IMG/VR virus record: IMGVR_UViG_3300006169_000165
Span: 1 to 34,517 of that record
From: a virus
Taxonomy: Duplodnaviria; Caudoviricetes
DNA length: 34,517 bases
Reading direction: 5' to 3' (one strand)
How positions within the stretch are numbered: position 1 is the stretch's first letter; the number at the start of each line of letters is the position of its first letter. A program made the translations under genes and the position numbers. The notes under the pieces are model-generated. The model saw only the letters and a program-made list of their open reading frames with translations. It searched no databases and was not told the origin of the DNA. Positions 1-34,517 of this stretch are shown piece by piece.

Positions 1-1446
1 CGCCGCGGCCGTGGCGAGCGGGTGCTCGATCTCGGGCAGGCGCGCGGCGAACCGCTCTTCCGTCCGCTCGAGCCGGTAGTCGTGCACCAGGTGCGGATCC
101 AGGTGATCGAGGCTGCGCTGCTGCAGTTCGCGCTTGAGCGCAACCGCGGCGGGGACGGGGGCCGCGTGGAAGTCGCCGGCGACGTCGGGCGTGGCGGGGA
201 TCGCGTCGATCTCGTGCTCCTCCCGGTCCAGGACGACGATGATCCGGGAGAGGTCGTGGCGCCGGTACCGGACCGGCACGCGCTTGCCGACGTAGTCGAC
301 AAACGGCGCCCGCCGGGGGAGCTGGTACGCGGTCCGCTCGAGTCGGATCGCGAGGTCGCTGTTGATCAGCCGGTCGATCTCCATCCACGCGAGCCGGGCG
401 GTGACCTCCGGGGGCGGGAGCAGCCGGACGCGCTGGTCCGCCATCCCCGCGAGCCAGCGGTGGAACGGGCTCTGCCCGGTCACCGAGTGGACGCGTCGGT
501 TGACCCAGAGCAGGAACTTGTCGAACGCCTCGTTCATCTCGCGGAGGTCGCCGAACCTCCGCATCTTGGTGAGCCGCTCGAAAGCCTGCAGCAGCTGCAG
601 CGCGCGCTCGATCTTGCCCTTGGCCTGGGCGTTGGTCTCGTGCTCCGTCGAGGGCCGGGCGCTGTCGTACTTGACGCCCAGCTCCTCGAGCGCCGTGCGT
701 ACCTGCGTGGACCGCAGTCCGCTGCCGCAGTCCGAGTAGACCTGCTCCGGCATCCCGTAGGCGGGCCAGATCGTCGTGTCCGCGGGCTTGCGCCAGCTGC
801 GCTCCATCAGGTCCCACCAGCACGCCGCGGCCTCCGAGGTGTAAAACCGGCCCCAGCGCGTGCGGCTGTAGTCGTCCACCATCCCGATCATCCAGACCCG
901 GGGGCGGCCGTTCCCGGCCTTGTTTTTGTTGAGCGCAGCCGCCGATTCGTGGCCAATCGAGTCGTCGCGGTCGATGTAGTAGGAAAGCGCGACGGTGGAG
1001 TCGATCTGGACCAGGTAGTTGCTGTGCGGGGCCTCCCACCGGCGGTGCACCCGGAGGTCCCGCTCGTTGTGCCGGCGGCTCACCTGGCGGCGGCGCAGCT
1101 GCGCGCGGAGCGTCTCCGGGTGCACCTCCAGCGGTGCCAGCCCGACGTGGGCCCGGTTGGCGTTGATCACGTCGATCGCGGCCCCGGCGTCGAAACCCAT
1201 GCGCACGGTCATCGCGGCGAGATCCAGGAAGGTCTCCTCGTCCAGCGCCTTCATGGCGCCGGCGTCGCTCCGGCGCCGTCGGGTGCGGACCGGCGTCCCC
1301 CGCTCGAGCGCGCGGTAGATCGTGCTCGGCGCGCAGCCCAGCAGGGCCGCCTGCTCCTTGACGTAGGCGGCACGCTGGCTCGGTGGCGGCGCGTGGCGCT
1401 GCAGCTCGTCGAGCTGCTCGGGCGTGAGGTTGGGATTGCGGGGCAC
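1..1446 (-). CDS. Mu-like DDE transposase (MuA family), 3' end outside window
   Basis: Not in the ORF track; translated by hand from GTG at 1446: MPRNPNLTPEQL…, N-terminal HTH (AALLGCAPSTIYRAL), RRRRSDAG, catalytic segments LVQIDST, MVDDYSR, YGMPEQVYSDCGS, NAQAKGKIER, then a C-terminal barrel (YQLPRR…VRYRRHDLS). No stop before base 1. Confidence 0.93.
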   Translation of the reverse strand, partial: MPRNPNLTPEQLDELQRHAPPPSQRAAYVKEQAALLGCAPSTIYRALERGTPVRTRRRRSDAGAMKALDEETFLDLAAMTVRMGFDAGAAIDVINANRAHVGLAPLEVHPETLRAQLRRRQVSRRHNERDLRVHRRWEAPHSNYLVQIDSTVALSYYIDRDDSIGHESAAALNKNKAGNGRPRVWMIGMVDDYSRTRWGRFYTSEAAACWWDLMERSWRKPADTTIWPAYGMPEQVYSDCGSGLRSTQVRTALEELGVKYDSARPSTEHETNAQAKGKIERALQLLQAFERLTKMRRFGDLREMNEAFDKFLLWVNRRVHSVTGQSPFHRWLAGMADQRVRLLPPPEVTARLAWMEIDRLINSDLAIRLERTAYQLPRRAPFVDYVGKRVPVRYRRHDLSRIIVVLDREEHEIDAIPATPDVAGDFHAAPVPAAVALKRELQQRSLDHLDPHLVHDYRLERTEERFAARLPEIEHPLATAAA

Positions 1447-1464
1447 GAGAGCGGCGCCTGGAGA

Positions 1465-1776
1465 TCAGCTGAGGGTTATGGAGGGCGCGGCGGTCCGCGC
1501 CGCCTGGCGCTGCCGCAGGCAGCTCGAGCAGGTACCGGTACGACGGTGAGGGTGCCGGGAGTGGTAGTACATCAGCCCGCCGCACGCCTGGCAGCTGTAG
1601 TAGACGCGCGGGTACCGGGCGAAGAGGCACGCGTCACAGATCGGGTACTGCGGGCGCCCCCGGCGCGACGCGGCCGTCCACGCGCGGAACGCGCTCGCCG
1701 GCCAGTCGTTGTCGTCCGCCGGGCATCCCGGACACACGAACCACAGCGACGGAGCGGTGCGGGGGCGCGAGCGCAT
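1465..1776 (-). CDS. Small protein with four CxxC motifs (putative zinc-binding)
   Basis: CPGC, CDAC, CQAC, CSSC; ATG overlaps the stop of the upstream gene (TGATG). Confidence 0.65.
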   Translation of the reverse strand: MRSRPRTAPSLWFVCPGCPADDNDWPASAFRAWTAASRRGRPQYPICDACLFARYPRVYYSCQACGGLMYYHSRHPHRRTGTCSSCLRQRQAARTAAPSITLS

Positions 1777-2024
1777 CACCGCTCCGTGTCGTTGGCGGGG
1801 TCCGACAGCCACGCCGCCGCGCGCCCCAGGGCGGCGCGTGTCCAGTCGTTGTTACCGACGCGTGCACCCTGCAGGAACACGGCGCAGTCGGTCTCCTCGT
1901 GGCGGGCCTCGGCGTAGTAGATGCGCACGTCGCCCACGTCCACCCACTCATCGATCACGCACAGCACCTCGCCGTCCGTCCAGGAGGCGACGGTGCGCGG
2001 CAGGTTGGGCTCGGCCGGGAGCAT
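1776..2024 (-). CDS. Hypothetical early protein (82 aa)
   Basis: Fills the gap between neighbours exactly; GAGAGGAG RBS upstream. Confidence 0.65.
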   Translation of the reverse strand: MLPAEPNLPRTVASWTDGEVLCVIDEWVDVGDVRIYYAEARHEETDCAVFLQGARVGNNDWTRAALGRAAAWLSDPANDTER

Positions 2025-2609
2025 CTACGCGCTCCTCTCTACGATGACCAGCCCCTCGTCACCCACCAGGCCGGTTACCTTGATCCACGAGAGATCGTCC
2101 GGGCGGTACCGGACCAGCACCTGCCGGCCCGCGTAGTCGGTGTATGGCTCGCGCCGTGGGAGCGGGTACGAGACCCCGTCCACTTGGATCGTGAGGTCCC
2201 TGCCTACGTACCGGTGGATCTCGATCCATCCACCGCCGTCCGCCGCCAGGCGGTCGCGTAGCCAGGACCACGGCTCACGCAGGTTGGCGGGTGCCGCGAG
2301 GGGAAGGGCAGCGCCCCCGCAGCTTGTGTCAGGGGCCCGATCTCCCTGGGTACCCGCCTGGCCCGCGGGCTTGCGGCCGAAAGGTCCCCAGCTGCTCTCC
2401 GGCTCGGCATCGAGTCGATTGCGCAGCGCCACCTCCACGATCCGCCGGTCCAGCTCGCGCGCGGGCGTGGCGTAGCGGTCCGCCTCGATGCGGGCGAGGA
2501 TGCGCGCGGCCGCCTCCGGCTCCGACACAGCGAGCTCCCCCACCAGGTAGAGCAGTTGGGCGGATGCCCGGGGGCCGACGGACTCCTGGATCCGGACGGG
2601 CGCGCTCAC
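2025..2609 (-). CDS. Early protein ending in a stand-alone Mu transposase C-terminal (beta-barrel)-like domain
   Basis: GTG at 2609 overlaps the upstream TGA; C-terminal WIEIHRY…YPLPRREPYTDYAGRQVLVRYRPDDLSWIKV aligns without gaps to the transposase in this window. Confidence 0.75.
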   Translation of the reverse strand: MSAPVRIQESVGPRASAQLLYLVGELAVSEPEAAARILARIEADRYATPARELDRRIVEVALRNRLDAEPESSWGPFGRKPAGQAGTQGDRAPDTSCGGAALPLAAPANLREPWSWLRDRLAADGGGWIEIHRYVGRDLTIQVDGVSYPLPRREPYTDYAGRQVLVRYRPDDLSWIKVTGLVGDEGLVIVERSA

Positions 2610-3016
2610 GCCGCCCTCCGGGCGTTGCCGGAGGCGGTAGAGCAGCGCTTGCCGAGCCGCTGCGGAGCAGCATACGCCCACGGCTGTCGGTCCGGATGCA
2701 CCGGGGAGAGGAACTCCCGGCGCCGCTGCTGGATCTGATCGGGGTACCAAGCGACCTCTCCGCCAACGTGGCGGGTCCGGTCGAAGTCGCGGCGGTGCTC
2801 GTCAAGACCGACGTCGCACACCCACGGGGATGCACCGATCCGCTCCGCCCTTACCACGTGGACGGGGACTCGCGCCGCGATCTGGGCACGGGTCCGGCGG
2901 ATACGCCCGGGCCCCTCGCGCCGGAGTTGCGTACCGCAGACAGGGCAGCAGATCGGGTCCGTCCATGCGCGGCCGACGGACTCCTGGATCCGGACGGGCG
3001 CGCTCACGCCGCCCTC
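2573..3016. repeat. 46-bp exact direct repeat (2573-2618 and 2971-3016) spanning stop/start junctions
   Basis: GGCCGACGGACTCCTGGATCCGGACGGGCGCGCTCACGCCGCCCTC twice; both downstream genes start MSAPVRIQESVG. Confidence 0.95.
2606..3007 (-). CDS. Hypothetical early protein (133 aa, CCPVC motif)
   Basis: GTGA-coupled at both ends within the 46-bp repeats; part of ORF 2606..3382. Confidence 0.55.
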   Translation of the reverse strand: MSAPVRIQESVGRAWTDPICCPVCGTQLRREGPGRIRRTRAQIAARVPVHVVRAERIGASPWVCDVGLDEHRRDFDRTRHVGGEVAWYPDQIQQRRREFLSPVHPDRQPWAYAAPQRLGKRCSTASGNARRAA

Positions 3017-3279
3017 GCCGCCAGCTTCGTGCGCAGCCGCTCCACGACCTCCAGGCGGGCCGCCTCCCACTCGTCGTCTCCCCGTGCGAGCCAGTAGTCG
3101 TCCTGCTCGAGGTAGCGCAGCAGCCGCTGGGTGGCGGTGGGCTCCGACTCGATGAGCCCGGACAACACCGTGAGCAGCTGCCGGTGGAAATGCGCCGAGC
3201 GCTCGACCGGATCCATGGTAGGCCACGGGGTGGCTCCCTCCCCGCTCCGGCGCGCTCCCGCACTCGTGTACTCGCTCAT
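3004..3279 (-). CDS. Hypothetical early protein (91 aa)
   Basis: ATGA overlap with the upstream gene; helical, protein-like composition. Confidence 0.7.
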   Translation of the reverse strand: MSEYTSAGARRSGEGATPWPTMDPVERSAHFHRQLLTVLSGLIESEPTATQRLLRYLEQDDYWLARGDDEWEAARLEVVERLRTKLAARAA

Positions 3280-4148
3280 GATCCCTGCTCCTGGTGTGAG
3301 AGGTCGTTGATGGCGCGGCCGAGCTCCTCATCGTCCGGATCGTAGTCCGCACCCTGCTCCGCCACGGCGTAGTCCAGCACACGGTCCAGCTCCATCTGGA
3401 TCGACCGCACCCAGCTCATCGCCCACGCCGGGTCCGGCCGCTCTCGCAGCACCACGTCCGCGAAGACGCGCAACTCGCGGAACGCCGCCTGCCACTGCTT
3501 CTCCGCCATGCTCAGCGGGGCGATCTCGTCCCGCTTCTCCAGCTCGAGGACCCGCGTCGTGAGCTGGGTGATCTCCTCCGCGCGCGCAGTCATCTGCTCC
3601 GTCCCCACCCGGAGCGTCTCGCGGAGCGCGGCCATCTCGCCGGCGAAATCCTCCATCGCCTCGCGCAGCTCCTCCCGGTGGTCCGCGTCCACCGGGACCA
3701 CGCGCCCATCCGGGAACTCCAGCGCCTCCCCCGACTCCAGCAGCCGAGGCCGCGCGTCAGCGTCCACCGCCCGCAGCGCGCGCAGCGTCCGACGCTGCAG
3801 GCCCAGCTCGGCGGCCAGGCCCATGAACTGGGCGCCCAGCTCATCCAGCTGGAGGAGTCGATCGTCTACCACGCGGCGCGACGGCGAGCCCGGGAGCGCC
3901 CGGCAGAACTGCTCCCACGTCAGGCCGAGCTGCTCGTAGGCCGCCTCGTCCTTGATCTGCTGCAGGGCGACCAGGGCGCCGACGTCCGACAGCGCGCGGG
4001 TGAACTCAAACGCGCTCACCATCCCCATCCGGTGCATGAGGCCGGCGGCGGCGCGCTGCTCCTCCGGGAGTCGTGCGAGGACGGTGTCCAGACCGTCACG
4101 CACTGGCGCCGCGGCGCCACTCTGGACACTCAGTTTCCGCGTACTCAC
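3276..4148 (-). CDS. Conserved transposable-phage early protein (DUF3102-like, coiled coil)
   Basis: YEQLGLTWEQFC…SRRVVDDRL…LGAQF…LGLQRRTLRALR pattern resembles the protein found upstream of the transposase in B3-type Mu-like phages (recalled, not searched). Confidence 0.7.
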   Translation of the reverse strand: MSTRKLSVQSGAAAPVRDGLDTVLARLPEEQRAAAGLMHRMGMVSAFEFTRALSDVGALVALQQIKDEAAYEQLGLTWEQFCRALPGSPSRRVVDDRLLQLDELGAQFMGLAAELGLQRRTLRALRAVDADARPRLLESGEALEFPDGRVVPVDADHREELREAMEDFAGEMAALRETLRVGTEQMTARAEEITQLTTRVLELEKRDEIAPLSMAEKQWQAAFRELRVFADVVLRERPDPAWAMSWVRSIQMELDRVLDYAVAEQGADYDPDDEELGRAINDLSHQEQGS

Positions 4149-4411
4149 TGGGTTTTCTCCTCACGCGACTGGCGCCCGGCGCCACTATGGACGGTCTGGA
4201 TCTGCGTGCGGACCCACGCGTCGAGGGTCGACTTGCGCCACCGCGGACGACCACGCCGGATCTCGTCCGGGGGAGCCATCACGCCCTCCGAGCGCAGGTT
4301 GTAGATGGTGCCGAGCGCGTAGGGCTTGGCCCGCAACTCCATCCCCACGTACTCCGCCGCCTGCTTGGGCGTCATCAGCTGGTCGTCAGTCCCGCCGATT
4401 GAGGTCTCCAC
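4145..4411 (-). CDS. Small HTH DNA-binding protein (AlpA/excisionase-like; Ner/Cro position)
   Basis: LMTPKQAAEYVG…GTIYNLRSEG…PRWRKSTLDAWV; AAGGAGA RBS; first gene of the leftward operon, divergent from the repressor. Confidence 0.85.
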   Translation of the reverse strand: METSIGGTDDQLMTPKQAAEYVGMELRAKPYALGTIYNLRSEGVMAPPDEIRRGRPRWRKSTLDAWVRTQIQTVHSGAGRQSREEKTQ

Positions 4412-4443
4412 CTGACTGGTTCTCCTTGCGCCCCGGTGAGATA

Positions 4444-5076
4444 ATGTTCATTTTGGTTAACGGACCTTCACGCTCTAGTCTAGTCAAGTCTGTATCGCCT
4501 GTCAATACTTTGAAACCCCAACGATCCGAACTTGCCGAGGATATCCGCGTCCGCTTAGCCAGTCGGCTACAGCGGAAAGGGATCACGTACCGTGCAGCAG
4601 CGCGTGCGATCGGGGGGATTACGCACGCCGCCCTGCACAAGTACGTGGAGGGAGAGTCAATTCCGTATCGCCGAACGCTCGGGAGGATCGCGGATTGGCT
4701 AGACTCTACAGAAGAAACTCACGAAACAAACGATAGGGAAAGTGCTGGTGGTCAGGCGAGGGGCCGGGGCGACGGGGTAGTTACAATTTTGGCGGATCCT
4801 GCGTATAATAGGTTTTCGGGGGAAGAGCGGGTTGCGATCGATGCCGCACGTCGTCTCACCGAACGTCTCACAATGGCTTGGCGCCAAGGCCACTATGAGT
4901 CGTTGCAGAATCTGGTTGAGGACGCACGCGAGATCGCCCTCGGTTTTCACCCGGCCGGCCGGGGCTTTGTCGAGGCCTGGATCGTCGTTTTCCTCCCTAT
5001 GATCACTGATGCGACCGAACAATCGGCCGACGAGGCAGGGGTGCGCATTGCAGAGGCGCGTAAGCGCGCGGATTAA
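4444..5076 (+). CDS. XRE-family HTH repressor candidate
   Basis: LQRKGITYRAAARAIGGITHAALHKYVEGESIP…TLGRIADWL is an XRE HTH; divergent from early genes. Start uncertain (ATG 4444 or TTG 4510). No S24 peptidase domain visible. Confidence 0.8.
   Translation: MFILVNGPSRSSLVKSVSPVNTLKPQRSELAEDIRVRLASRLQRKGITYRAAARAIGGITHAALHKYVEGESIPYRRTLGRIADWLDSTEETHETNDRESAGGQARGRGDGVVTILADPAYNRFSGEERVAIDAARRLTERLTMAWRQGHYESLQNLVEDAREIALGFHPAGRGFVEAWIVVFLPMITDATEQSADEAGVRIAEARKRAD
4477..4505 (-). promoter_or_regulatory. Sigma70-type early promoter
   Basis: Minus strand TTGACA (4505-4500), 17-nt spacer, TAGACT (4482-4477), in an AT-rich patch; overlaps three tandem WAGTC units. Confidence 0.8.
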
Positions 5077-6355
5077 TCGTGCACGCCAGGACCTGCCCGC
5101 CCCCCTCCATGCGATCCAATCCGACCAGTTCGCTCCGCTGCTCGCGCGTAGAGGGGGCAGTATCTCGCACTCGTTGCTCCGACATTCCCTCCAAATCGGA
5201 CCGCGAGCCGATCGTAGCTGGACGATCAACCTGAGTCTCTTCAATGCGCCGATCGTCGATCGATACGCGTTTTTCTACGCTTATTCGCTCGCGAGCTGGC
5301 CAGACGAGGTTGACTCGACAGCGCATGACCTGTTTGCGGTGTCATGCGCCTTGGACGTCGTCTCAAGCAAGGACTTGGACGAAGATTGGTTTCGAGCCGC
5401 GGTGGAGTTGTCCGTTGCCCCCGGCCTGTGGACCGGCAGATCGCTCGATGATCTCCTTTGGCTTGCGTTCGGTGTGTGGGGCTCTAGGATGCTGCTTTCC
5501 TCCAGCGCGCTCTACGCGCTGGGGAGGCGCGCTCGCCGGCACTCCCTATTCGCAACGGCAGAGCACTTGTTGCGCCGCTCCATCGCCGGCTCGGCGCGAT
5601 CCGAAGATTGGGCTACGCATGTTCTTGCCCACCTCCCGCTCGCAGCGACTGCCGCTCAGCGAGGCAGGTACCGTTTCGCCAAACGCACGCTGGCGAAGGC
5701 GTTCCGTACCGCTCAGCGTCACGGGCTCTCAGCACTCCAGGGCGCTGTAGCTCACGATCAGTTCCTCCTCGCAATCGATCTCGGCGAGACCGGGCGCGCT
5801 GTGCAACTGGCGGAGCAAGCCCGGCTCCTGTACGGCCCGAGACACCCGTGGCTAGCTCGACTCGCGCATGATGTCGGCTACCACTGGATCTGCAGCGGGA
5901 AGTTTGAACAGGGGCTACCGTTAGTGCGACAGGCCGCACATCACTTCAGCGTAGCCGAAGAAAAGATGGTTGCGTGGGGTACCGTCGCCCGAGCTGCAGG
6001 TGCTCTCCGGGACCGACCGCTCTTCGAATTCTCGGTTGGTCGGGTGCAGTATCTCCGTCATCAGGCTGATACGGAGCACTTTGCGGCGGAAGCCAACCTC
6101 GGTCTGGCACGAGGAGCCGCCGCGTTGGGCGAGTGGGATGAAGGTGAGCACTTCGCGCGAGAAGCGCTCGCGCTTGCTACCCGGCGGAGGGAGTCGTTTG
6201 TGCGACTCGAGGCAGAGGCAGTGCTTGAGTCCGTGCGAGCGCACCGCGCCCTCGACGCGGTAACGGTCAGGAGATCCCCGTTGAACGGCCGAGCGGACGC
6301 CCTCGCGAGTGGACTAATTGCCGATCTCGGCGAGGGCGCCGCAGTGGTGGTCTGA
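5009..6355 (+). CDS. TPR-repeat protein (candidate peptide receptor)
   Basis: Successive helical repeats (ALYALG…AEHLLRRSI; LAHLPLA…GRYRFAKRTLAKA; VAHDQF…GETGRAVQLAEQA; LAHDVG…GKFEQGLPLVRQA; ANLGLA…GEWDEGEHFAREAL). Start uncertain because it overlaps the repressor by 68 bp. Confidence 0.85.
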   Translation: MRPNNRPTRQGCALQRRVSARINRARQDLPAPLHAIQSDQFAPLLARRGGSISHSLLRHSLQIGPRADRSWTINLSLFNAPIVDRYAFFYAYSLASWPDEVDSTAHDLFAVSCALDVVSSKDLDEDWFRAAVELSVAPGLWTGRSLDDLLWLAFGVWGSRMLLSSSALYALGRRARRHSLFATAEHLLRRSIAGSARSEDWATHVLAHLPLAATAAQRGRYRFAKRTLAKAFRTAQRHGLSALQGAVAHDQFLLAIDLGETGRAVQLAEQARLLYGPRHPWLARLAHDVGYHWICSGKFEQGLPLVRQAAHHFSVAEEKMVAWGTVARAAGALRDRPLFEFSVGRVQYLRHQADTEHFAAEANLGLARGAAALGEWDEGEHFAREALALATRRRESFVRLEAEAVLESVRAHRALDAVTVRRSPLNGRADALASGLIADLGEGAAVVV

Positions 6356-6401
6356 CGCGGGGGGGTCGGGTTAGGAAAAGCCCCCCCATTTGGGGATCCC
6401 G

Positions 6402-6659
6402 TCAGTTTCCCCCGCTGCCTACTCCACCACCCCCCTTTTCAGGAGGGCCGCTGTCGCTCTGGGTAGTGTAGCCTCCGCCGCCTCCGAAATCACGCACGCC
6501 GACGCTGTCGGCTACGACGTCGCGGCTGGGCCGTACCGTCTCATGGCGTGCGCCGACCGGGCCGTCCTCCGCCGCCGTCGAGCAACCGGCGACGACAGCG
6601 GCAGGGAGCGCCGCAGCCATCAGGATGACGAGCCGCTGCTTCCAATTGGGTTTCGACAC
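6402..6659 (-). CDS. Small secreted lipopeptide with Gly-rich C-terminus (candidate signalling-peptide precursor, 85 aa)
   Basis: GGAG RBS then GTG at 6659: MSKPNWKQRLVILMAAALPAAVVAGC (basic N-region, hydrophobic core, lipobox VAGC, Cys26)…RDFGGGGGY…EKGGGGVGSGGN*. Confidence 0.8.
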   Translation of the reverse strand: MSKPNWKQRLVILMAAALPAAVVAGCSTAAEDGPVGARHETVRPSRDVVADSVGVRDFGGGGGYTTQSDSGPPEKGGGGVGSGGN

Positions 6660-6740
6660 GGGGTTTTCTCCACAGGTTGGGGGGGGGCTGGAAAATGAGA
6701 TGGACGTCGTCAAACTTACTAGTCCAGCGAGGTTACTCCA

Positions 6741-7160
6741 ATGACTGAACGCACGGACGATCCGAAGCCCGCACCGCTGATCGAGCCGATCGTCGTCCGA
6801 GCCGGGCTGGCCTTCGTTGGCGCATTGGTGCTCCTCGTACTCGTTGTAGCGGTGGAGATCCACCGCCGCGAATTGGAACTGCGGGCTCGCGAGCCTGAAG
6901 CCGATACTGGGTCCGCCCTGGCCGCATACACGGCGTGCCGGCCCCACATTGCCGTGCGAGTCGGGTCTCCATCCACCGCACGCTTCCCCATGTCCCTCGA
7001 CGGCCGCGCCGTCTACGATTCGCGGGCCGCGGCGTGGGTTGTCCGAACCTACGTCGAGACGGACAGCGCCGGCAGGACAGTACGCAGCTACTGGATCTGC
7101 ACCCTGGACTACGCGCGCGGTCGATACTTGTTGAGGAGCCTCGTGCCCCAACCCCGCTAG
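6741..7160 (+). CDS. Single-pass membrane protein with extracytoplasmic domain
   Basis: TM helix AGLAFVGALVLLVLVVAV, then AYTAC…SPSTARFP…YVET…YWIC; GAGG RBS; own terminator downstream. Confidence 0.75.
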   Translation: MTERTDDPKPAPLIEPIVVRAGLAFVGALVLLVLVVAVEIHRRELELRAREPEADTGSALAAYTACRPHIAVRVGSPSTARFPMSLDGRAVYDSRAAAWVVRTYVETDSAGRTVRSYWICTLDYARGRYLLRSLVPQPR

Positions 7161-7222
7161 AACCCCACTCGCGTCTCAGGATTCTCAGGAATCCCACATC
7201 GCCAAATCAAACCACATAACGT

Positions 7223-7257
7223 AGGGCCTCGCACACCGCGAGGCCCTTTTTCGTTTT
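7223..7257 (+). terminator. Intrinsic terminator
   Basis: AGGGCCTCGC-acacc-GCGAGGCCCT 10-bp stem followed by TTTTCGTTTT. Confidence 0.88.
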
Positions 7258-7298
7258 GTCGGACCGGCACCCGGTTTCACCCCACGTCCCCACCCCCC

Positions 7299-7535
7299 AT
7301 GCGCAAGTACTCCTGCGTGATCCCGCTCTCGGCCGCGGTCATCGGCGCGATCTGCGCGGCGGTCACCGCCTACGTCGGCGGCCACCTCGCGAGTCGGGAC
7401 GCGTACCTCCGCACCCGCTATCTGGCGGACAGCTACGCGGCGGAGCGGGACTCCGCGCTCCACCAGCTGGAGGTGCACGCGCTCGCTCCGCCGTCGTGCC
7501 TGGCGGACCGCAGCTGCTGGGAGGGGGGCCGCTGA
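7299..7535 (+). CDS. Small membrane-anchored protein
   Basis: N-terminal hydrophobic helix; TGATG-coupled to the next gene. Confidence 0.65.
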   Translation: MRKYSCVIPLSAAVIGAICAAVTAYVGGHLASRDAYLRTRYLADSYAAERDSALHQLEVHALAPPSCLADRSCWEGGR

Positions 7536-7921
7536 TGGGGATCGAGATCCGGCGCGGGAGCTCCCGGCTCGTCCTGCTGATCGGCGCGTGGGCGCTGAAG
7601 CTCCCCCACCCGTCGAGCTGGCGGAGTCTCCTGTGGGGACTGCTCAGCAACCTCGCGGAGGCGGAGCGCCGGGGGCTGGAGGGCGCGTGCCCGGTGGTGC
7701 TGGCGCTGCCGCTCGGGCTGCTGCTGGTGCAGCGGCGTGCCGATCCGCTCCCCGAGGGCTTTCCGCTGGACGCGATCCCGGCCGCGGTCCGCGCACTCGC
7801 CGGCCACGACGGCGGCAAACTGAGCAGCTACGGGCTGATCCCCGGCCGCATCGTGGCAGTGGACTACCACGGCGACACCGCGCCGGTGGCGGGCACGACC
7901 CTCATCGAGCAGGCGGGCTGA
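7535..7921 (+). CDS. Minimal protein-kinase-like fold protein (128 aa)
   Basis: RGSSRLVLL…WALKLP…NLAE…LLVQRRADPL…HDGGKLSSYG…IVAVDYHG mirror kinase subdomains I, II, III, hinge, catalytic loop and DFG. Confidence 0.6.
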   Translation: MGIEIRRGSSRLVLLIGAWALKLPHPSSWRSLLWGLLSNLAEAERRGLEGACPVVLALPLGLLLVQRRADPLPEGFPLDAIPAAVRALAGHDGGKLSSYGLIPGRIVAVDYHGDTAPVAGTTLIEQAG

Positions 7922-8181
7922 TGCCAATCACGACGACTCCGCCGGCCGCGCCGGCGCCGCGGCACACGCGAGTGTGTGGTTGCTGCGACGGGTGGTGCCG
8001 GACGAAACCTAAGGACCTGTGCGTCCCATGCCGAAAGCTGATCGCGCTGGGGTCGGCCGCCTGCCCCACGTGCGGGAGCACGCCGGCCCGGCTCGGATAC
8101 CATGTCCGCGTACCGCGGCGGGGAGCGAGCGATAAGCAGTGGAGGCGTTTTCTCCGTCTGTTCGCCCCCCTGACCGCGTAA
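7921..8181 (+). CDS. Cys-rich small protein (putative zinc finger)
   Basis: CGCC, CVPC, CPTC; coupled stop/start at both ends. Confidence 0.7.
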   Translation: MPITTTPPAAPAPRHTRVCGCCDGWCRTKPKDLCVPCRKLIALGSAACPTCGSTPARLGYHVRVPRRGASDKQWRRFLRLFAPLTA

Positions 8182-8223
8182 TGCCAATGACGACGACTCC
8201 GCCGGCCGCGCCGGCGCCGCGGC
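7921..8223 (+). repeat. 43-bp direct repeat, 1 mismatch (7921-7963 and 8181-8223), at two consecutive start codons
   Basis: ATGCCAAT(C/G)ACGACGACTCCGCCGGCCGCGCCGGCGCCGCGGC encoding MP(I/M)TTTPPAAPAPR. Confidence 0.95.
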
Positions 8224-8690
8224 TCACCGACGATGAGCTGCTCCGGCAGACCCAGCGCTACGAGCGAGCGAAGCGGATCGAGGGATCGGTCAAGCGCCTG
8301 GCGGGCGAGTGCCAGCGCCTGATCGTCGGCGAGCTGGGCGCCCGCGGGGTCCGGGAGTGGGACGGCCCGGAGACGCACGTCACCGTGGTGTCGACCACGC
8401 GGACGACGGTGGATGGCGACCGGCTGTACGAGCTGCTGGGCCGTGGAGAGCGGGCCGCCGCCTATCGGACGGAGCACGACCTCAACGCGCTGCCGGAGGA
8501 GATCCGGGCGCGGATCCTCAACGAGCTGGCGCCCGCCGCCCGGCGTGCGATCACCCGGCGCGTGCTGGACCCGGCCGCCCTGGAGGCGGCGGTGGTGTCG
8601 GGCCGGGTGGCGGAGGACAAGGTGGCGGTCTGCAGCGCCACGACGTCGTCCGAGCCCTACGTCCGGATCAGCCACGGGCCGCGGCGCTGA
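8181..8690 (+). CDS. Hypothetical phage protein (169 aa)
   Basis: TAATG-coupled start; N-terminal helix followed by alpha/beta segment; strong GC3 bias. Confidence 0.8.
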   Translation: MPMTTTPPAAPAPRLTDDELLRQTQRYERAKRIEGSVKRLAGECQRLIVGELGARGVREWDGPETHVTVVSTTRTTVDGDRLYELLGRGERAAAYRTEHDLNALPEEIRARILNELAPAARRAITRRVLDPAALEAAVVSGRVAEDKVAVCSATTSSEPYVRISHGPRR

Positions 8691-8735
8691 GGCGGCGGCC
8701 AGTAGTCCCCCCCCCCACTCACAAGGGAGACGCAG

Positions 8736-9077
8736 ATGAAGATCAGGCTCAACGTGGAGCACCTGGAGGTGGAGAGCTTCGACACCGGCGGCGGCGACGG
8801 GATCGGGACGGTGGCGGCGCACCAGCAGTCGCCGCCGACCAGCGACCCGCAGACGGACACCGAGGATACGTGCCTCGGGCAGACGTGCATCGGGATGCAG
8901 ACGTGCGAGTCGGACGGGGTGGTGGGTGCGTCGTGCCAGGCGTGGTGCATGACCAACCTGCCGGAGAACACGTGCTACGACACCTGCCAGGGCTACCGCT
9001 TTACCTGCTCGCCCGGCTGCGGCGAGGGGGTGAGCATCGCCGCCAAGACGCACTGCGACTGCCCCCTGACCGCGTAA
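8736..9077 (+). CDS. RiPP precursor peptide, pinensin-like lanthipeptide leader with Cys/Thr-rich core
   Basis: AAGGGAG RBS; leader MKIRLNVEHLEVESFDT…GTVAAH; core has 11 Cys, six in Thr-Cys and one in Ser-Cys. Confidence 0.8.
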   Translation: MKIRLNVEHLEVESFDTGGGDGIGTVAAHQQSPPTSDPQTDTEDTCLGQTCIGMQTCESDGVVGASCQAWCMTNLPENTCYDTCQGYRFTCSPGCGEGVSIAAKTHCDCPLTA

Positions 9078-9164
9078 TCGCGGGGCGGGACGCGGGAAAG
9101 AAGGACGGATTCGGGCGCCTCCGTGTGACAGCGGAGGCGCCCCATGAGGAAGAGAGGATGGACC

Positions 9165-9620
9165 ATGGCGTGGAACCGAAGCGGGAGCTGGCGGCACCTG
9201 ACGCCGCTCGACGATCACCCGGGAGTGACGATGGTGCTGAGCGAGGACCTGCAGCGGGACCTGCACCACGCGGTGCGGCAGGTGGAGGAGGACGGCCGCG
9301 CGGTGGTGCGGCGGATCGAGGCGGCGCTCCCGCTGAGCGAGCGCCGGCGGATCCGCGTGCTGCTGGCCAAGCTGGAGGTCTTCGTGAGCGATGCGGAAAA
9401 GCTGCTCTTCCTGGGTGACGAGCCGGTCGATCGAGAGATCGAGGAGCTCAACGACAAGTTCGACGCGCTCTTCCTCCAGCGCGCCGAGCTGGACCGCGAC
9501 GCGCGCCGGATCCGGCGCGAGACGCAGAGCCTCGCGCTCGACCGGCGCGAGCTCCACAACCAGCAGAAGCTCGACGAGCTGGAGGTGATCGAGCGCCAGC
9601 TGCGTCCGCTGGGCGGATGA
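9165..9620 (+). CDS. Coiled-coil hypothetical protein
   Basis: Heptad-rich C-terminal half; start uncertain (9144, 9165 or 9231); ATGA overlap with the next gene. Confidence 0.7.
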   Translation: MAWNRSGSWRHLTPLDDHPGVTMVLSEDLQRDLHHAVRQVEEDGRAVVRRIEAALPLSERRRIRVLLAKLEVFVSDAEKLLFLGDEPVDREIEELNDKFDALFLQRAELDRDARRIRRETQSLALDRRELHNQQKLDELEVIERQLRPLGG

Positions 9621-9910
9621 CCCCCGACCAACTGCGCTCCTGGGAGACGGTGCTGCAGAGCCCGGTGGCCGTGGCGCTGCTGCTGCTGGCGGCGGTGTGC
9701 GTGACCAACGGTTTCTGGTTGGCGGTCGTGCGGAGCCTGTGGGTCGAGAACCGAGAGCAGACGGCGGCGTTCCGCGACTACCTGCTCACCAACGACCGCT
9801 TCGACGCGACGGTCGACAACGTCCGCCGCCTGATCCACCTGACCCAAGCGACCGGGGGTGACGATGCGGATCCGACGAGTACGTGCAGCGCCTGGTGCGA
9901 TCCTGAGTGA
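9617..9910 (+). CDS. Small membrane protein (holin-like or Mu gp25-position protein)
   Basis: Hydrophobic segment VAVALLLLAAVCVTNGFWLAVV followed by an amphipathic helix; upstream of terminase genes. Confidence 0.6.
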   Translation: MTPDQLRSWETVLQSPVAVALLLLAAVCVTNGFWLAVVRSLWVENREQTAAFRDYLLTNDRFDATVDNVRRLIHLTQATGGDDADPTSTCSAWCDPE

Positions 9911-10055
9911 CCTGGTGGAGCGGATCCGCCGCTGGCTCCTGACGCTGCGCGTGGAGCGGGCGACGCAGCAGGCGACGGTGCTGGTGCTGCGGCAGCGGAC
10001 GCGTCGGATGGAGGCGGTGCTGGCCGCGGCCGAGTCCGCCGGCGTGGCGGCGTGA
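9864..10055 (+). CDS. Small basic hypothetical protein
   Basis: Fills the gap before the terminase small subunit; overlaps the previous gene. Confidence 0.5.
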   Translation: MRIRRVRAAPGAILSDLVERIRRWLLTLRVERATQQATVLVLRQRTRRMEAVLAAAESAGVAA

Positions 10056-10061
10056 CGGTGC

Positions 10062-10496
10062 ATGGCGCATCCGGAGGCGGTCCGCAGGCGGGCGCGACAG
10101 CTCTACATGGCGCGGGTGCCGCTCCGGGAGGTCGGGGCGCGCGTGCGGGTGGGGCTCGGCACGGTCAAGCGGTGGTGCCTGGAGGAGTCGTGGACGGAGC
10201 TGCGGGAGAAGCAGGCGGAGCTCGAGCGGGAGAGCGCGGCGCTGGCGGTGGCGATGGCGCGCCGGGCGCGCGAGTCGGCGGATCCGCAGCAGGCGTTCGC
10301 CGCAACCCACGCGGCGCAGCTCCTCCGCGGCGCCGCCCCCGCCGCGCCGCTGCCGCCGGTGGACCTGGTGGCGCGCGCGCTGATCAGCGTGCTGGCGTCG
10401 CATCCGGCGGTCGGACCGGTGGTCCAGCGTCACCGCGCGGAGGTGCTCGACCTGGTGGCGCGGGAGACGGAGCGGCTGCAGGAGCTGTACGGGTGA
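10062..10496 (+). CDS. Terminase small subunit-like HTH protein (DUF1804-like)
   Basis: ARQLYM…PLREVGARVRVGLGTVKRWC…W N-terminal HTH immediately before the large subunit. Confidence 0.8.
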   Translation: MAHPEAVRRRARQLYMARVPLREVGARVRVGLGTVKRWCLEESWTELREKQAELERESAALAVAMARRARESADPQQAFAATHAAQLLRGAAPAAPLPPVDLVARALISVLASHPAVGPVVQRHRAEVLDLVARETERLQELYG

Positions 10497-10614
10497 GGGG
10501 CGGCTGCCGGCGGACGCGCCCGGAAAGGCCTTTCGAACGGCCTTTCCCGCCCCGATCGGGGGCGTGGACGGGGATCGAGGCGGGTGCGTGCCTCGCGCGC
10601 GGCAGAGGCGAAAG

Positions 10615-12474
10615 GTGAAGACGATCTCGCTGGGCGACTTCCAGGCACGCCGGCGCGGCCTGCGGGAGGAGCTGGACGATCTCCTCCCGGAGCCGGTCCC
10701 GGTGGAGCCGGACGACGACGCGAGCGCGGAGGAGGCGGAGCTGGAGGCCGCGCTGCAGGACGCGCGCGACTTCCTGGACCTCCCGAAGACCGCGAGCCGG
10801 GAGCAGGTGCAGGCGTGCTTCGGGGCGTCCATCGACGCGTTCAGCGGATTCTTCTTCGGCCACTACCACGTGGATGAGGAGGGGCAAGAGATCCCGCCGA
10901 GCCGGATGCATGGCGAGCTGCTCGCGCGGATCCAGGACCTGGTGCTCGGCCGGACGGCCAGCCGGGAAGAGGCATTCGCCTGCCCGCGCGAGTACGGCAA
11001 GTCGGTGACCGGCACGCTGACGGGCGCGACCTGGGCGGCGGCCAACCAGCACCGGCGCTTCCCGTTCATCTTCTCCGATACCGGGTCGCAGGCCGCGGGA
11101 TTTCTCGAGGATGTGCGGGACGAGCTGGAGGGCAACCTCCGCCTGCGCGCGGTCTACCCGGAGTTCTGTGCGTGGGAGGCGCCGCCGCGGCTCAATCCGC
11201 ACGGGCTGAGCCGTCTGGTGATGGCCAACGGGACGGTGATCATGGCGGCCGGCAAAGGCAAATCGGTGCGCGGTGCGCGGAAGGGCACGCGCCGCCCGGA
11301 CTGGATCATCCTGGACGATATCGAGTCGGACGAGGAAGTCGAAAACCCGAAGCGGCGAGCGAAGACGATGCGCTGGTACCGGAAGGTGGCGAAGAAGCTG
11401 GGGCGCGCGGCGGTCTACCTGATCCTGGGGACGATCCTCCACGCGCACAGCTTCCTGGCCACGGTGATCGGCAAGGACCAGGCGCGCATCTACCGCGCGG
11501 TGGAGGTGATGCCGTCGCGGATGGACCTGTGGGAGCAGTGGGAGCTCGTCTTCCACGACCGGAGCGTGCCGGAGGCGGAGGAGCGGCGGCTGCGGGCGCG
11601 CGCCTTCTACGACGCGCGTCGGGCCGAGATGGACGAGGGCGCCGAGGTCCTCTGGCCGGGCCGGTTCGCGCTCTACGAGCTGATGGAGGAGCGCGCGGAG
11701 GATCTCGCCAGCTTCCTGTCGGAGCGTCAGAACGACCCGTTCGACCCCGCCGCCTGCTGGTTCCCCGAGGACAAGCTGGTGTTTCTCGAGGCGCCGGACC
11801 TCCCGGCTCCGGAGGACGTCGTCGCGTCGGTGGCGATGTGGGATCCGAGCGACGGCACGACCACGAGCGACACGTCGGCCGTGCCGCGGATCGACGCGCT
11901 GCGGGACGGCCGGCGCCTGGTCTCCTGGGCGCTGGTCGATCGGGTCCCGCCGGAGGAGGTGATCCAGACGATCGTGGGCGCCCACAAGATCCGACCGTTC
12001 GGCGTGGTGGGCGTGGAGAAGGTGGGGCTGAGCAGCGTCCACAAGGACCTGACCCGCGTCGCCCGCGAGATGGGGATCGCGCTGCCGGTGCAGGCGGTGA
12101 CGCCGCACGGGAGCAAGGACCTGCGGATCCGGACCCAGCGGCCGCTGGTGGTGTCGGGCGGGCTGGTGTTTTCCGCGGATTTGCCGCGCGAGGCGGTGCA
12201 GCAGATCAAGTACTACCCGCAGCACCCCAACGACGATCTCTGGGACGCGATCCAGCAGGGCAACGCGCTGCTCGACGAGCTGCTGGCGGGCGTCAGGCCG
12301 GCGGCCTCGTCGCGGGATCCCGGCGTGACCGACGGCACGCTCACCGCGGCCGACGCGTTCGGCCGGGAGCGCCTGGCGGGCGACGACGGCAGGCTCGCCG
12401 TGACGCGGGACGCCCGCGGCGACGGCCTGCTCGGCGGGCTCCTCGGCAACCTGCTGGAGAGGATGCTCGGCTGA
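10615..12474 (+). CDS. terL: Terminase large subunit
   Basis: Walker A PREYGKS, SVRGAR, Walker B RPDWIILDDIE, LGTILH, nuclease motifs WDPS…SDTSA and PNDDLWDA. GTG 10615 with AGAGG RBS preferred over 10564. Confidence 0.93.
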   Translation: MKTISLGDFQARRRGLREELDDLLPEPVPVEPDDDASAEEAELEAALQDARDFLDLPKTASREQVQACFGASIDAFSGFFFGHYHVDEEGQEIPPSRMHGELLARIQDLVLGRTASREEAFACPREYGKSVTGTLTGATWAAANQHRRFPFIFSDTGSQAAGFLEDVRDELEGNLRLRAVYPEFCAWEAPPRLNPHGLSRLVMANGTVIMAAGKGKSVRGARKGTRRPDWIILDDIESDEEVENPKRRAKTMRWYRKVAKKLGRAAVYLILGTILHAHSFLATVIGKDQARIYRAVEVMPSRMDLWEQWELVFHDRSVPEAEERRLRARAFYDARRAEMDEGAEVLWPGRFALYELMEERAEDLASFLSERQNDPFDPAACWFPEDKLVFLEAPDLPAPEDVVASVAMWDPSDGTTTSDTSAVPRIDALRDGRRLVSWALVDRVPPEEVIQTIVGAHKIRPFGVVGVEKVGLSSVHKDLTRVAREMGIALPVQAVTPHGSKDLRIRTQRPLVVSGGLVFSADLPREAVQQIKYYPQHPNDDLWDAIQQGNALLDELLAGVRPAASSRDPGVTDGTLTAADAFGRERLAGDDGRLAVTRDARGDGLLGGLLGNLLERMLG

Positions 12475-13847
12475 TGGCTCAGCGTCGAGATCCAGCCGCG
12501 CGCCACGTGCGCGACTACGCCGAGGGCTGGCGGCCGCTGTCGGGCAGCATCCGCGACCTGCCCGCCGTGACGCACGAGCGGATGCAGGAGATCGCCGTCT
12601 ACCTCTGGCACCGCAACCCGCTCGGCCGGCGGATCATCAACGCCCAGGCGGAGTGGATGATCGGGGAGGGCGTGACCATCAGCGTCGAGGACCCGCGCGC
12701 GGACGAGCTGCTCCGTCGGCACTGGTCCGCCAACCGGTGGGACCAGCAGCTCCCCCAGCTGGTGAACGAGCTCGGCTGCTTCGGCGAGGACTTCGCCCCG
12801 GTCTTCGCCAACCCGTTCTCCGGACTGGTCAAGTACGGCGTCCTGGACCCTACCTGGGTGCAGGAGGTGGTGCCGAGCCCGGACGACGCGACCACTCCGA
12901 TCGGCGTCGTCCAGAAGGCGCATACGGCGGGCGGTGCGGAGCGCCGGTACCGGACGCTGCTGCGCCGGGAGGACGAGGAGTGGCTGTCGCCGGCGGCGCT
13001 CAGGGAGCGCGAGCGGTTCGGGGACGGCGAGATCCTGGTCACGGGGGTCAACAAGCTCCGCACCGCGACCCGGGGGATCAGCGACCTCTTCGCGCTGGCC
13101 GACTGGCTCGACGGCTACGAGCAGCTGCTCTTCGCCGACCTGATCCGGACCAAGGCGATCAGCCACTACTTCTGGGACTACGAGCTCTCCGGGTTCAACC
13201 AGGCGGAGATCGACGCGTACATGGCTGAGCTGCCGCCTCCGCGGCCGCTGTCGTCCTTCGGCCACAACGAAAAGGTCAAGCGCACGCTGGTGGGCGGCGG
13301 GGAGAAGAGCACATCGGGGGCGGAGACGACGCGCACGTTCCGGAACCACATCGCCGGCGGGGCCGGGCAGCCGGAGCACTGGTACGGCGGAGGCGGGGAC
13401 GTCAACCGCAGCACGGCCGACTCGATGGACGGGCACACCGTCAAGACCCTCACCGCGCGGCAGACCGGCCTCCGTTGGATGATCGAGGACCGGCTGCACG
13501 CGCAGGTGGACCGCGGCATCCGGGTCGGGTACCTGCGCGACACGCCGGAGGCGCGGGCGATCACCGTCACGATGCCGGACCTCAGCACCAAGGACGTGAG
13601 CCGGATCGCGTCGGCGCTGCAGGCGATCGCCAACGCCGTCGCGGTGGCGCAGACGGGAGGGTTCGTGGACCAGGAGACCGGCGCGCGGCTGGTGGCCGCC
13701 CTGGCGACGCACGTGGGGCTCGAGGTGGACGCCGAGGAGATGCTCGCCCGGGCGCGGACGCAGCGGAGCGAGAGCGCGGCGGATGACCTCGCGCGGATCT
13801 ACGACCAGCGGCAGAGCATGCCGCCCGCCGCGACCGCCGCGGCGTGA
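12474..13847 (+). CDS. Portal protein
   Basis: Follows TerL (TGATG), 457 aa; NPLGRRII…IGEGV, FGE, RGISDL, GQPEHWYG…DVNRSTA motifs typical of portals. Confidence 0.85.
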   Translation: MAQRRDPAARHVRDYAEGWRPLSGSIRDLPAVTHERMQEIAVYLWHRNPLGRRIINAQAEWMIGEGVTISVEDPRADELLRRHWSANRWDQQLPQLVNELGCFGEDFAPVFANPFSGLVKYGVLDPTWVQEVVPSPDDATTPIGVVQKAHTAGGAERRYRTLLRREDEEWLSPAALRERERFGDGEILVTGVNKLRTATRGISDLFALADWLDGYEQLLFADLIRTKAISHYFWDYELSGFNQAEIDAYMAELPPPRPLSSFGHNEKVKRTLVGGGEKSTSGAETTRTFRNHIAGGAGQPEHWYGGGGDVNRSTADSMDGHTVKTLTARQTGLRWMIEDRLHAQVDRGIRVGYLRDTPEARAITVTMPDLSTKDVSRIASALQAIANAVAVAQTGGFVDQETGARLVAALATHVGLEVDAEEMLARARTQRSESAADDLARIYDQRQSMPPAATAAA

Positions 13848-13850
13848 CCC

Positions 13851-14687
13851 GTGACGCGGGCAGAGCGGCGGTTCCGCGGCGCGGTGCGGGAGGAGCTGGC
13901 GCGCCGCAAGGCGGGGGTGACCGACGCGCGGCTGGTGATCCTGGACCTCCTGCGGCTGATGCAGGCCGACGTCCGGGGCGTGCTGCGCAGGGCGCCGTCC
14001 GATTTCGACCGGGCGTTCCTCCCGCGGCTGCTGAGCGAGGTGGACGGGGCGATGGAGCGATGGAATGCGCGGGTGGAGGACGCCGCGCTCGGGATCTTCG
14101 AGGATGCGGCCCGCCTCGGTCCACGCCTCGTGCAGGCGCCGCTCTCCGCGATGGGCATCGAGCTGGGCGGTCCGCTGATCAGCGAGCACCTGCTGCGGAG
14201 CGCCGCGAACTGGTCGGCGGACAAGCTGGCGCTCGGCCTGGCGGACGGCCGCGCGGCGATCGAGGCGCACATCCGGCTGGGCGTCCTCGGCGGCCGATCC
14301 CCGCACGAGGTGATGGCCGGGATCAGCAAGGAGCTCGGCGACGACGCCGGCCCGTTCCGCAAGGTGAGCCTGCGCGCGGAGATGATCATGCGCACGGAGA
14401 CCGGCCGGATCCACTCCATGGCCACGCAGGCGCGGATGGACGAGGCCGCGGACCTGGTGCCGGACCTGGGCAAGGAGTGGCAGTGGAGCGGCAAGAGCCG
14501 CATGTCGCACTCGGCCGTCAACGGCCAGCGGCGCAAGGTATCGGAGCCGTTCGACGTGGGCGGCGAGCAGCTGATGCATCCGCGCGACCCGGACGGGTCC
14601 GCGGGGAACACCGTCGCCTGCGGGTGCGAGTCGATCCCGTACCTGGCGCGATGGGCGGACACCCCGAACAAGGAGACCGAAGAGTGA
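13851..14687 (+). CDS. Head morphogenesis protein (Mu gpF / SPP1 gp7-like)
   Basis: RAEMIMRTE…KEWQWSG…RMSH…NGQ…EPFDVGG…MHPRDP…NTVACGC. Confidence 0.9.
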   Translation: MTRAERRFRGAVREELARRKAGVTDARLVILDLLRLMQADVRGVLRRAPSDFDRAFLPRLLSEVDGAMERWNARVEDAALGIFEDAARLGPRLVQAPLSAMGIELGGPLISEHLLRSAANWSADKLALGLADGRAAIEAHIRLGVLGGRSPHEVMAGISKELGDDAGPFRKVSLRAEMIMRTETGRIHSMATQARMDEAADLVPDLGKEWQWSGKSRMSHSAVNGQRRKVSEPFDVGGEQLMHPRDPDGSAGNTVACGCESIPYLARWADTPNKETEE

Positions 14688-14932
14688 ACGAGCAGAAGAT
14701 CCCGGGGGCGCTGCGCCGGCTGGTCCGCAGGCCGGCGTACAAGGACGGCAAGCCGGCCGGGACGCGGGAGATCGCGTCGAAGGAGGTGCTCGACTGGGCG
14801 GCGTCGGAGCGGGAGATCGTGATCATCACCGTCGACGGGCATCGCTACCGCGCGGACAAGCCGACGGGCAAGGCCGCGGCCAGCGCCAGCAGCGAGGACG
14901 ACGACGACGAGCGGGGCGGGGAGGAGTCGTGA
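14684..14932 (+). CDS. Small head-region protein (82 aa)
   Basis: GTGA-coupled at both ends, AAGGAG RBS; EVLDWA…IITVDGHRY. Confidence 0.7.
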   Translation: MNEQKIPGALRRLVRRPAYKDGKPAGTREIASKEVLDWAASEREIVIITVDGHRYRADKPTGKAAASASSEDDDDERGGEES

Positions 14933-17403
14933 GCACGGCGGCGCGCGCAGTAGTCGTCCTGCAGGCGGCGGATCTCACGCTCAGCGGCCGCGTCCGCGCC
15001 GTGGAAGACGCGCTCTACCGCCGCAACGAGCTGGCCCTGGGCGACGACCGGTGGTGGCCGGTCGAGGTGGCCGAGGACCACGTGCTCGCCCGCCGTGGCC
15101 CCAAGACCTACCGGGTAGGCTACACCATCGACGACGACGGTGCGGTCACGTTCGGCGAGGCGGCGGAGGTGGAGGCGCAGTACGTCCCGGTCACGGCGTC
15201 GGTCGCGGTGGAGCTGGACGGATCCGCGCTGCGCCTCACCGCGGCGGAGGCGGACGAGCCGGAGCCGACGGGCCGGGTCTGGGACGTGGTCATCGTGCGC
15301 GCCGGCCTGTCCAGCACCTACGCGAGCGTCGAGCGGGACGGCAAGACGGTCCAGCTGCCGGTGTTTTTCACCGACGAGTACGTGCGGCGCCTGGTCCCGC
15401 TGGTCGCGGACGCACCGGTGTACGCGCTGGACGACACCGCGTCGGGGCACAAGCTCGCCGCGGCGGACAAGCGGCAGGACCAGTCGGTGGGGTGGACGGC
15501 GGACCCGCGGTACGAGGCGGGTGCGTGCCTCGCGTCGCTCCACCTGGACGAGGGGAGTCCGGCCGCCGAGCTCAAGCGCGTGCAGCTGCTCTCCGCGTGG
15601 CGGCGCGGCAACCCCCGCCGGTTCGGGCTCTCGATCGATTCCCGGGGCACCGGCGAGATCCGGATGCACGCCGGCCGGGAGACGTACTACGCGACTGAGC
15701 CGGTCGCGCTGCTCAGCACGGATATCGTCCTCCGCCCCGCCGCCGGCGGCGGATTCACCCAGCTGGTCGCGAGCAGTCGCGGCCCGCATCACACGGAGAT
15801 GGAGATGACTCGGGATCGTCTGATCGCGGCCATTCGCGCGAGTCGGCCGCAGCTGCTGGAGGGCAGGGACCTGGCGACGATGACGGTGGGGGAGCTCGCC
15901 GCGCTCGCCAACGAGGCGGAGCTCCGCGCCGCCGCGACCGCACCCGCGCCGGCCGCCGCGGCCGCCACGCCGGTGGACGTCACGGCGATCACCGCCCAGG
16001 TGACGGCCGCCGTGACGGAGTCGCTCACGGAGAGCATCAACCGCCGGCGCGCCATGGAGGCGGTGATCACCGCCTCGCAGTTGCCCGCGAAGGCGCAGGC
16101 GGCGCTCCGCGCCGAGATGGACCGGGCGGGCGCGACGGTCGAGACGGTGCAGGCGGCGGTGGACGCGCAGCGGGAGATCCTGGCGGAGGCGGTGCAGAGC
16201 TCCACGCACGTGCTCGGACTGGGCGGCCCCGCGCTGCAGGGCGCCGGCACGGCGGCGGGGCAGGTGTTCGTGGGCGTGGATCCGATCGACCGGGTGCAGG
16301 CGGCGGTGGACCGGGCCTTCGGCCTCGAGCCCGAGGATCCGCAGCTCCGGACGATCGCGCCGCTCGGGCTGCAGGCCGCGTGGAACGTGCTCACCTGCGG
16401 CCAGGACCAGAGCGTCATGGGGAGCATGGGCGCGCGCGAGATGCGGATCATCCAGGCCGCGGGCTTCGACACGACGACGCTGCCGGACGTGCTCGCCAAC
16501 ACGATGGGGCGCAGGCTCGCGGCGGACTACGCGGAGCTGAGCTACGGCGACGAAAACCTCGTCTCGACCGAGGGCAGCATCAAGGACTTCCGGCCGCAGA
16601 CCGCGATCCGGCTCGGGTACCTGGGGACCTTCGGGACCGTGGACACGGACTCCGAGGACTACCCGGAGGTCAACGCCTACGGCCAGGAGCGCGCGATCTG
16701 GGAGCCGGAGGAGAGGGGGCTGATCATCAAGGTCACGCGCAAGCACATCATCAACGACGACCTGGACGCGGTCAAGAAGATCCCCGACCGGATCGCCCGC
16801 GCGGCGCGGCGGACCGTTTCGGAGTTCGTTTTCGACTTCTTGATCTCGAACCCGGTGCTGAGCCTGGAGACGGGCGACACGCTCACCTGGTTCCACGCCG
16901 ACCGCAACAACCTCCTGACGGGCGCGCTCTCGATCACGGCGCTCAACACGGCCCGCCTGGCGCTCGCCAACCAGCAGGAGCCGGACAGCGGGAAGAAGCT
17001 GGGGCTGCGGAAGAACGTGCAGCTGCACCTCTACGTGCCGCAGGAGCTGGGCGACCTCGCGCGCTCCATCAACCAGAGCCAGCTGGTCCCCGGCAGCGCC
17101 AACAACGACGCCAACCCGTGGTGGAAGAAGTTCGGCGTGAACGACGAGTACATCCACGAGGTCTACCCGTGGAACGATCCGACCGACTGGGCGCTCGCGG
17201 TGGAGCCGAAGGAGCGGGAGATCATCGAGCTCAAGTACCTCAACGGGCAGAAGGTCCCGCAGATCGTGCGGCAGGACGCGCCCGGCGTCGGCGAGATGTT
17301 CACCCGCGGCGCGCTCAGAATGAAGGCGTACTTCGATTTCGGCGGCACCCCGATCGACTTCCGCGGGATCGTCAAGTCGGTGGTCGCCAACCCGGAGCCC
17401 TGA
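14929..17403 (+). CDS. Fused prohead protease-scaffold-major capsid protein (Mu gpT-like capsid)
   Basis: 824 aa: protease-like N-terminus (GHKL…VGW…FGLSIDS…TDIVLRPAAGGGF), Ala-rich scaffold, capsid domain (IKDFRPQ…KVTRKHIINDDL…FHADRNNL…IDFRGIVKS). Confidence 0.9.
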   Translation: MSTAARAVVVLQAADLTLSGRVRAVEDALYRRNELALGDDRWWPVEVAEDHVLARRGPKTYRVGYTIDDDGAVTFGEAAEVEAQYVPVTASVAVELDGSALRLTAAEADEPEPTGRVWDVVIVRAGLSSTYASVERDGKTVQLPVFFTDEYVRRLVPLVADAPVYALDDTASGHKLAAADKRQDQSVGWTADPRYEAGACLASLHLDEGSPAAELKRVQLLSAWRRGNPRRFGLSIDSRGTGEIRMHAGRETYYATEPVALLSTDIVLRPAAGGGFTQLVASSRGPHHTEMEMTRDRLIAAIRASRPQLLEGRDLATMTVGELAALANEAELRAAATAPAPAAAAATPVDVTAITAQVTAAVTESLTESINRRRAMEAVITASQLPAKAQAALRAEMDRAGATVETVQAAVDAQREILAEAVQSSTHVLGLGGPALQGAGTAAGQVFVGVDPIDRVQAAVDRAFGLEPEDPQLRTIAPLGLQAAWNVLTCGQDQSVMGSMGAREMRIIQAAGFDTTTLPDVLANTMGRRLAADYAELSYGDENLVSTEGSIKDFRPQTAIRLGYLGTFGTVDTDSEDYPEVNAYGQERAIWEPEERGLIIKVTRKHIINDDLDAVKKIPDRIARAARRTVSEFVFDFLISNPVLSLETGDTLTWFHADRNNLLTGALSITALNTARLALANQQEPDSGKKLGLRKNVQLHLYVPQELGDLARSINQSQLVPGSANNDANPWWKKFGVNDEYIHEVYPWNDPTDWALAVEPKEREIIELKYLNGQKVPQIVRQDAPGVGEMFTRGALRMKAYFDFGGTPIDFRGIVKSVVANPEP

Positions 17404-17460
17404 GCCGGGGCACGTAGCCCGGGCTCATCCCCGGACCGGCGGCGCGACCGCCCGCCGGTC
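17401..17460 (+). other. Two GC-rich hairpins directly after the capsid stop
   Basis: TGAGCCGGGGC…GCCCGGGCTCA (1 mismatch) and GGACCGGCGG…CCGCCGGTCC; no U-tract. Confidence 0.6.
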
Positions 17461-17493
17461 CACCAGGTCCCCTCACCCTCGGCAGGAGGTCGT

Positions 17494-17904
17494 ATGACCC
17501 GCACCACCCGTACCGTCGCGCTGCTGATCGCGCTCCTGGTCGTGGCCCTCGCCGGCACCCGGCTGGCCGAGGCCGCGCCGCCGGACGCGCCCGACTCCGC
17601 CGCCATCGAGGCGACGATCCACCAGGCCGGCCTCGAGTCCCCGGTGATCTCGGCGTCGGCCGAGGATCTGCGCGCGCTGCTCCTGGCCCCGTACAACGAT
17701 CCGCACCGGGTGCTCCCGGCCGCCACCGGGGATCCCGTGGAGCACGTCGTCTCGCCGGCGTGCCAGGGTCGCACCGTCGGCCAGGAGCGGAGGGCGAGAC
17801 ACGCGCGGGGCGCGGACGAGGCGCCCCCGCACGTCCCCGTAGACTCCCGTGCCGCTCGCGGGCCGCACCTCACGCGGCCGGTGGACCGCGGGAGCGCCTC
17901 GTGA
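17494..17904 (+). CDS. Secreted hypothetical protein
   Basis: AGGAGG RBS; signal peptide MTRTTRTVALLIALLVVALAGTRLAEA. Confidence 0.7.
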   Translation: MTRTTRTVALLIALLVVALAGTRLAEAAPPDAPDSAAIEATIHQAGLESPVISASAEDLRALLLAPYNDPHRVLPAATGDPVEHVVSPACQGRTVGQERRARHARGADEAPPHVPVDSRAARGPHLTRPVDRGSAS

Positions 17905-18065
17905 GCCGGCGGCTCGAGCGGCTGCGCTGGCTGGCGCGGCAGCTCCTCCCGCTCACGTACCGCACCACCTACGGTGACGAGGCGGGCCGGCGGCACTTCG
18001 CCGTCTGGCGCATGTGGTTCGGCCGGTGCTTCGACGTCACCGACGTGGTTGTCCCGGCCGCGTAG
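17901..18065 (+). CDS. Small hypothetical protein (54 aa)
   Basis: GTGA-coupled; LPLTYRTTYGD…HFAVWRMWFGRCF. Confidence 0.6.
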   Translation: MSRRLERLRWLARQLLPLTYRTTYGDEAGRRHFAVWRMWFGRCFDVTDVVVPAA

Positions 18066-18215
18066 GGGCAGGTCTGCTGCTCCCGGGCCCGCGTGGAGCG
18101 GGCCCGGTTATCCCGCGGGAGGAGCGTGCTGAGGTCGCACGGCGGGGCTCATGCCCCCGCCACCGGCGGGGGCGTGCTGGCCCCAGCCGGTCCGGTTCGA
18201 TTCCGGCTCCTGCGC
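18060..18215 (+). ncRNA. tRNA-like structured element (not a canonical tRNA)
   Basis: 5' GCGTAGGGG pairs with 3' CTCCTGCGC; T-arm CCGG-TTCGATT-CCGG stacked on it; three internal hairpins; no CCA. Confidence 0.55.
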
Positions 18216-18265
18216 TTTTCGGGGACAAATCTCAACGACAAAAGGGAAACGGGGGGGGCACCGCG

Positions 18266-18442
18266 ATGGCCACGACGATCGAGCAGCCCACGATGGGCCG
18301 GATCATCCACTACGTCGGCGCGATGGGGGAGGGCTACCCGGCGATCGTCCGCAGCTCCCCGGAGAGCCTCGTCCAGGGTCGCAGGGGTGTGGCCGAGCTC
18401 GTGGACCTGGACCCCGCCGCGGCGGGCGCGGAGGGCGCGTGA
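18266..18442 (+). CDS. Small phage protein (PTMGRIIHY…YPAIV)
   Basis: Resembles a recurrent small phage family (PxVGRIVHY…PAIV), possibly truncated; GTGA-coupled to the next gene. Confidence 0.55.
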   Translation: MATTIEQPTMGRIIHYVGAMGEGYPAIVRSSPESLVQGRRGVAELVDLDPAAAGAEGA

Positions 18443-19101
18443 GCCTGGCGCTCCTGCGGCCGCGGGTCTCCGGCCTGGTCCGGGCGGAGATGGTGGGCGA
18501 GGCCGCCCAGCTCGGGATCGACCAGGCGCTGCAGGAGGCGGCGCTGGTCTTCTCGCGCCGCCGGCCGCAACGCGCCGTGGTCGACCTCGTCGGGACGGGG
18601 GAGTGGTACCTGGCGCTGCCGGCGGAGTGGGTGCCGGGGTTTTCCGTGGTGGTGTCCGTGGAGTACCCGGTGGGCCAGCGGCCGCCGGCGACGGTCGGGA
18701 CGCGCGAGTACTGGTGCCCGTACCTGACGCCCGAGGGCGAGCACCTCGCATTCCACGAGCTCACGCCGGCCGTGGGGCAGTCGGTGCGGATGACGCTCAC
18801 CGTGCCGCACGTGCTGGAGGAGGAGTCCACCACGCTCCCGCAGGCGCACTGGGACACGGTGGTCAAGCTGGCGGCGGGAACGGTGTGCATCGAGCTGGCC
18901 GCGTACTACTCCCACTCGATGGCGGCGTCGATCAAGCTCGACGGCGTGCAGCAGACGAGCAAGGCGAGCGAGTTCGCCAAGCGCGGCAGGGAGCTGCGGG
19001 CGGAGGCGGAGCGCGAGCTCCCGGAGCTGGAGGCACGAGTGGTGAGCCCGGCCGGCGGCGAGGTGAGCTTCGCCGACGAGATCCTGTTCCTGTCGCACTG
19101 A
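18439..19101 (+). CDS. Head-tail adaptor/connector candidate
   Basis: Position between capsid and neck genes; IDQAL…FSRRRP…VVSVEYPVGQRPP…LAA…CIELAAYYS. Confidence 0.65.
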   Translation: MSLALLRPRVSGLVRAEMVGEAAQLGIDQALQEAALVFSRRRPQRAVVDLVGTGEWYLALPAEWVPGFSVVVSVEYPVGQRPPATVGTREYWCPYLTPEGEHLAFHELTPAVGQSVRMTLTVPHVLEEESTTLPQAHWDTVVKLAAGTVCIELAAYYSHSMAASIKLDGVQQTSKASEFAKRGRELRAEAERELPELEARVVSPAGGEVSFADEILFLSH

Positions 19102-19646
19102 TGGGCGTCAACGCGCGGATCGTCGGCGGGCCGATGAGCGATCCCGCACCCGTCGTGGGGCGGGCGCTGGCGGCCATGGTCACCGAGGGCATCCTCCTCC
19201 TGGAGTCCAGGATCAAGCCGGGGATGCCCATCGGGGTGACGGAGGCTGGCAAGGGGTCGATCACCAACGAGACCCGCTACGTGGCCGGGATCCCCATCGG
19301 AGTTGTCGGGAGCCCGCAGAAGCACGTCGCGGTGATCAACGACGGGCGGCGCCCGGGGAAGACCGCCCCGAAGACGGAAGTACTCGAGCTCTGGGTCAAG
19401 CGGACGATCAAGATCGAGCGGGTGCCGAAGCGCGGGAAGAACAAGGGCAAGACGGTCACGCGCGCGCCCACGGACAAGGAGGTCAAGAGCATCTCGTTCG
19501 TGATCGCGCGCTCGATCGGCGTCAAGGGCATCAAGGGCCTCAAATTCTTCGAGAAGGGAATCGAGGCGGCGACCCCGGCCCTCACCCGGATCTTCGCGGA
19601 GGCCGGGATGCGCATCACCATACAGCTGGCCGAGCACAAGGAATGA
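19101..19646 (+). CDS. Neck/tail completion protein (HK97 gp10-like)
   Basis: Basic protein with PIGVT…GSI…VINDGRRPG…LELWVKR…IARSIG…FFEKG pattern. Confidence 0.75.
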   Translation: MGVNARIVGGPMSDPAPVVGRALAAMVTEGILLLESRIKPGMPIGVTEAGKGSITNETRYVAGIPIGVVGSPQKHVAVINDGRRPGKTAPKTEVLELWVKRTIKIERVPKRGKNKGKTVTRAPTDKEVKSISFVIARSIGVKGIKGLKFFEKGIEAATPALTRIFAEAGMRITIQLAEHKE

Positions 19647-20098
19647 CCACGTACCGGACGCGCGCGGAGGGGATCGCTGCCGCGCTGGCAACCCTGCCGA
19701 GCGCCGGCAAGGTGCACGCGCGCACCCGCCTCAGCACCGACTGGGGCCGGTACCTCGAGCACTTCGCAGCCGACGGGCAGATCGCGGGGTGGACGGTGTC
19801 GCGCAAGAGCGCCGCGACCGGACAGGGCGGCGCGCACTGGGTGGAGACCTGGTCGCTCATCCGCGTCTGCGGGGTGCACGACCAGAGCGAGAGCGAGATC
19901 GGGTTCCAGGCGTCCCTGGACGATGCGGCGGTCCTCTTCCGCGACCAGCCCAGCTGGCCGTGGGGGACCGTCACCGGCGAGCTCGCGCTCACCGTGATCG
20001 AGGACCGGCTCATGTCCGACACCGTGCTGTGCCACGTGGCCGAGTGCGAGCTCTCCGTGGCCATCTACTACGACCAGCTGGAGGGAGGCGAGGCGTGA
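19643..20098 (+). CDS. Tail terminator/completion protein candidate
   Basis: 151 aa, immediately upstream of the tail tube region; ends VLCHVAECELSV. Confidence 0.65.
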   Translation: MTTYRTRAEGIAAALATLPSAGKVHARTRLSTDWGRYLEHFAADGQIAGWTVSRKSAATGQGGAHWVETWSLIRVCGVHDQSESEIGFQASLDDAAVLFRDQPSWPWGTVTGELALTVIEDRLMSDTVLCHVAECELSVAIYYDQLEGGEA

Positions 20099-20364
20099 GC
20101 AGGGACCGGGTCCAGACGCTGGTACGGGAGGGATCGCTCGGCGGGCCGGACGTCCCGCAGCGGCCCTACGCGCTCCGCCGCGAGGGCGGCGTGCCGGCCG
20201 CTTACGTCTGCCTCGGCTGCAGGCGGGAGATCCCGCTCGACAGGGACGCCTTCATCGCCCACGCCTGCGGCCGCCGCCGGCGTGCCCCGCGCACCCCGCG
20301 CGCCGGATCCGCCGCGCGCGCCAGCATCCCGACCACGACCACCACCGAAGGAGCGATCGAATGA
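20095..20364 (+). CDS. Small protein with CxxC…HxC motif
   Basis: Coupled at both ends; YVCLGC…FIAHAC. Confidence 0.55.
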   Translation: MSRDRVQTLVREGSLGGPDVPQRPYALRREGGVPAAYVCLGCRREIPLDRDAFIAHACGRRRRAPRTPRAGSAARASIPTTTTTEGAIE

Positions 20365-21356
20365 GGCTGCAGCGCATCAACGCGTGCCTGGGCAAGCTGG
20401 AGACGGAGTACGGCGTCGACGCCGCGCCCGTCGCCGCGACCGACGGGATCCAGCTGGACGAGTTTCTGTGGTCCACGATCGACGTGGATTTCCTCGAGCG
20501 CAACGAGCGCCCGAACCTCGCGGGGACCGACCTCGGCGGCGCCTCGGCCGGCCAGCCCATGGGCCGATTCGTCAAGTTCGAGCTCACGATCGCGCTGAAG
20601 GGCACCGCGACGGGCGCCGTGGCGCCGGAGATCGACGTGCCCTTCCAGGCCGCGGGCCTGGTGCGGGCGGACGACGCGCCGGAGGAGGGCCAGCGCACGT
20701 GGTCCGCGCCGTCGATCGCCGATCAGGACACGCTGCCCAGCGCGACCTTTTACCTCGAGGCCGGCGGCCTGGTCTACAAGTCCGTCGGCACGCGCGCGCG
20801 GCTCACCTCGATCGCGTTCGTCCCGGCGCGGCTGGTCGTGGTCAAGTTCGAATGCTTCGGGCTCCTTTCCGTCGCGCCGGTGGACGGGACGCTGGGCGCG
20901 GTGACGTACCCGCAGCGTGCGCTCAAGCCGCCCGTGGCCGGCTCCGGGACCGGCGCCGTGCTCACCCTGGACGGCTTCGGCGCGCACTGGCACACCGCGA
21001 CGTTCGACATGGGGACCGAGCTCCCCTCGCTCCCCCGCGGCAACGCGCCGGGTGGGCACGCCGGCTACGCGCTCGTGGACTACGACGCCACGCTCAAGGC
21101 GGTGATCGACGTGCCCGCCTCCGCCACCCTGGACCTGCGCGCCAAGGAGGCGGCGGGCGACCTCTTCGGCTGGTCGCTCGACCTGACCCCGGGCGCGGCC
21201 GCGTTCAACCGCTGGGAGCTCATCGGCCCGGCGGCGCAGATCAGCAAGCTGAGCCACGCCGAGAAGGACAAGATGGTGACCTACGATGTGACGCTCGATC
21301 TGCGGCGGGACGAGGACACGCCGGCGGTGGCGCCGTTCCGCTTCGTGCTCAGCTGA
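20361..21356 (+). CDS. Major tail tube protein
   Basis: 331 aa; KLETEYGVDAAP N-terminus, beta-rich; precedes chaperone and tape measure; AAGGAG RBS. Confidence 0.85.
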   Translation: MRLQRINACLGKLETEYGVDAAPVAATDGIQLDEFLWSTIDVDFLERNERPNLAGTDLGGASAGQPMGRFVKFELTIALKGTATGAVAPEIDVPFQAAGLVRADDAPEEGQRTWSAPSIADQDTLPSATFYLEAGGLVYKSVGTRARLTSIAFVPARLVVVKFECFGLLSVAPVDGTLGAVTYPQRALKPPVAGSGTGAVLTLDGFGAHWHTATFDMGTELPSLPRGNAPGGHAGYALVDYDATLKAVIDVPASATLDLRAKEAAGDLFGWSLDLTPGAAAFNRWELIGPAAQISKLSHAEKDKMVTYDVTLDLRRDEDTPAVAPFRFVLS

Positions 21357-21369
21357 TCAACACCTTTCG

Positions 21370-21401
21370 ATTCCCTACGCGCGCGTGCGCGCGTAGGGAA
21401 T
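21370..21401. repeat. Perfect inverted repeat, 15-bp arms
   Basis: ATTCCCTACGCGCGC-gt-GCGCGCGTAGGGAAT between tail tube and chaperone genes. Confidence 0.9.
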
Positions 21402-21440
21402 GACGGGCAGTCCCCCCCACACCTGACAGGAGACCACCGC

Positions 21441-21893
21441 ATGTACGACCTTCCGCTCCGCGAGAGCGAGATCGCGATCAGGATCCCCGGCGCCGCCGGG
21501 GAAGGCCCCCTCTGCACGCTCTGGATGGAGCCACTCACGGACGCCCAGTGGGTGCACCTCAACCAGAGCGCCACCGTCACCGTCAACGAGGACGAGAGCG
21601 TGACCTGGCGGCTCGATCTCCGCGACGCCGGCGACCTCTTCCGCGACCGGCTGCGTCGGGTCGAGGACCTCGCGATCGCCGGCGAGCCGTTCGACGCCGG
21701 CCGCCCGGAGCACGTGGAGAGCATCTGCCAGCGCCGCGCCAGCTGGATCCCGCTGGCCATCATCCGGCTCTACCAGTACGGGCAGGGGCTGGGCGAGGCC
21801 GACCTGGGAAACTCCGCGCGGCCGGCGCAGCGCTCTACCACGGACACGACGTCCTCGCCGGCCTCTCGCCCCGACTCCAGCGCCTCGTCCTGA
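21441..21893 (+). CDS. Tail assembly chaperone (lambda gpG analogue)
   Basis: Between tail tube and tape measure; CAGGAG RBS; contains an in-frame G GGA AAC slippery site. Confidence 0.8.
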   Translation: MYDLPLRESEIAIRIPGAAGEGPLCTLWMEPLTDAQWVHLNQSATVTVNEDESVTWRLDLRDAGDLFRDRLRRVEDLAIAGEPFDAGRPEHVESICQRRASWIPLAIIRLYQYGQGLGEADLGNSARPAQRSTTDTTSSPASRPDSSASS

Positions 21894-22033
21894 GCTACGT
21901 CTGGCTCGAGGAGTGGGGCAAGACGCCGATCGACCTGGGGGCCGCGCCGGCCGACGTGGACCCCCACTGGCGGACTGCAATGCTGGTCATCCGGGCCGGG
22001 CTCAACGACGCCCGGCGCCTGAACACGCCTTAG
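21806..22033 (+). CDS. -1 frameshift extension of the tail chaperone (gpGT analogue)
   Basis: GGGAAAC at 21806-21812 in X XXY YYZ phase; the -1 frame is open to 22033 (KLRAAGAALYHG…LNTP*). Confidence 0.8.
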   Translation, partial: GKLRAAGAALYHGHDVLAGLSPRLQRLVLSYVWLEEWGKTPIDLGAAPADVDPHWRTAMLVIRAGLNDARRLNTP

Positions 22034-22049
22034 CACCGACGCACGCACC

Positions 22050-25000
22050 GTGGCCGACAGCACCAGCCAGCACCTGATCGAGGCGGCCCTCAAACCCACG
22101 GGCGCACCGGAGACGGTGGCCGCCGTGGAGGCCGTCAACGCCAGCGTGGTGCGCCTCAACCATACCTCGGACGCGGCACAGTCCGAGGCGCTGCAGCTCG
22201 CCCAGGCGGAGCGCACCGCCGTCGCCGCCATCGGCCAGGTGACGGCGGCCGCGCGCGCGGAGACCACCCAGCTCGCCGCCGCCACCCGCCAGACCGACGC
22301 GGCGGAAGGGGAGACCCGGGACCTCACCGCCGCGCTCAAGCAGGAGGCGGCGAGCGCGGCCGTCGCGACCGCGGCGACGGCCAGGCTGCAGGACGAAATG
22401 GCCGAGACGATCCCCGTCGCGGACCGGCTCGGCGAGGAGCTCAAGGAGGTCGTGGGCGGCACCTTCATCGCCCGCGTGCGGCAGGTGCTCCCCGAGGTGC
22501 GCAAGCTCCACGAGGCGATGGAGGAGTTCGGGGAGGGGGTGCAGGACTTCGGGGACAAGTGGAGCACCCGGGTAAGCCTGCCGCTCGCCGCCGTCGCGGC
22601 CGCGGGTACGGCCGCGGCCGTACCCTTCAACGACAGCATCACCCGGCTCGTAACGTTGGGCGGCGTGGCGAAGGAGGAGGCGGAGTCGTGGCGGGGCGAC
22701 CTGCTGGAGATCGCCAAGCTCACCGCGCAGATGCCGGCGGACCTGGGCGCGGCGGCGCTCGTCGCGGCGTCGTCCGGCCAGCGCGGGGCGGAGGCGCTCG
22801 CGACGGTGAGGGACGCCGCCAAGGGCGCGGCGCTGGGGCTGGGCGAGGTCAACACCGTCACCCGCGTGGGGACCGCGGCGGCCACCGCCTACGCGGCCGA
22901 AGGGCTCAAGGCGGGGAGGGCGATCGAGATCGTGCTCGCGACCGGCCGCGCCGGCAACTTCGCGGTCGACCAGTTCGCCGGGTCGGTGGGCGACGTGCTC
23001 CCGCTCGCGGCCGCGCTCGGCGTGGAGTTCGAGGAAGTCGGCGGCTACGTCGCAGCGATGACTCGCGTCAACGGCGACGCGGCCAAGTCGGTCACCATGC
23101 TCCGCGGCTACCTGCAGACGCTCCTGCAGCCGTCGAGTGAGGCGGAGGACGTACTCAAGGCGATGGGGCTGGCCACCCGGGGCACGGCCATCACCGTGGA
23201 CGAGCTGCGGCGGAAGGTCGCGGACGAGGGTCTCGTCGACACGCTCCTCGAGCTGATCGACCTCTTCCGCGGCAACGACGAAGCGCTCGCGATGGTGATC
23301 CCCGGTGTCGAGGGCCTGGTCGGCGTGCTCGGCACCGCGGGGATCCAGGGCGAGGAGTTCCGCACGGTCGCCCAGGGGGTCGTTGACTCCGTGGGCCTGC
23401 TTGACGACTCGTTTCGCACGGTCGCCGAGACGCCCGAGCACGCCATGCGGCAGGCGGTCCAGGAGGTCACCGTCCTGGCCACCGCCCTCGGGACGGAGCT
23501 GGTCCCGGCGATCGGCCAGGTGCTGGAGGCCGGCAAGCCGATCGCGGTGTTTATCGGCGACGCGATCGACGGGTTCTCGCGGTTGCCCGGCCCGCTCAAA
23601 ACCACGGCAATCGCGATCGGTGCCATCACCATCGCTGCCGGCCCCATGATCTCGGGAGTCGGCGCGGCGATCAAAGCAGTGGTCGCGCTGCGGATCGCGA
23701 CCAACACCGCCCTGACCGTCCACGGGATCGCGGCCCTCCCTGCCGCGCTCACCGCCACCGGAGCCGCGGGAGCGACTGCGGCCGCCGGCACGCAGGCTGC
23801 CGCGGTGGGGATGACCGCGGCAGCGACCGCTGGTCGAAGTCTGGCGATCGTCCTGGGGGGTGCGGGGGCGCTCGCGTTGGGAATCAGTGCGGTGATCTTC
23901 CTCCTCGGTCGCATGGGCCGGGGGGCCCGCGAAGCAGGCGAAGCAGCGAAGCAGATGGCCGCGGACAGCCAACGGGCCCTGTCCGAGTTCCAGGCGGCGG
24001 TCGCGGGCATGTCGCGCGCGACCGCTGACGAGGCTCTAAGCTACCGCGTCGATCTGGAGGGCACGCAGCGCGCGGAGATCACCCAGGAGGAGGCTCGTGT
24101 CGCGCAGCTGGAGGCCGAGCTCCGCGCGACCCGTGAGAGCGTGGAGCGGCAGCGTACAGCCGCCGGGGGGCGGCACGCGAACTTCAGCGCACTCGACGCC
24201 GAGATCAAGGCAGGGGAGGCTAAGCTCGCCGACGCCAACACTCGCCTCAGCACCCTGCGGGCGGCGTATGACAAAAACCTGAGCGAGATGGACGAGCTGC
24301 GAGCGCGTCTCAACGGCTTCGTGCGGGAGGACTCCGGTCTCACCGAGGATGGCACGGCGTGGGTGCCGCCGAAGCTGAACCTGGGCGGGGACGGGGACAA
24401 GGTCATCCCGAGCCAGGTGGGGCTGCCGGGGACGAGCTTCGACGCGGTCTCGGGGAGCAGCCAGGCGCTGCAGATGCTCCTCGCGCGGACGATCGAGCTG
24501 CGGGGATCCGCGGCGGAGATGCGGCTGGAGATCGCGGCGGCCGGCGAGACGCTCGCCGCGCTGCCGGCGGGCAGCGACGCCTGGAAGGACAAAAACGAGG
24601 AGGTGTACCGGCTGCGGCGGGAGTACCAGCAGCTCAACACGGAGCTCTCCGCGACGCTGGTCGCGCTGCAGGCGATCGCGGCGGAGCGGGGCGTTCCCCT
24701 CAACCCGGACGGCACGCTGCCGCTGATGGCCGCGCCGCCGTCGCTCACGAGTCAACCGGACTGGGCGGAGTTGGCGCGCCCCTTCGACGCGCGCGCCGCC
24801 CGCCTCTCGCGCGTCGCGGAGGTGGAGCGGCAGCGGAGCGAGCTGGCCGTCGCGGCCGCGGCAGGCGTGCAGTGGGATCAGCTCGCCCCGGACAGCCAGG
24901 GCTGGGCGCAGAGCCGGGAGGCGTACCAGGCGATGGTGGAAGCCGCGGGCCACGGCGCCAAGGACCTGGACGCGGCGCGGATCGCGATGGTGCAGTCGAT

Positions 25001-25388
25001 CGGCGGCCTGGCCACGGCGATCGTGGACGGGAGCCTGGTGATGGAGGACGGGACGTTGCGGATCTCGGCGGTGATCAACCAGCTCGCCTCCACGGTGCAG
25101 GGTCTGCCGGGCGTGGGCGGGTTCGCCGGCGCGATCATCGGCACGCTGGGCGGGATCGTCGGCGGGCTGTTCGGCGCGTCGGAGCGCCGGCGGGAGCAGG
25201 CGGCGCTGCAGCGGGTGCGGATCGACGAGTACGGCGATCGCGCGCTCTCGCAGATGGAGGAGCAGCAGTCGGGGCCGGATCGCGTGATCCTGCGCGTGGT
25301 GGACGCGCAGGGCCGGCCGCTGGACAACTATCGCTACGAGCTCGGCCGCCTCGAGCGGCGCGACGCCGTCTCACGTCTACCGGGGTGA
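22050..25388 (+). CDS. Tail tape measure protein
   Basis: 1112 aa, Ala/Gly-rich helical, TP901-type core (VLPLAAALGVEFEEVGG…), hydrophobic segments. Confidence 0.93.
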   Translation: MADSTSQHLIEAALKPTGAPETVAAVEAVNASVVRLNHTSDAAQSEALQLAQAERTAVAAIGQVTAAARAETTQLAAATRQTDAAEGETRDLTAALKQEAASAAVATAATARLQDEMAETIPVADRLGEELKEVVGGTFIARVRQVLPEVRKLHEAMEEFGEGVQDFGDKWSTRVSLPLAAVAAAGTAAAVPFNDSITRLVTLGGVAKEEAESWRGDLLEIAKLTAQMPADLGAAALVAASSGQRGAEALATVRDAAKGAALGLGEVNTVTRVGTAAATAYAAEGLKAGRAIEIVLATGRAGNFAVDQFAGSVGDVLPLAAALGVEFEEVGGYVAAMTRVNGDAAKSVTMLRGYLQTLLQPSSEAEDVLKAMGLATRGTAITVDELRRKVADEGLVDTLLELIDLFRGNDEALAMVIPGVEGLVGVLGTAGIQGEEFRTVAQGVVDSVGLLDDSFRTVAETPEHAMRQAVQEVTVLATALGTELVPAIGQVLEAGKPIAVFIGDAIDGFSRLPGPLKTTAIAIGAITIAAGPMISGVGAAIKAVVALRIATNTALTVHGIAALPAALTATGAAGATAAAGTQAAAVGMTAAATAGRSLAIVLGGAGALALGISAVIFLLGRMGRGAREAGEAAKQMAADSQRALSEFQAAVAGMSRATADEALSYRVDLEGTQRAEITQEEARVAQLEAELRATRESVERQRTAAGGRHANFSALDAEIKAGEAKLADANTRLSTLRAAYDKNLSEMDELRARLNGFVREDSGLTEDGTAWVPPKLNLGGDGDKVIPSQVGLPGTSFDAVSGSSQALQMLLARTIELRGSAAEMRLEIAAAGETLAALPAGSDAWKDKNEEVYRLRREYQQLNTELSATLVALQAIAAERGVPLNPDGTLPLMAAPPSLTSQPDWAELARPFDARAARLSRVAEVERQRSELAVAAAAGVQWDQLAPDSQGWAQSREAYQAMVEAAGHGAKDLDAARIAMVQSIGGLATAIVDGSLVMEDGTLRISAVINQLASTVQGLPGVGGFAGAIIGTLGGIVGGLFGASERRREQAALQRVRIDEYGDRALSQMEEQQSGPDRVILRVVDAQGRPLDNYRYELGRLERRDAVSRLPG

Positions 25389-25390
25389 CC

Positions 25391-25621
25391 ATGGATCCGA
25401 CCACGATGGTTGATATCGGCCCGCCCAGCGAGCCAGGGGTTTACTGGGCGCGCTCGTCCTCCCGGATGGAGTGGTACGACCTGGTCGTACAGGTCGAGGG
25501 CGTGGTGCCCTTCCTGCGCGCCGAGCGGGCATTGACCCTCAGCGGGCGGGGATTCGATCTGCCCACGGTCGTCTGGGGTCCGCGGATCCCGAGACCCGAG
25601 ACCCCCAGGGGGGCGCGATAA
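25391..25621 (+). CDS. Small hypothetical protein (76 aa)
   Basis: PSEPGVYWAR…WGPRIPRP, a pattern seen in small phage proteins; fills the gap after the tape measure gene. Confidence 0.65.
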   Translation: MDPTTMVDIGPPSEPGVYWARSSSRMEWYDLVVQVEGVVPFLRAERALTLSGRGFDLPTVVWGPRIPRPETPRGAR

Positions 25622-25624
25622 AAG

Positions 25625-25879
25625 ATGGGCAAGCCGAAGAAGATCGCGGAGTACAAGGCGGAGGTCCACGCGGCGTGTTTTGATCCCGGCTGCGGGTGGA
25701 GCCGGAAGGGCCGACGTGCGCGCGCCGCTGGGCTCCGGCACGGCCAGGCGACCGGTCACCCCGTCGCCGTCCGGACGATCACGATGGAGGCGTTCGGGGC
25801 GGCGTGGGCGGCCGTAGTCGCGCGGATCCCAGAGGACGTGAGCGAGTTCACGCGTCGCGACCTCGAGGGGGCGCGATAG
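25625..25879 (+). CDS. Small C2H2-like zinc-binding protein
   Basis: CFDPGCGW…RHGQATGHPV. Confidence 0.65.
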   Translation: MGKPKKIAEYKAEVHAACFDPGCGWSRKGRRARAAGLRHGQATGHPVAVRTITMEAFGAAWAAVVARIPEDVSEFTRRDLEGAR

Positions 25880-26722
25880 ATGGCCCGCCCCTGTTTCGTG
25901 GTCGACAACCTCCTCAGCTCCACCCAGTACCGCGACCACGTGGTGACGGCGAGCAGCGCGGCCGCGCGGTGCGAGCCGTGGCGGGTGGCGGACGGGCGGC
26001 GGAGCGTGCTCGACCGCTGGACGCCGCTGGCGCTGGACACGGAGGCGTGGATCCAGGTGTCGTGCGGTACGGCGCGCACCGCGGACCTGCTGGTGCTGGA
26101 CCGCGGCCACAACCTCGCCGGGCACCAGGTGCAGTTGCAGACGTCGGACGGCGGTGAGGAGGATCCGTGGACGACGATCCTGGACGTGACGATCCCCGCC
26201 GCGGTGACGGAGCCGGGTGACCTGGACGCCGCCGCCGGCGTGCACACCGAGGAGGGCGCGTGGATCAAGCGCTTCGCCGCGGTCGAGGCGGCCGCCTGGC
26301 GCGTGGTGATCCCGGGGATGGGCGCGGGTCTCCGGCCGGAGATCGTCGGGCTGTGGCTCGGTGAGTCGTGGACGCCGCGGAGCTACCTCGACCTTCCGTA
26401 CGACGATCAGTCCTACCAGCTGAGCTACACCTCCATCGCATCCGACGCGGCGTGGGAGGGGCGGGGCCGCACGTCGCGTCGGCGCGCCGGGTCCTTTCGG
26501 CTGCGGCTGATGAGCGCGGACGAGCACGACCTCGCGCGCCGCCACGTCCGCGACGGCTACTGGCGCCCGCGCCCGATGTGGATCGTGTTCGACGCGGCCG
26601 CGGCCGCGACCGCCGTGCTGGCGATGCCCCCGGCCGGCACCTACGGGTGGGTCCAGCAGGCGGGGTGGTCGCACCGCCAGGCGGAAATCGCCTGGGCGGA
26701 GCACGAGCCGCGGGCGGACTGA
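25880..26722 (+). CDS. Distal tail/baseplate-hub-type protein with jelly-roll (discoidin-like) region
   Basis: Position after tape measure; RVADGRR…W…WIQVSCG…LVLDRGHNLAG…LQTSD…WRVVI…GLWLG. Confidence 0.6.
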   Translation: MARPCFVVDNLLSSTQYRDHVVTASSAAARCEPWRVADGRRSVLDRWTPLALDTEAWIQVSCGTARTADLLVLDRGHNLAGHQVQLQTSDGGEEDPWTTILDVTIPAAVTEPGDLDAAAGVHTEEGAWIKRFAAVEAAAWRVVIPGMGAGLRPEIVGLWLGESWTPRSYLDLPYDDQSYQLSYTSIASDAAWEGRGRTSRRRAGSFRLRLMSADEHDLARRHVRDGYWRPRPMWIVFDAAAAATAVLAMPPAGTYGWVQQAGWSHRQAEIAWAEHEPRAD

Positions 26723-29700
26723 TGCGCCGCGGCTACAACCCGGCGCTGGAGGAGCTGCACCGGCGCGCGGACCCGCTGGCGCGCGTCATCCCCGAGCTCG
26801 CCGCCACCAGCTCCGAGGACGTGCGCGACCGGCCCGAGGAGTGGGCGACGCTCGACAGCACGGCCGGGATCGAGCTGCTCCCCGAGGGCGGGATCCGCCT
26901 GGCCGGCGACCCCGAGGGAGTGATCGGGTGGTCCGAGTCCAACGGGTACATGGAGTCCCTGCGCCGCGACCATCCCTCGTCGATGGCCATGCTGCGGTGG
27001 CTCGACGGCCCCTCGGACGACACGGTGGACTCGATCGTCATCCATCTCATCCCCCAGCTGGATCCCGGCGAAGACCTCGAGGTCGCGCAGTGGGGGATCC
27101 AGCTGCTCGCCGTCCTGACCCACAACGAAGCCGACGACGGCAGCCTGACCGACGGGAGCGAGCCGCCGCTGCAGTACAGCGTCGCCCCACTCCACGAGCC
27201 GATCTACGTCCCCGCCGCCGGCGGCCCCGTCGGCGCCGACGTCGAGATCGACTTCCGCACCCGCGGCCTGATCGTCACCCCCAGCCGCTGGCTCCCCCGC
27301 TACCTCGGGGCGACCCCGGAGTACGCCATCCCACAGCCGCCGATCACGCTGGTGCACGTCTGGGCGAGCCGCGCCGACGGCACCCCGGCCGGCAACGTGG
27401 GCTGGGGCGCGGACGGGGGATCCCTCACCGACAACGGCGTGACGCTGCTCGGCTTCGCCAGCGCGTCGGGGTCGGACCACCTGGAGATGGGCGGCGAGTA
27501 CATGCTCACCACCGTCCCGCGGATGAGCGTGTACCGGCGGAGCTACGTCACCAGCACCGCCACCTTCGGCGCCGCATCTCCCATCCAGGTCGAGCTCACG
27601 ACCGAGGACGCGGACGTCGAGCTGGTCGGCGAGGGGGAGGAGCCGGAGGGCACGGCCCTCGTCTACGAGGTGCAGGCCGACGACGGCACGTGGGTGGAGT
27701 ACCAGGACGGAGATCTCGCCGCGATCGACAACCGCGCCCAGGGGGGCACGGACCTCTCCGCCACCGCCGCGCACCCGGTGGGGCGGCGGGCCGAGTACGC
27801 GATGCGCGTCGTCCTCCTGCCCTCCGAAGCGGGGACGCGGACGCCCGTCGTGCGGTCGATCGGGGCGCGCGCGATCGAGCGGACCCTCCTGGACGGAGTC
27901 GCGAGTTTCGCGGCGTCGGGACGCTGGGCGGTGGATCCGGTCGAGCTGCGCGGTGAGGTGATGGAGGGCACACTCGACGTGCTGCGGACCGGCGAACGCG
28001 ACTACCGGGATCCGGCGAGCGACCTCTTCAGCCGCTACTCGGCCGGGCAGATGACCGTCCGGCTGTGGCTCGGGCATCCAACGCTCGCGCGCTCCAACTG
28101 GATGCTCCTGGACGTATTTCTGGTCGACGACTGGGAGTCGGCGGGGCCGGCGCTGCGGGTGCTGTGCATCAGCCCGCTCGCGTACACCCGCACCCGGATC
28201 CCCGCGCCGCTCCCCGGGTCGGATGACCAGGTCCACCGCTCCCCCGTGACCTTCGCCAACGCGCCACTCCCGGCGATCTACGACGTGCTGCTCCGCGCGC
28301 AACTCGCCGTGCCGGAGCGGTACCGCGGGCCCGGGATCCCCGACACCGTGACGTGGACCGCGTCCAAGCGGATCGAGGACAGCGAGGGCAAGGAGGAGCT
28401 GGACGCGATCGCGCGCCTCGCCGGCGGGGCGGCGATCGCGTCGCAGGGACGGATCACCTGGGTGGACATGCTCGGCCCCAAGCCGCTCACCGCGATCTTC
28501 CGCGCCGAGGAGATCGCCGTCACCCGCGTCACCCCGGGCCTGCGCCTGCGCCAGCCGGAGTTTTTCGTGCCGTGGCAGTACCGGGAGGACGCCGACGGCG
28601 ATGGCGGGCGATTTCTCTCCGAGTTTCGGGGGATCAACCTGGCCGCGATCGAGCATCTCGGCACCGCGTCGCTGGACGCGCCCAAGCGCCTCACCGACGT
28701 GGTGGCCAAGTGGATCGACACCGAGGCGCTGGCCGAGGAGACCGCGCGCGCCACGACGGAGATCGTCGGTGCCGGCGTGCCGATGATCGACGTGGAGTCG
28801 GTCTATCCCTACCCGGAGCTCGAGCCCGGCGACCTGGTCGCGGTGCAGACCGACGCGCTGGTGCTGCGCGACTTCGGCGGCGATCGGTCCCTTGCCGGCC
28901 CCCTCTGGGCGGTGGGGCCGATCCAGTCCGTCGCCAACCTCGAAGGCACCTCGTTCTGCGTCTGGGTGCGGCGGTACAGCGACCTGTTCCCCGGCACCGA
29001 GCCGATCGAGCGGCAGGGGTACCGGCGCGATGCGCAGCTCCTCGATTTCCGGGTCGTCGAGGATGCACCAGGCGCGCTCACGTTCGCGTGGGAGCGCGAC
29101 GGAGCGGACTACGTCTTCGCGGCCCGCCTCGACTTCGACGACGTGCCCGAGGATCCGTGGGACGCCGTGCGCCAGGCCGTGGAAGAGCTGCCCGGAACGC
29201 AGAACACCTACGTCGTACCGGTCCCGGTCGAGCGTCGCGACACGTACGTGCAGGTCGAGGCGCGGTGGTACGACGTCTCGACGGGCGAGCTCGTGCCGTC
29301 GCAGGTCTGGCGGGCGGTGATCCCGGGGACGATCGCACCGCTCACCTGCACCGTGGTCCCGGTCTACTCGATCGGAGAGGTGAGCCTCGAGGTCACGGTG
29401 GACGATCCGCGCGGGGTGCTCGACGTGGTCCGGTACTACGTCGTCACGCGAGGCGACCGGACCGGGCCACTCACCGCGACGGACGTCGATGGAGACGTCT
29501 GGACGTACACCGCCTCCCTCGATCCCAAGCACCCGATCGGCATCCAGCCGGAGCTGGTCCGCACTGACGGCCAGCCCAACCTCTGGGGGGAGACCTACAC
29601 GTCCGACGTGGACCACGTCCCTCACGTCGCCGACGTGCGCGTCTCGCGATCCGGATCCAACTATACGATCTACGTCGATGGGGACGACGACTGTGCGGGC

Positions 29701-30213
29701 GGTCTCTACTACCGCGAGCGCGTGGACGGGGTACTCGGGGACGAGATCGCGATCCCCGCCCGGGCCCTGGACCCACGCTTCGGCGTGATCGTGGTCGCTG
29801 GGGTCCCGGGTGGCCACTCGCTCGAGCTCTACGGCAAGACCGGAGATGGTGCGTCGGGTGTGATGGTCCCGCTGCTCCTCGACCCGTACCTGCCGCCACC
29901 GCAGCTCCTGCAGGCGTCCGTCTCGGTGATCGATCTGGGGGAGGGCAACGCGGTGGAGTACTCGTCCACGTGGGAGGTTTCCGCGGGTGTCACGGACGCG
30001 GGACACGGGATCGAGATCAGCTACTACCAGGGATCGGAGCTCCGCGCGCATCTCACGCACACGACTCCCACGGACGGGGTCCACCTCTACTCGGACGAAG
30101 TCGCGGGCGACGGCGTCGCGGACCTGCATCACGCTAGCTATACGCTGTTCGACAAGACAAGCGGCGGCACGATCTCCGTCCTCACCACCCGATCACTCCC
30201 GAGCGCAGTATGA
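26722..30213 (+). CDS. Large tail-tip / central fibre protein (1163 aa)
   Basis: TGATG-coupled start at 26722; beta-rich and acidic; ELEPGDLVAV tail-tip-like motif; Fn3/Ig-like C-terminal segments. Confidence 0.75.
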   Translation: MRRGYNPALEELHRRADPLARVIPELAATSSEDVRDRPEEWATLDSTAGIELLPEGGIRLAGDPEGVIGWSESNGYMESLRRDHPSSMAMLRWLDGPSDDTVDSIVIHLIPQLDPGEDLEVAQWGIQLLAVLTHNEADDGSLTDGSEPPLQYSVAPLHEPIYVPAAGGPVGADVEIDFRTRGLIVTPSRWLPRYLGATPEYAIPQPPITLVHVWASRADGTPAGNVGWGADGGSLTDNGVTLLGFASASGSDHLEMGGEYMLTTVPRMSVYRRSYVTSTATFGAASPIQVELTTEDADVELVGEGEEPEGTALVYEVQADDGTWVEYQDGDLAAIDNRAQGGTDLSATAAHPVGRRAEYAMRVVLLPSEAGTRTPVVRSIGARAIERTLLDGVASFAASGRWAVDPVELRGEVMEGTLDVLRTGERDYRDPASDLFSRYSAGQMTVRLWLGHPTLARSNWMLLDVFLVDDWESAGPALRVLCISPLAYTRTRIPAPLPGSDDQVHRSPVTFANAPLPAIYDVLLRAQLAVPERYRGPGIPDTVTWTASKRIEDSEGKEELDAIARLAGGAAIASQGRITWVDMLGPKPLTAIFRAEEIAVTRVTPGLRLRQPEFFVPWQYREDADGDGGRFLSEFRGINLAAIEHLGTASLDAPKRLTDVVAKWIDTEALAEETARATTEIVGAGVPMIDVESVYPYPELEPGDLVAVQTDALVLRDFGGDRSLAGPLWAVGPIQSVANLEGTSFCVWVRRYSDLFPGTEPIERQGYRRDAQLLDFRVVEDAPGALTFAWERDGADYVFAARLDFDDVPEDPWDAVRQAVEELPGTQNTYVVPVPVERRDTYVQVEARWYDVSTGELVPSQVWRAVIPGTIAPLTCTVVPVYSIGEVSLEVTVDDPRGVLDVVRYYVVTRGDRTGPLTATDVDGDVWTYTASLDPKHPIGIQPELVRTDGQPNLWGETYTSDVDHVPHVADVRVSRSGSNYTIYVDGDDDCAGGLYYRERVDGVLGDEIAIPARALDPRFGVIVVAGVPGGHSLELYGKTGDGASGVMVPLLLDPYLPPPQLLQASVSVIDLGEGNAVEYSSTWEVSAGVTDAGHGIEISYYQGSELRAHLTHTTPTDGVHLYSDEVAGDGVADLHHASYTLFDKTSGGTISVLTTRSLPSAV

Positions 30214-31790
30214 CCGCGTATACCACCTGGGCCGATCGCGTCGGCCCCACGACGACGATCCTGCTCTACGTGGTCTACGCCGACAGCGTCGGCCGATACG
30301 TGCTTCCGCGGCCGCCCGTGCTGGGACTGCTGGCCAACTTTCGCGTTGGCCTTTCGGAGGTGTATTCCAGGCCCGTCACCGTCGCGGTGGAGCTCAACGG
30401 CGACACAACCGAGCTGGGGCTGGAGATCGAGGCGGGGGAAGTGGAAGCAGGGTCCAGCGTCTCCGAGGTCGCGGCGGGGGAAGGGGATGCCGTGGTGATC
30501 ACCGTCTCTGCCGAGGTGGATGCGCCGACGTCGGTGGAGGTGTCGGGGTCGATCGACCTCGATCCGCCGGGTGCGGTGGCCCCGGTCAGGTACCTCCTGC
30601 GTCCCTGGCGGCTGCGCGACGTCTCGGGCGGCATCGCGAGCGTGGTGGTGGATCCGGATCCCGAGGAGGTGCTGGTGGGCCAGACGGTCCAGCTCACCGC
30701 GACGGCCTTGGACGCCGGCGGAGAGGCGGTCCCCGACGTGGTGTTCGCGTGGTCGTCCTCCGCGCCTGAGGTGGCCACGGTGAGCGCTACGGGGCTCGTG
30801 ACCGGTGTGGCGGAGGGCAACTCCACCGTCCGAGCGACCGCGACCAACGGAGTGTATGGGGAGGTGGACGTCGCGGTGCCGGAGGCCACCCTCCACGTCG
30901 ATCTCACCGATGATGGCATCGACGTGACAGGCTATTACGTCCGCTTCGCCGACTACGAGCTCGACGAATCGCCCGCGGGATGGACTGCAACCACGGGGCA
31001 TGAGGCCTGGTGGTCGATCGTCAACAACGGCACAGACCAGTTCCTCCGCATGGCGAAGCCGACACCCAGTGGGGGCGGCTTCACTTCCTCGATGCGGTGG
31101 ACCGCCGCCGGCGATATCGATGGGGACGTCGAGGTGTACTTCTCTGTTCGCGCCGCTCATAGCGATGAGGCCATGCGCGCGCGAATCTGGCGCGAGGCCA
31201 CCAGCTCCACGCTGTCGGTGGCGGGGTCCCTGGAGATGCTCGGCGATCTGCTGAGGGTCTACCGTAACACGTCGATACAGGCCAGCAGCGGCGCGGGGTC
31301 GATGCCGATGACCGATGGTGGGAGGTACTGCCTGCTCACCCGCCTGAGCGGGACCACGATGGAGCTGACGGGCTGGGAGGCTGGTGATCCGGAGCCCGGG
31401 GCGGCGATGCTCAGCCACACCATCGCGAGCGTGCCTACCGATGTAGGCCTGCTCGCGTTGGAGGTGCTGGCCAACCACGGGTCCTTCTCGATGATCGACT
31501 TCTTCGAGTTCTCCTTCGCGGTCGGCGGAGCTTCCGCGCCTCGCGACTATCCCGCGCCGGGTTGGATCGTACCGCCGCAGGGCTACAGTGTGCGGCTCTC
31601 GTCGATCTCGGCCGGGATCCGGATCAGTGCGGGTGGGGTCGAGTCGGAGGTGGTGGATGGAGTCGCGGTGATCTCTCGAGACGAGGTGCCGGAGACGATC
31701 GAGATCCTGGATGCGGATGGGGAGCTGCTGCTCTCGATCGACGCGCCAGCGAACCACCGATCCTACAGCGTGGAGATGTACTATGCCTGA
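30210..31790 (+). CDS. Tail-associated protein with bacterial Ig-like (Big_2) domain
   Basis: VASVVVDP-like…VGQTVQLTATALDAGG…FAWSSSAPEVATVSATGLVTGVAEGNSTVRATA is a Big_2 signature, followed by a lectin-like beta region. Confidence 0.85.
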   Translation: MTAYTTWADRVGPTTTILLYVVYADSVGRYVLPRPPVLGLLANFRVGLSEVYSRPVTVAVELNGDTTELGLEIEAGEVEAGSSVSEVAAGEGDAVVITVSAEVDAPTSVEVSGSIDLDPPGAVAPVRYLLRPWRLRDVSGGIASVVVDPDPEEVLVGQTVQLTATALDAGGEAVPDVVFAWSSSAPEVATVSATGLVTGVAEGNSTVRATATNGVYGEVDVAVPEATLHVDLTDDGIDVTGYYVRFADYELDESPAGWTATTGHEAWWSIVNNGTDQFLRMAKPTPSGGGFTSSMRWTAAGDIDGDVEVYFSVRAAHSDEAMRARIWREATSSTLSVAGSLEMLGDLLRVYRNTSIQASSGAGSMPMTDGGRYCLLTRLSGTTMELTGWEAGDPEPGAAMLSHTIASVPTDVGLLALEVLANHGSFSMIDFFEFSFAVGGASAPRDYPAPGWIVPPQGYSVRLSSISAGIRISAGGVESEVVDGVAVISRDEVPETIEILDADGELLLSIDAPANHRSYSVEMYYA

Positions 31791-31992
31791 CCTGTCTGTC
31801 GAGTCGCGACCGAGGTGCAGCTGCGGCTGCGGTGCGCCGGAGCCCATGTGCGACGCACCTGCAGTCCACGACGGGGAGACGGACTGCACCCGGTGCGGTG
31901 GATGGGGCGTCGAAGAGGACGAGGGGGGAAACGAGCTCGCGTGCTGTGCGTGCGGAGGGAGCGGGCGAGCGGAGGATCAGACGATCTGGTGA
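31783..31992 (+). CDS. Small Cys-rich protein with two DnaJ-type CxxCxGxG motifs
   Basis: CTRCGGWG and CCACGGSG plus CSCGCG; GGAG RBS; last phage gene. Confidence 0.65.
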   Translation: MPDLSVESRPRCSCGCGAPEPMCDAPAVHDGETDCTRCGGWGVEEDEGGNELACCACGGSGRAEDQTIW

Positions 31993-31996
31993 GGTT

Positions 31997-32060
31997 GCCT
32001 GATTTGCGAATCCAAGGCATTATCGCAAATCAGGCTCGGCAAATTTCGCACGCGGCAACA
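31997..32060. promoter_or_regulatory. Right end of the transposable phage with transposase-binding repeats
   Basis: 13-bp perfect inverted pair GCCTGATTTGCGA (31997-32009) / TCGCAAATCAGGC (32023-32035), a third GCAAATT unit, terminal CA at 32059-32060. Confidence 0.78.
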
Positions 32061-32252
32061 CCTTCGCGTTCGTCGCGCACGGAAGGGGGATGGGGGATCG
32101 ATGGACGTCGGTCGATACAGGAGACGTTTTCCCGATGGACACATTCCTCCGGAACACATCCCCACCCCATCCGTAGTATCGATAAGCAGGCGAACCGAAA
32201 CGCGATGTGCATCGTTCACGTGCACCGGACGCATTCACCCCGGGATCGAGCC

Positions 32253-34517
32253 ATGGGACGGCAGACGCCGATCATCCGCACGCACCTCCACCGCCTTCGC
32301 CGGCTCCGCGGCGCGGGCACGGCGGTGCTGCTGGCGGTCTGCGTGGCCTGCGGCGGGGCGGACCGGGCGCCGGCGCCGACCCTCGCGGACACGGAGCTGG
32401 CGCGGGCGTGGTCGGAGGTGCGCGGCCTCGCCGGGACGGCGGCGGATTCGCTCTCGGACGAGCAGGTGATCACCCTGGGATACGTGGAGCGGCTGCGGCT
32501 GGGCCTGGGAAGCCCGTTCCGGCTGATGGACTTCGCGCTGCAGGATCCGCGGCTCACCCCCGCGGCGCGCATCCGGGCCGCGGCGGCGATGCTGCAGGCC
32601 ACGCGCGAGGGCCGCGCGTACGCGGTGGATGCGCGCGCGCTGGCTGCGCTGGGCGCGGATGCCGCCGGGCGCACGGCGGCGCGGGCACGGATGCACCGGA
32701 CGCTGATCGACCGCGCCGTCCGCGAGGCGGAGGACCCGCGCGAGGGAGAGCTGGCGGTTCGCGCCGCCTACCAGCTGGCGGCGGCGGAGAACCTGGTCGC
32801 GCAGCACGCGCCCACCCTCGCCGCGCAGGCGGCGGCGCTGGCGCGCGACCGGGTGCTGGCGCGGCGGGACGCGGAACGGCTGCTCGCCGTCGCGGACAGC
32901 GCGGGCCGCCACCCGCTCGCCCTGCTGCGGGAGTGGCGCGCGGAACGACGCTTCGAGGTGGAGGCACCGACCGGCGCCGGATGGCCGCCCCACCTGGAGG
33001 TGAACGCGTCCTCGCTCGCGCTGCCGCTGGCGGCGCGGGTGCGTGCCATCGCGGAGGGCCGCGGGGCGCTGGAGCGGGAACGCGTGCCGATTCCGCACCT
33101 GGCCCCGGAGGTGGCGCGGCGCCTCTCCACGCTGGCACGGGAGCAGGACCCGCCGCCGAGCGCGCCCATCCAGGTCACGCTGGACCGCTACGCCGCGGAG
33201 CTCAGGCGCACCGCGGGCTCGCGGAGCGGGCGGACGGCGGTGGAGGGGCTGATCGCGCGCGGCCGAACGGAGGAGCGCTTCGCGGCGGAGCTTGCGAGGC
33301 TGCCCGCCGCGGACGACCCGAACCCCACCGTGGCGATCGTGGAGCTAGAGGCGGCGGTCGCCCTGCGGGCGTACGCGCAGGAGGCGGTGTGGTACCCGGG
33401 CTTCTCCGCGCCGACGGTGGCGGACCTCAAGCGGAACTACGGGCTGGCGGCCGTGCGCTTCGACGAGGACATACCGCTGCACTGGCGCCCGTACTACCGG
33501 CGGATGCTCGGCGAGTCGCTGGCGGACCTGGAGTCGGTGCTCCCGGGGCTGGACCTGCACGGCCTCTCCTTCCGCTTCGGGCGGACGGGGCGCGAGGGGA
33601 GCGCCATCGCGGTGCACTTCCCCGGGCCGCGGGTCATCCACCTGCCGCCGGGGACCGGGCCGGGAACGATCGCGCACGAGGTGGCGCACGACCTGGACTG
33701 GCAGGTGGCGCGCACCCGCTACGGCCGGCGCGGCGTCTACGCGACGGACCTGGCGATGGACGGCGATCACGCGGACCTCTTCGCCGCGGCGGTGCGGCAG
33801 CTTCCGCTGCTGGCGGCGCCGCGCGCGGGGCCGGAGGGGCGTCGCGCCGAGACGCGCCCCGCGGAGGCGTTCGCGCGGCTGTTTGATGGATACGTGACCT
33901 CCATCCTCGCGGCGCGGGGCCGCGGCAACGGCTACCTCTCGTCACTGCAGGACGAGGTGCTCACCGGCCACGGCACCGCCGTCGCGCCCGACGCGCACGG
34001 GGAAAGCGCGGAGGCGTTCCTCCCGCTGCTGATGGTGGCCGCGCCGCTCACACCGGCACAGCAGGCGGACTTCCGGCTGCGCTGGGGGGCGGGACGCGCG
34101 CCCTCGCCGCTGAGCCTGCTGGCGGACGTCGCCGATGCCGCCCGCCCGGACGCCGCGCCGCCTTCCCGTCGCCCGTGGCGCAGCCTGGCGGACCGGGGAA
34201 GCCTGGACGATGCGGTGCGCGCGCGCATCGCCGAAGTCGATCGCGCGCGGGAAGAGGCGCTGCGCACCCGCGTGGCGTCCATCTGCGCGAACCCCTTCCT
34301 CTCCGCCGGCGCGGAAGGAGAGGCCGCCGTCCGCGCGCTGGTGAACGCCGCCGCAGACGCGCGGATCGACGCGATCCTGCGCCGCTTCGCGCGGAGTCGC
34401 GGCATCGGCGCGGAGCCGGACGCCCTCCGCGCCGCGTGGCTCCCCGCCGACCGTCCTTCCTCCCCCGCCATCTCCCTCACCTGCGAGGGAGCTACCCCGC
34501 AGCAGCCATCGGAGTAA
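32253..34517 (+). CDS. Host lipoprotein with HExxH zinc-metallopeptidase-like motif
   Basis: Signal peptide ending AVCVAC; TIAHEVAHDLDW and a downstream RPAEAFAR; outside the predicted phage end. Confidence 0.75.
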   Translation: MGRQTPIIRTHLHRLRRLRGAGTAVLLAVCVACGGADRAPAPTLADTELARAWSEVRGLAGTAADSLSDEQVITLGYVERLRLGLGSPFRLMDFALQDPRLTPAARIRAAAAMLQATREGRAYAVDARALAALGADAAGRTAARARMHRTLIDRAVREAEDPREGELAVRAAYQLAAAENLVAQHAPTLAAQAAALARDRVLARRDAERLLAVADSAGRHPLALLREWRAERRFEVEAPTGAGWPPHLEVNASSLALPLAARVRAIAEGRGALERERVPIPHLAPEVARRLSTLAREQDPPPSAPIQVTLDRYAAELRRTAGSRSGRTAVEGLIARGRTEERFAAELARLPAADDPNPTVAIVELEAAVALRAYAQEAVWYPGFSAPTVADLKRNYGLAAVRFDEDIPLHWRPYYRRMLGESLADLESVLPGLDLHGLSFRFGRTGREGSAIAVHFPGPRVIHLPPGTGPGTIAHEVAHDLDWQVARTRYGRRGVYATDLAMDGDHADLFAAAVRQLPLLAAPRAGPEGRRAETRPAEAFARLFDGYVTSILAARGRGNGYLSSLQDEVLTGHGTAVAPDAHGESAEAFLPLLMVAAPLTPAQQADFRLRWGAGRAPSPLSLLADVADAARPDAAPPSRRPWRSLADRGSLDDAVRARIAEVDRAREEALRTRVASICANPFLSAGAEGEAAVRALVNAAADARIDAILRRFARSRGIGAEPDALRAAWLPADRPSSPAISLTCEGATPQQPSE

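What the first reader, a model, noticed from the sequence alone, without database searches (positions are those of the whole stretch)
4444..6659. Candidate arbitrium-like peptide communication system (repressor + TPR receptor + secreted Gly-rich peptide) in a transposable phage of a probable Gram-negative host
Seen: directly downstream of the XRE repressor, in the same direction, is a ~448-aa all-TPR protein. Converging on it 46 bp away is an 85-aa ORF with a lipoprotein signal (VAG-C26), a low-complexity spacer and the C-terminus K-GGGGVGSGGN, plus an internal R-DFGGGGGY. The block is lower in GC than the structural genes and sits at the lysis/lysogeny switch. Established: a TPR receptor next to a short exported pro-peptide whose C-terminus is the signal is the RRNPP architecture (Rap-Phr, AimR-AimP), characterised in Bacillota and their phages. 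From memory, similar TPR proteins with two AHD motifs, next to small peptides ending GGxxGSG(G)N, recur in Longimicrobium-like genomes; I have not verified this. Inference: the phage counts infections or lysogens with an exported peptide (possibly GGGGVGSGGN) that is re-imported and sensed by the TPR protein. The TPR protein has no obvious HTH, so it may act on the repressor.
Basis: partly seen in the sequence, partly recalled or inferred. Interest (0 to 1): 0.92.

Follow-up and report, generated by a model that had tools for sequence, protein, structure and literature searches.

The report
Peptide-sensing phage switch in Gram-negative host
Right beside its repressor gene, this phage, which likely infects Gram-negative Longimicrobiaceae bacteria, carries a gene for a small peptide with an export signal and a gene for a protein predicted to bind that peptide, whose front part is predicted to have the fold of repressor-cutting enzymes but lacks their cutting motif, so the phage likely uses the peptide to choose between dormancy and replication, a kind of signalling so far described in Gram-positive bacteria.

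Summary
The genes are real, and the reading holds in outline with one correction. The TPR (5009-6355) and convergent lipoprotein propeptide (6402-6659) belong to an undescribed Longimicrobiaceae (Gemmatimonadota) family with 18-43 matches per genome. 61 of 91 receptors have a convergent small lipoprotein ORF, against 6 of 282 control genes, mostly ending in hydrophobic-G-S-G-x. Repeated tail copies within one propeptide stay alike in protein but differ at synonymous sites. A co-fold puts the phage tail on the receptor's conserved HD motifs (0.70, best control 0.02). Correction: the protein is not all-TPR. Residues 1-160 are predicted to have the ImmA/IrrE fold, without HExxH. This variant forms one clade and lies directly behind an XRE gene in all four loci with upstream context, three at phage switches; a sister prophage has a variant tail. 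Best model: Rap-like sensing and ImmA-like repressor contact in one protein, the logic of ICEBs1 RapI-PhrI-ImmA-ImmR. Export, re-import, repressor binding and direction are inferred. Against: 4 of 6 related phages lack it, and receptor-signal covariation was not significant.

The parts
4145..4411 (-). Excisionase/Ner-like HTH_17 gene, first gene of the leftward early (transposition) operon
   Evidence: Pfam HTH_17 E 8e-5; 62% identical over 63 aa in the sister prophage L113
4477..4505 (-). Early promoter-like site TTGACA-17-TAGACT, likely target of the repressor
   Evidence: TTGACA-17-TAAAAT at the same place in L113 (read from the alignment)
4510..5076 (+). XRE repressor (longest ORF from ATG 4444; likely start TTG 4510); helical C-terminal domain, no S24 autopeptidase match; overlaps the TPR start by 68 nt
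   Evidence: 45% identical to the G058 repressor
4780..4809 (+). Promoter-like site GTTACA-18-TATAAT inside the repressor ORF, pointing at the TPR gene (consensus match only, conservation not tested)
5009..5494 (+). N-terminal ImmA/IrrE (M78)-like domain, residues 1-162; HExxH replaced by Y90-A91-x-x-L94 (predicted pseudo-peptidase)
   Evidence: model pLDDT 85.9; top four VIA rows 6d2s Z 8.5, 6cyj 7.5, PprI 8sln 7.2, CapP 7t5t 6.4; register; no HExxH
5486..6355 (+). TPR superhelix, residues ~160-445; predicted peptide pocket H249, D250, R284, L285, D288
6381..6396 (-). Terminator-like hairpin just after the propeptide stop, between the convergent genes (4 such sites found against 2.5 expected, so weak)
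6405..6434 (-). Predicted mature signal, residues 76-85, GGGGVGSGGN after K75
   Evidence: family motif; residues 74-85 form the predicted interface; sister tail GGGVGNGGN after R
6402..6659 (-). 85-aa lipoprotein propeptide: signal peptide 1-25, Cys26, low-complexity spacer, C-terminal signal
   Evidence: most hydrophobic 11-mer 2.51 against 0.14 for the TPR's first 45 residues

Best explanation
The phage carries, behind its XRE repressor gene, a likely cytoplasmic TPR protein predicted to bind the C-terminal tail of its own likely exported lipoprotein propeptide, and whose predicted ImmA/IrrE-like but catalytically disarmed N-terminal domain would bind the repressor, so that the peptide level would set the lysis-lysogeny switch. 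Steps: (1) shown in sequence: gene order, lipobox, tail motif, loss of HExxH. (2) Predicted: the tail V80-G81-S82-G83 sits on H249/D250/R284/L285/D288; the N-terminal fold is ImmA/IrrE-like. (3) Inferred: lysogens and infected cells export the propeptide by Sec and signal peptidase II; a host protease clips the ~10-mer after K75; it leaves and re-enters cells through porins and an Opp-type ABC importer. (4) Inferred by analogy with ICEBs1: without peptide, the ImmA-like domain binds and disables the repressor by sequestration, not cleavage, freeing the leftward early promoter; peptide binding switches this off, so many lysogens favour dormancy. My odds: cognate receptor-peptide pair 0.85; acts on the adjacent repressor 0.6; signal travels between cells 0.6; whole chain with this sign about 0.4.
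For: Adjacency: 61 of 91 receptors against 6 of 282 control genes; with motif 56 against 1. In 21 propeptides with repeated tails, copies are 68% identical at variable positions against 31% between propeptides (p 1e-4); 86 of 139 identical residues use different codons and the flanks are 8% identical. Co-fold score 0.70, best of 3 controls 0.02; this mark was reached by 116 of 157 solved and 2 of 215 mismatched pairs (roughly, since own alignments were used); runs share at least 66% of contacts and partner pLDDT is at least 43. The pocket residues are the family's most conserved: D288 invariant in 116 sequences, H249 and L285 at 90% or more. N-terminal fold; alignment with M78 peptidases shows YExxC in L127 and EADAFA in L115. 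ImmA-type receptors form one clade of 12 of 95 sequences, support 0.857. Order XRE > ImmA-type TPR >< propeptide in window, G058, G024 and G038; same-direction XRE-like genes lie within 1 kb upstream of only 2 of 90 host-type receptors. The sister prophage keeps the module with a changed tail. Opp-type binding proteins and Omp85 in 5 of 5 host-family genomes. ICEBs1 precedent: PMC6540685 passages.
Against: Receptor similarity does not predict signal similarity across 58 pairs (Mantel rho 0.05, p 0.24). Profile comparison of the N-terminal domain with 9 host M78 domains is not significant (probability 0.08% and 0.04%), and the best Z of 8.5 is near the level the tool calls common, so the fold call rests on four concordant rows and the hand-checked register. 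4 of 6 related Mu-like phages lack the module, so it is not needed for the switch. 30 of 91 receptors have no adjacent propeptide. G038 was found by searching with the repressor, so its XRE adjacency is not independent; G024 is not clearly a phage. The repressor C-terminal domains of G024 and G038 differ from the window's. A lipid anchor would keep the precursor in a membrane, and no releasing protease was identified. The co-fold pass may reflect likeness to solved TPR-peptide complexes, and the peptide's own fold is uncertain (pLDDT under 50). Repressor binding was not tested.
Confidence: 0.45

Rival explanations
1. The receptor-peptide pair is real and acts on the repressor, but with the opposite sign or as a co-repressor: peptide-bound (or free) TPR stabilises repression, or the peptide licenses induction when hosts are dense.
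For: The ImmA-like domain lacks HExxH, so it cannot be assumed to destroy the repressor. It overlaps the repressor gene in the same direction, as a co-expressed partner would. Host tails are G-rich and similar (RGGGGFGSGN, RGGGGLGSGS), so host peptides might occupy the phage receptor and report host density.
Against: The phage keeps its own propeptide gene in all four ImmA-type loci with context, which fits self-counting. Characterised ImmA/IrrE proteins inactivate XRE repressors (PMC6540685 passages; PMC12828697 listing).
Confidence: 0.2
2. An accessory cassette captured from the host's large TPR-peptide family, which tunes or jams host signalling and does not touch the phage switch.
For: 18-43 matches per host genome; absent from 4 of 6 related phages; lower GC block; immunity regions carry variable cargo (L090 has other genes in this slot).
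Against: The phage form has a different N-terminal domain from host copies, is one clade and lies behind an XRE gene in a Mu-like phage and in an integrase-bearing element.
Confidence: 0.15
3. An intracellular or contact-range sensor, not a diffusible signal: the tail stays on a membrane-anchored lipoprotein and reaches the TPR only when export fails or the envelope is damaged, or passes between cells in vesicles or by contact, giving a stress trigger for the switch.
For: The family uses a lipobox, not a plain Sec signal; an outer membrane separates cells; this repressor shows no S24 autocleavage match, so another trigger is needed.
Against: R or K lies 3-7 residues before the core in 38 of 56 tails and many propeptides hold 2-7 copies, as in processed multi-pheromone propeptides (PMC11343458 abstract).
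Confidence: 0.15
4. The small ORF is a modified-peptide (RiPP) precursor or a plain small lipoprotein, and the TPR protein is its scaffold or an unrelated neighbour.
For: Repeated cores and a conserved G-S-G motif resemble RiPP precursors (own knowledge); some tails are flanked by cysteines (L024, L035, L145).
Against: The upstream genes scanned are unrelated housekeeping genes with no recurring modifying enzyme (60 host-type loci); the co-fold docks the unmodified tail.
Confidence: 0.05

Closest known systems
ICEBs1 RapI-PhrI / ImmA / ImmR of Bacillus subtilis (PMC6540685, passages read)
   Same: Mobile element; XRE-type repressor facing an excisionase promoter; ImmA-family module behind the repressor; HTH-less TPR receptor with an adjacent secreted peptide
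   Different: Here the ImmA-like domain and the TPR are one protein and HExxH is lost, so no cleavage is expected; the peptide gene is convergent and a lipoprotein; diderm host; Mu-like phage
Arbitrium AimR-AimP-AimX of Bacillus phages (AimX detail recalled; AimR as RRNPPA member in PMC9765709 passages)
   Same: TPR receptor and small exported propeptide with a C-terminal signal at a phage lysis-lysogeny locus; related phages carry variant peptides
   Different: No DNA-binding domain and no aimX-like output seen; output is predicted to be protein contact with the repressor; no sequence homology detected
Rap-Phr and the RRNPP(A) superfamily (PMC10075063 abstract and section 15; PMC9765709 passages; PMC11343458 abstract)
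   Same: Receptor of 250-500 aa with TPRs, propeptide under 100 aa within 400 bp, many paralogous cassettes per genome, orphans, tandem-duplicated signals
   Different: Described for Firmicutes; Rap structures rank only 35, 45 and 49 in the fold search, behind LGN and consensus TPRs; lipobox, convergent layout and a hydrophobic-G-S-G-x core read by HD motifs are specific to this family
ImmA/IrrE (M78) peptidases: IrrE/PprI-DdrO, CapP-CapH, and the domain in M. tuberculosis PrpR (identity of 6d2s/6cyj as PrpR is recalled)
   Same: Predicted fold of residues 1-162; position next to an XRE gene; R-F..., N and E-A-D-x-F-A elements in register
   Different: HExxH absent in the window protein and 8 of 8 relatives scanned, and in L115 and L127 by alignment; the sensor is a peptide-binding TPR, not a ssDNA/GAF module

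Membership tests
RRNPP(A) peptide systems | Receptor of 250-500 aa with TPR repeats and no export signal | tested here: met
   448 aa; TPR_MalT E 7e-6 and TPR_12 (below cut-offs); TPR superhelix; non-hydrophobic N-terminus; criteria from PMC10075063 section 15
RRNPP(A) peptide systems | Adjacent propeptide of 10-100 aa within -60 to 400 bp with a secretion signal | tested here: met
   85 aa, 46 bp, lipobox by my own detector; SignalP not available
RRNPP(A) peptide systems | Host in Firmicutes/Bacillota | tested here: not met
   Relatives and a sister prophage lie in Longimicrobiaceae; Omp85 in 5 of 5 genomes
RRNPP(A) peptide systems | Homology to a known subfamily (Rap, Rgg, NprR, PlcR, PrgX, ComR, AimR) | tested here: inconclusive
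   No such Pfam, PHROG or NCBIfam match; Rap structures match only as generic TPRs
RRNPP(A) peptide systems | Mature peptide binds the TPR groove | tested here: inconclusive
   Model supports, does not show: 0.70 against best control 0.02; mark reached by 116 of 157 solved and 2 of 215 mismatched pairs
RRNPP(A) peptide systems | Export, maturation and re-import through an oligopeptide permease | not testable with these tools
   PF00496 binding proteins exist in 5 of 5 host-family genomes; use not shown
Arbitrium (AimR-AimP-AimX) | Receptor with an N-terminal DNA-binding domain that drives aimX (recalled) | tested here: not met
   N-terminal domain is predicted ImmA/IrrE-like, with no HTH match
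Arbitrium (AimR-AimP-AimX) | Peptide controls lysis versus lysogeny | not testable with these tools
   Position at the switch only
ImmA/IrrE M78 metallopeptidases | Zincin-type M78 fold | tested here: met
   Top four of 48,161 chains are IrrE-family: Z 8.5 (rmsd 3.8, 140 aligned), 7.5 (4.0, 141), 7.2 (2.8, 97), 6.4 (4.4, 126); next 5.2. Foldseek ranks the same family first but at E 0.05-0.26. Profile test not significant.
ImmA/IrrE M78 metallopeptidases | HExxH zinc motif | tested here: not met
   Y90-A91-Y92-S93-L94 at the aligned position; no HExxH in the window protein or 8 relatives
ImmA/IrrE M78 metallopeptidases | Acts on an adjacent XRE repressor | not tested
   Adjacency in 4 of 4 loci with upstream context; no co-fold or assay with the repressor

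The most novel reading that the evidence does not exclude
A phage peptide-communication system in a Gram-negative phylum, evolved independently of arbitrium: Longimicrobiaceae phages took one cassette of an undescribed host-wide lipoprotein-peptide/TPR signalling family and fused the receptor to a dead ImmA anti-repressor domain, making a single peptide-gated anti-repressor with phage-specific dialects (GGGGVGSGGN, GGGVGNGGN, cysteine-flanked GGPTGSGT).
Probability: 0.4. Interest if true: 0.93.

Novelty: new variant of a known kind. Interest (0 to 1): 0.84.

Why it matters
In the papers read here, cytoplasmic peptide quorum sensing and its phage versions are described for Gram-positive Firmicutes. 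This would be the same logic in a bacterium with an outer membrane, using lipoprotein precursors, in a family with tens of cassettes per genome and no description found in eight literature searches. The phage version suggests a new output: a Rap-like sensor and an ImmA-like repressor-binding domain in one chain. It gives a three-gene, 2.2-kb, directly testable system (peptide, pocket residues, repressor and promoter are all specified), and a way to ask how peptides cross a diderm envelope as signals.

Tried and rejected
Searches for the TPR in viral contigs found nothing with P0001, A2 or A5; the nine-sequence alignment was too divergent for the pattern search. The metagenome scan gave one short locus, L125, with a convergent propeptide but no upstream context. 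The first full-length fold left residues 1-160 at pLDDT under 50 because two N-terminal types were mixed; a subfamily alignment solved this. N-terminal domain: no Pfam M78 match, no PDB sequence match, no Atlas hit, hhalign not significant; a search of longer proteins returned only 3 of the alignment's own members. Mantel and mutual-information tests for receptor-signal covariation gave nothing usable (the L125 motif was mis-parsed there). The Pfam scan of upstream genes missed both XRE positive controls at E 0.001, so it cannot show absence of XRE genes; I replaced it with a custom XRE profile, which finds the ImmA-type loci by construction. No RNA holder was listed for the region. No operator-like repeat was found at 4400-4560. 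Rejected: 'all-TPR'; AimR membership; an active ImmA protease; the internal FGGGGGY as a conserved second signal. Literature searches that found no description of this family or fusion: (open-access library only; supplements of the RRNPP surveys were not read and could list such candidates).
Full report
Observation. The window is a whole 34.5-kb viral record of a Mu-like transposable phage: transposase at 1-1446(-), then terminase, portal, capsid and tape-measure genes. Between the leftward early operon and the late genes lie an XRE gene (4444/4510-5076), a 448-aa gene (5009-6355) and, 46 bp away on the other strand, an 85-aa ORF (6402-6659) with lipobox VAG-C26 and the tail K-GGGGVGSGGN. The block is 62.7% GC against 71.8% elsewhere. 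A TTGACA-17-TAGACT site at 4505..4477 points left and recurs in the sister prophage. A 1-nt indel between the two phages in 4444-4509 argues that the repressor starts near TTG 4510 (inferred).

The family. The TPR protein has 917 relatives among 50%-identity representatives. Named genome hits are Longimicrobiaceae/Gemmatimonadota (18 of 19 loci), and Atlas clusters agree. Five genomes hold 18-43 matches each, counting weak generic ones. In a phylum-wide sample only 3 of 151 genomes matched at E 1e-50, and all three are in the Longimicrobiaceae family list. These hosts are diderms: Omp85 in 5 of 5. I fetched all 34 full-length copies of G001, all 15 of G002, part of those of G003-G005 (chosen largely by score), the loci and the phage-type loci. 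This gave 94 distinct receptors, 91 with at least 400 nt downstream. 61 of 91 have a convergent ORF of 30-140 aa with a lipoprotein signal within 300 nt; 56 of the 61 carry hydrophobic-G-[STGNAP]-G, 49 in the last nine residues. The same detector fired on 6 of 282 other genes in these loci, once with the motif. In G001 alone I count 26 of 34 with propeptide and motif (hand count). 30 of 91 have none, including a conserved orthologous group and some members of tandem pairs. The sample contains orthologues, so the 91 are not independent.

Is the tail a specific signal? In 21 propeptides with two or more copies, first and last copy share 68% of variable positions against 31% between propeptides (permutation p 1e-4). 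The 8 residues before them share 8%, and 86 of 139 identical residues use different codons. Each cassette therefore keeps its own word under selection. R or K lies 3-7 residues before the core in 38 of 56 tails. Against this, overall receptor similarity does not predict tail similarity over 58 pairs (rho 0.05, p 0.24), although it does predict signal-peptide similarity (rho 0.25, p 0.001), so the genes descend together while tails change fast. A co-fold of TPR 160-445 with propeptide 56-85 scored 0.70 against a best control of 0.02. That mark was reached by 116 of 157 solved and 2 of 215 mismatched pairs (only roughly applicable with my alignments); runs agreed in at least 66% of contacts and partner pLDDT was at least 43. 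Only residues 74-85 were confidently placed, with V80-G81-S82-G83 on H249, D250, R284, L285 and D288. D288 is invariant in 116 sequences, and H249 and L285 are at 90% or more. This supports binding and does not show it; likeness to solved TPR-peptide complexes may contribute.

Host copies begin with an RRWRxPP-type region; the phage protein and eight close relatives have a different N-terminus. Folded from its own alignment it gives a confident alpha/beta domain (pLDDT 85.9). The top four of 48,161 chains are 6d2s (Z 8.5, rmsd 3.8, 140 aligned), 6cyj (7.5), PprI/IrrE 8sln (7.2) and CapP 7t5t (6.4), with the next at 5.2; Foldseek ranks the same entries first at weak E-values. That 6d2s/6cyj are PrpR with an IrrE-like domain is recalled. 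Aligned with host M78 peptidases, the HExxH position reads Y90-A-Y-S-L94 in the window, YEVAC in L127 and RAVAR in L115, and L115 keeps EADAFA. No HExxH is present in the window protein or 8 relatives. Profile-profile comparison was not significant, so I put the fold assignment at about 0.85. A different, unrecognised metal site is not excluded. On a tree of TPR regions alone, these ImmA-type receptors form one clade (12 of 95 sequences, support 0.857).

Context of the ImmA-type clade. Searching 71 family genomes with the N-terminal domain found two loci; a 401-genome phylum sample added none. G058:C121 is an integrated sister prophage (transposase 64%, terminase 69% identical) with the same order: HTH gene, divergent XRE, overlapping TPR, convergent lipoprotein ORF ending KR-GGGVGNGGN. 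G024:C31 has an XRE-like gene, ImmA-type TPR and convergent propeptide, with a host-type TPR divergent from the XRE; it is not clearly a phage. A repressor search gave 4 matches in 71 genomes; two are followed by an ImmA-type TPR: G058, and G038:C530, where a divergent HTH_17 gene, ParB and a phage integrase mark a different prophage type and the propeptide ends C-DNGGPTGSGTR-C. G038 is not independent evidence for XRE adjacency. Among 90 host-type receptors a custom XRE profile found same-direction genes within 1 kb for 2 and divergent ones for 4. Of six distinct related Mu-like phages, two carry the module (window, G058) and four do not (L090/L142, L130/L143, L132/L134, L144).

Mechanism. 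In ICEBs1 the RRNPP protein RapI stimulates the metalloprotease ImmA to cleave the repressor ImmR, and imported PhrI blocks RapI, so crowding by carriers keeps the element quiet (PMC6540685, passages). IrrE likewise inactivates the XRE repressor DdrO (PMC12828697, search listing). The phage has the same parts with sensor and ImmA fold in one chain and the zinc motif gone. I infer a peptide-gated anti-repressor that binds but does not cut, with peptide favouring lysogeny. The repressor has no S24 autocleavage match, which leaves room for such a trigger. Opp-type binding proteins exist in 5 of 5 host-family genomes. Export, release from the lipid anchor, passage through the outer membrane, repressor contact and sign are all untested; rivals are the opposite sign, a host-directed accessory cassette, and an intracellular or contact-range sensor.

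Comparison and novelty. The pair meets the operational RRNPP criteria for receptor size, TPRs, propeptide size, distance and export signal (PMC10075063 section 15). It fails the Firmicutes range and shows no specific homology to a known subfamily. It works like Rap-Phr/ICEBs1 but is not filed as RRNPPA or arbitrium, and the N-terminal domain is not an active M78 peptidase. PMC9765709 (passages) and PMC11343458 (abstract) describe Firmicutes systems, including duplicated pheromones. Eight searches of the open-access library found no account of this family or fusion; subscription papers and supplements were not seen. An earlier unchecked note of this scan reports the same host-wide pair beside a repressor in another Gemmatimonadota prophage, and two report analogous modules in Acidobacteria-linked phages; these are not independent evidence, and the lines shown do not mention an ImmA-like domain.

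Verdict. Real feature; new variant of a known kind; interest 0.84. Odds: cognate pair 0.85, acts on the repressor 0.6, intercellular signal 0.6, full model about 0.4-0.45.

Noticed in passing
G001 (34 copies), G002 (15 copies), G003-G005; loci L008-L089: Host-wide expanded family of HTH-less TPR receptors (RRWRxPP-type N-terminus of unknown fold) with convergent lipoprotein propeptides carrying 1-7 copies of the signal, in unrelated housekeeping neighbourhoods; its output is unknown and deserves its own study.
   Followed up: partly
L086:1520-1756(-), L056, L077 (divergent); L072, L074 (same direction); L115:578-1057: Small XRE-like genes within 1 kb upstream of 6 of 90 host-type receptors, so some host cassettes may also act through XRE proteins.
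   Followed up: partly
L001-L005, L007, L012, L013, L015: A conserved orthologous receptor group without a propeptide; a different conserved gene follows on the same strand. Possibly an orphan core receptor.
   Followed up: no
L018/L078, L066, L087, L088, L089: Receptors in tandem or close pairs in which only one has an adjacent propeptide.
   Followed up: no
P0028, P0047, P0121 (707-741 aa); L055, L068 long frames: Longer family members, some with two matched stretches, suggesting double-receptor or other fusions.
   Followed up: no
window 6741-7160(+), terminator-like hairpin 7223-7247: 139-aa membrane-anchored ORF divergent from the propeptide (phrog_13160, E 1e-4); the same slot holds other cargo in relatives; possibly an exclusion gene.
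   Followed up: no
L113:10118-10504(+); L145:11499-11816 and 11903-12202(+): Both module-bearing prophages carry Cys-rich small ORFs with an MKKLKLxLxDLxVxSF-like leader, resembling RiPP precursors (resemblance recalled), inside their early regions.
   Followed up: no
G017:C219, G053:C100, G002:C1:619000-638000, G047:C404, G009:C33, L132: A group of Mu-like transposable phages of Longimicrobiaceae with interchangeable immunity regions; transposase matches in 6 of 71 family genomes.
   Followed up: partly
L024, L027 to L035 region tails, L115:2417-2701, L145:7788-7976: Some propeptides have cysteines flanking or near the signal, suggesting disulfide-looped variants.
   Followed up: no

Follow-up and report, generated by a model that had tools for sequence, protein, structure and literature searches.

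In the prochlorosin system, many scattered precursors are served by one promiscuous class II LanM synthetase, ProcM. The ProcM idea is also mentioned in the available sections of PMC11118758, in which Gao et al. link host RiPPs to phages via co-expression and describe no phage-encoded precursors. The pinensins of Chitinophaga pinensis, with two rings and antifungal activity according to the accessible part of PMC10125368, have a split LanB in common with the Longimicrobiaceae cluster described below, as far as the available portion of Walker et al. (10.1101/2020.03.13.990614) goes; the same portion assigns an LxLxKx5L motif and a double-Gly end to Bacteroidetes class I leaders. RiPP cargo on temperate phages is represented by sublancin, a bacteriocin whose cluster is borne by phage SPbeta (excerpts of 10.1101/2020.10.01.322628), and by the lanthiphage clusters found on prophages (excerpts of 10.1101/2024.06.26.600839). 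The available excerpts of PMC8692599 and PMC11251773 contain nothing specific.

Here we analyze a putative lanthipeptide precursor gene in the window, a 34,517-nucleotide stretch of viral DNA that makes up a provirus record in IMG/VR and is some 45% complete. The family to which it belongs shares with the prochlorosins a conserved leader, hypervariable cores and precursors distant from the enzyme, but in Longimicrobiaceae the enzymes are a class I split LanB and LanC rather than a class II LanM, the leader is another one, the library is larger and one member sits in a prophage. Compared with the pinensins, the window peptide has up to 11 predicted rings and lacks the double-Gly end, while the Longimicrobiaceae cluster combines an ABC transporter without peptidase domain with an S8 protease and a LanC carrying a TglI-like extension. 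Sublancin on SPbeta and the lanthiphage clusters are likewise RiPP cargo on temperate phages; judging from the excerpts cited, however, these carry the precursor together with its enzymes, whereas the visible window prophage carries the precursor only. No earlier description of a precursor-only lanthipeptide gene on a phage, or of the Longimicrobiaceae library, was found in the literature searched, which mostly excluded subscription journals; the precursor tables of Walker et al. may be relevant to this negative result.

The precursor gene and its core

The precursor ORF, at 8,736 to 9,077 on the plus strand, encodes 113 aa and is a genuine gene. As claimed in the first-pass annotation, it is preceded by a ribosome binding site: a purine-rich stretch at 8,723 to 8,729 (plus strand), read from the sequence, lies 6 nt before the ATG and after a C-rich tract, an arrangement that by eye resembles host precursor genes at their 5' ends (40 host rows). 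GC3 is 0.96-0.97, against a host-precursor median of 0.95. Scans of the peptide against Pfam, NCBIfam and PHROG gave no match and the precursor is a singleton in its own 90% cluster, as would befit a shadow ORF in GC-rich DNA; this reading is nevertheless very improbable in view of the ribosome binding site, a GC3 of 0.97, a leader match above chance and hundreds of family members, and is effectively refuted by the leader score relative to controls.

Residues 1 to 29 (8,736 to 8,822, plus strand) constitute a leader of the Longimicrobiaceae precursor family, as judged from an HMM of 81 host leaders. The remaining 84 aa (8,823 to 9,077, plus strand) form the predicted core, the boundary being placed at the family's conserved leader end. 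This core is acidic (10 D/E, 2 K/R) and holds 11 Cys, 12 Thr and 6 Ser, so that Cys is accompanied by enough Ser/Thr (18) for a class I precursor. The first-pass annotation had described 11 Cys mostly in Thr-Cys or Ser-Cys units spaced 4-8 residues apart; the number holds, as does the preceding Thr or Ser for 8 of the 11 Cys, but only 6 of the 10 spacings (5, 6, 10, 4, 9, 4, 7, 4, 12 and 2) are within 4-8.

A single-sequence homologue search with the peptide recovered nothing besides itself, a PDB sequence search gave no match, and phmmer returned one true relative. Three more phmmer matches proved to be repeat-protein artefacts and the single match to a GenBank phage a chance hit. ESM Atlas look-alikes are, among the matches listed, Gemmatimonadota clusters. 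The core has no orthologue in 71 family genomes, although short motifs are common to it and host cores.

A leader family of Longimicrobiaceae

A DNA pattern derived from the leader, searched in GTDB, identified 77 loci, all in Gemmatimonadota and nearly all in Longimicrobiaceae, which yielded 82 peptides with a common leader and variable Cys/Ser/Thr-rich cores. The leader HMM was built from 81 of these, one peptide with an unclear start being left out. The window leader scores 39.4 bits on this model; 40 of 206 host leaders, 81 of which trained the model, score at or below that value. Since the search pattern had been built to match the window leader, the ten leader residues upstream of it were scored separately; they reach 22.3 bits on a host-family matrix, a score attained by 1 of 150,861 control 10-mers. 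The leader thus fits the host-family HMM beyond chance, which supports the earlier proposal of a lanthipeptide-type precursor.

The same cannot be said of its assignment as an established pinensin leader, which was overstated. When RiPP precursor families were searched, as had been suggested, the window peptide did not match NF038180 (leader_pinensin; model cut-off 24 bits) at E ≤ 10, whereas 58 of the 81 host relatives match at E ≤ 0.1 and 23 fail. The window leader also lacks both the LxLxKx5L motif and the double-Gly end of Bacteroidetes class I leaders, from which the family consensus differs as well. Databases name family members 'pinensin family lanthipeptide [Longimicrobium sp.]'. Taken together, the score of the window leader, the NF038180 matches of its relatives and the database names identify the peptide, on sequence grounds, as a divergent member of the Longimicrobiaceae 'pinensin family lanthipeptide' precursors. 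What it shares with the NCBI family is the leader; it differs in being unmatched by the model, in being prophage-borne and in having a core among the longest.

A search of 301 genomes sampled from the phylum gave leader matches in 4. Among viral contigs, two sets of candidate stretches (3 and 71) contained no confirmed family precursor; of 82 viral-contig pattern matches, visual inspection covered the 30 short in-frame ones and revealed the leader in none of these.

Each of five genomes examined contains from 49 to at least 149 same-leader genes, with two of the counts approaching the scoring cap, and these genes are mostly distant from enzymes: a synthetase is encoded within the locus in 3 of the 77 host loci. 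With 1-3 matches to the family LanB per genome, many scattered precursors correspond to each synthetase in these relatives, the hallmark of a dispersed library. Of the 206 host members, 8 have cores of at least 84 aa, read-through artefacts accounting for two of these 8. A genome note on L. terrae lists three lanthipeptide clusters but no family product (PMC7291104), and no description of a product or modification of any leader-family member was found in the literature searched. Two host loci deserve separate mention. One (L130) contains tandem precursors with 26-28 Cys, including runs of seven consecutive Cys, which exceeds what lanthionine rings alone allow. In the other (L206:7421-9783), a stand-alone second LanC lies between two leader-family precursors, with no LanB within the 18-kb region.

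A class I enzyme cluster with the same leader

In all five genomes, a split LanB (PF04738 and PF14028) and a LanC are encoded along with an HlyD protein and an ABC transporter that lacks a peptidase domain; an S8 protease adjoins the cluster in two. In three of the five, same-leader precursors lie inside the LanB_N/LanB_C/LanC/ABC/HlyD (+S8) cluster. Leader-family precursors thus adjoin LanB/LanC clusters and one stand-alone LanC, and at the loci examined none was found beside LanM or LanKC. The transporter lacks the N-terminal C39 peptidase part of the Bacteroidetes type, and an S8 protease is present. Among 71 Longimicrobiaceae genomes, the family LanB occurs in 36 of 39 leader-positive and in none of 32 leader-free genomes, although these genomes are related and incomplete and hence do not amount to 71 independent tests. 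All 34 genomes with six or more leaders have the enzyme; the three leader-positive genomes without it have 1-2 leaders.

The zinc-ligand motifs of LanC are kept. Its C-terminal extension of ∼240 aa (L205:2979-3692 and homologues) is predicted to fold like TglI/DUF2063 with an RRE (pLDDT 84; Foldseek E 5e-7 to the leader-binding protein TglI). When the phage leader was docked on this domain, using that of genome G005 as a stand-in, ipSAE was 0.46 against 0.00 for the best control, with a contact agreement of at least 72% and a partner pLDDT of at least 52. In the docking benchmark, 116 of the 157 solved pairs reached the mark, as did 2 of the 215 mismatched ones; of these, only 18 solved pairs and both mismatches had scores at or below 0.60. 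As complexes similar to that of leader and LanC domain have already been solved, the score may come from model memory, and the docking weakly supports binding.

The check proposed on the host side, a list of same-leader precursors and their synthetases, was therefore informative: relatives hold from 49 to at least 149 leaders together with a class I cluster. This cluster is a plausible cognate set for the phage precursor. Apparently, one class I split LanB and LanC with a fused leader-binding domain serves up to at least 149 precursors, making the family enzymes a candidate for a highly promiscuous cyclization tool.

These data also bear on whether the peptide is modified by thioether chemistry at all. 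A role in metal binding or as a disulfide peptide, with the product left unmodified or subject to other chemistry, would agree with the acidic, Cys-rich composition and with the lack of any library match, and the long Cys runs of some family cores (L130) cannot all become lanthionines. However, Cys counts show no bias to even numbers (103 of the 203 host cores have an odd count), and Ser plus Thr equal or exceed Cys in 185 of 203, both of which are in line with thioethers rather than disulfides. Given also the tight co-occurrence and co-location with LanB/LanC and an AlphaFold model without confident fold (pLDDT 55, pTM 0.20), we regard an unmodified or otherwise modified product as quite improbable.

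A Mu-like prophage of a probable Longimicrobium host

The placement of the precursor in a prophage was borne out. Positions 1 to 31,790 belong to a Mu-like transposable prophage, as judged from a DDE transposase with Mu C-terminal domain (left, cut off), MuF, head-tail genes and adjacent host DNA; an HTH repressor, terminase, portal, protease-capsid and tail genes are also present. Core genes align in single frames to the prophage of genome G002. No homologue of LanB, LanC, LanM, LanKC, ABC, HlyD, S8 or peptidase-ABC was detected in the window (tblastn, E ≤ 0.01; the positive control matched), nor any radical SAM homologue, confirming the earlier statement on maturation enzymes for the visible prophage; because the left end of the record truncates the transposase, a few early genes fall outside view. 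The region of the G002 prophage likewise contains neither enzymes nor transporter.

The host gene to the right of the prophage (32,253 to 34,517, plus strand) is 71-74% identical to its counterparts in three genomes (G047, G032 and G036), all of which carry LanB and from 97 to at least 114 leaders. Close terminase relatives (47-66%) were identified in 5 of the 71 Longimicrobiaceae genomes; among 401 genomes of the class, the 2 with such relatives are both Longimicrobiaceae. A metagenome search did not recover the host contig and gave one other prophage. The host is likely a Longimicrobium bacterium, and from the genomes nearest by the flanking gene we infer that it carries the LanB/LanC cluster.

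Gene context and a likely recombination scar

The precursor lies between a phage gene at 8,181 to 8,690 and another at 9,144 to 9,620 (likely start 9,165), both on the plus strand, the latter followed by genes for a small hydrophobic protein and for both terminase subunits, the small and the large. As the two flanking genes abut directly in two related prophages (G002 and G047), the precursor is an insertion. An exact 17-nt copy of 8,166 to 8,182 is found at its end (9,062 to 9,078, plus strand), a repeat of a kind seen in 1 of 1,000 shuffles, and consequently the precursor and the upstream ORF at 7,921 to 8,181 end with identical last codons and stop. This repeat is likely a recombination scar. 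The start of the upstream ORF copies the first 47 nt of the next gene, and the two repeats around this ORF indicate microhomology shuffling. The ORF itself encodes a Cys-rich, basic 86-aa protein, zinc-ribbon-like by eye and without Pfam match.

A 12-bp GC-rich hairpin without U tail lies 3' of the precursor (9,113 to 9,142, plus strand; z −2.4, 5 of 200 shuffles). It was rejected as a capture signature, hairpins of similar strength being present after host precursors but also after other phage genes. A terminator-like stem with a T run, seen in the sequence at 7,223 to 7,247 (plus strand), precedes the rightward gene block in which the precursor lies. Between 6,300 and 10,600, no sigma-70-type promoter was found, which suggests read-through from the rightward operon, and the precursor is likely transcribed with it.

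Carriage among related prophages

Among 10 distinct related prophage records, three of them partial, two hold a precursor, namely the window and the G002 prophage (1 of 9 excluding the window). The suggested look into related prophages accordingly gave a mixed answer, with another precursor in G002 and none in the 8 other records. The G002 gene (L226:12297-12668) lies in the early operon on the other strand, co-oriented with it and behind an early gene, and encodes 124 aa with a 93-aa core and 11 Cys (GC3 0.80); its leader scores 19 bits on the family HMM. The window and G002 cores are not related to each other (rank 156 of 326), which points to independent captures and to the lack of a conserved phage function. 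A phage-specific core subfamily was considered and rejected (z 0.8).

For the six prophages whose hosts are known or inferred, host density predicts about 1.4 precursors, compared with 2 observed (P for two or more = 0.42); over these six, no enrichment above host density was found. A benefit to the phage, as proposed earlier, draws no support from this agreement. It is instead what would be expected if the process that scatters precursors (50-150 genes per chromosome) had dropped one in a prophage as a neutral passenger, perhaps modified if expressed but of no use to the phage. In the same direction, the G002 carrier sits in a precursor-rich host while prophages in hosts with 0, 2 and 17 leaders have no precursor, neither slot nor core is conserved between the phage copies, both phage leaders have drifted (39 and 19 bits), and the 5' end and GC3 are host-like. 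Against it, each copy is intact and co-oriented, follows closely on a phage gene and has its own ribosome binding site, the 3' end of the precursor matches a phage repeat, and the prophage core genes look unbroken. Both phage cores, moreover, are among the longest few percent (84 aa or more each), a post hoc signal with n = 2. On balance, a neutral passenger strikes us as unlikely, though a contender to be taken seriously.

Probable maturation in trans and possible roles

We tentatively prefer, at a little short of an even chance, the reading that the gene is functional cargo, a host-type precursor matured in trans by host enzymes that the phage lacks. Such maturation in trans is itself likely. 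The first-pass annotation had drawn the borrowing of host enzymes from the orphan status of the gene; a plausible cognate class I set does exist in the inferred host clade, but orphan status is the family norm (3 of 77 loci).

According to this preferred reading, the precursor was likely captured from the host's scattered library. The leader-binding (RRE-like) domain fused to the host LanC, together with the split LanB, would bind the leader; Ser and Thr would be glutamylated and then eliminated, and up to 11 Cys would add to the dehydrated residues to form (methyl)lanthionine rings. The ABC-HlyD pair might subsequently export the peptide and the subtilisin-like protease of the cluster cut off the leader. 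At a cost of ∼390 bp, the phage would thus obtain an unusually long, acidic, polycyclic peptide, likely released in phage growth and acting extracellularly, in competition or signalling, rather than as an antibiotic that lyses membranes. The acidity of the core speaks against a membrane toxin of the classical kind, and the toxin or lysis role suggested earlier fits such a core poorly. That the phage copy is expressed, matured in trans and exported, and that it has a function, is what we infer. If matured in trans, a complex natural product would be specified by one 340-bp phage gene, which cluster-based mining would miss.

Alternatively, the long multi-site precursor might be a decoy that is overproduced in lytic growth and occupies LanB/LanC or the exporter, stopping host lanthipeptides of which some are possibly anti-phage. 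The gene lies within a phage operon and no separate promoter for it was found, which is consistent with this, as is the bottleneck that a single enzyme set for many precursors would create, and anti-phage class I lanthipeptides exist in Actinobacteria (excerpts of bioRxiv 10.1101/2024.06.26.600839). A strong leader would suffice for a decoy, yet most host leaders outscore those of the phage copies, and the phage cores are fully modifiable; nor is an anti-phage role known for the leader family. We therefore consider a decoy improbable.

A bolder extension of the cargo reading is that Longimicrobium transposable phages repeatedly capture precursors from the host library, integrate them into lytic operons and favour extra-long cores, the host's single promiscuous LanB/LanC turning the present one into an 11-ring peptide. 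We consider this extension doubtful. If true, phages would be parasites that at the same time serve as couriers for a natural combinatorial library of peptides, with 100 or more members per genome, and phage carriage might let scattered precursor libraries pass from one host to another.

Other features of the prophage

The region from 4,462 to 6,660, in which GC is lower, contains an HTH repressor-like ORF (weak HTH_3), followed by a gene for a TPR protein and a convergent small ORF. The TPR protein (5,009 to 6,355, 448 aa) has a counterpart in the G002 prophage (43%) and relatives in host loci, and the small ORF (about 6,402 to 6,660, minus strand) has a signal-peptide-like start. This region is possibly a peptide-sensing lysis/lysogeny module. 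Further downstream, 14,929 to 17,403 encodes a fused protease-scaffold-capsid protein of 824 aa that is kept in related prophages.
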